Notes: generated by a model from the letters alone, not told the origin. DNA of 64,000 nt from Candidatus Eiseniibacteriota bacterium (GCA_963792585.1 CAWBWI010000001.1:896001-960000), one strand, 5' to 3'; counted from the stretch's first letter, positions 1 through 64,000 are shown. Program-made: numbers and translations.

Positions 1-858
1 CTCTCCGCCGAAGGGTCCGAGGAAGAAGCTGGCCGCAGGCTGTTCACGAACGATCATCCCGCTGACGGCGGAGGCGTAGGCGAGCGCATTCTCCACGACG
101 AACTGCACGCTCTCGGGATCGTAGGTGTCGGGATGGCCCGCCGCCGCGTACGCGCCCTTCGTGACCTCGCGCGCCACCGTGAAGACGACCGGGTCGCGCA
201 CCGGGACCACGAGGCGGGTTCCGTACTCCGCGGTCTTCTTCGCGACCTCGCCCAGGACGTTCAGCGAGGCCACGGTTCCGATGTCGGACACGTATCCCGT
301 CCCGGCAACGTAGAGGATCGGCCGGCCCATCTCGGTTGCGCGGCCGACGGCCTCGTCGACGGCGTCGAGGCCCGCGATCTTGCGGATGAACAGATGCTCC
401 CCCGACCGTGCGCGGCGAATGTAGTAGAGGATCAGGCTCACGAAGAGGACGATTGCGACCGCCACGCCCGTCAGATAGCCGTTGAACCACTGGGCCGAGC
501 TTGCGACGGCGGCCGTCGCTTCGGACGGCGCCTCGGCGCCCGTGTTGTCGATCGCGACGACTCGGTACCGATACGGCTTGCCGGTCTCCGCCTTGTCGTC
601 GACATAGCTGGTCGCGGAGCCGATCGCAACATCGTGGTCTGCGAACTCGCCCGAGCCGTCCGCCCGCTCGATCCGGTAGCGGAAGGCGCCGGGAGCCGCC
701 TGCCATCTGACAGTGAGGCTCCCGCCGCCGTCGTTCGGGCTGTCTGTCGCCCGAACTGCGGTCGGCGGACTCGGGGCGACTGCTGAGGTCTCGCCGGCTT
801 GCGCAAGGGCCGCACCGGCGATCAGCAGCAGGATCCAGGCGAACAGAATCCGTCTCAT
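1..858 (-). CDS. Exported FN3-domain membrane protein with DUF6754-like cytoplasmic domain (runs off the left edge)
   Basis: Manual translation from ATG 858: signal peptide MRRILFAWILLLIAGAALA, FN3-like (SPPTAVRATD..LTVRWQ..YRYRVVA), TM helix, then IRKIAGLDAVDEAVGRATEMGRPILY. Not in the ORF track because it is open at the edge. Confidence 0.65.
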   Translation of the reverse strand, partial: MRRILFAWILLLIAGAALAQAGETSAVAPSPPTAVRATDSPNDGGGSLTVRWQAAPGAFRYRIERADGSGEFADHDVAIGSATSYVDDKAETGKPYRYRVVAIDNTGAEAPSEATAAVASSAQWFNGYLTGVAVAIVLFVSLILYYIRRARSGEHLFIRKIAGLDAVDEAVGRATEMGRPILYVAGTGYVSDIGTVASLNVLGEVAKKTAEYGTRLVVPVRDPVVFTVAREVTKGAYAAAGHPDTYDPESVQFVVENALAYASAVSGMIVREQPAASFFLGPFGGE

Positions 859-1088
859 GGACTCACGTCCTCTGGTGAAGGTTTTCGGTTTCTTGGGGAA
901 TCGACGGGGATGGCGAAGACGGCGACGGAAGGAAGTGCGGGAGAACCGATCCGAACCCTTCCCATCCTCACCCCTCCTCCCCGTGCGCGTTCGTCCAGGG
1001 AAAGCAGCTCCCCCGAATCCACTGACAAGAGGATGGCCTATGCCGATCAGGGATTCAAGAATCAAGCGACGTTGGATCGCAAGAGAAT

Positions 1089-1541
1089 CTAATGCAACGC
1101 ATCCAGATGGCGGCGCAGACCATCGCCGTCCGGACGCTGAAGGCCGATCGCGGCAAGGGTGACGGCGATGAACGGAACCGCCTCCGCGATCGATCCCCCC
1201 AGCAGGACCAGAATCAGCCCGAGGATTGCCACCGCCTCGCTCATCGCCCAGCCGGCGACCATCGCGGCCTGCAGCCCGATCATCGCCGCGTACGGTTCAC
1301 GGTAGGCGCGGTTCATCAGCTGTCTGCGGACAACGAACGCCAGAATGAGCAGAACCCCGCCGAGCGCATAGAAGATCGGTCTCAGCTGCCCGACCGAATC
1401 CGGCGGCGTGATCGCCGCACTGCGACCGCGGGCAATGAGGAACCCGACGACGAGGTAGAGGATCGCCGCGCTAAGAAACGCCGCCCAGAGGACCCACAGG
1501 GTCCGTGTCATCCGCCGCAATTCCGTATCGCGCTCGCTCAT
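1089..1541 (-). CDS. Hypothetical 4-TM membrane protein
   Basis: MSERDTELRR.. with four hydrophobic segments; ATGA overlap with the upstream gene's stop and GGAAGG RBS. Confidence 0.7.
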   Translation of the reverse strand: MSERDTELRRMTRTLWVLWAAFLSAAILYLVVGFLIARGRSAAITPPDSVGQLRPIFYALGGVLLILAFVVRRQLMNRAYREPYAAMIGLQAAMVAGWAMSEAVAILGLILVLLGGSIAEAVPFIAVTLAAIGLQRPDGDGLRRHLDALH

Positions 1542-2542
1542 GGTACCCTTCCTTCCCTGCGGCCCCACGCCGCCTGAAGCCGTCGCGCGGCCGAGAGGAC
1601 GATCCCCGTCACGAACACGATGCTCCCGACGAGGAGCCAGACCGTTCCCGGCGCACGGCGGTAAGCCACGATAGCCGCCTCCGAGAGCCGCGCGTCGACC
1701 ATCTCGATCCCCGGCGCGTCCGACGCGATCCCGCGACTCAACAGGTGGGTCCCTTCCCTTGGACCCCCGACAACACGGACGCGCGCGATGGGAACCCGGT
1801 AGTCGGGCGGACCGAAGAGACGATCGAGAACCAGTCGCCCTCCGCCGGCCAGCGGACGCTCCTCCCCTACGGAGAGCGTGTCGGTCCGTCCATCGATGGA
1901 GAGAACCGCTCCGCCCACCATCGGCTGCATGCGCATCAAGATGAGCATCCGCGTGCCTCCCGCCCAACGGGCCGGAGCGTTCGGCGCGGCACGCATCCTC
2001 GCCGGAGCCGAGCCCGGTCGCGTCACCTCGAAATCCCCCGCTTGCCAGCGGATGGCTCCGTCCGGATAGTGGCGCGTCTGCGTGCCGAGCAGGCGTGCCT
2101 GGACCTCTCCAACGTGCGTCGGCCGATCCCCCACCACCGCAAAGCTCTCGCTCCCATACCAGCCGCCGATCGCGTGGGCCACGAGCGCGATCCCCACGCC
2201 GACGTGCGCGAGGATCGTGCCGTACGCCCGCGGATCCCGATCCCGCATCCGCAACCGCTTGCGCAGCGCGTCGAGCGTGCAACAGGCAAGGCTCAGGCCG
2301 AGGAACGCGCAGCATGCGAGGATCGCCCAGAACCAGGCGTCGATCGGGCGCACCCGCGCGAAGAAGAAGCGGATGTCGTCCCCCTGGAGCCCCTCGTACG
2401 CGCCCGGCACCCGCTCGCGGACGATGCTCCCGATGACGAAGAGGAGCGCGAGGACGAGAAGTGCCCAGATCCCGGTGTCATTCGCGGCGAGGAGGCGCCA
2501 TGCGCGCGTCCAGAGGCCGGCTCGCCGATCAATCGAAGCCAT
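1538..2542 (-). CDS. ResB/Ccs1-like cytochrome c biogenesis protein
   Basis: Three N-terminal TMs with His in 'ILAHVGV', large periplasmic region, C-terminal TM after 'RRAPG'; directly downstream of the CcsA-like gene. Confidence 0.6.
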   Translation of the reverse strand: MASIDRRAGLWTRAWRLLAANDTGIWALLVLALLFVIGSIVRERVPGAYEGLQGDDIRFFFARVRPIDAWFWAILACCAFLGLSLACCTLDALRKRLRMRDRDPRAYGTILAHVGVGIALVAHAIGGWYGSESFAVVGDRPTHVGEVQARLLGTQTRHYPDGAIRWQAGDFEVTRPGSAPARMRAAPNAPARWAGGTRMLILMRMQPMVGGAVLSIDGRTDTLSVGEERPLAGGGRLVLDRLFGPPDYRVPIARVRVVGGPREGTHLLSRGIASDAPGIEMVDARLSEAAIVAYRRAPGTVWLLVGSIVFVTGIVLSAARRLQAAWGRREGRVP

Positions 2543-3311
2543 GCATGCTCGTCCGGAAGAACGCAACGCCGAGATAGGCCAAACCCATCAGGATCCAGGC
2601 CGGAATGGCGAGGATCGCCCGCAGCCGCGGGCGCGGTTCGAGGGCGGTCAGGTGCGCGAGCGCCCCGTAAGCGAGCCAGAGGGCGACCGACAGCTCCATC
2701 TTCGGATCCCAGAGGAAGACGAAGCCCCAGGCCAGGTATCCCCAGATTCCGCCGGTGACCATCGAAACGCTGAAGATATGGAAGCCCCAGATGATGAGGG
2801 ACCGGTTCCGCGAATCCCACGAAGCCGTATCGGCGACACCCGGCGAGGTCGCGAGCCTCACGACGGATACCGCGAAGGCGGCGTTCCAGATCCCGTATGC
2901 CACGAAGGAGAGTGGCACATGAATCACATACCAGACCGTGACGAGAAGAGACACCGGGTGGCGCGGCGCGGGCCAGGCCGCGAGACTCCAGGCGAGCAGT
3001 CCCAGGGGCGGGAGCAGGAGGAGCGATCGGTAGAGCCGCCATCGCGCATCGGGGCTCTCAGGGGCCCATCGGTCCGTGAAGAGGGCGACGCCCATCGCGC
3101 ACAGCACGAAGCCGGCCACCGACTCGGGGCGCTGTGTCAGGGGGACGTAGCCGATCGCAAAACCCCGTAGCACCAGCGCGATCGCGAGGGCCGCGAACCC
3201 GGCCATGAGGACGAATCGGCCCGCTCTGGGGCGAAACCAGCCGACACAGATCGAGGCCGCCAGGTCGGCCGCAGCGAGGCCCAGAAGCGGCAGCTCGAGA
3301 GATCGCATCAT
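2529..3311 (-). CDS. ccsA: Cytochrome c biogenesis protein CcsA/ResC
   Basis: WWD motif GGIWGYLAWGFVFLWDPK, His in 'WYVIHVP', C-terminal 'SMHGF', multiple TMs. Confidence 0.85.
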   Translation of the reverse strand: MMRSLELPLLGLAAADLAASICVGWFRPRAGRFVLMAGFAALAIALVLRGFAIGYVPLTQRPESVAGFVLCAMGVALFTDRWAPESPDARWRLYRSLLLLPPLGLLAWSLAAWPAPRHPVSLLVTVWYVIHVPLSFVAYGIWNAAFAVSVVRLATSPGVADTASWDSRNRSLIIWGFHIFSVSMVTGGIWGYLAWGFVFLWDPKMELSVALWLAYGALAHLTALEPRPRLRAILAIPAWILMGLAYLGVAFFRTSMHGFD

Positions 3312-3422
3312 CGGCCGCACGATAGCCGGGCACGAAGCCTCCGGCAAGTCCGCCAATCCCGGCTGGCCCCGGTCGTTTGCCGGCAGCTATGATCCCGCGC
3401 AACGCCCCTACCGGAGGAACCG

Positions 3423-3698
3423 ATGCTGAAGCTCTTCTTCTCCACCTTTGCCCTGATCTTCCTCGCCGAGCTGGGCGACAAGACCCAGCTGGCCACCCTC
3501 GCCATTACCAGCCACGCGAAGCAGCCGGGCGGCCCCTGGATCGTCTTCGGAGGCGCCGCGCTCGCGCTCATTGCGACCTCGGCCATCGCCGTGCTCGCGG
3601 GTGGTTTTGTCGCGAGGAGCGTGCCGCCGCACCTGATTCGGTGGATATCCGGGTCACTCTTCATCGCGGCGGGGGCCTGGACCCTGATCAAGGGTTGA
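3423..3698 (+). CDS. TMEM165/GDT1 (UPF0016) family single-repeat Mn/Ca transporter
   Basis: Signature AELGDKTQL, 3 TMs, GGAGG RBS. Confidence 0.9.
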   Translation: MLKLFFSTFALIFLAELGDKTQLATLAITSHAKQPGGPWIVFGGAALALIATSAIAVLAGGFVARSVPPHLIRWISGSLFIAAGAWTLIKG

Positions 3699-3780
3699 GC
3701 AAAGCGAGGGAGAAGATGCGGGAGAGAGCGAGGGAGAGGACGCGTGGCGCCCTCTCCCCATCCGTCCTACTTGGCAAACC

Positions 3781-6180
3781 CTACCGCGCGGTCTTCGCGA
3801 ACGCCTCCGCGTAGCCCTGGATCGCGGCCCACTGAGCCGGACCGTCGAGGCCGGCCTCCGCCAGGACCATCTCCGCCTGGCCGCTGCCCGGGTAGCGTCC
3901 CTTCACGAAAGCGTGCAACGACCGGGCGCGTCCCTCTTCGGAACAGACCCACCGGTAGATCGTCGCCATCGTGAACCCGGTGATCCCCATCGCCTCGCGG
4001 GCGCGGGCTGCCGGGAAGATCGTCTCCTTCTCAGCTTCGGGCAACAGATCGAACAGCTCGGCGCTGGTCACGAGATAGACGTTCATCTTGTAGCCGGCCG
4101 CGTCGAGGCGCGGCAGGACGTAGTCGACGAAGGCGTAGACGATCCCGCTCTCCTGGAGAACGACCGTCCCGTGATACGGCTTTCCGGACGGATCGGCCGT
4201 GCGCAGCGCGTAAATACCCTTCACGGCATCCGTCGCCGGCGGCATCTTCAGCGCGGCCCTATCCGGAACCGTCTCGTTCGGCCGGGTGACGAAGGGCGCC
4301 AGGAGCGCCGGGCGGGCCTTGAGCGCGGCGATCGTGAGCGGCCAGAGTTCCTGCGGCTCCCACGGCGTGAGCGTGATCGCCGTCCCCCTCGGGAAGTTCT
4401 CTTGCAGGAGCTGCAGGGCCTGGGGATCGGCATGCGTCGGTCCGTCCTCCCCTGTCTTCAGCCCCGCGTGCGCGCAGACCATCACGAAGGTCCTCGACGG
4501 ATCGCCCGAGACCTCGTGGCGCGCTTGCTGTCCGATCCCGTGCAGACGGGCGGCGACGTGCTGGAGCGCCGCGATGAAGGCGGCGTAGGAGGAACCGACG
4601 CCCAGGTGCACGCCGTAGGTCGAGAGGCCGGCCAGGAATGCGCCGATGCAGTCCTCGCAGATCCCGCCGCAGGCCACCAGTCGCGAACCGGCATTCGAGC
4701 GCGCATGGAAGAAACCCGCAGGGAACTCCTTGTCGATGTTGGAAACGCTGGTCGAACCGAGCAGGTCGGCTGACGCGGCGAAGACGCCGCCCTTCGTCGC
4801 CCGGTTCACGTACCCCAGAGCGTCGCCGAGCGCGGCGCGCAGGGTGGCGCTCGACCCGGGCTGGAGCTGGAGTTCGGGCGGGATCTGGTCCGCGCGGATC
4901 GCGTCGCTGTAGAGGGGCGCCAGGTCCGGATGGCCGGCGCGCATCTTGCGACCCTGACGCTTCAGGCTCGCCGACCGCTCGGCGATCGCAGCGGCGAGAC
5001 GCTTGCCAAGACCTTCCTTCTCCACCACCTGACGGAAGACAAGGAGCGTCTCCCAGAAGGTCCTCTCGACGTTGTCGGGGGCTTTGTTGCCGTCGAACCG
5101 CGGGAAGGTCACGCCGCAGGCGCTCTCCATCTCCTTGAGGGAGCCGTAGTATTCATCAGAGCAGAACTTGTGGCCCGCCCCGTGCGATGCTCGCCCCTCG
5201 ATTCCATAGCGCCATCCCTTGACCGTGCGGTAGACGATCGCGGTGGGCTGATCGTTCGGATGCCGCCGCGCGAGTTCCACCGCGGCGAGGACCTGGCGGA
5301 TGTCGCTTCCGTCGTCCACCCGGTAGACGTTCCAGTCGTGCAGGTAGCACATCTCGATCGGGTTCCACTGGACGTAGTCGCCCGGCTTCTCGCCGTCCCG
5401 GCAGACGCGGTTCGAGTCGATGCTCGCCTGATTCCAGTCGACGTGGAGGAACGCGTTGAGAAGACCAGCGGTCGCCCCGGTCGCGAGCGCTTCGGAAACG
5501 CGGCCCGGGGTCATCCCGCCCTCGCCCTCGAGGAGGTGGACGTGCGGCGCGTCGTCGGGACCGAAAGCGTCCAGAGCCCCCATCGCCAGGCCGAGCCCCG
5601 CAGGGATCCCCACGCCCGATGCGCCGGTCGCAACTTTCACACCCGGAGTGGTCGGCGTCGGGTGGCCGTCGAGCGCCTTCGCGTGGAACTTCTTGAAGAG
5701 CGCCGTCGTGGTCGTCGGATTGCGGCGGAATCCCAGCAGATCCTCGAGGCGCAATTGCTTGCGCTCATCCTTGGGGAGCAAGTCGGGAGCGCCTGCGCGC
5801 ACGATCTCGTTCCGCAGCGCCCACATCGAGTAGAGGCCCATCGCCTTGTGCCCTGCGGCGTAGACGAGGAGATCGTTCGTCCGCTCGTCGGGATCCGTGA
5901 AATCGTAGTCGAGAAGGGCGAAGAGCAGCGCGCCGACGATCCTGCCCGACGAGATGGAGCCGCCGGGATGACCGGAGGTCGGCACGAAGTTGTACAGAAC
6001 CCCGCACATCGTTCGGTAGAGCAGGTCATAGCGTTCCAGATCGGTGATCAGAGCCTGACTCGGCTCGCGGCCGGGCACGCGCCCCGCATTCAGCTCTTCC
6101 GTCACGGGGACGTAGATCGCCCGTCGCGGACCGAATCCTAGGGTATGCGATTGAAGGCCGCTGGCGGTCGTCGTCATCAT
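3781..6180 (-). CDS. Transketolase-like TPP enzyme (divergent)
   Basis: SGHPGGSIS, AGHK, LDGHP, TVKG..SHG, SADL, GICE, GEDGPTH motifs; GGGAGG RBS. Confidence 0.85.
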   Translation of the reverse strand: MMTTTASGLQSHTLGFGPRRAIYVPVTEELNAGRVPGREPSQALITDLERYDLLYRTMCGVLYNFVPTSGHPGGSISSGRIVGALLFALLDYDFTDPDERTNDLLVYAAGHKAMGLYSMWALRNEIVRAGAPDLLPKDERKQLRLEDLLGFRRNPTTTTALFKKFHAKALDGHPTPTTPGVKVATGASGVGIPAGLGLAMGALDAFGPDDAPHVHLLEGEGGMTPGRVSEALATGATAGLLNAFLHVDWNQASIDSNRVCRDGEKPGDYVQWNPIEMCYLHDWNVYRVDDGSDIRQVLAAVELARRHPNDQPTAIVYRTVKGWRYGIEGRASHGAGHKFCSDEYYGSLKEMESACGVTFPRFDGNKAPDNVERTFWETLLVFRQVVEKEGLGKRLAAAIAERSASLKRQGRKMRAGHPDLAPLYSDAIRADQIPPELQLQPGSSATLRAALGDALGYVNRATKGGVFAASADLLGSTSVSNIDKEFPAGFFHARSNAGSRLVACGGICEDCIGAFLAGLSTYGVHLGVGSSYAAFIAALQHVAARLHGIGQQARHEVSGDPSRTFVMVCAHAGLKTGEDGPTHADPQALQLLQENFPRGTAITLTPWEPQELWPLTIAALKARPALLAPFVTRPNETVPDRAALKMPPATDAVKGIYALRTADPSGKPYHGTVVLQESGIVYAFVDYVLPRLDAAGYKMNVYLVTSAELFDLLPEAEKETIFPAARAREAMGITGFTMATIYRWVCSEEGRARSLHAFVKGRYPGSGQAEMVLAEAGLDGPAQWAAIQGYAEAFAKTAR

Positions 6181-6227
6181 CGTCCTCCCTTCCCCAAACA
6201 CGCCTGCGTATGCAGAATCCCTAATGA

Positions 6228-6256
6228 AGATTAGTCGAGCGTGATGGGCGGGGCAA
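6228..6256 (-). promoter_or_regulatory. Putative sigma70 promoter of the transketolase-like gene
   Basis: Minus strand TTGCCC-N17-TAATCT. Confidence 0.4.
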
Positions 6257-6268
6257 GGGAGAACCCCC

Positions 6269-7645
6269 TCACGGGCGCAGGCCCGCCCACCGATTCGCGA
6301 GTTCCTTCGCCTCCTTGACGCAGCTGTTGATGGCCACCCCCCGGTAGGAATTGCCCGTCAGATGCAGACCGGGCGAACGCTCCAGGGACTCGGATATTCG
6401 TTCGAGCCGCCGTCCATGGCCGACGGCGTACTGCGGAATCCCGAGGTGGTGGCGGAAGATCCAGATCCTGCGCGGCGCCGCCTCGATTCCCATGCTCCGC
6501 TTCAGGTCCTCGCGCACGATTGCGAGCAGGTCGGCGTCCTGCAGGCGGACCGCCTCCGGATCCTGCGCGCCACCGATCATCGCGCGCATGAGGACCCACC
6601 CGGTCGGGGCTCTGTAGGAGAAGATGCTCGAATCCCAGAGACACCCCAGCACCCGGAGCCCCTGCCCCCGGGGCGCGAGGAAACCGAATCCATCCGGAGG
6701 TTCCGACGGCATGTCATCCGTCCGGTAGGCGAGCGCCACCACCGCCAATCCGGCGTAGGCGATCCCCTCGAGGTCCGTCGCCAGCCCGCCATCGAGAGGA
6801 CGCAGGAAGCGGGCCGCCGCCCTTGAGGGGGCCGCGACGATCAGGCGCCGCGCCTCGATCCGATCCGCACCAGTGCCGACTTCATATGCGTCCCCGGAAC
6901 GCGTCACGGAAAGGACCGGCCGATCGAGCCGGATGCGTTCGGGACCGATCCGCTCGGCGAGACGGTCGATCAGGCTCTCCATTCCGTCCCGAAACGAGGT
7001 CAGGACGCCTGCCGGCCCCGCAGGGCCTCCGGCGCGCGCCGCGCGTCTTGCCCGCTGGCGACGCGCGATCAAGGCGCGCACGAGGCTTCCGTGCTCGCGC
7101 TCCATCTCGGCCATCTTCGGGAACGTGCTTTCGAGCGAGAGCGTTCGCGAGTCGCCCGCGTACACCCCGGACACCATCGAGTCGACGAGGATCTCGGCGG
7201 CCTCTCGACCGATCCGACGCGACGCGAAGGCGAAGACCGTCTCATCGCCATCGGGCCTTCCGCGCGCGAACGGTTCGCCGAGAACGCGCAGTCGCCCCCG
7301 CACGGTGAGCAGATTCGAGGCAAGGAAGGCGGGAGGTTTGAGCGGAACCTCGCGCAGGCGCCCTGCGCGAAAGATGAAGCGCTTCCCGGCCGCGTCGCCC
7401 GCAGGGGTGACCGCGTCGCGGAGACCGATTCGGTCGATGAGTTCGAGAGTTTCCGGAACGCTGTCGAGGAAGCCGTTCACGCCCCACTCGACCGTGAAGC
7501 CGTCCTCGCGAGTTGTGCGGATGTTCCCCCCGAGCCGCCCCTCGGACTCGAGGACGATCAGCGAGGCGTCGGGCCGCACCCACAGGATCTCGCTCGCGCA
7601 GGAGAGCCCTGCGATCCCACCGCCGATCACGGCCCAGTCGAACAT
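6269..7645 (-). CDS. hemY: Protoporphyrinogen oxidase, HemY type
   Basis: VIGGGIAGL FAD motif, GGNIRT, SGVYAGD, GFGFL, GIPQY, GNSYRGV; TGATG coupling with hemH. Confidence 0.92.
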   Translation of the reverse strand: MFDWAVIGGGIAGLSCASEILWVRPDASLIVLESEGRLGGNIRTTREDGFTVEWGVNGFLDSVPETLELIDRIGLRDAVTPAGDAAGKRFIFRAGRLREVPLKPPAFLASNLLTVRGRLRVLGEPFARGRPDGDETVFAFASRRIGREAAEILVDSMVSGVYAGDSRTLSLESTFPKMAEMEREHGSLVRALIARRQRARRAARAGGPAGPAGVLTSFRDGMESLIDRLAERIGPERIRLDRPVLSVTRSGDAYEVGTGADRIEARRLIVAAPSRAAARFLRPLDGGLATDLEGIAYAGLAVVALAYRTDDMPSEPPDGFGFLAPRGQGLRVLGCLWDSSIFSYRAPTGWVLMRAMIGGAQDPEAVRLQDADLLAIVREDLKRSMGIEAAPRRIWIFRHHLGIPQYAVGHGRRLERISESLERSPGLHLTGNSYRGVAINSCVKEAKELANRWAGLRP

Positions 7646-8616
7646 CAGCTCCCGCCCTGCAAGAGCGGCTCGACGAGGTCGGCCAGCGTGCTCACGAAAC
7701 GCGCCGAATCGTTGAGCGATCCCACCCGCACGAACCGGCGGATCCCCACCCCGGCGGCGAGATCCCGGAAGAGGATGTCGATCTCGTAGAGGGTCTCGAT
7801 GTGGTCGGACACGAAAGCGATCGGCACCACCACGACGCACGGGTGGCCGGCGAGTCGCTCGATCGTTTCGTCGGTGCCGGGCCCGACCCAGCGCACGGGC
7901 CCCGTGCGGCTCTGGAAGGCAAGGCGGTGTTCGTTCGGAAGGTCGAGGAGGCTCACGACGGCATCGACCGTTTCGCGGATCTGCCCCACGTACGGATCCC
8001 CACGACGCGGCAGCGACTCCGGCACGCCGTGGGCGCTGAAGAGGATCAGCGCCGCGTGGCGATCCGCCTCGCTCAGGGTAGCCAGCGTCTCCTGGATCCG
8101 CTCTACGATCGACGCGAGATAGCCGGGTTCGAGATGGTAGCTGCGGATCGGGACGATCTCGAGCCCGGGAGCGATTCGATCGCGGGCCCGCATCAGCGCA
8201 TCGAGACTCGATCCGGTCGTCGCGACGCACTCGTGCGGGTAGAGAGGCAGGGCGATCGCCCTCGTCTCCGCGGCATCACGCAGAGCGGTGACGACGTCCT
8301 CGGAACCCGGAGACGTATATCGCATGGCAATGGGTACGCGCGTCCCGGCGAATCCCCGCCGTTCGAGTTCCGCCTCCAACCCCGCCGCCTGCACGCGCGT
8401 GATGCGCAGAAGTGGGGATCCTCCGCCGATCTGCGCGTAGTAACCGCGGACCTTCGGGCTCCGGAACGTCGAGATCATCCGCGCGAAGAGGGGTTGCACC
8501 AGGCGTCCTCCCGGCAGCTCGATGATCATCGGATCCGAGAACAGGTTCCGCAGGAACGGGCGAACGTCGTCCAGGGTGGACGGTCCGCCGAGATTCATCA
8601 GGACGACCGCGGCCAT
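7645..8616 (-). CDS. hemH: Ferrochelatase
   Basis: LMNLGGP, IGGGSPL, MRY, LPLYP, FSAHG, FQSR, FVSDHIETLYEID. Confidence 0.97.
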   Translation of the reverse strand: MAAVVLMNLGGPSTLDDVRPFLRNLFSDPMIIELPGGRLVQPLFARMISTFRSPKVRGYYAQIGGGSPLLRITRVQAAGLEAELERRGFAGTRVPIAMRYTSPGSEDVVTALRDAAETRAIALPLYPHECVATTGSSLDALMRARDRIAPGLEIVPIRSYHLEPGYLASIVERIQETLATLSEADRHAALILFSAHGVPESLPRRGDPYVGQIRETVDAVVSLLDLPNEHRLAFQSRTGPVRWVGPGTDETIERLAGHPCVVVVPIAFVSDHIETLYEIDILFRDLAAGVGIRRFVRVGSLNDSARFVSTLADLVEPLLQGGS

Positions 8617-8617
8617 C

Positions 8618-10012
8618 CTAGACGGTGCGCGAGAAGGTCGGCTTCCCGTCGGCCTGCTTCGCCCTCAGGTACCGGTCGAAGATCATGCATATGTTTCGCA
8701 CGAAAAGCCGACCCGTCTGGGTGACGCGAATCGCCGTTTCATCGACCTCGACGAAACCGTGGCCGACCGGCCCCTTGAGTTCGCCCAACTCCAATGCGAA
8801 TCGCTCCGCGAACCGGATCCCGAACTTCGCCTCGACCGCCGGAATGTCGAGAACGAAATTGCACATGAGGTTCGAGATCACGTGCCGCCGCAGCTTGTCG
8901 TCGTCGTCGAGGACATAGCCCCGCTCGATGGGCAATCTTCCAGCGTCGAGCGCCTCATAGTAGGTCGACAGCTTCTTGACGTTCTGGGCGAAAGCTCCGC
9001 GCACGTCCCCGATCGAGGAAACGCCGAGCCCGAGCTGATCGGCCGCGGGCATGACGGTATAGCCCATGAAATTCCTCTGAAGACGCCCCTGCGCCTGCGC
9101 AATCGACATCTCGTCCTCGGGCAGCGCGAAATGGTCCATTCCGATCTGGCGGTATCCGGCCTCCAGGAAGGCGGCCATCGCCTGTCCGAACAGCTCGAAC
9201 TTGACCGCCGGGGTCGGCAGGGTCGCCGGATCGGTCTTCTTCTGGTTCCCACGGATCCAGGGAACGAAGGCGAAGCTGTAGACCGCGACCCGGTCCGGAC
9301 GCATGCCGACGATCTGATCGAGGTTCTTCGCGAACATCTCGATCGACTGCATGGGCAGGCCGTAGATCAAGTCCACGTTGATCGAGGCGAACCCCGCCTT
9401 CCTGCAGTACTCGTAGAGCTCGATCGTTTCCTCGAGTCCTTGATTGCGGGCGATCGCCGCCTGCACTTCCGGCGTGAAGTCCTGGATGCCCATGCTGAGC
9501 CGGTTGAAACCGGCCTCGCGCAGGTAGTCGATCTGCTCGTGGCTCGTCACGCGTGGATCGACCTCGATCGCGACCTCGGCCTCCGGGAGGATCCGGAACT
9601 GTGCGCGGATCGCCTCCATCAGCTCCCGCATCTCGGCGACGGTGTGGTAGGTGGGAGTCCCGCCCCCCCAGTGAAGCTGGTTCACCCGGCGACGGTGCGG
9701 AAGCCGCGAGGCGATCAAGTCGATCTCGCGCTCGAGATAGTCGAGGTAGCGCTGCGCCACGCCCGCCTTCTTGTTGATGATCACGTGACAGCCGCAGAAC
9801 GTGCATCGCTCCTGACAGAACGGGAGGTGGACATAGAGCGAGAGCGGCTCGTCGAGGCCGTCGGCCTCCGCGAGCCTCCCTTCATAGGCCCCGCAGTCGA
9901 ACGACTCGTTGAACTCGATCGCCGTTGGGTAGCTCGTATACCGCGGCCCCGGCCGGTCGTACCGGCGCAACAGCTCCGCCGTGACCTTTGCGGTGGGCGT
10001 CTCCCGTGCCAT
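8618..10012 (-). CDS. hemN: Oxygen-independent coproporphyrinogen III oxidase (radical SAM)
   Basis: GPRYTSYPTA, LYVHLPFC-x3-C-x2-C, WGGGTP, IGMDHF, RNFMGY, FSRTV terminus. Confidence 0.97.
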   Translation of the reverse strand: MARETPTAKVTAELLRRYDRPGPRYTSYPTAIEFNESFDCGAYEGRLAEADGLDEPLSLYVHLPFCQERCTFCGCHVIINKKAGVAQRYLDYLEREIDLIASRLPHRRRVNQLHWGGGTPTYHTVAEMRELMEAIRAQFRILPEAEVAIEVDPRVTSHEQIDYLREAGFNRLSMGIQDFTPEVQAAIARNQGLEETIELYEYCRKAGFASINVDLIYGLPMQSIEMFAKNLDQIVGMRPDRVAVYSFAFVPWIRGNQKKTDPATLPTPAVKFELFGQAMAAFLEAGYRQIGMDHFALPEDEMSIAQAQGRLQRNFMGYTVMPAADQLGLGVSSIGDVRGAFAQNVKKLSTYYEALDAGRLPIERGYVLDDDDKLRRHVISNLMCNFVLDIPAVEAKFGIRFAERFALELGELKGPVGHGFVEVDETAIRVTQTGRLFVRNICMIFDRYLRAKQADGKPTFSRTV

Positions 10013-10018
10013 CGCTCT

Positions 10019-11047
10019 CTACCCCTTCCGTCCGAAGCGTCGCACGGCATCCACGAACGCCTGCGCGTTCTCGACCGGAGTCTCCGGCAGGATGCCATGG
10101 CCGAGGTTCATCACGTGCCCCTTCGCGCCGCGCGCCTCCTCCAGGATCGCGCGCGTGCGTGCCTCGATCGTCTCGATGCTGCCCAGCAGGCAGCCCGGGT
10201 CGAGATTGCCCTGCACGGCGAAGCGGTCGCCGAGGATCTCCCGAGCCCGCGCAAGAGGAATGCGCCAGTCGACGCCGATCATGTCGGCACCTACATCGGC
10301 AATCCGCGCGAGATGGGTCGAGGCTCCCGGAGCGAAGTAGACGGTCGGCACCCCGGCGGCAGCAACTCTCTCCAGAGTCTCCCGCGCATACGGAAGCGCA
10401 AAGGTCCCGAAGTCCCCCAGCGAGAGAACGCCCGCCCAGGAATCGAAGAGCTGGATTGCCTGCGCGCCGGCCTCGATCTGGCGGCGGAGCGAGTGGACGA
10501 CCGCCTCGGTCAGCTTGCGCAGCAGCCGGTGAACCGTTGCCGGATCGCTGAAGAGCATCGCGCGGATCTCCGCCTGGTTTCGCGAGCCTCCCCCGCAGAC
10601 CGCATAGGTCGCGAGGGTGAAAGGCGCACCCGCGAAGCCGATCAGCGGAACCGTTGCGTCGAGTTCGCGACGCAGCATCGCGACCGCGTCGGCGACGCGA
10701 TCGGTCAGATCGCTCTGGTCTCCTGTGCCGAGTCGGTCGACGTCCGCCGAGGAACGAACCGGGTCGGGGATCTCGGGCGCCGGGTGGAAGAGGACTTCCA
10801 TCCCCATCGCGGCGAGCGGCACGAGGATGTCGGAGAAGAGGATCGCAGCGTCCACGCCCAGGCGCTTGACCGGCTGAAGGGTCACTTCCGTCGCGAGCTC
10901 CGGGACAGTGCACATCTCCCAGAACGTGTGTTTCCGGCGCAGCTCCTGGTACTCCGGCAAGTAGCGTCCCGCCTGTCGCATCATCCAGACCGGAGTTCGC
11001 TCGACCGGCTCGCCGCGGCAGGCGCGAAGGAACAGGTCGTTCTTCAT
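10019..11047 (-). CDS. hemE: Uroporphyrinogen decarboxylase
   Basis: PVWMMRQAGRYLPEY, DAAILFSDIL, LIGFAGAPFTLATY, QGNLDP, NLGHGI. Confidence 0.97.
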   Translation of the reverse strand: MKNDLFLRACRGEPVERTPVWMMRQAGRYLPEYQELRRKHTFWEMCTVPELATEVTLQPVKRLGVDAAILFSDILVPLAAMGMEVLFHPAPEIPDPVRSSADVDRLGTGDQSDLTDRVADAVAMLRRELDATVPLIGFAGAPFTLATYAVCGGGSRNQAEIRAMLFSDPATVHRLLRKLTEAVVHSLRRQIEAGAQAIQLFDSWAGVLSLGDFGTFALPYARETLERVAAAGVPTVYFAPGASTHLARIADVGADMIGVDWRIPLARAREILGDRFAVQGNLDPGCLLGSIETIEARTRAILEEARGAKGHVMNLGHGILPETPVENAQAFVDAVRRFGRKG

Positions 11048-12357
11048 CGAGTCTCCCCGAACGCCACGCCCAGCGCCTCCCGGGAAGCCTCCACGATCCC
11101 GTCGATTTCCTCCTCGGTATGGGCCGCGCACAGGAATCCGGCCTCGAACTGCGAGGGGGCGAGGTAGATGCCGCGGTTCAGCATCTCGTGGAAGTAGATG
11201 CCGAATCGCCGTGTGTCCGCGCTCTTGACCTCCTCCCAGTTCGTCAACGGTCCCGTCTTGAAGTAGAGGCAGCCGAGAGACCCGATGCCGATGTAGGTCG
11301 CGGGCGCGCCGAGGTCCCGCAGGTTCTTCTCGACGCCGGCGCGCAGCCGTGCGGCGAGCGCCTCCAGCTTCCCGTAGACGCTTCCATCACGGAGGTGGGC
11401 GAGCATCGCGCGTCCCGCCGCCACCGCGAGCGGGTTGCCCGAAAGCGTGCCTGCCTGATAGACGGGTCCCTCGGGCGCGAGTCTCCGCATGAGATCGCGC
11501 CGGCCGCCGTAGGCGCCGACAGGCAACCCGCCGCCGATCACCTTGCCCAGCGTCGTGAGATCCGGCGTCACTCCGAAGCGCTCTTGGGCCCCACCGTAAG
11601 CCAGTCGGAATCCGGTGATGACCTCATCGAAGATCAGGAGCGATCCCTCGCGGTCGCAGATCGAGCGCAGCCCCTCCAGGAATCCCGGCTCCGGCAGGAC
11701 GCAGCCCATGTTCGCCGCCACTGGCTCGACGATGATCGCCGCGAGCTTGCCCGGATAGGCGGCGAAAGCGGCCGCGACCGCTTCGAGGTCGTTGTACGGG
11801 ACATTCAACGTGTCCCTCGCCGTTCCCGCCGTCACGCCGGGAGAGCTCGGATTACCAAAGGTCGCCGCTCCCGAGCCGGCCTCGATCAGGAAGCTGTCTC
11901 CGTGGCCGTGATAACATCCCGCGAATTTCAGGATGACGTCGCGGCCGGTCGCCCCGCGGGCGAGCCGCACCGCGCTCATCGTCGCCTCCGTCCCCGAGCT
12001 GACGAGGCGCACCGATTCGATCGAAGGCACCGCCGCGACGATCTCCTCGGCCAGCGCGACCTCTCCCTCGGTCGGCGCGCCGAAGCTCGTCCCCTTCTCC
12101 GCCGCCCGAGCGACCGCCTCGAGAATGGCGGGGTGCGCATGCCCCAGGATCAGGGGACCCCACGACCCGACGAGGTCGATGTATTCGCTTCCGTCCACGT
12201 CCCAGATCCTCGATCCCGCGCCGCGGGCGACGAAGACCGGCCCGCCCCCCACGGCGCGGAACGCGCGCACGGGCGAGTTCACGCCGCCCGGGATCACCTC
12301 CGCGGCGCGCGCGAAGAGCGCGCCGCTATGCTCTCGGCCCCCGCTCAGCGCAGCCAC
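11044..12357 (-). CDS. hemL: Glutamate-1-semialdehyde 2,1-aminomutase
   Basis: [60 protein letters not shown] start inferred. Confidence 0.96.
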
Positions 12358-13316
12358 CGCGCGGCCTCCTTCGCGTGGTAGGTCAGGATCAGATCGGCTC
12401 CGGCGCGGCGCATCGACGTGAGCGTCTCGAGAACGATCCGCTCTCGATCGATCCACCCACGTTCCGCCGCGGCGCACACCATCGCGTATTCCCCGGAGAC
12501 GTTGTAGGCCGCGATCGGGGCGTCGAACTCCTCGCGCACCGCCCGGATCACGTCGAGGTAGGCGAGCGCCGGCTTGACCATGACGATATCGGCCCCCTCG
12601 TCGAGGTCGAGAGCGACCTCGTGGAGCGCCTCACGCACGTTGGCCGGATCCATCTGATACCCCCGGCGATCCCCAAACTGCGGCGTGGATCCCGCAGCCT
12701 CGCGGAAAGGACCGTAGTACGCCGACGCGTACTTCGCGGCGTAGGAGCAAATCACGGTGTCCGAGCAGTCCGCTTCGTCGAGGGTCTCGCGGATCGCCTC
12801 CACCCTACCGTCCATCATGTCGCTCGGCGCGATCACGTCCGCGCCGGCCCGCGCATAGGCCCCCGCCGCCCGCGCGAGCAGGGGAAGCGTCGCGTCGTTG
12901 TCCACGGTATCGCCACGCAGCACCCCGCAATGCCCATGGTCGGTGTACTCGCAGAGGCAGACGTCCGCCCAGACGGACAGGTCCGGCACCGCCGACTTCA
13001 CCGCGGTGATCGCGCGCGGGATGATGCCGTCGGTCGCATAGGCCTCCGACCCGACCGCGTCCTTCCTGTCGGGGATACCGAAGAGGATCACGCCGGGGAT
13101 CCCGAGCCCGCGCACCTCCTTGCACTCCTCGATCAGAAGATCGACGGAGAGCCGCTCCACCCCGGGCATCGCCTCGATCGGCAGTCGAACGCCCGATCCG
13201 TGGCAAACGAACAAGGGGAGGATCAGATCCTCGGCGTCGAGACGCGTCTCCCTCACCATCCGGCGCATCGTATCCGTGCGTCGCAATCTTCTCGGACGGG
13301 AAACCGGGAAGCTCAT
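12345..13316 (-). CDS. hemB: Porphobilinogen synthase (Zn-dependent ALAD)
   Basis: [52 protein letters not shown]. Confidence 0.97.
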
Positions 13317-14743
13317 TGGGCTGCTCCTATCGATGGGACTTCCATCTTGTGGGGGCACGGGGATGGGATGCAGGCGTCGGCCAGCGCACTCATCGACGCT
13401 CCGAATGCCTCGGCGTCGGGAACGATTCCCAAGGCGCGAAGCGCCTTGCTCGTTGTCGGACCCATGGAGACGACGCGAATCTGGCGGGCCCCGTTCCCGA
13501 GGACCTCGATCCCGAAGCGCTCGGCGAACGCGCGGGCCGCCGATGCGCTCGCAAAGGTCACCGCGCAGATCGTGCCCGCGCGAAGCTCCTCGAGGATCTC
13601 GCGGGGCGCACTGGAGACCGCGAGAGTCCGGTATGCGATCCGCTCGTCGACGCGCGCACCCGCCGCCCGCAGCGCATCGGACAACTCCCTGCCGCCCTCT
13701 TCGGCACGCGGCAGCAGAACGCGCTTGCCCTTCAACTCCTCGAGCGCTGCAAGGGCCGCGGCCAAGCCCGTTCCCGTCGACTCCTCCGCGATCAGATCGA
13801 CACGCCCGAAGCATTCGATCGCGCGCCGGGCGGTCCCGGGACCGACCGCGGCCAGCCGCGTCGACATGGGCAAGGGGCCATCCGCGCCCCGCGCCCGCGC
13901 GAAGGCGTCGACCCCCCGAGCGCTCGTGAAGAGGATCCACCGGTAGCGCGAGACTTCCGACGCCGCCTTGCGAAGCGGGGTCGGATCCTTGGGCGGCTCC
14001 GTCCGCACGAGCGGGCAACGAACAGGCACCCCGCCAAGTGCCGCGATGGCACGCGAAAGGCCCCCGTCCGGCTCTTCTTCGCGCGTGACGAGAATCCTCT
14101 GCCCCGCGAGCGGGGCCGCCTCCGGCGATTTCGGGACACTCAGGCTCCGGCTGATGAAATCGAAGAGCGCCTCGGGCTCCGGCCGGCCGCGGGCGGGACC
14201 GTGTCCGTCCTCGATGCAGCGCAGGGCGGCTCCTTCAAGGCATCCGAAGATCAGATCGGTGGCGAACTCGGGCTCGAGAGGACGGAAGGTCCCGTCCTGA
14301 ACCCCCCGTGCCAGAACGTCCCGGAGGAGCTGACGGAGGTCGTTGCGCAGCGCATCGAGTTCCCGCGGCGCCCCGAGCGCCGGGCACGAGCGTTCCTTGC
14401 GCAGGATTCGGAAGAAGTCGGGGTACTTCACGAGGAACATGAGGGAGTGGACGACGATCTTGCGCAAGCGGACCCGGGCCGATTCTTCCTCCTCGAACAG
14501 ATCGTGAAGGGCGGCGAGGAGGCTGTCCATCCGCGCCGTGATGATCGAGAAGTAGAGGTCCTCCTTGGACTGGAAATGATTGTAGAGCGTTCCCTTCGCC
14601 ACGTGTGCGTGGGCCGCGACTTCCTCCATGGTGACCCGGGATAGCTCTCGCCCCGCGAAGAGAGGCGCCGCTGCATCGAGGATCCGGGCCCTCTTGCCCC
14701 TCGTTCGCCCTCCCCTGGCGGGGGGCTGGACGGTCTCGTTCAC
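13313..14743 (-). CDS. hemD: TetR-family regulator / uroporphyrinogen-III synthase fusion
   Basis: N-terminal TetR HTH ([36 protein letters not shown]) plus TetR C-domain, linker, then HemD ([45 protein letters not shown]). GTG start with GGGGGAG RBS overlaps the hemC stop. Confidence 0.88.
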
Positions 14744-15693
14744 GGTGCTCCCCCCTCGGCGCCGGCGGCGCGAACGGATTCGAGGATCGCTCCCGCGCCA
14801 CTCTGGATCAGCTCGGCCGCAAGCTGCGCCCCGATGTCGTCCGCCTCTTCGATTCGCCCGGCCTTCCGCCCGCGCAGCAATGTGCGTCCTCCGGGGTCGG
14901 CCACCATTCCATCCAGGTCGAGCCACGCCGCATCCCCGGCGCGCGGCCGCGCGTGCGCCCCCACGGGCACCTGACAACCACCGCCCAGGGCATGCAGAAA
15001 CCCTCGCTCCGCGTCGGTCGCGGCCCGCGTCGTGGAATCCTCCAGTCGCGAGAGGAGGTCCGCCATCCGGGCATCGCAATTTCGGATCTCGACTCCCAAC
15101 GCGCCCTGCCCCGGCGCGGGAAGCAGCAGCTCGATGGAGAGGACCTCGCTCACCGACTCGAGCAGGCCGAGTCGCTCCAGCCCCGCCCGGGCGAGGATCA
15201 CCCCGTCGAACTCCCCCGAGATCCCCTTGCGTACGCGCGTGGGAACGTTGCCGCGCAGCGTCTCGACCCTCAGGTCGGGCCGTGCGTGGAGCAGCTGCGC
15301 CTGACGCCGGAGGCTCGAGGTGCCGATGCGCGCCCCGGCCGGGAGTGCCGCGAACCGTTCCCCGTGGGCAGAGATCAAGGCATCCCTCGGATCGGTCCGC
15401 GAGAGGACCGCCCCGAGTCTGAGCCCATCGGGGAGCTCGGTCGGCAGATCCTTCAGGCTGTGCACGGCGAGATCGCACCGACCATCGAGAAGGGCCTCCT
15501 CGATCTCCTTCGTGAAGAGCCCCTTGCCACCGATCTTCGCGAGTGGCGCGTCCAGGATCCGATCCCCCGTCGTCGAGATGATCGTGATCTCGACGACACA
15601 CCCCGGCTCAATGGAGCGGAGCAGATCGGCCACGTGCTCGGCCTGCCAGCGGGCGAGGTCGCTTCCCCGAGAGCCGATCCTAAGCGCCGTCAT
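14740..15693 (-). CDS. hemC: Hydroxymethylbilane synthase
   Basis: IGSRGSDLARWQ, GGKGLFTKE, AVHSLKDLP, GTSSLRR, RGNV, GGGCQVP. Confidence 0.97.
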   Translation of the reverse strand: MTALRIGSRGSDLARWQAEHVADLLRSIEPGCVVEITIISTTGDRILDAPLAKIGGKGLFTKEIEEALLDGRCDLAVHSLKDLPTELPDGLRLGAVLSRTDPRDALISAHGERFAALPAGARIGTSSLRRQAQLLHARPDLRVETLRGNVPTRVRKGISGEFDGVILARAGLERLGLLESVSEVLSIELLLPAPGQGALGVEIRNCDARMADLLSRLEDSTTRAATDAERGFLHALGGGCQVPVGAHARPRAGDAAWLDLDGMVADPGGRTLLRGRKAGRIEEADDIGAQLAAELIQSGAGAILESVRAAGAEGGAP

Positions 15694-16960
15694 CGTCGCG
15701 ATCCTCCGATAGCCCGAAGAGGCGTCGAACGGTGTCGAGCCGACCGAGCATTCCAGAGCCGTGCCGCTGGAAGCTCTTGATATTGACGGTCGGATCGTGG
15801 AGCAGCTTGTTGACGATCCCCTTCGTCAGCGCCTCGATCTGCTCCCGGTCCTTTTCGCAGAGCTTGCGCCCGTACTTTTCCACCTCGAGCGCGCGGACAT
15901 TCTCGAATCGCTCGCGCAGCTCCCGGATCAGCGGGGCGACCTCGAGCGCGCCGTACCATTTGAGGAAATGGTCCAGCTCCTCGTGGATGATCGCTTCGAC
16001 CTTCGGGATCTCGCGACCGCGCCGTTCGAGGTTCGCCTTCACCAACCCTTCGAGGGCATCGATGTCGTAGAGGAAGACGTTTTCGAGCTTCGCCACGGAG
16101 GGCTCGACGTCGCGAGGGACCGCGAGGTCGATGAACAGGAGGGTCCGGCCACCGCGAGAGGCGAAGACCCGACGAACCATCTCCTGCCGGATAACCGGCT
16201 CGGGCGACGCGGTTGCGGTGACGACGATGTGGGCCCCGGCCATGGCCTTCTCGATCTGGTCGAACGGCACCGCCCGCCCCCCCAGATCCGCGGCCAGTTC
16301 CATCGCCTTCTCGTGGGTGCGGTTGACCACGACGATCTGGCCGACCCCTTCCTCCTTCAGGTGGAGCGCGGCCAGGCGGCCGGTCTCCCCGGCGCCGATC
16401 AACAATGCCGTTCGTTGCCCCATGTCGGAGAAGATGCGCGAGGCGAGCGAGACTCCGGCGTAGCTGACCGAGACGGCGCCGACGCCGACCTCGGTCTCGC
16501 TGCGGACGCGCTTGCCGACGCGAAACGCGGCATCGAGAAGTCGCTGCATCAGGGGTCCGGCGGTCCCGGCCCGCCGAGCGATCTCGAAGGCCTCGTGGAC
16601 CTGGCCGAGGATCTGGACCTCGCCGACGATCATCGAGTCGATCGAGCTGGCGACGCGGAAGAGGTGGGACACCATCTCCCGCCCCGAGTGGGTATAAAGG
16701 GTGCCGTCGGTCTCTCCGAGATCGAGCCCCCGGTGCGATCGCACCATCTCGAGGAACTGCTCTCGTCCGAGGTCCGTCGTGTCGGCGAGAGCGTAGAGCT
16801 CGGTTCGATTGCAGGTGGAGAGCAGCAACCGCTCGGGCATCGCGTCGGGCGTGCCGGCGCGACGCAGGAGTTCCTCCGCTTCCCCGCCGGCGAAGGCGAG
16901 CCGTTCCCGCAGCGAGAGCGGGGCGGTCCGGTGGCTCAGGCCAACGACGACGAGATCCAT
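15680..16960 (-). CDS. hemA: Glutamyl-tRNA reductase
   Basis: GLSHRTAP, LSTCNRTE, DSMIVGEVQILGQ, IGAGETG, DLAVPRDV, KLLHDP. Confidence 0.97.
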   Translation of the reverse strand: MDLVVVGLSHRTAPLSLRERLAFAGGEAEELLRRAGTPDAMPERLLLSTCNRTELYALADTTDLGREQFLEMVRSHRGLDLGETDGTLYTHSGREMVSHLFRVASSIDSMIVGEVQILGQVHEAFEIARRAGTAGPLMQRLLDAAFRVGKRVRSETEVGVGAVSVSYAGVSLASRIFSDMGQRTALLIGAGETGRLAALHLKEEGVGQIVVVNRTHEKAMELAADLGGRAVPFDQIEKAMAGAHIVVTATASPEPVIRQEMVRRVFASRGGRTLLFIDLAVPRDVEPSVAKLENVFLYDIDALEGLVKANLERRGREIPKVEAIIHEELDHFLKWYGALEVAPLIRELRERFENVRALEVEKYGRKLCEKDREQIEALTKGIVNKLLHDPTVNIKSFQRHGSGMLGRLDTVRRLFGLSEDRDDDGA

Positions 16961-17787
16961 GCCAGTCCCGCGAAACGGTGGAACGAGTGGATGAAGAAGT
17001 TCAGGGCGACGAGCGCCAACCCCATCAGGAGAAAACCCCCGATCGAGAGGTAGACCGTGCGGTGGCCGCGCCATCCGAGGAGATAGTGCGCGACCAGACA
17101 GATGGCATAGATGATCCACACGAAGACGGTCGTCAGGAACATCGGGTCGGTCATGAAGCTGGGATAGAGCCGCAAGGCCCACCGGATGCCGACCGGAATC
17201 GCGATCGTCAAGGCCGCGAACCCGAAGGCGGCTGCCCGGATGTTCATCTTCGCGAGGACCTCGAGCGGAGGAAGCTTCCGGTAGACCAACCCGAAGCGAT
17301 TCGCCTTCAGCTCGTTGTACAGAAGCAGGAAGAGGAAGCCGTAGATCGCCGATACCGCGAACGCCGAGTATCCGAGGATGGCGCTAAGCGTGTGCAACCC
17401 GAAGAGGGGCTCTCGCAGCAGCGGCTTGACTTCCCCGGCGAGCGCGATGCGCCCCGACGAGGCGAACTGCAGGAGCGCCGAGAAGCCGACCAGGAAGAGA
17501 CCGGTCATGACATTGCGCGTGCGTGTCTCGACGTAGCCGTACGCGGCAGCAGTGGAAAAGGCGATCACCGTCAGAATCTCCGGCGCGGTCGCCAGTGGAA
17601 TCCTCTTGTGGAAGAGGATGAACGTGGTCAGAAACGCGAGGTGGGTCACAAGGGTGATGAGGAAGACAGGTCGGGCATAGGGTGAGTAGCGGTCCCCGCG
17701 GCCGAAGAAGCGCATGCCGTAGAGGACGACGCTCAAGACGTAGAGCGTCGGCACCGCACAACGAAGGACCGGGAGCAGATGGCTCAT
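16936..17787 (-). CDS. HemX/CcsA-like membrane protein (cytochrome c assembly family)
   Basis: About 8 TMs, 'LHT', KLPPLEVL, degenerate WWD region (IRWA..TDP), GWRG, C-terminal SFHRF; first gene of the hem operon. Confidence 0.8.
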   Translation of the reverse strand: MSHLLPVLRCAVPTLYVLSVVLYGMRFFGRGDRYSPYARPVFLITLVTHLAFLTTFILFHKRIPLATAPEILTVIAFSTAAAYGYVETRTRNVMTGLFLVGFSALLQFASSGRIALAGEVKPLLREPLFGLHTLSAILGYSAFAVSAIYGFLFLLLYNELKANRFGLVYRKLPPLEVLAKMNIRAAAFGFAALTIAIPVGIRWALRLYPSFMTDPMFLTTVFVWIIYAICLVAHYLLGWRGHRTVYLSIGGFLLMGLALVALNFFIHSFHRFAGLAWISSSLA

Positions 17788-17827
17788 TCGATAGGCGCCT
17801 GGCCGTCGGGGGGAACCCGACCCTTTC

Positions 17828-17847
17828 TGAACTGACCAGTCAGTTCA
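17828..17847. promoter_or_regulatory. Perfect palindromic operator, candidate TetR site
   Basis: TGAACTGAC-CA-GTCAGTTCA, 40 bp upstream of the first hem operon start codon. Confidence 0.75.
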
Positions 17848-17854
17848 ATAATGC

Positions 17855-17883
17855 AGGCTAACCCACCAAGGTGACCCGGTCAA
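17855..17883 (-). promoter_or_regulatory. Putative sigma70 promoter of the hem operon
   Basis: Minus strand TTGACC-N17-TAGCCT. Confidence 0.6.
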
Positions 17884-17889
17884 GCCTCT

Positions 17890-18711
17890 CTAATCCGTCG
17901 GGGGATCCCCCTCGGCATCCAGGTCGAGGTCTCCCTGACTGGGGCGATCCCTCCGGTTGAGCCAGAGAGCCGGCTCTTCCCGTTCCAGGAAGGCCTGGGT
18001 CAGGGACCCGAAGTCCTCCGCCCCCGTGCTGGTCGGGGCCGTCACCTGGATGGGAGCATGGAAGCCCCCCGCCTCGGCCAGGCGCGCGTTCTCACGGATC
18101 GGCCCCAGGACGAACGCCCCGTACTTTTCGCGCAATGCCGTTTCGAGTCGATTGCTCAAGCGCGTATGGACCGTCCGGTTGGGAATGATCCCGATCGTGC
18201 GCAGGCGCGGATTCCGATGTCGTTTGACCTGATCGACCACGTCCATCAACAGGTCCATCACCGCGACATCCAGCTCCCGCGTGGAGACCGGAATCAGCAC
18301 GCCGTCCGCGCAGGAGAGGGTCGCCACAAGCAGCGATCCCCACGTCGGTGGTGTGTCGACGAAGAGGTAGTCCACGTCCGGTGGGACCTGACCGATCAGG
18401 TGGGCGAGCCTGTCCCGCGTGGGATGCGTCCCGTTGTCGAACGGCGCTAGCAATCGACTGCTGGGAGCGATGCGGAGCCCACTGACGAGCGTTGATAGGA
18501 GCACGTCCGTGAGCCTCTTCTCTCCCGAGAGCGTGTCCGCCATGTTGCCATTCGAGGATCGGGGCAGAAGGTGGAAGGTGCTCGATGCCTGCGGGTCGAG
18601 GTCCATCAGGATGACCTTGCGACCCGTCAATGCGATACCGGCGGCGAGATTCACGGCGATGGTCGTCTTGCCGGAGCCACCCTTAATGTTAGCAACAGCA
18701 TACGTTCTCAT
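17890..18711 (-). CDS. ParA/Soj family ATPase (orphan)
   Basis: Deviant Walker A KGGSGKTT, DLDPQ, DTPP, IREN..LAEA. Confidence 0.88.
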   Translation of the reverse strand: MRTYAVANIKGGSGKTTIAVNLAAGIALTGRKVILMDLDPQASSTFHLLPRSSNGNMADTLSGEKRLTDVLLSTLVSGLRIAPSSRLLAPFDNGTHPTRDRLAHLIGQVPPDVDYLFVDTPPTWGSLLVATLSCADGVLIPVSTRELDVAVMDLLMDVVDQVKRHRNPRLRTIGIIPNRTVHTRLSNRLETALREKYGAFVLGPIRENARLAEAGGFHAPIQVTAPTSTGAEDFGSLTQAFLEREEPALWLNRRDRPSQGDLDLDAEGDPPTD

Positions 18712-18810
18712 GGGTCTCCCGATTTTGCCGGTCAGGATAAAACCGGCCGTGAGCATAACCCATGGAACGACCGTCTGCTAGGCCGGATTTCGCCCTCCGC
18801 GGCGACGGGT

Positions 18811-21081
18811 CTAGTGCCCCCGGAGTTTGTTCAGCGCGCTCCCCGCGCGGAACCAGCCTATCTGCTCCTCATTCAACGTGTGTCGCAGGATGACCGCCTC
18901 GGTCGACCCGTCGTCGTGAACGAGGCGGGCGACCACGTCCCTCCCAGGGGCGAGCGCCTTCAACCCGGTGAGGACGACCCGGTCGCCTTCCCGGACCTTC
19001 TCATAGTCGGCGACATCTACGAACGTCAGCGGCAGGATCCCCTGCTTCTTGAGGTTCGATTCATGGATGCGCGCGAATGAGCGGACGATCACCGCCATGC
19101 CGCCGAGGAACCGCGGGGACATGGCGGCGTGCTCGCGGCTCGAGCCTTCCCCGTAGTTGTCGTCTCCGACCACGACCCAACGCCGGCCCTCCTTCTTGTA
19201 GGCGCGGGCGATCGTCGGGATCGGTTCCCCCGTCTTGCCGGTCAGAAGGTTGCGGCCGTGCCCCGTCTCGCCGGTGAAAGCGCTCACGGCCCCGTTGAAC
19301 ATGTTGTCGCTGATCCGATCGAGGTGGCCGCGATAGCGCAGCCACGGGCCGGCGGGAGAGATGTGGTCGGTGGTGCACTTGCCCTTGGCCTTGAAGAGCA
19401 GCAGAAGTTCGATCTCGTCCGCGCCGTCCCATGCGGGGAAGGGCTCGAGGAGCTGCAGCCGTTCGCTGCGGGGATCGACCTCGACTGCGATCGATCCTCC
19501 GCCCGGCGGCGGGCGCCTCATATCCGCTTCGGTCCTTCACGAATCCGTTCGGGGGCAGCTCCGGCGCCTTCTTGGGAGGCTTGAGCCGCAGCTTCGCCCC
19601 GCCGGCCGTCGACGACCTCGTCCACGTTGGGATCGAAGGAGAGACGGCCCGCCAGTCCGAGCGCCATCACGATCTCGGGACTCGCGATGAAGGCCAGGGT
19701 GTTTGGATCCCCGTCGTTGCGCTTGGGGAAGTTGCGGTTGAAGGATGTCAGGATCGAGTTCGGCTCCCCCTTCTCCCTCGCCCGCTTCCACTGCCCGATG
19801 CACGGACCGCAGGCGTTCGCCAGGACCTTCGCGCCGACCGACTCCAGGCTCGCAAGCTGGCCGTCGCGCTCGATCGTCGCGCGGATCTGCTCGCTCCCCG
19901 GAGTGACGAGCAGCTCGCTCGTCATCCGCACCCCCTGGGCGTGCGCCTGCTCCGCCACGTCGGCGGCGCGCGAGATGTCTTCGTAGGAGGAGTTCGTGCA
20001 GGAGCCAACCAACGCGACGGTGATCGCGTCCGGGTATCCCTTCTCCTTCACCTCCGCGCGCGAGTCGCGAGACCGGGCGCGTGAGATCCGGCGTGTGCGG
20101 TCCGACGATTTGCGGCTCGAGCTTCGAGAGATCGATCTCGACGATCCGCTCGAAGAACCGCTCCGGCGCCTTCTCAACCTCGGGATCCGCGGTGAGGAGG
20201 CGGCGGAATCGCTCGGCCAGTTCGGCGAGCCCCGAACGGTCGGTGGCGCGGAGGTAGCGGGCCATCGGCGCGTCGAAGGGAAAGACCGATCCGGTGGCGC
20301 CCAGTTCTGCGCCCATGTTCGTGATCGTTCCCTTACCGGTGCAGGAGACCTCCGCGGCGCCGGGCCCGAAGTACTCGAGGACGCGATTGGTCCCCCCCTT
20401 CACGGTGAGCAGTCCGCAGAGGTAGAGGATCACGTCTTTCGGCGACGTCCAGCCCGACAACGCGCCGGTCAGATGGACGCCGATCAAGGTCGGGTACTTG
20501 ACCTCCCATGGAAAGCCCGCCATCACATCGACCGCGTCGGCCCCGCCCACACCCGAAGCGATCATGCCGAGTCCGCCGGCGTTTGGGGTGTGCGAATCGG
20601 TTCCGATCATCAGTCCGCCCGGGAACGCATAGTTTTCCAGGATGACCTGGTGGATGATGCCCGCGCCCGGCTTCCAGAAACCGATCCCGTACTTCGCGGA
20701 GACGTCGTGCAGGAAGGCATAGACCTCGCGGTTCTCGTCGAGAGCCGCCTGCGTGTCGGCAGACGCCCCCACGCGCGCCTGGATCAGGTGATCGCAGTGA
20801 ACGGTCGTCGGAACGGCCGTGCGATCCCGCCCCGCGAGCATGAACTGCAGGAGCGCCATTTGCGCCGTCGCATCCTGCATCGCGACCCGATCCGGCCGGA
20901 GCATGAGGTAGCTCTTGCCGGCCTCCAGATCCTGGCTCTCTGGATCGTCGAGGTGACCGAGCAGGATCTTCTCCGAGAGGGTCAGAGGGCGGCCAAGACG
21001 CTTGCGGGCGACCGCGAGACGCTCTTCCATCTTCGCGTAGACGCCGGCAACGAACTCAGGGGTCGAGTCGATCGATTGCAT
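18811..21081 (-). CDS. Aconitate hydratase (mitochondrial-type), split by apparent frameshifts
   Basis: [67 protein letters not shown] spread over three or more frames (breaks near 20060 and 19520-19600). Confidence 0.9.
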
Positions 21082-21172
21082 CGTTCTTCCTGCCTCCAGC
21101 TGGTGCTTCTTGCCGTGGGGAACGTTCCAGAATAGCGCGCCGGACGCGATTGCGGGGCCGGGAAGTTGCGCC

Positions 21173-21703
21173 TCATTCCAGGAGCCGAAGCCCGCTGGGA
21201 TATCGGCGGGCGAGGTCCACGTAGGTCTCCTTGAAGCGCGTCCACTCGGCCTTGTAGGCGTCGTCGATGCGCTTCTCGAGGATCCGAGCGGGAACGCCTA
21301 CCGCGATCTGCTCGGGTGGGACCTCCTGCCGTTGCTTCACGACGGCCCCCTCCCCCACGACCGACCAGCGGCCGACGACCGCCCAATCGGAAACGATGGC
21401 GCCCATGCCGATCACCGCCCAGTCGTCGATGCGGGCCGCATTGTGGATGATCGCGCCGTGTCCGATCGTCACCCAGTCCCCGATCGTGCAGGTCTCCCCC
21501 GGACGCGCGTGGATCACGCAATTGTCCTCGACGCTCGTGCAGACGCCGATTCGGATCGCGCCGTAGTCGCCGCGCAGGCGGGCCCCCGGTCCGATCCAGC
21601 ATCCCGCACCGATCTCCACGTCGCCGAAGAGGTCCGCGGTGGGGTGGACATACGCGCCCTCGCCGATCCGGGGCGTCTTTCCCTCGAACGATCCGACCGC
21701 CAT
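21173..21703 (-). CDS. Gamma-carbonic anhydrase family (hexapeptide repeat) protein
   Basis: [25 protein letters not shown]. Confidence 0.9.
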
Positions 21704-21867
21704 TCTCCCCTCCCTTCGAAGCTCACGAGGCCCGCCGGTGCCCGATCCGCGGCATCATACACAACCGGTGCGTTCGGCCGGGACCCGCGGGATAGGAGTG
21801 GGAACCGTCCCCCGGCTCGAATTCGCCGGGAGACATGCGCGGCAGATTCTGGGGATTCTCCGGGGAA

Positions 21868-22812
21868 TCAGGAGGGTGCAACCGCGCGCGCCCAGTCGTG
21901 GACCTCCGAGAAGCTCCCCATGACGAGGGTGCCGGTCAGGGGGCGGGCCCCCTCACCTCCGAGTATCAGGTGGATTCGACGGGGGAGCTTCCGCCGCAGT
22001 TTCTGGATCTGCCCGGTCATCCTCGACCCGCGTCCGGCAACCGAAACGCTCAGGGCGACGGCGCTCGCTCCCCGCTCAACCGCAAGCGCAGCGACCTGCT
22101 CCGGCGGAACCTCCGTACCGAGGTAGAGGACTCGACGCCCCGCGCTGGCCATCGCTAGCGCCGCCATCTGCAGCCCGAGGGCATGGGTTTCTCCCGGAAG
22201 CGTCGCGAGAATCATTGAGGGTCCATCCGCCCGTTCCTCGAAAGGCAGGCGCAGCGTCCGCAGGAGGTCGGCGATCCGCTCGGAGAGGAAATGCTCGTGC
22301 CGAATCTCGAGCCGACCTTCGGCCCACTCCTCCCCCACCGCCCGGACCAGCGGGGTGATCGCGTCGTTGAGGTAGGCCACCGGTCCCAAGCGCGCCCAGT
22401 CGAGGAGAAGCAGGTGGGTCAGTTGCTCCGTGTCGAAATCCCGGACGGCTTGGAGAAGGACTTCGAGAAGGGCGGGACTCGTACCCGTCCCCTCCGGTCC
22501 GACCTGGGACCGCTGTCCGTCCCACGTCGTCCCTCCTACCCGGAGGAGTCGATCGAGGTCGTTCTCGTCCGCGCCGACGACTTCCGCAGCGCGGTGCCCC
22601 ATGGCGATGGCCTCGGCGACCTTTCGAAGGCGGGGGATGTTCGCGGTGGCATAGACGCGATGTCCCGAGGGCTTTCGATCCGGCGCGGGGAACCCATAAC
22701 GGCGTTCCCAACTGCGTAGGGTCTCGATTGGGATCGATGTCGCGCGGGAGAGAGCTCCGATCGTCAACATTCCGGTCGAGTCAACGGAAGCCCTTCCCCT
22801 CCTCGAGTTCAT
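21868..22812 (-). CDS. CarH/LitR-like MerR-family B12-binding regulator
   Basis: MerR HTH (TIGALS..TLRSWERRYG..GHRVY), W-x9-EH (WAEGRLEIRHEH), ExHxxG (GETHALG), ALSVS, LGG. Start may be 22770. Confidence 0.85.
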   Translation of the reverse strand: MNSRRGRASVDSTGMLTIGALSRATSIPIETLRSWERRYGFPAPDRKPSGHRVYATANIPRLRKVAEAIAMGHRAAEVVGADENDLDRLLRVGGTTWDGQRSQVGPEGTGTSPALLEVLLQAVRDFDTEQLTHLLLLDWARLGPVAYLNDAITPLVRAVGEEWAEGRLEIRHEHFLSERIADLLRTLRLPFEERADGPSMILATLPGETHALGLQMAALAMASAGRRVLYLGTEVPPEQVAALAVERGASAVALSVSVAGRGSRMTGQIQKLRRKLPRRIHLILGGEGARPLTGTLVMGSFSEVHDWARAVAPS

Positions 22813-22880
22813 CGAACCCCCCATTCGTCGCGGCCGACCCTTCCGCCGCGGCGGCGGAAGGGTCCCGGGACGGTACGATC

Positions 22881-23405
22881 CTACTTCGTCTGCTTCGGGA
22901 GAATCACCGTGTCGATGACGTGGATGATGCCGTTGGAACAGGCGATGTCGGTTTTGAGGACGTTCGCTCCATCGATCGTGACACCCTTTTCTCCGGCGAC
23001 CACCGAAATCTCCTTGCCCTGCACGGTCTTCCAGGTCTTTTGGTTCACGACGTCGGCGGCCATGGCGCGGCCGGCGACCACGTGGTAGGTGAGGATCGAG
23101 GCGAGCGCCTCCTTGTCCTTCAGGAGGGATTCGATGGTGCCGGCCGGCAGCTTCGCGAAGGCCGCGTCGGTCGGAGCGAAAACCGTGAACGGCCCCTTGC
23201 CCTTCAAGGTCGCCTCGAGGCCTGCCGCCTGGACCGCGGCCACCAGGGTCTTGAAGTCGCCGGCCGCGACGGCGGTCTCCACGATGTCCATCTGCGGGAC
23301 CTCGACCTTCGGCTTGCCCGCGAAGGCGAGCGAGGCGACGCCGAGTACGGAGGCTGTGATCATACCGGCCACGAGGGCCGTGCGGATACGGTTGTGGGTC
23401 TTCAT
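22881..23405 (-). CDS. Secreted fasciclin (FAS1) domain protein
   Basis: Signal peptide, [34 protein letters not shown]. Confidence 0.93.
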
Positions 23406-23501
23406 TGTTGGATCTTCCTTTCCCTTATCCATGTGCTGCGGGGACCAGGTCCCCGCAAGTTTCCATTCCACTCGATCAGGATCCTTGGCTGCGCGGTCCG
23501 T

Positions 23502-23732
23502 CTAGGTGACGGCGCGGCCCCAACGGGCCCGGATTGCCTTCCATGCGAAGGCCTGGTAGAGGGCGGCGAGTCCGACCAGTAGGTAGATGGCCGCGCTGAA
23601 TGTGTTCTTCGCGCCGAAACCACCAGCGCCCGAAAGGAGGGCGACCAGGTCGAAATTGGCCACGGCGACGAGTCCCCAGTTCAAACCGCCCACGACCAGC
23701 AGGACGGCGGCGAGAATATCGATGGTCTTCAT
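23502..23732 (-). CDS. DUF378 small membrane protein
   Basis: LLVVGGLNWGLV..FDLVA..IYLLVGLA; AGGAGG RBS. Confidence 0.9.
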   Translation of the reverse strand: MKTIDILAAVLLVVGGLNWGLVAVANFDLVALLSGAGGFGAKNTFSAAIYLLVGLAALYQAFAWKAIRARWGRAVT

Positions 23733-23807
23733 GCTTGGATTCCTCCTATTCGAGAACCTTTGACGTCGCCGCCGGCCCGACCCTGCCGGGCTGCAGGCGA
23801 CAAGGGC

Positions 23808-23837
23808 ATCATAGGACTTGGTGATTTGTTTTGTCAA
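23808..23837 (-). promoter_or_regulatory. Sigma70 promoter for DUF378-fasciclin-carH
   Basis: Minus strand TTGACA-N18-TATGAT in an AT-rich patch. Confidence 0.7.
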
Positions 23838-24008
23838 GTATTTGCACAGATATATTTCAGCATCCATCCCGAGACGATCCCGGAGCCTCGGGCGCCGCCC
23901 GGTAAATTGGCCGCTCGACTCCCCGTTGCGCCGGTCCGGTCGAGGCGAAACAATGGGGCCAACCCCGCACGTGCCGATCCATCGTCGAGCCTGGAAGGGA
24001 GTCCAAAG

Positions 24009-25045
24009 ATGAAGCGGTTCGCGTCGATCCTCTATCTCCTGGCGCTCGCATCCGCCCCCCATGCCGCGCCGCTTCCCGTCGCGCCCGGCGCGGGCGCCCA
24101 TTCGGGCACGATCGCCACCTTCTCCTGCGTCGGGTTCGATCCGGAGACCGGCGATCTCGGCGTGGTCGTGCAGTCCAAGTTCTTCGCCGTCGGCTCCGTC
24201 GTCCCCTGGGCGCGCGCCGAGGTCGGCGCCGTCGCCACCCAGGCCTTTGGGAACACGACGTTCGGTCCCCGCGGGCTCGACCTTCTTGCCGGAGGAAAGA
24301 CGCCCGCCGAGGCGATCGAGGCGCTCCTGGCACCCGACACGCTTCGGGAGCGGCGGCAGGTCGGCATCGTCGACGCCAAAGGACGAAGCGTCACCTTCAC
24401 CGGCAAGGAGTGCATGGCCTGGGCCGGCGGGGTCTCGGGACCGAACTTCGCGGCGCAGGGGAACATCCTCGTCGGCGAGCCCACGGTCCGGGAGATGGCG
24501 GCGGCATTCGAGTCCACCAAGGGGATGCTCGGCGACCGGCTGATGGCGGCCATCGAGGCGGGGCAGGCTGCGGGGGGAGACTCGCGCGGGATGCAGTCGG
24601 CCGCGCTCTTGATCGTTCGCAACGGCGGAGGCTACGGCGGTAACAACGATCGCTATTGCGACCTCCGTGTCGACGACGCGGTCGATCCGATCGCCGAGCT
24701 TCACCGCATCTACAACATCTGGAAACCGAACGCGCTGGTGACCGAGGGGTATCTCCAGGTCGAGAAGGGCGCGTTCGCGCGCGCCTACTCGATGGGGCTC
24801 GAGGCGGTCGGTCTCAAGCCCGAGGCGGGCGAGTACCGCTACCATCTCGCCTGCTACTACTCCCGGGGCGGGGAACGCGAGAAGGCGATCGCCACCTTGG
24901 GGGAGGCGCTCGAGCGCGAGCCGGGACTCTCGAACAGGCAGCCGTCGACACGGACCTCGCCCCGCTGGGGAGCGACCCGCGCTTCGGGAGAATGCTCGAG
25001 GCGGCCACGAAGGCCGCGACCCAGAAGAAGCCGTCGGATCGATGA
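24009..25045 (+). CDS. Exported DUF1028 (Ntn-hydrolase-like) protein with C-terminal TPR; one apparent frameshift near 24930
   Basis: Signal peptide, TFSCVG, GAVATQA, RQVGIVD, QGNIL, GGDSRGMQSAAL, DLRVDD, YHLACYYS. The shifted frame ends DTDLAPL..* with ATGA overlap to the next gene. Confidence 0.82.
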
Positions 25046-25785
25046 GCGCCCCGGTTCCGGGAGCCTCGATGGGGATCGAGGTGGTCCTCCACGTGGGCGG
25101 AATCGCCTACCGGTGGGACCCGCGCGTCTTTCACGATCTGGCGCACCCGGTCACATTCACGGACGCGGATCCGACCGCCTTCGGGCTCCCCACCCCTCGG
25201 GCCGCGCCACTCGCGGCTTCCGTTCTCGCCGCCACGATTCACGATCTCAATCCGCACACGACGACCCACGTCGAGGGAATCGGGCACATCGAACGTCCCG
25301 GCCCGTCGATCGGCCGCCTTCTCGACAAGAGCCTCTTCCCCGCGACCCTCGTCACGATCGTCCCGGAACGCGGGGCCGACGGCGATGCGCGCGTGCATCG
25401 CGCCCCGCTCGCGGCCGCGCTCGGCCCGTTCGATCCGTTCCAGGAAGCCGTGCTCGTCCGATCGTTGGCCGAGGGGAACGCGCAGACGCGCTTCACGGGA
25501 AGGAACCCACCCTACTTCGCGCCCGATGCGGCCGCGTTCCTCTCCGGGCGCGGCACCCGACTGCTCGTCGTCGATCTCCCCTCTCTCGATCGGGAGCAGG
25601 ACGGCGGATCCCTCGCGGCGCACCGCGCATTCCTGACCGACGCGGCGACGCCGAGAGCCGTGGTCGAGCTCGCGAGCATTCCCCCCGAGGCCTCCGACGG
25701 AAGGTATCTGCTCGAGGTCGTGGCCCTTCGCTGGGAGCTGGACGCCTCGCCGGTGCGGCCCCTCCTGTATCCCCTCACGCGATGA
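25042..25785 (+). CDS. Cyclase-family protein (kynurenine formamidase-like)
   Basis: PHTTTHVE, NPPY, VDLPSLD, AHRAF, DASPVRP; coupled to kynU. Confidence 0.75.
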   Translation: MSAPVPGASMGIEVVLHVGGIAYRWDPRVFHDLAHPVTFTDADPTAFGLPTPRAAPLAASVLAATIHDLNPHTTTHVEGIGHIERPGPSIGRLLDKSLFPATLVTIVPERGADGDARVHRAPLAAALGPFDPFQEAVLVRSLAEGNAQTRFTGRNPPYFAPDAAAFLSGRGTRLLVVDLPSLDREQDGGSLAAHRAFLTDAATPRAVVELASIPPEASDGRYLLEVVALRWELDASPVRPLLYPLTR

Positions 25786-27029
25786 GCCGGGAGATGTTCG
25801 ACCGCATCCGGGCGCGATTCTACATACCCGAAGGGATCCTCTATTTCGACGGCAACTCGCTCGGCCTCCTCACGCGCGACGCAGAGTCGGAGATCCTCAG
25901 GGTGATCGAGGAATGGAAGCGCCTCGGCGTCCGCGGTTGGCTGGAGGCCGATCCTCCGTGGTTCACGCTCTGCGAGGGGCTAGCCGAGAGAATCGCACCC
26001 CTCGTGGGCGCGTCGCCCGATGCCGTCGCGGTCACCGGATCCACGACCGGCAACATCCACGCGCTCGTCTCGACCTTCTATCGCCCCGAAGGCCGCCGCA
26101 CGAGAATCCTGGCCGACCCGCTCAACTTCCCTACGGATCTCTACGCCCTCCGCGCGCAGGTCTCCCTCGCGGGTGGAGATCCCGAGCGCGATCTCGTTCT
26201 CGTTTCATCCATGGACGGCCGCACCCTTGACAGCGCGGCCCTGGTCTCCGCCATGGACGATCGCGTCGCGCTCGCCTTTCTCCCCTCGGTCCTCTATCGC
26301 AGCGGACAGTTGCTGGACGTCGAGGCGATCACCCGCGAGGCGCGCTCGCGCGGGGTCCGGATCGGATGGGACCTGTCACACTCGATCGGCGTGCTTCCGC
26401 ATGCGCTCGAAGCCTGGGGCGCCGATTTCGCCGTCTGGTGCCACTACAAGTACCTGAGCGCCGGCCCGGGCGCGGTCGCGGGCCTCTATCTGCACCCTCG
26501 TCATTTCGGGATCGTGCCGGCCCTCCCGGGCTGGTGGGGGTTTCGCAAGGATGGGCAGTTCGCGATGCGGGATCGGTTCGAGGCCGCGCCTGGCGCGGGC
26601 CGCTTCCAGATAGGCACCCCGCCGATCCTCGCCGTCGCCGCGCTGGGCGGCGCGCTTGCAATCGTCGAGGAGTGCGGTATCGAAGCGTTGCGCGCGCGCT
26701 CGCTCGACCTCACCACGCGGCTCATCGAGCGAATCGACGCGCGGCTTTCCGAAGCGGAAACGGGGTTCCGCATCGGAACGCCCCGAGCGCCGGAGCGCCG
26801 CGGCGGACACGTTGCCCTCGAGCACCCGACCATCGCCGCGCGCATGAATGCCGCACTGAAAGCGCGTGGGATCGTCCCGGACTTTCGTCCCCCGGACACG
26901 ATCCGCATCTGCCCGGCGCCGATGATCACGCGGGATTCGGATGTCGACACGCTGGTCGAGACGATTCGGGCAATCCGGGACGATCGGTCGTACGAAGCCT
27001 ACTCGAGTGTCCCCGATCCGGTCCCTTGA
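25782..27029 (+). CDS. kynU: Kynureninase
   Basis: YFDGNSLG, FPTD.Y, WDLSHSIG, WCHYKYL.AGPG, GWWG, RGGHV, DFRPP. Confidence 0.93.
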   Translation: MSREMFDRIRARFYIPEGILYFDGNSLGLLTRDAESEILRVIEEWKRLGVRGWLEADPPWFTLCEGLAERIAPLVGASPDAVAVTGSTTGNIHALVSTFYRPEGRRTRILADPLNFPTDLYALRAQVSLAGGDPERDLVLVSSMDGRTLDSAALVSAMDDRVALAFLPSVLYRSGQLLDVEAITREARSRGVRIGWDLSHSIGVLPHALEAWGADFAVWCHYKYLSAGPGAVAGLYLHPRHFGIVPALPGWWGFRKDGQFAMRDRFEAAPGAGRFQIGTPPILAVAALGGALAIVEECGIEALRARSLDLTTRLIERIDARLSEAETGFRIGTPRAPERRGGHVALEHPTIAARMNAALKARGIVPDFRPPDTIRICPAPMITRDSDVDTLVETIRAIRDDRSYEAYSSVPDPVP

Positions 27030-27033
27030 CGGA

Positions 27034-27417
27034 TCAGCGCGCCTTCGGATCTCCCTGCATCATCCCGAAGATGTTGCCCTCGGTGTCCTTCGCATAGGCG
27101 AGCCAGCCGACACCCGGGATCGCCATCTTGGGAAGCGCGATCGATCCTCCGGCCGCCTGCACGCCTTCCATCGCCGCGTCGAGCGCGTCGACCTCGACCG
27201 TGCAGACGTAAGCGATCACCGCGGTGCCGTCGATCGTCCCCTGGCGGCGGATCAGCCCGCCGTCGATTCCGCGCGTCCCCTCCGGCCCGGTGCGGATCAG
27301 CCAGTATGTCTCCGGCCCGCCCCATGGGGTGAACTCCCATTCGAAGATCTTCCGGTAGAAGGCCATCGCCCTCTCAGGATCTTCCGCATGGATCTCGAAG
27401 TGCACGACGCGTGCCAT
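27034..27417 (-). CDS. VOC/glyoxalase family protein
   Basis: MARVVHFEI, FY..IF.W, IDGG, DTEGNIFG. Confidence 0.9.
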   Translation of the reverse strand: MARVVHFEIHAEDPERAMAFYRKIFEWEFTPWGGPETYWLIRTGPEGTRGIDGGLIRRQGTIDGTAVIAYVCTVEVDALDAAMEGVQAAGGSIALPKMAIPGVGWLAYAKDTEGNIFGMMQGDPKAR

Positions 27418-27449
27418 CTGTGCGCTCCTCCCGGCGGCCGGTACGGTTC

Positions 27450-27911
27450 CTACCTTGCGGAGAGGGCCTCGATCACCTCGTCGACATGACCGGCGACCTT
27501 CACCTTCCGGAAGATCCGGGCGATCTTCCCCTTCTCGTCGATCAGGAAGGTGCTCCGCTCGATTCCCATGTACTTCCGCCCGTACATACTCTTCTCGACC
27601 CAGACGCCGTATGCCTCGGCGATTTCGTGGGCGGGGTCGCTGACAAGGGTGAAGGGGAGATCGAACTTCGCGCTGAACCTCTCGTGGGAACTCACGCTGT
27701 CGGGGCTGATGCCGATGACGATCGTCTTCTTGCGCGCGATGCGGGACATGTTGTCCCGGAAATCGCACGCTTCCCGCGTGCAGCCCGAAGTGTTGTCCTT
27801 CGGGTAGAAATAGAGAACGACCTTCTTGCCCTTGACGTCCCGCAGGGAGACCTCGTCACCTGCGCCGTCGAGCGCGGTGAAATCCGGGGCCTTGCCGCCG
27901 ACCTCGAGCAT
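27450..27911 (-). CDS. bcp: Peroxiredoxin Bcp/PrxQ
   Basis: LYFYPKDNTSGCTREAC, RSTFLID. Confidence 0.95.
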   Translation of the reverse strand: MLEVGGKAPDFTALDGAGDEVSLRDVKGKKVVLYFYPKDNTSGCTREACDFRDNMSRIARKKTIVIGISPDSVSSHERFSAKFDLPFTLVSDPAHEIAEAYGVWVEKSMYGRKYMGIERSTFLIDEKGKIARIFRKVKVAGHVDEVIEALSAR

Positions 27912-28113
27912 CCTGCCCTCCTATCGTGGAGCGAACCCGAACGGAGGACCGTCGCAGGAGGCCCGCCGTCTGTCAAGCCCGTCGCCGGTCCGGGGGCCCC
28001 TGGGAACGGGACAGATCCCTGCTCCCCTCCGGGTGCCCCACGCGGTACGATTTGCCATTGGTTTGGGGGAAGGACCGGCCCGAATGGCCGCATGCGCGAT
28101 GGAGGAGAAAGCG

Positions 28114-30801
28114 ATGAGCGAGGGTTCCATGTCCGTGGATGATCTTCAGGATCGGATGGTCTGCCGACACCAGCACCGGGACGTCGGGAAGTGGACGCTT
28201 CGGGAGGAGGGGCCGAAGTACGCGCCCGACAGGACCTGTGACGTCGAGCACATGCGGATCGAACTCTCGATCGAGCTGCCGCGCAAACGACTTCAGGCCG
28301 TCTGCACGCAGCGGCTCCGCGCGGCCTACGGCCCCTTCGAGTCGATCACCCTCGATGCGGTCGATCTCCGGATCCACTCGGTCCGGGACGGCTCCGGTCG
28401 TGACCTCGATCACACCTACCTCGGCGGCAAGCTGACGATTCGCTTTCCCCGTCCGGTCACCGATGGAGTCGACCTCTCGATCTCCTACGACGTCGATCAC
28501 CCCGCCCTTGGCCTCTATTTCATGGGTCCGAACGATGCGGAGCCCGAGGCGACGTGGCAGCTCTGGAGTCAGGGTGAAGACGAGGAGGCGCGTTACTGGA
28601 TTCCCTGTCATGACGCCCCCAACGAGCGGATGACGACCGAGATGATCGTCACGGTGGACAAACGGTACACCGTCATCTCGAACGGCGGGCTGCGCGGCGT
28701 GAAGGAGAAAGGCGGCAAGAAGACCTGGCACTGGTTCGAGTCGGTCCCGCATGTCTCCTACCTGATTACCCTCGTGGTCGGTGAGTTCGTCCAGGTCGTT
28801 CATCAGGAAAAGGGCCTGCTGGTCGATTCCTACGTGGAACCGGGCCGCGAGGCCGAGGCGCGCCGTTCCTTCGGCAAGACCCCGAAGATGATCGACTTCT
28901 TCTCCAAGGTGCTCGACTATCCGTACCCGTACGAGAAGTACACGCAGGTGGCGATCCGCCACTTCCATTTCGGGGGGATGGAGAACACCTCGGCCACCTC
29001 ACAGACCGACGGAACGCTGCACGATGAGCGCGCCGCGCTCGACTTCACGAGCGACGGGCTCGTCGCCCACGAGCTCGCCCACCAGTGGTTCGGGGATCTC
29101 CTCACGTGCAAGTCGTGGGCGCACGCATGGCTCAATGAAGGTTTCGCGACCTACTTCGAGGCAATCTGGAAGGAGCAGGACCTCGGCCGCGGGGAGTTCG
29201 ACTACGAGATGGTGACCGACGCCGCCTCCTACATGGCGGAGGGCTATCGGCGCGCGATCGTCTCGAACCGCTACGCCTACCCGCAGGACCTCTTCGACAT
29301 GCACCTCTATCCGAAGGGCGCATGGGTGCTCCACATGCTGCGTCGCAAGCTCGGCGACGAGGCCTTCTGGAAGGCGTTGCGCGTCTATGTCCGCAGGCAC
29401 GAAAAGGGATGCGTCGAGACGATCGACCTGATCCGCGCTTTCGAGGACGCGTCGGGCAAGAACCTGACCGGCTTCTTCGACCAGTGGATCATGAGCCCGG
29501 GCCACCCGGAGATCGAGGGCTCGCTCGCCTGGGAGGGCGATGACAAGCGCGTGCGGGTCACTCTCAAGCAGGCGCAGAAGGTCGAAGGGGGCATCCCCGC
29601 GGTCTTCCGGATCCCGGTGAGGGTCGAGTGTCGTCGCCCGAACGGTCGCGTCGTGGACGAGACCTTCGAGATGGATCAGCAGGAGCAGACCTTCTACATG
29701 TCGGTCCCCGAGGAGCCTGCCTCCGTTGTCGTCGATCCCGAGCAGGCCGTGCTGGCCACGTGGAAGCTCGACACCCCTGCGGAATGGCTCCGTGCGGTGC
29801 TCCTTGGCAAGACGCGGGATCCGCGCGTCTATGCCCGGGTTGTGGCGGTCCGGGGGCTCGGCGAGAAGCCGACCTTCCAGGATGAGTCGAGCCTGGGAAA
29901 GGTGCTCGCCGAGGATCCATTCTGGGGTGTGCAGGTCGAGGCGGCCCGCGCGCTCGGCAAGCTCCGCACGCCGCACGCGGAGGAGATCCTGCTGGGGGCG
30001 ATCGGGGTGAAACACCCGAAGGCGCGCCTCGCCGTGGTCCAGGCGCTCGGGGGATACCGTTCCCCCCAGGTCGCATCCGCGCTGCGCAAGATCGTCGAGA
30101 AAGGGGATGCGAGCTGGTTCGTCGAGGCGACCGCCTCCTCCTCCCTCGGCAAGACCGGACAGCCGGATATCGGGAAGACCCTGCGGGCGGCCCTTCGGAA
30201 ACCTGCTTGGCGCGATCTGATCGCGACCCACGCCGCGTTCGGTTTGGCCGCCGCCCGGGACGAGTCAGCGGTGGACGACATCCTTGTCCTCGCATCCGAT
30301 CGCAAGCGTTACTGGAACTGCAGGCTGAGCGCCCTCTACGCGCTCGCCGATCTGGGGTCGGCGCGCCCGGCCGTCGCGCCGCGCATTGCTGAAGAGATCG
30401 CTCGATTCCTGGACGATCCTTCCATCCTGGTCTCCGCCAGGGCCGCAGGCGCCATGGTCTCCCTCGGACATGAGTCGGGAGTGGGGGCGCTCCGGCGCGC
30501 CGCCTCCGCGACGTCCGATCAGCGGCAGGCCCAGAGCTATCTCATGGCTGCGGAGGAACTCGCCGCTCAGCGCAAGCGCGGGGAGGATGTCGATCGACTG
30601 CGCACCGAACTCGAAAAGCTCCGGGGCGAGGCGAAGGAGTTGAAGGAGGCGTTCGGGAAGCTCGAATCGAAGGTTTCCCCGCCGAAGAAGAGCGCTCCCG
30701 ACGGGAAGGGGGCATCGACCCGCAAGCCGGCGCCCACGAAAGCGTCCGCGAAGAAGAAGGCTGCGAAGAAGCAGGCCGCCCGGGGTCGCACATCGAGATA
30801 G
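28114..30801 (+). CDS. M1 aminopeptidase with HEAT repeats, coiled coil and Lys/Ala-rich tail
   Basis: GGMEN, HELAHQWFG-x-WLNEGFA, YPKG, followed by HEAT-like repeats (AARALG, VVQALG). Confidence 0.9.
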   Translation: MSEGSMSVDDLQDRMVCRHQHRDVGKWTLREEGPKYAPDRTCDVEHMRIELSIELPRKRLQAVCTQRLRAAYGPFESITLDAVDLRIHSVRDGSGRDLDHTYLGGKLTIRFPRPVTDGVDLSISYDVDHPALGLYFMGPNDAEPEATWQLWSQGEDEEARYWIPCHDAPNERMTTEMIVTVDKRYTVISNGGLRGVKEKGGKKTWHWFESVPHVSYLITLVVGEFVQVVHQEKGLLVDSYVEPGREAEARRSFGKTPKMIDFFSKVLDYPYPYEKYTQVAIRHFHFGGMENTSATSQTDGTLHDERAALDFTSDGLVAHELAHQWFGDLLTCKSWAHAWLNEGFATYFEAIWKEQDLGRGEFDYEMVTDAASYMAEGYRRAIVSNRYAYPQDLFDMHLYPKGAWVLHMLRRKLGDEAFWKALRVYVRRHEKGCVETIDLIRAFEDASGKNLTGFFDQWIMSPGHPEIEGSLAWEGDDKRVRVTLKQAQKVEGGIPAVFRIPVRVECRRPNGRVVDETFEMDQQEQTFYMSVPEEPASVVVDPEQAVLATWKLDTPAEWLRAVLLGKTRDPRVYARVVAVRGLGEKPTFQDESSLGKVLAEDPFWGVQVEAARALGKLRTPHAEEILLGAIGVKHPKARLAVVQALGGYRSPQVASALRKIVEKGDASWFVEATASSSLGKTGQPDIGKTLRAALRKPAWRDLIATHAAFGLAAARDESAVDDILVLASDRKRYWNCRLSALYALADLGSARPAVAPRIAEEIARFLDDPSILVSARAAGAMVSLGHESGVGALRRAASATSDQRQAQSYLMAAEELAAQRKRGEDVDRLRTELEKLRGEAKELKEAFGKLESKVSPPKKSAPDGKGASTRKPAPTKASAKKKAAKKQAARGRTSR

Positions 30802-30862
30802 GCCGCACCCCGGTGTTCGATCGAGAAGGCGGCTCACGACGTTTGGGCGGTCGGCGGGCGGA

Positions 30863-32092
30863 ATGCCCCGCCGCCGCCCTCCCAGCCGATGGAGCCCCGA
30901 ATTGAGCGCATCGGGCCGGTTGCTCGCCTACCGAATCAAGTGCCGCCCGGAGGATTTCCGGGTCGAGGAGGTCACCGACCTGAGGCCTTCCCGCAGCGGA
31001 CGGTACCGCCTCTATCGCCTCACGAAGACCGAGTGGAACACCGTCGACCTCATCGTCCGGCTGTCCCGCGATCTGCGTCTCCCCCGAGACGCCTTCTCGT
31101 TCGGCGGACGCAAGGACCGGCAGGCCGTGACGTCGCAGATGGTGACGATTCGCGATCGGGCGGACCGGTCCCGGCGCGGCCCCGGATACTCGCTCGAATG
31201 CATCGGCTCGATCGACGAACCGATGACGTCCCAACGGATCCGCGCCAATGAGTTCGTGATCGTCCTCAGGGACATCACCGACGGCGATATCCCGGTCGTC
31301 GAGTCGAGCACGGCCGCCGTGCGTTCCGCCGGCCTTCCGAACTACTTCGACGATCAGCGCTTCGGTTCGCTGGACCCGGATCTCGGGCTGCTGGGGGAAG
31401 CAATCCTCCGCGGACGGTGGGAGGCCGCCCTTCGCATTCACCTGACCCTTGCGGCCCCCGAGGCGCCCGACGTCGTCCGGGCGCACGGCCGGCGGATCGA
31501 TCTGATCTGGAGAAACTGGAGGGTCTGTCTCGCAGAAGCGCGATCGGTCACCGAGCGACGGATCTTCGAATACCTTCTCGCCCGCCCCACCGACTATCAG
31601 GGGGCGTGCGCGCGCATCCCCCACGATGCGATCGCGATGGCCCTCTCCGCCTTCCAATCGCATCTGTGGAATCGGATCGCCTGCTCGATCGCCGAGGACG
31701 CCGCCGTGGATACCGCCGCTGTACCCGGGCTGGCCGGCCCGTACGTCTTTCCGCTCCACTGGCGGCCCACGGCCTACGCGGGCGCGCGCAGGTTGACGAT
31801 CCCGCTTCCGGGGCCGCGGATGCGGCTGATCCACGCCGAGCTGGCGCGCACATACTTCGAGGTCCTCGCGCGCGCCGGATTGCGCGAGGACGCATTCACC
31901 CGGATCGGGCTCCCCTCGGCGGGCGTGCGCGCCGTCCCGCGCGCGTTCCTCCTGCGGCCCGATCGGCTGCGACTCCAAGGGGTCGGCCCGGACGACATGC
32001 ACAAAGGGCGCATGCAATGCCGCGTCTCGTTCACGCTCCCGCGGGGGGCCTACGGCACGATGGTCGTCAAACGTCTTGCGATCCGCGCCTAG
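30863..32092 (+). CDS. truD: tRNA pseudouridine(13) synthase
   Basis: IK..PEDFRVEE, GRKDRQAVTSQ, NEF.I.LR, PNYFDDQRF, FTLPRGAYGT. Start uncertain. Confidence 0.85.
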   Translation: MPRRRPPSRWSPELSASGRLLAYRIKCRPEDFRVEEVTDLRPSRSGRYRLYRLTKTEWNTVDLIVRLSRDLRLPRDAFSFGGRKDRQAVTSQMVTIRDRADRSRRGPGYSLECIGSIDEPMTSQRIRANEFVIVLRDITDGDIPVVESSTAAVRSAGLPNYFDDQRFGSLDPDLGLLGEAILRGRWEAALRIHLTLAAPEAPDVVRAHGRRIDLIWRNWRVCLAEARSVTERRIFEYLLARPTDYQGACARIPHDAIAMALSAFQSHLWNRIACSIAEDAAVDTAAVPGLAGPYVFPLHWRPTAYAGARRLTIPLPGPRMRLIHAELARTYFEVLARAGLREDAFTRIGLPSAGVRAVPRAFLLRPDRLRLQGVGPDDMHKGRMQCRVSFTLPRGAYGTMVVKRLAIRA

Positions 32093-32107
32093 GTCCCGTC
32101 GCCCCGG

Positions 32108-33358
32108 TCACTTCGTCAGGCTCGGCGTTCGCAGAACGTATCCATGCTCGTCGCGCGCCAACTTCCCGGCCAGATCGAGGCTGCGCCCCCCCATGATCGA
32201 GCCGAATCCGAAACGATCGCGCACGCGGTCGACACCCGCCTCGAGATCGGCCTGGCGGATGCCGCCGTCGCCGTCGATCAGATCCAGTTGCTGTCCCGCC
32301 GCCGGACCGAAGTTCGAGATCTCGACGCCGATGTTGTGCACGGCCACCCGCCGGACGAAGAGCCCGCCGAGCAGGTCGGTCGCCCGCGCATAGATTTGCG
32401 CGTCGACCGCCGTCGGCGAGGGGAAGGACGAGGAGCGGGCGCATGACTCCCCGTCGGTGTGACGGAGGTGGACGCGCACCGTCCGGCAGGCGAGTCCGAG
32501 CCGGCGCATCTCGCGCCCCGCGCGGCTCGCGAGGTAGTGGAGCATCGCCTCGAGATCGCGCCGCTCGATCGTCGCCGTCGAGAAGGAGGTCTCCCGGCGG
32601 ATCGAGCCGGGGATTTCCCGCGCGCTCACCACGACCGTGTCACGCCCCCATGCCCGCTCCCACAACGTGTGGCCAAGGGAACGCCCGAAGAGGCCGCGCA
32701 GCGCCTGCTCGGGAAGATCACGCAGCTGGGCAACCGTCTCCACGTTCATCCGTCGCAGGAGCGGACCGACAACGTGCCCGACGCCGGGCAGGTCCCCTAC
32801 CGGCCGATCGACGACGAAGCGCTCTTCGTCCCCCGGCGCGAGGACGCCGAGTCCGTCGGGCTTGACCGACTTGGTGACCATCTTCGCGATCATCCGGTTC
32901 GTTCCGATTCCGATCGAGACGACGAGACCGGTCGCCTCGCGGATCTCCGCCCGCAATCGCTCCCCCGCCGCGCGGTAGGATCCGTGCGCGCGTTCCGTCC
33001 CGCTCAGATCGAGGTAGGCCTCGTCGAGGAACGTCTCCATGGCCGGCGCGTAGCGTGCCGCCACATCGAAGATCCGCTCGGCGAAACAGCGATAGATCTG
33101 CGCATGGCCGTCCAGGAAGACGGCGCGGGGGCAGATCCGTCGCGCTTCGGACAGCGTCATCCCCGCCTTGCAGCCATACGCGCGCGCCTCGTACGAGCAA
33201 GAGGCGATCACGCCGGCGCCCACGATCACGGGCACCCTGCGCAGGCGCGGATCCCGCAGTTGCTCGATCGAGGCGAAGAAGGCGTCGATGTCGAGGTGCA
33301 GGATCGCGGGGCTCGGATCCCATGAGGGAAGGGCGGCGCGCGGGGTGGCTTCGAACAT
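32108..33358 (-). CDS. dinB: DNA polymerase IV (Y family)
   Basis: HLDIDAFFASIE, SYEARAYG, DEAYLD, KPDG, LPGVG; catalytic acidic residues present. Confidence 0.9.
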   Translation of the reverse strand: MFEATPRAALPSWDPSPAILHLDIDAFFASIEQLRDPRLRRVPVIVGAGVIASCSYEARAYGCKAGMTLSEARRICPRAVFLDGHAQIYRCFAERIFDVAARYAPAMETFLDEAYLDLSGTERAHGSYRAAGERLRAEIREATGLVVSIGIGTNRMIAKMVTKSVKPDGLGVLAPGDEERFVVDRPVGDLPGVGHVVGPLLRRMNVETVAQLRDLPEQALRGLFGRSLGHTLWERAWGRDTVVVSAREIPGSIRRETSFSTATIERRDLEAMLHYLASRAGREMRRLGLACRTVRVHLRHTDGESCARSSSFPSPTAVDAQIYARATDLLGGLFVRRVAVHNIGVEISNFGPAAGQQLDLIDGDGGIRQADLEAGVDRVRDRFGFGSIMGGRSLDLAGKLARDEHGYVLRTPSLTK

Positions 33359-33387
33359 GGCGGACCTCCTCTGGTTGCCTGCCGCCG

Positions 33388-33416
33388 AAGCTACCGAACA
33401 TACGTTCGCATGTCAA
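33388..33416 (-). promoter_or_regulatory. dinB promoter with LexA box CGAAC-ATAC-GTTCG (33395-33408)
   Basis: TTGACA-N17-TAGCTT with the palindrome inside the spacer. Confidence 0.85.
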
Positions 33417-33426
33417 CGGAATTCGA

Positions 33427-34509
33427 TCAGGAGACCACCCGAACGGCCCGCGTGCCGTCGAGGGCCGCGGCGGCCGCCGCCAGGGCCGCCGAGATCGCAG
33501 ATCTATCCTCGCCCGCCAGAAGGAGATACTCCCGGTTCCGGAGATGGGAGATCCGGCCGACCTTCTCCCCCTTCGGGTTGTGGATCCCGATCTGGGCCCC
33601 GACGTAGCGCTTGAAGTCGACCTCGAGGATCCCGACCGCGCCGAACCGGGAGAGCAACCCCGGCGCCTCGGTAGGATCGAGGTACCCCTCGCTGCTGCAG
33701 GAGAGCAGGAGATAGCGCGCCCGCAGTCCGGCGAGCAGTTCTTCGAGCGCAGGGCGAAATCCGCGGCGGGAGTTGAAGGCGCTCCGGTTCTCCCGGCAGT
33801 CGATCCTCTTGCAGGCGATGCCGTAGACCTCGGGACGGTCGTTGCGAACGAGCGTCTCCCATACGTGGTAGTTCCCGAAGTAGGAGTGCTGATTGTAGGG
33901 AGGGTCGACGTAGGCCAGATCGACCCCGCCGAGCCGTCGCGCCAGCGAACCCGCATCCTCCCGCGTCGCTTCCCCCCGGCCGGGAAGGAGGCGGGGCGCG
34001 CGGAGCGCGAGATCATCATGCGCTCGGGGCGCCCAATCCTTGAGATAGGCCATTTGCAGGCCGGTCGTCGAATCGACGCGATCCGCGGCCTCCAGGAGGG
34101 ACGTGAGCGCGATCGCGCGCAGCCCGGGGCTCAGGGGAATCCGGTCGATCTCGTCGCGGATGGCGTCCACGCGGGCGCCGTTCTTGGGATGCAGGAATCG
34201 CGAGCGGACGCAGAAGGTCTCCGTGAAATAGCCGGGCGACGGAGGCAGCCCGCCGAGATGTTCGAGGAGGCGATCGACCTCCTCTCCCGCGATCTCCCGG
34301 GCATCGGTCGCGATATAGCAGCGCGCGAGGACCTCGCTGTAGCTCGCCGTGTCGTTGGCGTGCACCTCGAGGCCGGCCTGCTTCATACCCTGCGCGACGC
34401 GGGTCGTCCCGGCGAAGAGATCGAGGCCGCTCCGCGTGTCCGGAAGGGACCGCGCGACCGCGGCGATCGCGGGCACGAGGAGGCGTTTTGATCCGATGTA
34501 CTTGATCAC
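33427..34509 (-). CDS. Orphan DNA adenine methyltransferase (D12 class-like)
   Basis: IKYIGSKR, DLFAGT, VHAND, YVDPPY. Confidence 0.85.
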   Translation of the reverse strand: MIKYIGSKRLLVPAIAAVARSLPDTRSGLDLFAGTTRVAQGMKQAGLEVHANDTASYSEVLARCYIATDAREIAGEEVDRLLEHLGGLPPSPGYFTETFCVRSRFLHPKNGARVDAIRDEIDRIPLSPGLRAIALTSLLEAADRVDSTTGLQMAYLKDWAPRAHDDLALRAPRLLPGRGEATREDAGSLARRLGGVDLAYVDPPYNQHSYFGNYHVWETLVRNDRPEVYGIACKRIDCRENRSAFNSRRGFRPALEELLAGLRARYLLLSCSSEGYLDPTEAPGLLSRFGAVGILEVDFKRYVGAQIGIHNPKGEKVGRISHLRNREYLLLAGEDRSAISAALAAAAAALDGTRAVRVVS

Positions 34510-34844
34510 GGCAGGAGGGCCTCGATGCGGGCCCTGCAGGCGTCGGCCGCGAGGCCGTCGACCTGAACCACCTTGTCCTGTGACGTCTCGCCCGACGCGA
34601 TCGTCACCGCGCTGCCCAAGATCCCCAAACTCCGGGCCAGCAGCCGGCAAACGGCCTCGTTCGCCTTGCCGCGTTCCGGGGCCTCCTTCACGGAGAGCTT
34701 CAACGCATCCCCGTAGACGCCCAGAATCGCGTCGGTTCGAGCCTTCGGCTTCACGCGCACGCGCAAGAGAACTCCCGCCCCGGATGCGCGGATCGCCAGA
34801 GCCGCGGCGCGTGCCCCGAAGGCGCGCTTGGGGTCCTCAGCCAA
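34506..34844 (-). CDS. DUF167 (YggU) family protein
   Basis: VRVKPKA, APERGKANEA, GETSQDK. Start uncertain. Confidence 0.85.
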   Translation of the reverse strand: MAEDPKRAFGARAAALAIRASGAGVLLRVRVKPKARTDAILGVYGDALKLSVKEAPERGKANEAVCRLLARSLGILGSAVTIASGETSQDKVVQVDGLAADACRARIEALLP

Positions 34845-34874
34845 GATCGTTCTCCCGTAGGCGGGGAGACGCGC

Positions 34875-35861
34875 TCATCCGGATGCGGGCAGGCGGCGCA
34901 ATGCCATCAAGGTGAGATCGTCCCCGTGAGACCTGCCCCCCAGGAACCTCCGGTGGTCGGCGATGCAGGCGGCGACCAGGCCCGTCGCGTCCCGTTCGAC
35001 GCTCCCGCGCGCCGCGGCCACGAGTCGATCGATCCCGTACTCCCTTCCGGACGCATCCTCGGCCTCGCACAGCCCGTCCGTGTAGAGAAGCAGGACATCC
35101 CCCGGTCTCGCCTCGAATCTGCCGATCGCAAATGTCTCGTCGCAGAAAAGACCCAGGGGAAGCCCTGTCGCCTCGATCGGCACGACCGCCTCCTCCCGCA
35201 AAAGCAGCGGCGGATGGTGGCCCGCATTGCAGATCTCGATCCCCCCGCGTCGGTCCAACCGGCCGTAGACGATGGTTGCGAAGTGCGTCGGCAGGGTGCT
35301 CTCGCAAAACGTCCGGCTCGCGCGGGCGACCAGTTCCGCGAGCGGAATCCCCATCGCGACCAGCGCGCGGAAGGTCGCGTGCAGGTGGGCCGAGAGCATG
35401 GATGCCGCGACGCCTTTGCCCATGACGTCCCCCACCACGAAGGAGACTCCATCCTCGAACGCCAGGACGTCGCAGTAGTCGCCGCTCACCGGACCCGCTC
35501 CCTCGTAGTGGTAGGCGACCTCCCAGCCGTGCGTCCGGAGCTTGCGGGGCGGAAGCAGGGCGGTCTGGATGCTCGACGCCAGATTCAGGTCATCCTCGAG
35601 TGCGCGCTGTTGGGCCCTGCTGAGGTGATCGAGGCAGTATTCGAGGAGCGGGTTCGCGATGAGCCGATCGGTCTCGATCGGCTCCTTGCAGGTCCGGCAG
35701 AGTCCGTAGCTGCCCTCTTCGAGGCGACGCAGGGCGTCATCGACTTCTTCCAGCAGGTGATCGAGCCGCGGCTCCGGCGTCGATGCCGCCTGCGCCGCTT
35801 GCAGTCTCTGCCTTCGATCGACGAGCTGTTGTCGAATCTGTGCATGAACCACTTCCGCCAT
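34875..35861 (-). CDS. DksA/TraR zinc finger fused to SpoIIE/RsbU-type PP2C phosphatase
   Basis: ALRRLEEGSYGLCRTC..RL..NP..CLDH followed by VSGDY, GDVMGKG, NAGH, YTDG, DDLT; GGGAGGAG RBS. Confidence 0.85.
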   Translation of the reverse strand: MAEVVHAQIRQQLVDRRQRLQAAQAASTPEPRLDHLLEEVDDALRRLEEGSYGLCRTCKEPIETDRLIANPLLEYCLDHLSRAQQRALEDDLNLASSIQTALLPPRKLRTHGWEVAYHYEGAGPVSGDYCDVLAFEDGVSFVVGDVMGKGVAASMLSAHLHATFRALVAMGIPLAELVARASRTFCESTLPTHFATIVYGRLDRRGGIEICNAGHHPPLLLREEAVVPIEATGLPLGLFCDETFAIGRFEARPGDVLLLYTDGLCEAEDASGREYGIDRLVAAARGSVERDATGLVAACIADHRRFLGGRSHGDDLTLMALRRLPASG

Positions 35862-36090
35862 CGCACTCCTCCCGGAAGGCCGCGCGCCCGGGCGGCCCTC
35901 CTCGCAACCCGGAAGTGTACCGGAACCTTGCGCGCGGCGCGCCGTCGGCTCCGTCCGCCGGAAGGGCGTGTCGATCCATCGGCTCCGAAGATCGGCCGGC
36001 AGCGATGGTTCGCACACGGGCGCCATTCCCGGTTGCGCCCTTTCCGGTCGGGCTTGGCAGACCGCCCTTTTGGTGGCAGGATCCCCTCCG

Positions 36091-36993
36091 ATGCCCAACC
36101 CGACCTTCGACCGTATCCCCGGTCCCTTCCGGCCCCCACGGATCGACACCGTCGTCGACTACATCCAGATCGTGTTCGGCTCCGCGATCGTCGGCCTCGG
36201 CACGAACCTCTTCTTCGTCCCGAACAACATCGTCTCGGGCGGGGTCACCGGCGTGGCCATCATCGCCCACTCGGTCCTCCATACGCCGGTCGGCGCCGGG
36301 GTGCTCGTGCTGAACCTCCCGCTCCTCTGGCTCGGCTGGCGCTACGCCGGCGGCGCGCGCTTCCTTCTTCGAACCGCAGTCGCGGTCGTCGTGCTCTCCC
36401 TCACGATCGATCTGACCGCCCCATTCCTCACCTGCCCGACGGGCGATCGCCTCCTCGTGATCGGCTATGGCGGCATGATGGATGGAGTGGGCGTGGGTCT
36501 CGTATTCCGCGGCCACGGGACGACCGGCGGGACGGACATCCTGGCGCGCCTCGCGCGCAAGACGCTCGGCCTCCCGATCGGTCAGTCCCTGCTGATCATG
36601 AACGTCATCATCTTCGCCGCCGCGGCGGGCCGGTTCGGGATGGAGGCGGTGATGGTCGCTCTCGCGATGGCGTTCGTATCCGCACGCGCGGTCGATCTCG
36701 TCCAGGAAGGATTCACGGCGGCGCGCACCGCGCTCATCGTCAGCGACCGTCCCGACGAAGTGCGCGATGCGATCTTCGACCGCGTCGGCCGCGGGGTCAC
36801 CTACCTCGAGGGGCACGGCGGCTTCAGCGGCAGGAGAAGGCCGGTCCTGCTCGTCGTCGTCGCCGCCAATGAAGTGGTCCGCCTGAAACGACTCCTCGCC
36901 GAGGTCGACCGCGACGCCTTCGTCACCATCTCCCCGGCCAAGGAGGTCTTGGGGGAGGGATTCGCCCCCATGCGACACGACGAAGACGGCTAG
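36091..36993 (+). CDS. YitT family membrane protein
   Basis: SGGVTG, LNLPL, TTGGTDI, GRGVTYL, D.DAFV. Confidence 0.9.
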   Translation: MPNPTFDRIPGPFRPPRIDTVVDYIQIVFGSAIVGLGTNLFFVPNNIVSGGVTGVAIIAHSVLHTPVGAGVLVLNLPLLWLGWRYAGGARFLLRTAVAVVVLSLTIDLTAPFLTCPTGDRLLVIGYGGMMDGVGVGLVFRGHGTTGGTDILARLARKTLGLPIGQSLLIMNVIIFAAAAGRFGMEAVMVALAMAFVSARAVDLVQEGFTAARTALIVSDRPDEVRDAIFDRVGRGVTYLEGHGGFSGRRRPVLLVVVAANEVVRLKRLLAEVDRDAFVTISPAKEVLGEGFAPMRHDEDG

Positions 36994-37194
36994 TCGACTC
37001 CGGCTCCCCGGGCGCAGGCGCCGCCCCGTCTTGCAGATCGCACGTCTATCCTCCGCCATCCGCCTTCCTGCACGCATGCCGCGCCGGTCCCACACACCCC
37101 GGCGGCGCGGCCCGCGGGATTCTTCATGAGCGCCTGAACCCGCTGCGCGGGCGCCGGGGAGTTGCCGATAACAGGGCCAGAGGAGGGCCTCGCC

Positions 37195-38004
37195 ATGCCC
37201 AGAGTCCTGTCGATCGCCGTCTTGCTCACCCTCGGTCCGGTCCCCGCATCGCTCGCCGTCGGCGGCAGCGCCCCGCCGCCCTTGCTCGCGGATGTCCGCG
37301 CGGATCTGGCGGCGGGTCTTCAGGACATGAACCGCGCGGCGGAAGCTGCGGCCCGCGCCGTTGAACTGGCCACCGGAGGGGAAGCGGAGGTCCGGCAGAT
37401 TCTCGAGTTGGTCGCCACGCACGATCCATCCGTCGTCGACTGCGGCTGGATCGACCCGGAAGGCGTTCTTCGTTGGATCGAGCCGGCTCCGTGGCGCGAC
37501 CGCGAAGGGGTCGATCTGAGCGGCGAGACGATCGTCCGCGAAGTTCAGCGCTCTCGCCGACCCGTGCTCGGCGGAGTCACGCGCAGCGCGGAGGAGATCG
37601 ATGCAACCGAGCTCGCGTATCCCGTCCTCACCCCGGCCGGTCAGCTCGCGGGGACGGTCCGGTTGCTCTTCCGCCCGGGCACGCTCCTCGATCGGATCGT
37701 CGCGAATCGCGTCGATGGGACGGAATGGGAGATCTGGATCCTGGAGACCGACGGGCGAATCCTCTACGCGAGCGACGCGGCTTCCATCGGCCGCTCCCTC
37801 GTGACTGACGACAGCTTTCAATCATCCCCGGAGCTTCGGGAACTCGGTCGACGGATGCAGACCGAACCGGAAGGGTCGGCGGGCACTGCCGTCCCGGTCG
37901 CGGACCGATTGGAGCCTCGCCCGCGCGAGGGGTGGTGGACTTCGGTGACCCTCAACGGCGCCGCGTGGAGGATCCTGCTCACGCGTACCTCCGGCGGGTC
38001 CTAG
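37195..38004 (+). CDS. Exported Cache-like domain protein
   Basis: Signal peptide, IDPEG, GVDLS, YPV..G, IWILETDGRILY; GAGGAGG RBS; no TM or output domain. Confidence 0.6.
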   Translation: MPRVLSIAVLLTLGPVPASLAVGGSAPPPLLADVRADLAAGLQDMNRAAEAAARAVELATGGEAEVRQILELVATHDPSVVDCGWIDPEGVLRWIEPAPWRDREGVDLSGETIVREVQRSRRPVLGGVTRSAEEIDATELAYPVLTPAGQLAGTVRLLFRPGTLLDRIVANRVDGTEWEIWILETDGRILYASDAASIGRSLVTDDSFQSSPELRELGRRMQTEPEGSAGTAVPVADRLEPRPREGWWTSVTLNGAAWRILLTRTSGGS

Positions 38005-38029
38005 GAGGGGGGATCCGTTCGGTCCGCCG

Positions 38030-38284
38030 TCATCCCTCGAACATCACGTATTCGAGACGCCAGAGCATGTCGGTCGAATCGAAGCAGAGTTGATAGACGT
38101 CGCCCGTGTCCGCGGTGACCGAAAAATAGCATAGCCGCCGGGCACCGCGGCTGTCCTGCCAGCGCGTGTTGACCGCGCTCACCTTGCGGACTTGGGTTCC
38201 CCGCCGGAACGCCAAGGGGGTGATCGTTCCCCCTTGGAAGTCGGCGCGGACCTTCACGGCCTCGTCGATCGGCTCCCAGCGCAT
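38030..38284 (-). CDS. Small SOS-associated protein (DUF6504-like)
   Basis: 84 aa MRWEPIDEAVKV..P.AF..W..YFSV..YQL.FD..WRL, immediately downstream of lexA. Confidence 0.6.
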   Translation of the reverse strand: MRWEPIDEAVKVRADFQGGTITPLAFRRGTQVRKVSAVNTRWQDSRGARRLCYFSVTADTGDVYQLCFDSTDMLWRLEYVMFEG

Positions 38285-38321
38285 GGCATGCCTCGCGGGG
38301 CTTGTGGTTCGGTCGCGCCGA

Positions 38322-38925
38322 TCAGTATCGGCGTAGCATCGCGACGACCCGGCCTGCGATCCGCAGATACGGGTCTTTGTGGGCGAAGCGCATCGGCTTG
38401 TATGCGGGATTGGCAGGACGCAACTCGATCCCGTCGCGGTGGCGGAGAAGCGTTTGACCGTGGCTTCCTGCTCTTCGCCGACGTAAGCGACGACGAGTTC
38501 TCCGCAGGCGACCTCATCGCGGATCTCGACGATCGCGAGGTCCCCTTCGTGGATCCCTTCCTCGATCATGCTGTCGCCCACGACACGGACGGCGAAGCAG
38601 CGTTCGCCGCCGAGCTTGTCCCAGCGGATATGGTCCTCGATGTTCTCGACCGCCGTGATCGGGCTGCCCGCCGCGACCCGGCCGACGACCGGGACGCCGT
38701 GATCGAATCGAAGCGAGTCGGCCGGCGAGTAGTGACGACCTCGCCGCTTCAGGACCCCCTTCGCCGCCAGCGCCTCGAGGTGCTGGCTCACCGTCGCCGG
38801 GGAGCTCAGCCCGAAGTGGGCCCCGATCTCGCGGTAGGAAGGGAATCGCCCATCCTGCGCGATCGATGAAGTTCAGGATGTAGTCGAGGATTTCCCGTGC
38901 TGCCGGTCGGTCCAATGCGTCGCAC
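38322..38925 (-). CDS. lexA: LexA repressor (apparent frameshifts)
   Basis: REILDYI, PSYREIGAHFGLSSPATVSQHLEAL, GRVAAG cleavage site, GDSM (Ser), ATVKR (Lys), LRPANPAY, GRVV across frames. Confidence 0.9.
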
Positions 38926-39026
38926 GCGCGCCTCCTCTCGGAAGGGCACCGGGCGGAACGCCGTTGCGTCGGGGGGACAGCAGTGGGCCGGCATCCCCGC
39001 CCGGTTCCGGTTCAGGATCCGAGAGA

Positions 39027-39056
39027 AGCCTACCGAACGCGCGTTCGCTTCGTCAA
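39027..39056 (-). promoter_or_regulatory. lexA promoter with LexA box CGAAC-GCGC-GTTCG (39034-39047)
   Basis: TTGACG-N18-TAGGCT with the palindrome inside the spacer. Confidence 0.85.
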
Positions 39057-39065
39057 GCGCTTTTT

Positions 39066-39948
39066 TCAGGAGGCGATCGATTTCGTCCGCGATGGCGCGC
39101 TCCGCGTGGTAGGAGGAACGTACGAGCGGACCGCTCTCGACGTGCCGGAAACCGATCGCACGGGCCGCGACCCTGTAGCGCTCGAACTCATCGGGTGGGA
39201 CCCAGCGCGCGACCGGGAGGTGCGCAGCCGGTCGGCTGCAGGTACTGCCCGAGCGTCGACGATGTCGCACCCAACCCCGCGCAGGTCTCTCAGCACCGAG
39301 GACCTCGTCCTCGGTCTCGCCGAGACCGACCATGAGGCTCGCACTTCGTGATGAGGCCCCGGCTCTTCGCGCGCGAGAGGACCCAGAGGGAACGCGCGTA
39401 CTTCGCCTGCGGACGGACCTTCCGGTAGAGGCGGGGGACCGTCTCGACGTTGTGGTTCAGAATGTCGGGCTGCTCGTCGAGGACGACGTCGAGCGCCTCG
39501 CGGTTCCCCATGAAGTCGGGAATCAGCACCTCGACCGAGACCCCGGGACTGCGGCGCCGGATCGCGCGAATCGTGGCCGCGAAGATCGAGGCGCCCCCGT
39601 CCGCCAGCTCGTCCCGGTTGACCGAGGTGATCACGGCGTGGCGGATCGGCATCGAGGCGACCGCCTCCGCCACCCGCTCCGGCTCGTCGCGGTCCAGTTC
39701 CGTCGGGCGGCCGGTCTTGACGGCGCAGAAGCCGCACCCCCGCGTGCAGACGTCGCCGAGGATCATGAAGGTCGCCGTGCCGGCCCCCCAGCACTCGCCG
39801 ATGTTCGGACATCGCGCGCTCTCGCAGACCGTGTGGAGGCGGTTGCCGCTCACGATCGCCGCGCGTGTCGGCGAAGGTCCCGTGCTGCGGCAGGCGGACC
39901 TTCAACCACTCGGGCCGGCGGCGCGTGTCGGGTACCGATCGCGCTCAT
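39066..39948 (-). CDS. lipA: Lipoyl synthase (frameshifted; 3' end approximate)
   Basis: [45 protein letters not shown]. Confidence 0.9.
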
Positions 39949-39957
39949 CGCGCTTCC

Positions 39958-41417
39958 TCAGGGAAGGTCCATCGTCTCGAGGTGGTGCGCGACGCGCTCG
40001 ACGAACGCGCCCCCCATCGCCCCGTCGACGAGCCGGTGGTCGTAGGAGAGACAGAGGTACATCATGTCGCGGATCGCGATCGCATCGTCACGCACGACCG
40101 GCCGCTTCTGGATCGCGCCGATCCCGAGGATGGCGACCTGCGGCTGGGCGATGATCGGGATGCCGAAGAGCGTGCCCACGGTTCCCATGTTCGTGATCGA
40201 GAACGTCCCGCCGGAGACCTCGTCGGGCTTCAGCGTTCTTGGAGCGGGCCCGCGCCGCGAGATCGTTGACCGCGCGCGCGAGCCCGAGGAAGTTCAGCGT
40301 ATCGGCTCCCTTCACGACCGGAACGATCAGGCCGTAGTCGGTCGCGACCGCCATGCCGATGTTGATGAAGCGCTTGACCAGGATGTTCGTGCCGTCGATC
40401 GACGCGTTGACGAACGGGAACTCCTTGAGGGCGCGCGACGGCGGCCTCGACGAAGAACGGCGTGTAGGTCAGCTTGAAGCCTTCTGCGCTGCTCGAACGA
40501 CTCCTTGTTCGCCTCGCGATAGCGGACGATCCGCGTCATGTCGACCTCGGTGATCGAGGCCACATGGGGCGAGGTCGCCTTCGACCGCACCATGTGCTCG
40601 GCGATCTTCTGTCGGATGTGGTCCATCGGGACGATGTCGATCGGCCCCTCGGGCGTCGAGCGCGTCTCCGTCGGCGTGCATCTGTCGTCGCCGGCGAACG
40701 GCGCCGCCCCGGATCGGCGGCGCAGGAGGCACGTTCGGCGCGGTGCACTACGCGCACGGACAGGCTCGGAAACGACCTGCGGTCCTGCCGGGCACCGCGA
40801 CGGGCCCCCCCTTCCGATTCTCGACAAAGGCGATGCGAGGTCGTCCTTCGTGAGCCGCCCTCCCAGCCCCGTGCCCGCGATCTGCCCGCAGCTCGGCAGC
40901 GGAGACCCCCTCGGCTCTGGGCGATCGAGCGGACGAGCGGGGAGTAGAATCGACCGGCCTCATCCCGCGGCCGGGATCGGACCGGCGCGGCGGCCGGCGG
41001 CGGAGTCGCCGGAGCCGACTACCGGCGCTGCGGGCTCGGGTGCCGCCGCGCGGCGGGTCGCGGGAGCGGGAGCGGCGTAGGCGCGGCCGGTTTCGCCGCC
41101 GGCGGCAGGCGCTTCCGCCGGGCTCACGGCGATTCCCCGGACACAGGCGCTCCGCGGGCGCAGCCGCGGCCGCCGCTGACATCCGTCTCGATGTGCGCAA
41201 CCACCTGCCCGACCGGAACCGTCTCCCCTTCGGCCGCCAGGATCGCGACGAGCTTCCCCGCCGCGGGCGAGGGGATCTCCGAGTCGACCTTGTCGGTCGA
41301 GATCTCGAGGATGTTCTCGTCCTTCTCGACGAGGTCGCCTTCCTTCTTCAGCCACTTGAGGACGGTCCCCTCCGCGATGCTCTCCCCCATCTGGGGCATC
41401 ACCATCTCGACCTTCAT
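39958..41417 (-). CDS. 2-oxoacid dehydrogenase E2 acyltransferase (frameshifted)
   Basis: Lipoyl domain [43 protein letters not shown]. Confidence 0.9.
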
Positions 41418-41489
41418 GATCCATCCCTCCTGCCGATCGGTCCGCGCGACCTGCCGGCTCGCGGCCGTACTCCCGCGCGGGTGGCGCGG

Positions 41490-43601
41490 TCAGTACGCAG
41501 CGAGCCTTCTCAGCGCCGTCCAGCAGGTGCCGTTCCTGCGGCAGCACCTCCGCCTCCAGAAACCAGTTGTACGGCACCGGGGCAATCGGCCGCCCCGAGC
41601 CGCACGCACCGGCGCATCGAGCGACTCGAACGCCTCCTCCGCGATCGTCGCGGCGACCTCGGCGCCGAATCCGCCGGTGCACGAGTCCTCATGCGCAACG
41701 AGCACCCGTCCCGTCTTCGCGACGCTCGTCGAGCACGGCCTCCGGCGTCCCACGGCAGGAGGGATGCGCAGGTCGATCACCTCGACCGACACGCCTCGCG
41801 CATCCATCTTCGCCGCGACGTCGAGCGAACGCTTCACGAGCGCGCCGTAGGTCACGATCGTGAGGTCCGTCCCCTGCCGCGCGATCGCGCGCGCGACCGA
41901 GGGGCAGGAGGAAGCCGTCGTCCGGTTCCGGCGACGCGGCGTAGATCTGCCGGTAGAGCCCCTTGTGCTCGAGGAAGAGGACCGGATCCTCGCCGCGGAT
42001 CGCCGACTTCAGGAGCCCCTTCGCGTCGGCGGCGTTGCTGGGATAGACGACGTAGAGGCCCGGGAAGTGCGCGAATGTCGCCTCGATGTTCTGGCTGTGG
42101 TAGAGGGCCCCGTGGATGTAGCCCCCAACGGGCACGCGCATGATGACCGGCGACGTCCAGTTCCCGGCCGACCGGTAGCGCATCGTCGCCAGCTCGTTGC
42201 GAATCTGGTTCATCGCGGTCCAGATGTAGTCTCCGAACTGGATCTCGACGACCGGACGGTAACCACGGCAGGCGAGTCCGATCGCCGTTCCGACGATGCT
42301 CGACTCGGCCAGCGGGGAGTTGAAGACCCGGTCGCGGCCGAAGCGGACCGACAGGCCCGTCGTGGCCGTGAAGACACCCCCCTTGTGGTCCTCCACGTCC
42401 TCTCCGTAGACGACGATCGTTCGAATTGCGGGCCATCTCCTCGTTCAACGCATGGTTGATCGCGTCGACGAGGACGATCGGCTCTCCCGTCGCGTGCGGC
42501 GTCGAGCGCCGCGCCCGGCGGAGGCGACGTAGACCGTCGTTCGCATACACGTGGTGCATCGCCGTCGACGGATCGGGAAACGGGTTCGCCTCCGCATAGT
42601 CGGCCGCCTCGTCCACCGCCGCGCTTCACCTCTCCGCACGCATCTCCGCGGCCCGTTCGGCGGTCAGCAGCCCGCGCCGATCAGCTCCGCCTCGAGCTGC
42701 GGGATCGGATCGCGCGCGCGATCGGCCTCCAGCTCCTCCTTCGCGCGGTACTTGGCCTGGTTGTCGCTCGAGGAGTGCGGCAGGAGCCGCACGACGTCCG
42801 CGACGACGACCGCCGGCCCCTCGCCGCGCCGGCATCCGTCGACCGCCTCGCGCATCACCTCGTAGCGAGGCGACGAAGTCGGTCCCGTCGACCTGTGAAG
42901 CGGCGCAGGTTCGCGTATCCCGCGCACAGATCGTAGACCGGCTCGTCGTCTGCTGCGAGATGTGCACGCTGATCGCGTACTTGTTGTCCTGGATGCAGAA
43001 GATCACCGGGAGCCTTCTCGCGGCTCGCCCAGTTCAGCGCCTCGTGGAAGTCCCCCTGGCTCGTGGTCCCCTCGCCCGAGGAGACGTAGACGACCTCGTC
43101 GGTGCCCTCGAGCTTCGCGCCCAGGGCGCAGCCGACCGCCTGGAGATACTGCGGTCCCCGTCGGGCTCGACTGCGAGACGATCCGCAGACCGCGGTGGCC
43201 GTAGTGCGCCGGCATCTGGCGCCCGCCGCTCGTTCGGGTCCTGCGGCCTTGCGCGAGGAAGCGAGAGGAGGATCTCCTCGGGGCTCATCCCGAGCTGCAG
43301 GACAGAAGGCGAGATCGCGGTAGTACGGGTACGACCAGTCCTTGCCCGGGATCATCGCCGCGGCCGCCGCGATCTGGACCGCCTCGTGGCCGGACGCGCC
43401 GATGTGGAAGAAGCTCTTCCCCTGCTTGAGGAGGATCATCATCTTCTCGTCGAGTCGCCGGGTGAGCAGCATCGTTCCGGTAGACGGCGAGCAGATCGAC
43501 GCCTTCGGGCAGGGTCTGCCGGCCGCCGCGCCGCGCCGGCGCTCGCTTTCCCCCGCGATCTGGTCTTCGAAGCTCGCGCCGATCCGCTCCGTCCCCTCCA
43601 C
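41490..43601 (-). CDS. 2-oxoacid dehydrogenase E1, fused alpha/beta (heavily frameshifted; start approximate)
   Basis: [33 protein letters not shown] (alpha); [33 protein letters not shown] (beta). No second start seen between the halves. Confidence 0.82.
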
Positions 43602-44274
43602 TTGAGACCGCGCGTGCGGTCTCCACGATGCGCGCGAGTTCGGCCAGACGACGCCGTTGCCGGCGAGCATCGTCGCCGACCGTCGGAGGTGACGAGCCCG
43701 GTCAGCGCTCGATCGAGGTCATGCGACAACCGGCGATCCCGCAGGGCACGATCCAGGTCGAAGCCGGTGAGGTCGGTCGTCACGTTCAGCGCGAAGCCGT
43801 GCATCGTCACCCAGTGGCTCGCCTTCAGTCCGATCGATGCGAGCTTCTCCTCGCCGACCCAGACACCGGTCTTGCCCTGGATCCTGTCCGCCGCGATCCC
43901 CCAGCGCGCGACCGCGCGGATGATCCCCTCCTCGATCTCGCGAAGGAACCGATGGACGTCGTGGTGGAGCCGCTTCAGATCGACGATCGGATAGCCGATG
44001 AGCTGCCCCGGACCATGATAGGTGACGTCCCCGCCCCGGTCGTTGCGAACGAGATCGATTCCGCGCGCCCGCAGGAGCGGCCTCGGAGACGAGCAGGTTC
44101 GCATCCCTGCCGTTGCCGTCCGACCGTCACGACCGGCTCGTGCTCGAGCAGGAGCAGGGTGTCCGGACACCGGCTCCGCGGACACGCTGCAGCGAGGAGC
44201 CCGCCGCTGCAGGTCCCACGTCGCCGCGTAGGGCCGAGCCCGGCGATCGAGCCAGGCGACCCGCAGGGGCTCAC
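43600..44274 (-). CDS. lipB: Lipoyl(octanoyl) transferase (frameshifted; ends approximate)
   Basis: LLLEHEPV.T.G, DRGGDVTYHGPGQL.GYP, KLASIG, HGFALNV. Confidence 0.88.
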
Positions 44275-44292
44275 GACGCGCCGTGCCCGGCC

Positions 44293-48060
<3,768 letters not shown>

Positions 48061-48280
48061 CACGACAGTTTATCATCGGCTCCCCGCGCGGGAAAGGGCA
48101 CCTTCCAGCCCGTTTCCATCATGCCTCCCGCCGGGGGCGTGAGCTCCACCATCGGGAATTCGCCACAGACGTCGGCCACCCATGGCCGTCGGCGAATCGA
48201 CGGCCATCGATCGGGGCGATTCTGCTATCCTCCCCGGTTCATCTCAGGACCTTCCGCCGCGGGTCCGATCGGAGGTACAG

Positions 48281-49767
48281 ATGAGAATGCGCCTTTTGCT
48301 CCCCATCGTCGCGATCGCCGCGCTCGGCTTCCCCGCTGCGGCCCGATCTGCGGCCCTGACCACCGTCCGCGTCGCTTCGGGGCTGAGCCGGCCGATCTAC
48401 GTCGCCGCCCGCGCCGGGGATGATCGTCTGTTCATCATCGAGCAACGCGGCATCATCAAGATTCTGAAGAACGGCGCGATCCTCGGAACGCCGTTCCTGA
48501 ACATAGACGCCCTCATACCCGACATCTCCGGCAACGACGAACGAGGACTTCTGGGCCTCGCCTTTCATCCCGACTATTCCGCGAACGGGTTCTTCTACCT
48601 CGACTACATCAACATCTCGGGCGACACGGTGATCGCCCGCTACACCGTCTCGGCGGACCCCGATGTCGCCGATCCCACGAGTGCTGCGATCCTCATGACG
48701 ATCGACCAGCCATTCGCGAACCACAACGGAGGCACCCTTCTGTTCGGGCCAAACGACGGGTACCTCTATATCGGGATGGGGGACGGCGGAGACGCCGGCG
48801 ATCCCGGAAACCGGGCGCAGGACCCGGCGGTGCTCCTTGGCAAGATGCTTCGCATCGACGTCGACGGGGGCTTCCCCTACACGATCCCGCCAAGCAATCC
48901 GTTCGCGGGCCCTGGGCTCCCGCTCGACGAGATCTGGGACCTTGGTATGCGCAATCCCTACCGATGGGCCTTCGATCGCGCCACGGGCGACATGCTCATC
49001 GCCGACGTGGGACAAGGCGACTGGGAAGAGATCGACTTCGAGCCGGCGGGGAGCGGCGGCCACAACTACGGATGGCGCAGGATGGAAGGCAATCACTGCT
49101 ACAACCCGCCCACGGACTGCAACGACGGCACGCTCGTCCTGCCGGTGCACGAATACAGCCATGGCGGCTCGCCGTTTCGCTGCTCGGTCACCGGCGGACC
49201 CGTCTATCGCGGCAGCGAGCTCCCTGGATTCCAGGGCACCTACTTCTTCGCCGACTTCTGCAGCGATCAAATCTGGTCGCTGCGCACCGACGGACAGACG
49301 GTGACCGAACTGACCGACCGCACCGTGGAACTCGCCCCCGGTGGCGGACAGGCGATCGCGGACATCGCGGCGATTGGAGAAGACGGTCACGGGGAGATCT
49401 ACATTGTCGACCGTGGCTCGGGAACCAACGGCGAGATCTACAGAGTTCAGCTCCGCACGAGCGGGACGGGCGAGCTTCCGGGGAAATACCGATTCGATCT
49501 CGGCGTCTTCACCCCGAACCCGATCCGGGATTCGGGCCGCGTCGAGGTGCGGATGGAGCAGCCCGGGACACTCGATCTCAAGGTCATCGACGCGGGCGGG
49601 CGCAGCATCTCGCACGCTCGTCGAGGGCCCTGTCCCCCGCCGGGATCCACGCGATCGCATGGGACGGCAACGACGCGCAGGGCAATCCGGTCGCATCCGG
49701 GGCCTATTTCGTGCGGGCCGTTGCGGGGCGGGATCGCGCGGAGCGCACCGTGCTCGTTCTACGCTGA
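48281..49767 (+). CDS. PQQ-dependent glucose/sorbosone dehydrogenase-family protein with FlgD/T9SS-like CTD (frameshift near 49630)
   Basis: Signal peptide, ERGLLGLAFHPD, NHNGG, GDGG, GKMLRID, GMRNP, NYGW; C-terminal WDG....G..VASGAYF. Confidence 0.87.
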
Positions 49768-49773
49768 CCCTTT

Positions 49774-50073
49774 CTAGCGCCCGAGAGCGATGAGACAGAT
49801 GAAGACGGCAGCCAGGGAGAGGACGATCATCGGGATTCCGGGCATCGGCTTGCGCGTCTTGACCAAGCGGTAGGCGAAGAAGATCGCGAGTGCGCCTGCA
49901 AAGACGAGGTTGAGCCAGAAACCGGCGCGCTGCCCGCTCAGCGCGAGCACGGAGGCGATCACGATTGCCGCCCCGGCGCGGTATCCGCCCGCGAGGGAAG
50001 CCCGACTCCCCGCACGGCGGTAACCCAGAATCCCGCCGGCGACCACGAGGAGCCCGTAGAGAAGCAGAGCCAT
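49774..50073 (-). CDS. TMEM14 family membrane protein
   Basis: YGLLV..GGILGY..GSRASL.GG, K.MP. Confidence 0.75.
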   Translation of the reverse strand: MALLLYGLLVVAGGILGYRRAGSRASLAGGYRAGAAIVIASVLALSGQRAGFWLNLVFAGALAIFFAYRLVKTRKPMPGIPMIVLSLAAVFICLIALGR

Positions 50074-50121
50074 CCCGCGATGCGCATCGAAACCCCCTCG
50101 CGCTCAATCGACCTTCTACGG

Positions 50122-50151
50122 ATCGGGGCGGTCCTCATGGACCGCCCCGAT
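50122..50151. terminator. GC-rich hairpin after the C25 gene
   Basis: ATCGGGGCGGTCC-TCAT-GGACCGCCCCGAT, 13-bp perfect stem; no clear U-tract. Confidence 0.55.
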
Positions 50152-50179
50152 GGAGTGTCGCGCCGATTCCGGCTGCTGT

Positions 50180-53100
50180 CTAGTCCAGCAAGGTCACGGT
50201 CCGGACTTGGGTGAACCCCGGCGCCTTCATTCGAACGAAGTAGACCCCGGAGACGACCGGATGCCCGGACAGGTTCCGCCGATCCCAGTGCACCCTGTGG
50301 GTCCCGGCGGATTGCGGGCCCTCGGCGACGTTTCGGATCAGGCGACCGGCGACGTCGTAGATGCTCACCGAGGCCGACTCGTCGCGAGGCATCGTGAACC
50401 GGATCACGGCGCCGGCCCGCGCGGGATTCGGGAGGAGCGGATCGAGAGCGTACTCGAGCCGGGCCGGAACTTCCGGTGCGTCCACCGTCGGCTCCTGCAC
50501 CGTGATCATGAAGTCGTCCACGAGCGCTTCGATGAGTGAGTTCGGCGCCTGGTCGTCGGCAATGAACCGAACCTGGACCTGATCCGTGAGCGGCACGAAG
50601 GTCTCGATGGCAAAGCTCCGCTCGACGAAAGCGTTCGTGCTGGAGAGAGTTCGCTCCAGATCCACCCAGTTCGTTCCGTCGGAAGTGATCTGGACCGCCC
50701 AGGTATCCTGCCCCGGGTTGTTGCCGAGGTCGTTGGTGTACCAGACCCAGTAGGAGACGGTCGCGCCCGAGACCGCGTGAAGGTCGAACGTCGGCGACGT
50801 CAGGGTCGTTCGGCCGCCGTCGAGATCCGCCTCGCCGGCGGTCCCCCCGACCGAACCGTTCCCGGTCACGAAGCAGGAGACGCCCGGCGCGGCGGTGTGA
50901 TCGTCTTCCGGCTGGACCACGCTGCCGTTGTAGGTCGTCCCGTTCGGGTCGGCCAGGACCCAGAGCCCCGTGGTGGCGGTGTCATTCGAGGCCCCCAGCG
51001 TCCAACCGCGGTTCAGCTCGCAATCGTCCACGAAACCGCCGACCGCAACCTGGAAGTCGATCGATCCGGACAGACCAAAGTCGTCCACCACCGAAGCCGA
51101 AAGCGTCAGCACCGACGGACTCGGACAGGCCGGGCTGACCAGGACCTCGAAGGGCGTGAGCATTTCCTGGGCGCCGGCTGGAATACCCGCGCACTCCGCA
51201 GTGCCGCTCAAGATCTGGATCATCGGGTCGCCGGGGATCAGAGTCGCGACCGGATGCACCGCGTTCGCATGACCCGTATTGCGCAGTGTGAGCGAGATTC
51301 GGATCACTTCACCCGGGGCGACCCATCCGGTTCCGTTGCCCCACGGAGGAGCATCGTCCACGGCGTGCGTCGCATACCCCAGAATCGGCGCCGTCACGAC
51401 CATTGGGAATCCACGGTTCCAGTCGCCTTCGTTCGCATGAATGGCGAGATCGAGGTCCACGACATGGTTGTCCGGCGTGCCGGGCGCGATCACGATCCGG
51501 TAAGGCGCACCGCTCTGGACGATCTCACCGGCAGGGATGTCGCCGTAGGATTGCGTCCCATCCTGGATTTCGACGTACGGATCGTTGCCGGTGAGGACTG
51601 CGGTCACTCCCGTCGCCGGCGCTATGCCCACGTTCTTCAGGCGAATGGTCATCAAAACCGTCTCGCCCGCTTCACAGAGACCGTCGCCATCTCCTTCATC
51701 GACGTCGGCGACCGCGCTTCCCTCATACGTGACATAGGGGCCCGACGGCGGTAGGACCTCGACCGGCTCGATGGTCGGGATCTTGTTGTAGGCGCTGACG
51801 GTCAAGCTCAGCGTCATCGGCATCGTCGGGAGTGGATCCAGCAGAATCATTGCCGTGCCGAGGGCATCCGTGACGACCGAACCATACAGGATGCCATCGC
51901 CATAAAGAGCGCACAACGCGCCCGGGACCCCCACGACGCGGACCTCATATGAGGTTTGACCGATCAGGATGGTCCCGTCATGCTGAACGAGCATCGCCTG
52001 CGGCGTCTTGGTCCGCGCTAGAAGCGACGGATCCCCGAAGACGTGCCAGGTGAGGAACATGTCGGAACCCGCCGTGCCGGCGTATTCGTCCATCATCTGA
52101 CACGAACCGTTGAAACACAGCGCGCCGAAGGTGTGTTTCTGATCCCCGACGAGAAGATCGTCGCAGGCATCCTCCGCGCACATGGGCGGGTTCCATGACT
52201 GGTTGATCGAAGACATGTAGGTCCCGATGGCTCCGGTCGGATTCCCGTTGTGCGAGGCGCGGAGCCACGCTTCCGCGAACAGGTCGCCCCCTCGAACTGG
52301 CCGTTCACGCAGGCAACGCTGAAGATGAAGGGCAGCATGTGGTCGTTGACGAGCGCGTTGACATTCGAGTTGGAGAACCCGGTCGACCCCCAGCTCGTCT
52401 GCGATCCGTGCCCGCAGTAGTTGATGATGCTTCGGCCGTCGTTCAGCGCACTGGAGACCATCGCGGCGGTACCGGTTGGATCGTAGACCTCGTCGACCAG
52501 CGTGTAGCCGTAGTCGAGCAACTTGGTCCGGATATTCCCGATGTGCTGGTAGTCGTACTCTCCGTCGTCTCCAGGCCCCTGGTCGATGCGACGCCCGAAC
52601 CCCTTCGCATACCACAAGGCCCCCGCCGTCGGAGTCTTTTCATAGGCGATGGTTCGGGCGACCTGCGTCTGGACTTGCGCCACCGTCTCGGCCGAAAAGC
52701 GTCCGACGAGGATCGGCGGTACTTGTCCGTCCCCGCGAGCAGCGCGTAGCTTGGATCGGAGGATCCGCCCGCGGCCTGAAACGTCGTGATCTGCGCGCCG
52801 TCACCGACGAGCAGGACGAACGCCAGCCCGCCGGCGTTGTATTCCGTCTGGATCGCGTTCTTGATCGCTGTGGTCGTATTGCCGATGGCCGATACGTCCA
52901 GAACGCTTGTTGGAATCCCCTCCTGCAGTTTCCAGTCGACGAGCGGCTGGATAGCCCCCATGAAGTCTTGATAGCAGACGATGAGCATCCTGCCCCTCTC
53001 ACCCACGGGTATGTATCGCTCCATGCCGAAGTTGACGAACTGCCGCCGGTATATCGGCTCAAAGGCATCGACGATCATGGAGGGCGGTCCGGCCCGATCG

Positions 53101-53744
53101 ATCCCGTTGGTCATATCGGGGCCACCGGGCACGATCTCGATCACCATTCTGCGCGCCACCCGGAGAGTTCCATCCGATCCCCGCGTCTGAAACGGCAGGG
53201 CCTCGATCGTCATCCCCCTGTAGTCGCGCAGGATGTACGGACTGCTTCCCTGCGCGTGTGCGCTCGGGAACCAGTCGGTCGACCCGTAAGCCGCCCCGAA
53301 GGTATAGGGCACCATCGCAGGATCTTCCGTACGGAAGAGATTGCCCTTGGATGGAGCGACCGGCAGGTCCGGGTACTCCTCGTACTCCGCATCGAGCAGA
53401 CGCACCGCCATTCCCCCGCGGTCCGGGATGATCACGCTACGACAGACGTGCGGCAGTTCCGGCTGACCCACATCCAGCAGCCGGCTCTCTCCCGGCAACG
53501 AAATGCTGTAGTACGTCCGCCCGTCGATCGCGACCGGATCGGCGTCGAATCCCCCGATCTCGACGTCGAGAACGATCCGGTCCCCCGAGGACTCCAGCAC
53601 GCGCACGGCGACCGGTTCCCCGATGTTGGACTCCGTCGAGTACCACTTCGCCCCTGCCGGCGACGCCAAGATGGCGCATAGGATCATCCATCCCGAGATC
53701 ACGAACATCCGGGCGAATCGCGAACCGTGCCTCTTCCCCCTCAT
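50180..53744 (-). CDS. Peptidase C25 (gingipain-like), copy 2 (frameshifts near 52280 and 52590-52720)
   Basis: Propeptide, PYILRDYRG, LLVGD, INYCGHG, SVACVNG, WHVFGDPSL, Ig-like domains, CTD SGVYFVRM. Confidence 0.88.
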
Positions 53745-53829
53745 GGAATTCCTCCTGCGATGATGGCGGCGCATCTCACTCGACACCGGCCCGACGGGTC
53801 GGTCGTCCATAAGTAAATCTGCCGCATCA

Positions 53830-53858
53830 ATGCTATCATCATCAGGGAAACTCAACAA
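53830..53858 (-). promoter_or_regulatory. Putative promoter for C25 copy 2
   Basis: Minus strand TTGTTG-N17-TAGCAT. Confidence 0.35.
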
Positions 53859-53902
53859 GGAAGCGGAAGGCCGGGGTGATCGATCTGTTCTGTTGTCACA
53901 GA

Positions 53903-53933
53903 GAAGGCCGGGGGGGGAACACCCCCGGCCTTC
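53903..53933 (-). terminator. Hairpin between the two C25 genes
   Basis: GAAGGCCGGGGG-loop-CCCCCGGCCTTC, 12-bp stem about 27 nt after the stop of copy 1. Confidence 0.6.
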
Positions 53934-53960
53934 CGTGGAGGAATGCGCGTCGAGAAGGGG

Positions 53961-56900
53961 CTAGTCGAGCAGGGCCAGATGTCGGACCTGCGCGAATCCC
54001 GTCGCGCGCATTCGAACGAAGTAGACACCCGAACCCACCGGCCGCCCGGCATCGTTGGTCCGATCCCATGTGACGCGGTGATCGCCGCCGGAGATCTCAC
54101 CGTTGACGAGCGATCGGATTCGCCTTCCGCTCACGTCGTAGATCCCGATCTCGACCTCAGAATCAACGGGCGCATGGAAGCGGATCTCGGCCACCCCGCG
54201 AACCGGGTTCGGCGAGACTCCTTGTAGCGCGAAGTCCGATGCGGCCGTCGGTCCCTCGACATCGGCGACCGGCTCGACGATGACCATGCGGAAGTCGTCG
54301 ACTTGGGCCTCGACGAGCGAGCCCGGGATCGTCTCGCTGGCCACGAACCGAAGCTGGACCTGGCTGGTGAGCGTCAGGTAGTTCTGCAGGTCGAACGTCC
54401 TCTGAGTCCACCCGCCCGTGCTCAGGTTCGTGTTCTCGAGATCGATCCAGTCGGTCCCGTTGCCGGAGACCTGGACGCTCCAGATCTCGCTGTCCGGATT
54501 GCCTCCGTGATCGTTGCTGTAGGAAACCCAGTAGGAGATCGAGGCCGCGTCCACGGCGTGCAGATCGAAAACGGGCGAATAGAGGGTCGTCTTCCCACCG
54601 TCGACATCAGCTTGATCCGCCGCCCCGCCAACGTCTCCGTTCCCGGTCACGAAGCACTTCACCCCGGGAGTCAGCGTATGGTCGTCCTCCAGCTGCACGG
54701 GATACCCGCCCTCGAAAGTGCCGATCGGATCGGCCTGAATCCAGGCGCCCGAGGTCGCATCATCGTCCACGCCCCCCAGGCTCCACCCACGGGACGCCTC
54801 GACGTCGTCGAGGAACCCGCCGACGCAAAGCTGGAACGGCACCGAACCGGTGAAGCCGTAGTCGCCCGTGAGATTGACCCGAAGGGTGAGGATGAACGGA
54901 GAAGGGCACTCCGGCCGCACGCGGATCCGGAAGGGCGTCATCGTCGCCTGACCGCCGGCGGCGACATCGGAGCACGTGCCGATACCGTTGACGAGCTCGA
55001 CGTACGGGTGCGGCGAGAGGGTTCCCCGCAGATTCGCGGCGTTCGCATGACCCGCGTTCCCGATCGTCAGCGCGATATCCACGGTTTCCCCCGTGCCGAG
55101 CCAGCCGGAGCCGTTCCCGAGAGGCTGCGCGTCGTCCATCGCATGGGAAACGTAGCCCAGGATCGGACGTCCGACGGTGCACGGGAAGGAAGCGTCCCAT
55201 CGCCCGACCTGCGCGTGAATCGACAGCGAGAAGGTGACGACATGCTCGTCCGGGGTGTTCCCGGCGAATACGACGCGGAACGGGGTCAGCCCCGCCGCAG
55301 AGCCGCCCGCCGGGATATCACCGAAGACGGCCGTTCCCGTCTCGATGGTCACATACGGATCGCTCGTCGAAAGGTCCGCCGTGACGGCGGCCGCCGGATC
55401 CGTCCCAGAGTTGGCGAGGGTGACGTTCAAGCCGATCGACTCACCCGCCTCACAGAGTTGGTCGCCGTCCCCGCCGTCGGTGTCGTCGATGCTGCTCGCC
55501 TCGTAGACGAGGTTGGCGTTGGTCGGAGGCATGGCCTCCACCGGCTCGATGATCGGGATCTTGTTGTAACCGGTGACCGTCAAGGTCAGTGTCATCGGAT
55601 CCGTCAGGGAGTCATCCACGGGGATCGCCGCCGCGCCGCCACCGTCGGTGTAGGCGGAACCATAGAGTACGCCGTTTGCATAGAGGGCGCAGAGGGCATC
55701 CGCCACCCCGGTCACGGTCACTGCGTATGTGGGTTCACCGATCTGGAAGCTGCCGCTGTGTATGACCGTCATTTCTTCCGGCGTCCGCGTGCGTACGAGC
55801 AGCGAAGGATCGCCGAACACGTGCCAGCAGAGGAATTCGTTGCCTCCATTGGTGGCGCCGTACTCGTCCATCATCTGACAGGAGCCGTTGTAGCACAACG
55901 CGCCGAACGTGTGTTTCTGGTCTTGTACGAGCAGGTCATCGGCGCCGTCTTCCGCGCACATCGGGGGGTTCCATGCCTGGTTGATCGACGACATGTACGT
56001 CGCGATCGCCCCGGTCGGGTTCCCGTTATGGGTCGCGCGGAGCCACGCCTCGGCAAAACAGGTCGCGCCTTCGAACTGGCCGTTCACGCAGGCCACGCTG
56101 AAGATGAACGGCAGCATGTTGTCGTTCTGAAGGGAGTTGACGTTGTTGTTGTTGAAACCTGTCGAACCCCAGCTGGTTTGCGAACCGTGGCCGCAGTAGT
56201 TGATGATCGTCCGCCCCTGATTCAGGGCGTTGGTCACCATCGTGGCGGTTCCCGTCGGATCGTAGATCTCGTCGACGAGGGTGTAGCCGTAGTTCAAGAG
56301 CTTGGTCCGGATGTTGCCGATATGCTGGTTGTCGTATTCGCCGTCGTCCCCGGGCCCCTGGTTCGAGGCGATCCCGACCCCCTTCGGATACCAGGCACCG
56401 CCTATCATCGGGGTCTTCTCGTAGGTGATCGTGCGCGCCACCTGGGTCTGCACCTGGGACAGGTTCTCTGCAGAGAATCGTCCCACCAGGATCTCCGGAT
56501 ACTTGTCGGTGCCGGCCAGCAGGGAATAGCTGGGATCGGACGCGCCCCCCGCCGCGTGCTGGGTCACGACCTGCGTCCCGTCGCCGACGAGCAGGACGAA
56601 GGCGAGCCCCCCCGCATTGTAGGAGGCCTGGATCGCATTCTTGATCGCGGTCGTCGTGTTGCCGATAACGGATACATCGACCAGTTCCGTCGGAATCCCT
56701 GCCTGAAGCTTCCAGTCGACCAGCGGCTGCATCGCGCCCATGAAGTCGGGGTAGCAGATGATCATCAGCCGGCCACGCTCCCCAACCGGCGTGTATCGGT
56801 CGAAGCCGTAGTTGAGGAACTGGCGGCGGTAGATCGGCTCGAAGACTTCCGCGACCGAGGTCGGCGGACCGGAACGGTGGAGAACGTTCGCGACATCGGG

Positions 56901-57524
56901 CCCGGTCGCCACGGCCTCGACGACGAGCCGTCGCGCCACGCGGAGGGTTCCGTCACTGCCCTGCGCCTGGAACGGCAGGGCCTCGATCACCATTCCTCGG
57001 TAGTCGCGCAGGATGTACGGCTCGCTGCCGTCCGCCATCTCGCGGGGAAACCAGGTGTCACTGCCGTAGAACGCACCGAGCGCATACGGCACCTGATCGG
57101 GATCCTGGGTGCGGGGGAGATTCCCCTTGGACGGCGTGGTCGGCAGGCCCGGGAAATCCTGAAGGTCGGCGTCGATGACGTGCACTTCCATTCGGCTGGC
57201 ATCCGGGATGATCACGCTTCGGGCGACGTGGGGAAGCTCGGGCATTCCCGCCTCGAGCAGATTCGACTCGCCGGGCAGCGAGATCCGGTAGTATGGATTC
57301 CCGTCGATCTGGACCGGGTTCGCATCGAATCCCGCGAGGGTGTACTCGACCACGATCCTATCGGGTGAGGACTCGAGGAGGCGGACCTCCACGCCTGCGC
57401 CTTCCGGACCGCCGAGGCTGATCCAAGCAGCCGAGGCTGTCCCCGCGATGGTGAAGGCAAGCAAGAGCAAGAAGGCGAGGAAGCGCGGGATGGAGGAAAT
57501 CCTCCCTGAATGCAAGAGATGCAT
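53961..57524 (-). CDS. Peptidase C25 (gingipain-like), copy 1, intact
   Basis: Signal peptide, propeptide, VGRFS, INYCGHG (His), SVACVNG (Cys), FGDPSL, Ig-like and MAM-like domains, CTD PNP..IYDVSGR..WD..SGVYF. Confidence 0.92.
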   Translation of the reverse strand: MHLLHSGRISSIPRFLAFLLLLAFTIAGTASAAWISLGGPEGAGVEVRLLESSPDRIVVEYTLAGFDANPVQIDGNPYYRISLPGESNLLEAGMPELPHVARSVIIPDASRMEVHVIDADLQDFPGLPTTPSKGNLPRTQDPDQVPYALGAFYGSDTWFPREMADGSEPYILRDYRGMVIEALPFQAQGSDGTLRVARRLVVEAVATGPDVANVLHRSGPPTSVAEVFEPIYRRQFLNYGFDRYTPVGERGRLMIICYPDFMGAMQPLVDWKLQAGIPTELVDVSVIGNTTTAIKNAIQASYNAGGLAFVLLVGDGTQVVTQHAAGGASDPSYSLLAGTDKYPEILVGRFSAENLSQVQTQVARTITYEKTPMIGGAWYPKGVGIASNQGPGDDGEYDNQHIGNIRTKLLNYGYTLVDEIYDPTGTATMVTNALNQGRTIINYCGHGSQTSWGSTGFNNNNVNSLQNDNMLPFIFSVACVNGQFEGATCFAEAWLRATHNGNPTGAIATYMSSINQAWNPPMCAEDGADDLLVQDQKHTFGALCYNGSCQMMDEYGATNGGNEFLCWHVFGDPSLLVRTRTPEEMTVIHSGSFQIGEPTYAVTVTGVADALCALYANGVLYGSAYTDGGGAAAIPVDDSLTDPMTLTLTVTGYNKIPIIEPVEAMPPTNANLVYEASSIDDTDGGDGDQLCEAGESIGLNVTLANSGTDPAAAVTADLSTSDPYVTIETGTAVFGDIPAGGSAAGLTPFRVVFAGNTPDEHVVTFSLSIHAQVGRWDASFPCTVGRPILGYVSHAMDDAQPLGNGSGWLGTGETVDIALTIGNAGHANAANLRGTLSPHPYVELVNGIGTCSDVAAGGQATMTPFRIRVRPECPSPFILTLRVNLTGDYGFTGSVPFQLCVGGFLDDVEASRGWSLGGVDDDATSGAWIQADPIGTFEGGYPVQLEDDHTLTPGVKCFVTGNGDVGGAADQADVDGGKTTLYSPVFDLHAVDAASISYWVSYSNDHGGNPDSEIWSVQVSGNGTDWIDLENTNLSTGGWTQRTFDLQNYLTLTSQVQLRFVASETIPGSLVEAQVDDFRMVIVEPVADVEGPTAASDFALQGVSPNPVRGVAEIRFHAPVDSEVEIGIYDVSGRRIRSLVNGEISGGDHRVTWDRTNDAGRPVGSGVYFVRMRATGFAQVRHLALLD

Positions 57525-57692
57525 CAAACCCCTCCGGAGCACGGTGCACCTGTTCGGTCCCGCGCCCAGTTGATGATCCTCCGGGACGGCGAGCTGCAGC
57601 CTCCGCCCCACGATAGAAGCCGACGCGCATATATCATAACACGTTTGCTACAGGGAACCTAGCCCGCCGTTGCCAGGTCGCGGCAGCCGGCG

Positions 57693-58007
57693 CTAGGCCA
57701 GGCGGTTTGCCGGCGGGGCGAGGGGGCCGAAAGTCTCCTCGAGGATCCGGTCGATGTCCTCGAGGGTGACGGCCGAGTAGAGACGTCCGGGGGGGACCAC
57801 GAGCACGTTCGGGCCGAAGGAGCATAGATCCAGGCAGCCGCTCTGGCTGACGCGAACCTTGTAGGGCAGATCGAGGAGTTTGACCCGCCTCTTGAGCTCC
57901 TGATGGATCGCCGCCGATCCCCTCGCTCCGCAAGAGGGGCGCTCCTCGCCCCGGAGGTTGGTGCAAACGAACAAGATCACCTGATACGGGAGTCTGGTGA
58001 CCTCCAA
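57693..58007 (-). CDS. Thioredoxin-like [2Fe-2S] ferredoxin
   Basis: FVCTN..SC, SGCLDLC..GP, YSAVT.ED. Confidence 0.85.
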   Translation of the reverse strand: MEVTRLPYQVILFVCTNLRGEERPSCGARGSAAIHQELKRRVKLLDLPYKVRVSQSGCLDLCSFGPNVLVVPPGRLYSAVTLEDIDRILEETFGPLAPPANRLA

Positions 58008-58008
58008 C

Positions 58009-58599
58009 CTAGGCCTCCCCGAGGTCGCCCGTCAGAGCCTGGCGCGTCGCCCCATCGACCGGCGTATTTGCCGAGTAGCCAGGATGTTCCACAACCAGGG
58101 CGACCGGGCGGGCGGCATCCCGAAAGACCGCCGCCTGAGCCGCCGTAAATGGGAACTGGACATAGTGGACGCTGGAGATCCGGTTCTCGTCGCTCTGCCC
58201 CTCGGCAAACCGGGCGACCGATCGACCCGCCTCTCCCAGGTCGAACCAAACATGCCCTTCCCGATCGAGGCCCACGAACGCCTCGAGGTCTTCGCGGATC
58301 CTCGCCGCGTCGGTCAACTCGATGAAGAGGGTGCCGGCGAGGCCCACGCCTTTGGGAAGGAGTTCATTGTAGGTTTCCAGTTCGTGCCCAATGGCCTCGG
58401 GCTCGACCATCCGCTCCGCGCGAATCATCTCCTGGATCTGGTAGAGCACCGTCTCCCGGTTCTCGAATGCGATCGAGATCTTCGGGCCCGCCTGAACGCG
58501 CCGCGCCGCGCGCAGGTCGATCAAGGCCCGGCGCATATCCGGCCGCACACGCTCGTAGGCCGTGAGGTCCTTCAGATCTTCAAGCTGGATGGGTCGCAA
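58009..58599 (-). CDS. DUF3501 family protein
   Basis: FENRETV.YQIQEM.R.E, YNELLP, TLFIE, SSVHY; typical position after rubrerythrin and the Fe-S oxidoreductase. Confidence 0.82.
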   Translation of the reverse strand: MRPIQLEDLKDLTAYERVRPDMRRALIDLRAARRVQAGPKISIAFENRETVLYQIQEMIRAERMVEPEAIGHELETYNELLPKGVGLAGTLFIELTDAARIREDLEAFVGLDREGHVWFDLGEAGRSVARFAEGQSDENRISSVHYVQFPFTAAQAAVFRDAARPVALVVEHPGYSANTPVDGATRQALTGDLGEA

Positions 58600-58613
58600 T
58601 TGGGATCCTCCGT

Positions 58614-59910
58614 TCAGACTTCGAAACCAAGCCCGTAGGCTTCACACAGGACTTCGATCGGATGGACCGCCTTCCGGCCCGTGCCCTGTTCGATCTGCAG
58701 CCCGGCGAGGGCGCAGTCGGAGCAGACGCGATTGGGCTGGAACTCCTCGATCCCGGCAAACAGCCGCCGCGCGACCTTGAGAGATTCCTCGTAGTACTGC
58801 TTCTTCATGCCCCAGGTCCCGTCCATGCCGGAACAGCGCTCGACCATCTCGATCTGCGTGCCGGGGATCATGGCGAGGAGATCGCGGCTCTTGTAGCCGA
58901 TGTTCTGGGCCTTCAGGTGGCATGGCAGGTGGTAGAACACCTTGCCGGGTGAGTTCTTGAAGCTCGTGTCGAGTTTTCCCCGCTCATGGAGCAACATCAA
59001 GATACTCGCCGAGGTCGATGGTCGCGCCGGCGACCGCACGCGAGGCATCCCCCCGTCGTCGAGCCAGGGATACTCGTTCTTGAGCACATATCCGCATGTC
59101 GGCTGCAAGACGACGATCGTATAGCCTTCTTCCGCGTAGCGGCGGAAGGAGCGGACGTTGAACGCGAGGTTCTCTTTCGCGTTCTTGTAGTCCCCGCCGT
59201 CAAGATAGGGCATCCCGCAGCAACGTTGATCGGGATAGACGACCCGGACGTCGTGATGGGCGAGCACTGCGAGCGCGCTCTTGCCGATCTCCGGGTTGTT
59301 GTAGTTGACCGAACAGGTGGCAAACAGGGCGACCTTGCCTCCGCTCCCGCCGATCTTCTCTTCAGCTTCTTCTCGCGCTCTTGCGGAACCACGCATCGAA
59401 CGTGGTTCGGTGGAACTGCGGGAGGTTGCGATCGCGGTGCACGCCTGTCGCCTTCTCGATGCAGGATCCGGCCGATCCCGGAGCGAGTCATCCAGTTCGA
59501 GAGGGGGGCCGTCAGCCCTCCCATCGCGCCGGTGAGATCGGGATTGCCAAGGAAGCGGTCCGACGCGTCACCCCTTCCTCTTTCGCTCGGACGATCCGCT
59601 CCCGGAGCATCAGGCGGGGGAAGTCGATGTTGAATGGAGTGGCCCTGGTCAGGCGTGTAGGGGCAGTTCACGTAGCAGAGCTTGCACTGGAAGCAGAGGT
59701 CGACGACGTTGCGCAGTTCCGGGTCGGTCAGCCTCGACGCTCGCCGTCGTGCCGATCGTCGACCGCATCAAAGAGCGACGGGAACGACCGACAGAACTTG
59801 AAGCAGAGGCGGCAGCCGCTGACAGATCTCGGAGACGCGCAGCAGTTCCCGCCTGAGATCGTCCCTCGATTCCAGAACATCTCCGATTGCGGATCGTAGG
59901 TCACGAACAT
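58614..59910 (-). CDS. Rubrerythrin-associated Fe-S oxidoreductase (GlpC/HdrD-like), frameshifted
   Basis: [45 protein letters not shown]. Confidence 0.85.
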
Positions 59911-59995
59911 CCCTCCCTTGCCACCGGCGCGGCGTACGGCCCGGGGACTCCGGATTCGGGGAGCGGCGCGACCGGCCCCCGAATCGCGAGGTCAC

Positions 59996-60429
59996 TTACT
60001 TCTTCAGGTCGTCGAATGCCTTCTGGAAGCGGCCGGCGTGCGACGTTCTCGGCGCGCGCCAGCGTCTCGAACCAATCGGAGATCTCGTCGAAGCCTTCGT
60101 CGCGAGCCGACTTCGCGAATCCAGGGTACATCTGCGTGTACTCGTAGGTTTCGCCGGCAACCGCCGCCTTCAGGTTCTGCTCGCCGTCGATCCGATCGGC
60201 ATGTCGACTCGGTCGCCGGATCGCCGACCTGCTTCAGGTAGTCGAGGTGCCCGTGCGCGTGCCCCGTCTCCCCTTCGGCGGTGTCGCGAAAGTGACCGGC
60301 GACCTCGGGATACCCCTCGACGTCCGCCAGGCGCGCGAAGTAGAGATAGCGCCGGTTCGCCATGCTCTCGCCCGCGAACGCGTGCTTCAGATTCTCGTGA
60401 GTCTTCGTTCCCTTCAACTCCTTGGCCAT
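59996..60429 (-). CDS. Rubrerythrin, short form without rubredoxin domain (frameshifted)
   Basis: [55 protein letters not shown]. Confidence 0.9.
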
Positions 60430-60442
60430 CGTACGATTCCTC

Positions 60443-60477
60443 CTTCTTGCTTCTTGCTTCTTACGTCCTGCTTCCTA
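60443..60477. repeat. Five imperfect 7-bp tandem repeats
   Basis: CTTCTTG CTTCTTG CTTCTTA CGTCCTG CTTCCTA. Confidence 0.6.
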
Positions 60478-60981
60478 CGATCTACGTTGGCTTCGTTTCG
60501 TTCCTCGAGCGTCCCCACCACCCTCTTGCCCCGACACCGTTTCCGGATTCTTTCGTTCACAGGCGGAACAGACCCCGTGGTACTCGATCTGCACCAACTC
60601 GATCCGGAATCCATTGGGCCGTCGGGCGGGAATCTGCGCGGCCGGCAGGTTGGGATCGACGGCCAGGTCCACGATCGATCCGCAGACACGGCAGCGAAGG
60701 TGGTGATGCGGCGTGGGATTCGGGTCGTATCGGCGCGTCCCGTCCGGGGAGGTGACGGTCGCAATCCGACCCATCGCCGCAAGAGCCTCCATCGTGTTGT
60801 AGACCGTGGCGCGGGACATGCCCGGATACCGACGGCGGACGGTGGCGTAGATCTCATCGGCCGTCGGGTGATGGCGCAGGCGCAGCAGGGTCTCGACCAC
60901 CGCCTGTCTCTGCGGGGTCCACCGGTGGCCGGAGGCGCGGAAGGCCTCGACCATGGTTCCCATCTGTTCGACGATATTCAT
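60475..60981 (-). CDS. perR: Fur-family regulator, PerR-like
   Basis: TPQRQAV, HPTADEIY, SRATVYNT, RYD, HHHLRCRVC, CSAC; heads a rubrerythrin cluster. Confidence 0.82.
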   Translation of the reverse strand: MNIVEQMGTMVEAFRASGHRWTPQRQAVVETLLRLRHHPTADEIYATVRRRYPGMSRATVYNTMEALAAMGRIATVTSPDGTRRYDPNPTPHHHLRCRVCGSIVDLAVDPNLPAAQIPARRPNGFRIELVQIEYHGVCSACERKNPETVSGQEGGGDARGTKRSQRRS

Positions 60982-61013
60982 TTAGAATGATTCCTTAGTT
61001 AGAATCATACCAA
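60982..61013. promoter_or_regulatory. Tandem Per/Fur-box-like 7-1-7 sites over an extended -10
   Basis: TTAGAAT-G-ATTCCTT and TTAGAAT-C-ATACCAA; the minus strand has TGGTATGAT. Confidence 0.65.
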
Positions 61014-61038
61014 ATAATCTTCATCCGTCCAGCACTGT

Positions 61039-62073
61039 TTACGCGGGCAAGGATCGGGTCAGATGGCTGGGCCGGATTCCCGCGGCTCCAAGTTCTCGAA
61101 GAAGTCGCCGGACGAGGAGCGATTCCACCCGGCGGGCACGCGAGGCCGTAAGGGCGCCGCCGGGGATCTTCCCGCCCGCGATCATGTCGTGGCCGCCGGC
61201 GGTGCCCAGTCCCGAAACGATCCCGCGGATCACTCTTCCCGCGTTGGCTCGGCGGCGATTGGTGCGGATCGAGAGGAGCAGATCCGAACGGAATCTGCCG
61301 ATGCACAACGCCCAGTCGATCCCCTCCAATCGGACGACGAGGTCGGCAAACTGCGCAACCATGTCCGGGGTGTCGACCCCACCAAGCTGCGTGACCGCGA
61401 CCCCGCCATACAGATGGGTTCCGTCGATCGCACGGTCGATCATGGCGAACCAGGCGCGTTTCAGGGGAGCGTGCTCGATCCTCGACAGCGCCTTGTTGTC
61501 GACCAGGGGAAAACAGGAGAGGAAGACATGTGCATCCGCTCGCCCACCCTCGCGTCCCAGATTCTGGGTCTCCGAACGGATCGCATGGAAAACGGCCGTC
61601 GCCAGCCGACGGTCCGCGGGAAGCCCGGCGGCCTCGAAGTACTCGTATATGATTGTCGTGGTCGCTCCGTACTCCTCACGGATGTCGTAGAAGGCGATGT
61701 CCCGGGTCGCCCGACGGCAGGGGTGGTGGTCGAAGACCAGGTCCGGGGCACGGTCCATGGGAAGGGAGTTGTTCCCCGCCCGCGGTTGGGTGTCGACGAG
61801 GGCAACCGCGTCGAAGGATCCGATTTCCAGCCGCCCGAGCGGCTTCAGGGGAACGCGGAGGACATCGATCATCGCCTGATTCTCGGTCCTCCCTACGATC
61901 CCTCCGTATCCCAGGGTCACGCTGGGAACTCCGACCCGGCGGGCAAGCCGGCCGAGAATCCATGCCGAAGCGATGGAGTCGGGATCCGGATTGTCGTGCG
62001 TGAGCACCAGCAACTTCCTGCGCCCCATCAGAGTCTCACGCAGACGAAGCAGCTTCCTCGCTGATTGAATCAA
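61039..62073 (-). CDS. DHH family phosphoesterase
   Basis: THDNPDPDS, VDT, FDHH, GGH. Start may be ATG 62028. Confidence 0.88.
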   Translation of the reverse strand: MIQSARKLLRLRETLMGRRKLLVLTHDNPDPDSIASAWILGRLARRVGVPSVTLGYGGIVGRTENQAMIDVLRVPLKPLGRLEIGSFDAVALVDTQPRAGNNSLPMDRAPDLVFDHHPCRRATRDIAFYDIREEYGATTTIIYEYFEAAGLPADRRLATAVFHAIRSETQNLGREGGRADAHVFLSCFPLVDNKALSRIEHAPLKRAWFAMIDRAIDGTHLYGGVAVTQLGGVDTPDMVAQFADLVVRLEGIDWALCIGRFRSDLLLSIRTNRRRANAGRVIRGIVSGLGTAGGHDMIAGGKIPGGALTASRARRVESLLVRRLLRELGAAGIRPSHLTRSLPA

Positions 62074-62094
62074 CCGGGCCCTCTTTCCGGCGCC

Positions 62095-63702
62095 TCAGCG
62101 CCGCCTGTCGACGGTCAGAACATACCCGTCCGCCGAGCTGTAGGTGAGAAGCGAATCGACTCGGCCCGGCGCAATCGACACGGGGCGGCGCAGACGGGTG
62201 GCGAGCGTGTCGACGCGCGCGTTGCTCAGGTTCACGCGGACCGCCGCCGATCGCGAGAGATCGAGGTACCAGAGGGAGGTTCCGTGCGGATCCAGCCGGA
62301 GGTCGCCCACGATCCCCATGGCGCCCAGATCGTGGAACGGAAGCGGGTCTCCGCCGCCCGCGATCTTTCGGATCACCGAGCCGGCGGCGGTTCTCACGCC
62401 GAAGTACGCCACGCCCGCAGCGTCCACGGCAACGCCGGTGAGTTCGCCGTCGGTGACGGTTGTGAGAACACTCATTCCCTGCGGGCTCCCCGGCTTGAGC
62501 CGGAGCAGGCGTCCCATCGACCGTTCCCCAACGAGCAAGTCGCCGTTGAACGAGCCGCCGGAATAGACGGCGATGTCCGACGGAAAACCGATCCCGTCGT
62601 AGAGCATGATCGGTTGGGCCGTGCTGCCCCCGAATCTCCAGACCGTGCCCGTGTCTTCCCCCTCGTCTCCGGAGATCAGGAAGTAATAGAGGCCCTCCCC
62701 CGCCCCGCGCGCGACGCCGCTGAGCCCCGGCACCATTACCGTACGGAAACGCTCCCCGCCGGAGGTGAAGCGATATAGGACGTCATCACCGTGGTCCGCG
62801 ACGAAGATCAACTGATCCCCCGCTCCCGTCGTCAGAACTTCGATCCCTCGAGGATCGAGGAAATCCGGTGGTCGCACCGGTGTCGTCACGGATTCGACGT
62901 TGCTGAGCGCTGAGGAATTGCCCGCATCGTCGCGTACGAGAATCGCGAACGAGTAGTCCGTTTCGGCGCGGAGTCCTCTGACGACGAACGTCTCACTCGA
63001 GCCTGGAGGGGCGGGGGTCGGCTCCCCTGTCGCCTGGGTCGCACCGGCCCACGTCTCTTCTCCGAGCGACCCAACGCGGTAGCGGAGATCATAGGCGGCG
63101 GCTCTGCCGGTCAGGCTGTCATCCCCAGTTGCGGTCCAGCCCAGACGCACGGTGGCCGATCCGACGTCCAAGGCGGCGAGGTCGACGACGGGCGCGGGCC
63201 GAAGGGTGTCGGGAGGGATCGGGGCGGCGCGCGTGCGGCCGAAGGCGATGTTGGAGAGAACGGATGGGAGATCTGCGTCGTCGATGCTCACGATGCCGAT
63301 CGCATAGAGCGTGTCCGGGAGGAGCCCGGTGATCTCGAAGCGCTGGGAGACGCCCGGTTGTGCGGGGGCCGGCTCCCCGCGAGCCGTATCGGCGATCGAC
63401 CAGACGCCGACATCGATGCTCTCGGGTCGGTACCGAACGTCGTAGATCGCGGCGGGGCCTCCGGCGTCTCCGTCCTCCGACGGCGCCGACCACTCGATGG
63501 TGACGGAGGAATCGGAGGTATCGATTGCGGCCAGATCGCCGATCGCGTGGGGCGGCGTGAGATCCAGAATCGTCGCCGGCGTGGTCTTGTCCGAGCAGCC
63601 GATCCCGCAAAGGACAGCCGCGCCGAAGACGATCGCCGCCATCGAACCGATTCGGGATCCGAACCCGGCGCGCCGCCCGTCGCGGGAAGTTCCGTGTCTC
63701 AT
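62095..63702 (-). CDS. Lipoprotein with two FN3 repeats and a beta-propeller-like C-terminus
   Basis: Lipobox GIGC; two similar FN3 units (W.A..DD..A..YD.RY..GEP.P..PG..GL...T.Y..DDA..LSN); NHL-like repeats (PRGI, PSDIAV, TGVAVD). Start uncertain. Confidence 0.75.
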   Translation of the reverse strand: MRHGTSRDGRRAGFGSRIGSMAAIVFGAAVLCGIGCSDKTTPATILDLTPPHAIGDLAAIDTSDSSVTIEWSAPSEDGDAGGPAAIYDVRYRPESIDVGVWSIADTARGEPAPAQPGVSQRFEITGLLPDTLYAIGIVSIDDADLPSVLSNIAFGRTRAAPIPPDTLRPAPVVDLAALDVGSATVRLGWTATGDDSLTGRAAAYDLRYRVGSLGEETWAGATQATGEPTPAPPGSSETFVVRGLRAETDYSFAILVRDDAGNSSALSNVESVTTPVRPPDFLDPRGIEVLTTGAGDQLIFVADHGDDVLYRFTSGGERFRTVMVPGLSGVARGAGEGLYYFLISGDEGEDTGTVWRFGGSTAQPIMLYDGIGFPSDIAVYSGGSFNGDLLVGERSMGRLLRLKPGSPQGMSVLTTVTDGELTGVAVDAAGVAYFGVRTAAGSVIRKIAGGGDPLPFHDLGAMGIVGDLRLDPHGTSLWYLDLSRSAAVRVNLSNARVDTLATRLRRPVSIAPGRVDSLLTYSSADGYVLTVDRRR

Positions 63703-63768
63703 CTTGGACCTCCGGCCCTCTGACGCTAGCATCGGGGGTTCGCGCCCGCAAGCAAGGGAGGAATCGGG

Positions 63769-64000
63769 ATGATCGTCTCGACGACGCAGGAGCGGATCCT
63801 CCGGGGCGCGATTCCAGGAACCTTGGCGAGGCTGGCGTGGCCGGTGCTCGTATCCATGGCGTTTCATACCTTCTTCAACATCGTAAACGCGTTCTGGGTC
63901 GGCCGCCTCGGCCCCGCCGCGCTCGCCGCCGTCACGACGAGTCTATTCGCCACATGGAGCATCTGGGCGTTCGCGGAAATGGTCGGGGTGGGGCTGGTCG
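63769..64000 (+). CDS. MATE family efflux transporter (N-terminal part, runs off the right edge)
   Basis: Manual translation MIVSTTQERILRGAIPGTLARLAWPVLVSM..NIVNAFWVGRLGPAALAAV; AGGGAGG RBS. Confidence 0.8.
   Translation, partial: MIVSTTQERILRGAIPGTLARLAWPVLVSMAFHTFFNIVNAFWVGRLGPAALAAVTTSLFATWSIWAFAEMVGVGLV

Follow-up and report, generated by a model that had tools for sequence, protein, structure and literature searches.

A conserved TetR–uroporphyrinogen III synthase fusion encoded in a bacterial heme operon and its predicted operator

Introduction

Pathway enzymes and the repressors of their own pathways are combined in one polypeptide in BirA, PutA and NadR, where the ligand state of the enzyme acts as the switch. 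A second type of fusion is the actinobacterial NnaR, in which an N-terminal HemD domain, reported to be inactive, is joined to a C-terminal OmpR-type winged helix; its hosts retain a second, separate HemD and its regulon concerns nitrate and nitrite (PMC11162112, PMC6277429). Among TetR-type proteins, HrtR, HatR and FhtR employ a His or Tyr axial ligand for heme and repress heme efflux until they are released by heme (PMC7858072, PMC11442138, PMC12670364, PMC6303022). Reviews describe heme-responsive TetRs as regulators of efflux and assign dedicated regulators of heme synthesis to other families (PMC11442138). Two such regulators are Irr and HbrL of the Fur and LysR families; HbrL-heme represses hem genes, while Irr shows the opposite sign (PMC11442138). 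AibR of Myxococcus xanthus is a TetR encoded inside a biosynthetic operon that binds the promoter of this operon and mediates end-product co-repression, with isovaleryl-CoA as effector (PMC5389471). Bacillus FadR/YsiA (1vi0, 3whb, 5gp9, 5gpc) is an unfused TetR that controls fatty-acid degradation and is released by long acyl-CoA. Its operator, the FadR box WTGAATGAMTANTCATTCAN, contains two repeats that are 4 bp apart and is bound by a dimer of dimers (PMC5397183).

Here, a tetR-hemD fusion gene is described that lies in a 64,000-nucleotide stretch of DNA (the window) from a Candidatus Eiseniibacteriota bacterium. Like BirA, PutA and NadR, its product P0001 unites an enzyme and a (predicted) DNA-binding domain for one pathway, but its TetR half has a ligand domain of its own and also exists unfused. 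As in NnaR, HemD and a DNA-binding domain share one chain, but the order is reversed, the DNA-binding part is a TetR and the HemD domain is the only copy. P0001 shares the TetR fold and a heme-related target with HrtR, HatR and FhtR and may share their ability to bind heme, but its predicted target is a synthesis operon instead of an efflux system. The location inside a biosynthetic operon recalls AibR, which has no enzyme domain. Heme-dependent control of hem genes, as proposed here, recalls Irr and HbrL, which are neither operon-encoded TetRs nor joined to an enzyme of the pathway. The closest relative of known structure is FadR (about 20% identity), and the predicted operator mirrors the two repeats of the FadR box, 4 bp apart, with different bases and at the heme operon only. 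No description of a TetR-HemD fusion or of a TetR that represses an operon for heme synthesis was found among the top-ranked papers of a mostly open-access literature. The fusion thus appears to be undescribed, as an earlier note on this DNA had supposed, and so does the subfamily of heme-operon TetRs to which it belongs.

Fusion gene and operon context

The genome that contains the window (G000) comprises 5.4 Mb and is 84% complete. Translation of the minus strand yielded a stop-free reading frame of 476 aa that overlaps hemC by GTGA (14740-14743) and hemB by ATGA (13313-13316), in agreement with the single frame between these two genes that the earlier note had reported. The order of the operon is ccsA-hemA-hemC-tetR::hemD-hemB-hemL-hemE-hemN-hemH-hemY, and the neighbors on both sides of the fusion were confirmed.

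16936..17787, minus strand: ccsA/HemX-like membrane protein gene, operon head (domain search, gene order of relatives)
15680..16960, minus strand: hemA, glutamyl-tRNA reductase (start placed by domain boundary)
14740..15693, minus strand: hemC (domain search)
13313..14743, minus strand: tetR-hemD fusion encoding P0001, 476 aa (full-length homologues)
12345..13316, minus strand: hemB (domain search)
6269..12348, minus strand: hemL, hemE, hemN, hemH and hemY, the remaining operon (domain search)

Pfam domains were detected in P0001 in the order TetR_N (residues 21-65, E 2.7e-15), TetR_C_24 (88-171) and HEM4 (229-455, E 1.1e-50). Each match exceeds its own cut-off (56.3 bits against 24 for PF00440, 172 bits against 27.5 for HEM4), which supports the earlier description of an intact TetR and an intact HemD. 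The AlphaFold model of the full-length protein (pLDDT 82, pTM 0.54) consists of two well-predicted domains and a poorly predicted linker, and the length of the linker segment ranges from 12 to 74 aa across 69 fusions.

14141..14710, minus strand: TetR domain, residues 12-201, nine helices, FadR/YsiA-like (model, structure search)
14549-14683, minus strand: helix-turn-helix, residues 21-65, with Lys50-Gly51-Tyr54 (Pfam, conservation)
14447..14449, minus strand: codon of His99, a family-specific residue of the ligand domain
14111..14140, minus strand: linker, residues 202-211 (low model confidence, variable length in homologues)
13376..14110, minus strand: HemD/UroS domain, residues 212-456 (HEM4 match, fold, conserved residues)
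13631-13633, minus strand: codon of Tyr371 (alignment with solved UroS)

A CcsA/HemX-like protein (16936-17787) is encoded at the operon head in both lineages in which the fusion is found. As HemX lowers glutamyl-tRNA reductase in Bacillus and Staphylococcus (PMC12670364), a second layer of control through this protein is possible by analogy. Directly upstream of the operon, a ParA/MinD-like ATPase is encoded (17890-18756, minus strand), as is the case in G001, G003 and G005. Farther along the window, a MerR-type regulator with a B12-binding-like domain (21868-22824, minus strand) and a fasciclin-like protein (22881-23471, minus strand) were recognized by eye.

Integrity of the reading frame

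The aconitase gene of the same window (18811-21081, minus strand) has a reading frame that is broken near 20058, 19600 and 19510, while the gene is intact in G003 (794 aa). These breaks are probably assembly indels, and the continuity of the linker therefore had to be verified with independent contigs. Over 12938-17900, a DNA contig from run X3 aligned with 257 substitutions but without any gap, and a contig from the RNA library of run X19 covers 13819-14575, also with 0 gaps. Among the matches listed in four public runs no indel was detected across the fusion; for the near-identical run X1, no linker-bridging piece was present among the pieces listed. RNA-library contigs from X18 and X19 span much of the operon, although their presence does not show transcription. 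A frameshift or other artefact at the linker was excluded by the gap-free independent contigs and by the stop-free homologues. The earlier note had also pointed to a possible stop and restart at an out-of-frame TGA-GTG near 14140. This motif was rejected as a relic start and is considered incidental, as the in-frame Leu aligns with a conserved Leu that ends helix 9 of the TetR domain.

The HemD half

A Foldseek search matched the model of the HemD domain to the two-lobed UroS fold (target TM 0.81 for 3re1 and 0.80 for 4es6). Tyr371 aligns with a Tyr residue of 4es6, 3re1 and 3mw8, which we take to have a catalytic role in UroS. This residue as well as Gly301, Thr304, Ser399, Gly428 and Thr431 are conserved in 69 of 69 fusions. 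Only one HEM4 match, P0001 itself, is present in the whole 84%-complete genome, so that the claim of a single hemD extends from the operon to the genome. Because of the sole HEM4 copy and the conserved residues, the HemD half is most likely a working uroporphyrinogen III synthase. No uroporphyrinogen methyltransferase or CobA was found in G000 at this completeness and the only TP_methylase protein is RsmI. A branch point is therefore not evident in this genome, which weakens the earlier suggestion that control is exerted at the uroporphyrinogen III branch point.

The TetR half

The TetR domain was modeled with nine helices (pLDDT 89.6). Bacillus FadR is its nearest solved relative by profile (E 3e-27) and shares the top rank by structure (3whb, Z 20.8, rmsd 2.6, 183 aligned residues), with FadR, KstR2 and DarR all at Z of about 20 and AibR at Z 19.2 (rmsd 2.7, 180 aligned). 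Nevertheless, the FadR equivalog model NF053878 scored 55 bits on P0001 against a cut-off of 200. HrtR and FhtR were absent from the top 60 sequence and the top 50 structure matches, which is still compatible with kinship.

The residues Lys50, Gly51 and Tyr54 of the recognition region are present in 120 of 120 long proteins among the matches listed. In DarR, a Lys-Gly pair reads base pairs (PMC10636190), and Lys50-Gly51 may be the equivalent of this pair. Within the ligand domain, His99 is found in 53 of 58 core orthologues and in all 120 long proteins among the matches listed, but in only 2 of 14 paralogues. Arg71, Phe103, Lys106 and Arg175 are further family-specific residues, and together with His99 they are candidate contacts to heme or a porphyrin. 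The conserved set of His99, Arg71 and Lys106 hints at such an effector, although a His and basic residues would also suit CoA or a nucleotide. The heme ligand of HatR is also numbered His99 (PMC6303022); this agreement in numbering was taken as coincidence. At least five other TetRs are encoded in G000.

The predicted operator

Comparative analysis of the region upstream of ccsA revealed the palindrome TGAACTGACYRGTCAGT(C/T)A, which closely follows a promoter-like site.

17828..17847, minus strand: predicted operator, 9-2-9 inverted repeat TGAACTGAC-TG-GTCAGTTCA (comparative genomics)
17831-17844, minus strand: operator core ACTGAC-N2-GTCAGT (comparative genomics)
17855..17883, minus strand: promoter-like site read by eye, with -35 TTGACC (17878-17883), a 17-bp spacer and -10 TAGCCT (17855-17860)

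The predicted operator is composed of two GA(A/C)C-N6-GTCA-type repeats with an offset of 4 bp, and its consensus TGAACTGACYRGTCAGTCA displays the architecture of the FadR box with different bases. It begins 7 bp after the -35/-10 pair. This pair rests on reading by eye, as does the similar geometry in five relatives, and a scanner for the sigma-70 consensus returned 0 sites. A second short palindrome, TGACC-G-GGTCA (17872-17882), overlaps the putative -35 hexamer.

The exact core is located at the same position before ccsA in 6 of 6 Eisenbacteria-type loci and in 0 of 9 loci of TetR-less kin. The looser pattern [GA]AC-N6-GTCA was counted within 200 bp upstream of ccsA. It was present at 27 of the 32 fusion loci that include the 5' end of ccsA (38 loci in total), where 0.77 would be expected by chance. 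Among 14 TetR-less regions, 9 contain ccsA (one of them off the operon head), and a single weak site was detected at these nine with 0.32 expected by chance. These counts are circular, since the pattern was derived from the counted loci, and the kin are not independent. The exact core, which had been fixed beforehand, was therefore scanned across 251 genomes of an Ignavibacteria class sample, 178 of which contain ccsA and 20 of which encode an orthologue of the TetR (E below 1e-54). The core occurs in 23 genomes, and 13 of the 23 hits are no farther than about 40 bp from ccsA, exclusively in TetR-positive genomes. This corresponds to 13 of 20 TetR-positive against 0 of 158 TetR-negative genomes with ccsA, in a sample whose members are related and incomplete. 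When the 30 closest ccsA loci were analyzed with the loose pattern under the same limits, a site was found in 7 of 9 TetR-positive and 0 of 21 TetR-negative cases. Both TetR-positive exceptions are Ignavibacterium album-like, with ccsA close behind the upstream gene. Four of the 10 core hits away from ccsA adjoin unrelated TetR genes, and ACTGAC-N2-GTCAGT reads as a generic TetR-type box.

Within G000, a single site with at most one mismatch exists genome-wide and it heads the heme operon. Five further sites were found at two mismatches; as 4 of the 5 are inside long ORFs and none is annotated, no wider regulon is claimed. The bare pattern TGAC-N6-GTCA was rejected for the mapping of targets, as it occurs too often. 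In many Ignavibacteria, a pair of looser GAC-N6-GTCA sites at a distance of about 45 bp presumably flanks a Bacteroidota-type promoter. No site at ccsA was detected in Ignavibacterium album-like genomes (L050-L052, G347, G417). Regulators of this group (L050-L052, L279, L280) have lost His99, Arg71 and Lys106 and retain an intact helix-turn-helix, and they are possibly decaying or re-targeted. In G206:C1 (L236, L297), a two-site ccsA is located about 660 kb from hemC-tetR::hemD, in either a rearranged operon or a misassembly. The region 17820-17890, which had been proposed for DNA-binding assays, thus contains a conserved predicted operator, and judged from sequence P0001 very probably regulates its own operon, as the earlier note had proposed.

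Distribution and origin of fused and split forms

A search for the architecture and its synteny identified 19 further clusters of full-length fusions with 45-92% identity, two of which are named Candidatus Eisenbacteria. In the phylum of the window, 6 of 206 genomes (G000 included) encode the full-length fusion and the gene order is identical in all of them. A scan of GTDB retained 80 loci. Of these, 32 encode a fusion, and 30 of the 32 are labelled Ignavibacteria or Bacteroidetes, with about 30% identity. Searching with a profile of the TetR half brought up 617 proteins with a length of 390-2000 aa, and TetR_N and HEM4 occur together in 120 of 120 long proteins among the matches listed. The first match in the ESM Atlas is a HEM4+TetR_N cluster of 106 members with an automatic name, and databases label members automatically as uroporphyrinogen-III synthase/AcrR family regulator. 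Four genomes of other phyla gave weak TetR matches only, and a phylum sample of 351 genomes added no TetR orthologues beyond the class. The tetR-hemD fusion is a real, conserved and apparently uncharacterized enzyme-repressor gene.

Among the 20 orthologues of the class sample, 15 are fused, one lies at a contig edge and four are separate genes directly before hemD. The split tetR genes (G220, G232, G390, G426) overlap hemD by ATGA or ATGACTGA and have the same predicted operator. In L102, tetR precedes cobA-hemD with an ATGA overlap. Separate TetRs before hemD or cobA-hemD thus share the pocket residues (5 loci) and the operator (4 readable promoters) with the fused forms. Other stand-alone orthologues are labelled Zixibacteria, KSB1, Spirochaetaceae and Bacteroidota.

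Several variants of the locus were also observed. In many Ignavibacteria (L023:9349-9963, most of L024-L052), hemC and tetR-hemD are separated by a gene for a lipoprotein-like protein of 200 aa. P0126, P0129, P0133, P0134, P0140, P0141 and P0150 are divergent GC-rich TetR-HemD fusions on a long branch, mostly without His99, and the HemD domains of this group cluster with other unfused HemDs. P0123 (607 aa) combines apparent receiver domains with the second half of TetR-HemD and is possibly chimeric.

The origin of the fusion was analyzed with quick trees that are subject to GC/AT composition bias and whose groups were named after the first tree had been inspected. The TetR tree of 89 rows groups the orthologues into one clade (SH-aLRT 95), in which the fusion state changes at least four times. 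With 34 of the 89 rows, a single clade of all fused TetRs was rejected (p-AU 4e-5), while one clade of the two main fused groups stays compatible (p 0.063, 34 rows). In the HemD tree, the HemD domain of P0001 falls among unfused HemDs from the same phylum, and monophyly of the fused HemDs from both lineages was rejected (p-AU 0.0026, 34 of 79 rows). According to these trees, tetR and hemD became fused at least twice and probably three or more times. The simple account would be that the stop between tetR and hemD, a conserved gene pair, was lost on more than one occasion. Repeated fusion requires no special function, as hemD is the next gene downstream and overlaps by ATGA.

Models of function

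We consider it likely that P0001 is a bifunctional protein with largely independent halves, a working HemD and a TetR repressor of the heme operon, which were joined by repeated fusion. The N-terminal half would belong to a subfamily of FadR/YsiA-like TetRs that is specific to the heme operon. As predicted here, it would dimerize and bind the palindrome over the ccsA transcription start, probably as a pair of dimers, and thereby repress the entire operon from ccsA to hemY including its own gene. The C-terminal half would act as the uroporphyrinogen III synthase of the cell, largely apart from the TetR half. Heme or a late porphyrin might be held in the TetR pocket by His99 and basic residues, and heme might tighten DNA binding in end-product co-repression. 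A tetrapyrrole effector in this pocket is almost an even call, and co-repression by heme, which feedback on a synthesis operon needs, is possible but doubtful. HemD would be dispensable for the regulatory circuit, since the unfused orthologues keep both the operator and the pocket. In the working picture, P0001 works like an operon autorepressor with a passenger enzyme.

Canonical TetR repression with a non-tetrapyrrole inducer, for example acyl-CoA or a nucleotide, or effector-free negative autoregulation is a substantial possibility, although it falls well short of even. It is partly counted within the preferred explanation because it differs only in the effector. The top neighbors by sequence and structure (FadR, KstR2, DarR and AibR) respond to acyl-CoAs or cyclic nucleotides and not to heme. 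The basic residues suit both phosphates and carboxylates, and the operator has the FadR-box architecture. This reading has to contend with the score of the FadR model far below its cut-off, with the one G000 operator at the heme operon only and with the family-specific His.

The earlier note proposed a trigger enzyme. In such a protein, occupancy of HemD by hydroxymethylbilane or uroporphyrinogen III would control the TetR domain, or HemD would feed it a ligand in cis, so that flux sets transcription. Such a role is unlikely, and less likely than first proposed. The repeated fusion to HemD and the HEM4 domain in all long TetR proteins among the matches listed speak for it, as does the linker segment of 19 aa that is kept in most Ignavibacteria fusions, and Irr provides a precedent by reading heme at ferrochelatase (PMC11442138). 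The claim is nevertheless weakened by unfused TetRs with the same operator and pocket residues, by the variable linker, by the low pTM of the full-length model with its low-confidence linker and by repeated fusion to a gene that is merely the next one downstream. No CobA branch was found in G000 either. A true coupling through HemD would accordingly come as something of a surprise. There is also little probability that a heme-operon TetR with heme as co-repressor was fused to HemD under selection for passing uroporphyrinogen III or a conformational state to the repressor, giving rise several times to a trigger enzyme of the TetR type out of two separable genes.

It is distinctly improbable that another TetR binds the palindrome and that the TetR domain of P0001 is carried along as a passenger or works at some other site. 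The motif type is common to unrelated TetRs, G000 encodes other TetRs and the Ignavibacterium album-like group has the domain without the site. Against this, the site accompanies the orthologue, fused or split, in two lineages that are only distantly related, each of the three comparisons of TetR-positive and TetR-negative loci separates the two groups, and Lys50, Gly51 and Tyr54 are invariant among the matches listed. An NnaR-like role, with HemD as the dead sensor module of a transcription factor, has a precedent in NnaR itself but is very improbable for the only HemD of G000, which has conserved Tyr, Ser, Thr and Gly positions and a gene flanked by hemC and hemB within a complete pathway, as NnaR hosts retain a separate HemD. 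An assembly artefact in which an indel merged two genes, for which the frameshifted aconitase and the natural split forms could be invoked, has a negligible probability in view of the gap-free contigs, the 19 further full-length clusters, five related stop-free genomes and 617 long matches.

Significance

The predicted regulon of a heme-operon TetR with a mapped operator is a stronger result than the fusion itself. It presents a candidate TetR repressor of the entire heme pathway, whose operator is mapped with single-base precision and occurs in two or more distantly related lineages of bacteria. The fused, split and site-less forms are natural controls for the effect that fusion of a repressor to an enzyme has on regulation. 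If heme does tighten the binding of the repressor to DNA, the system would offer a heme-OFF genetic switch for metabolic engineering.
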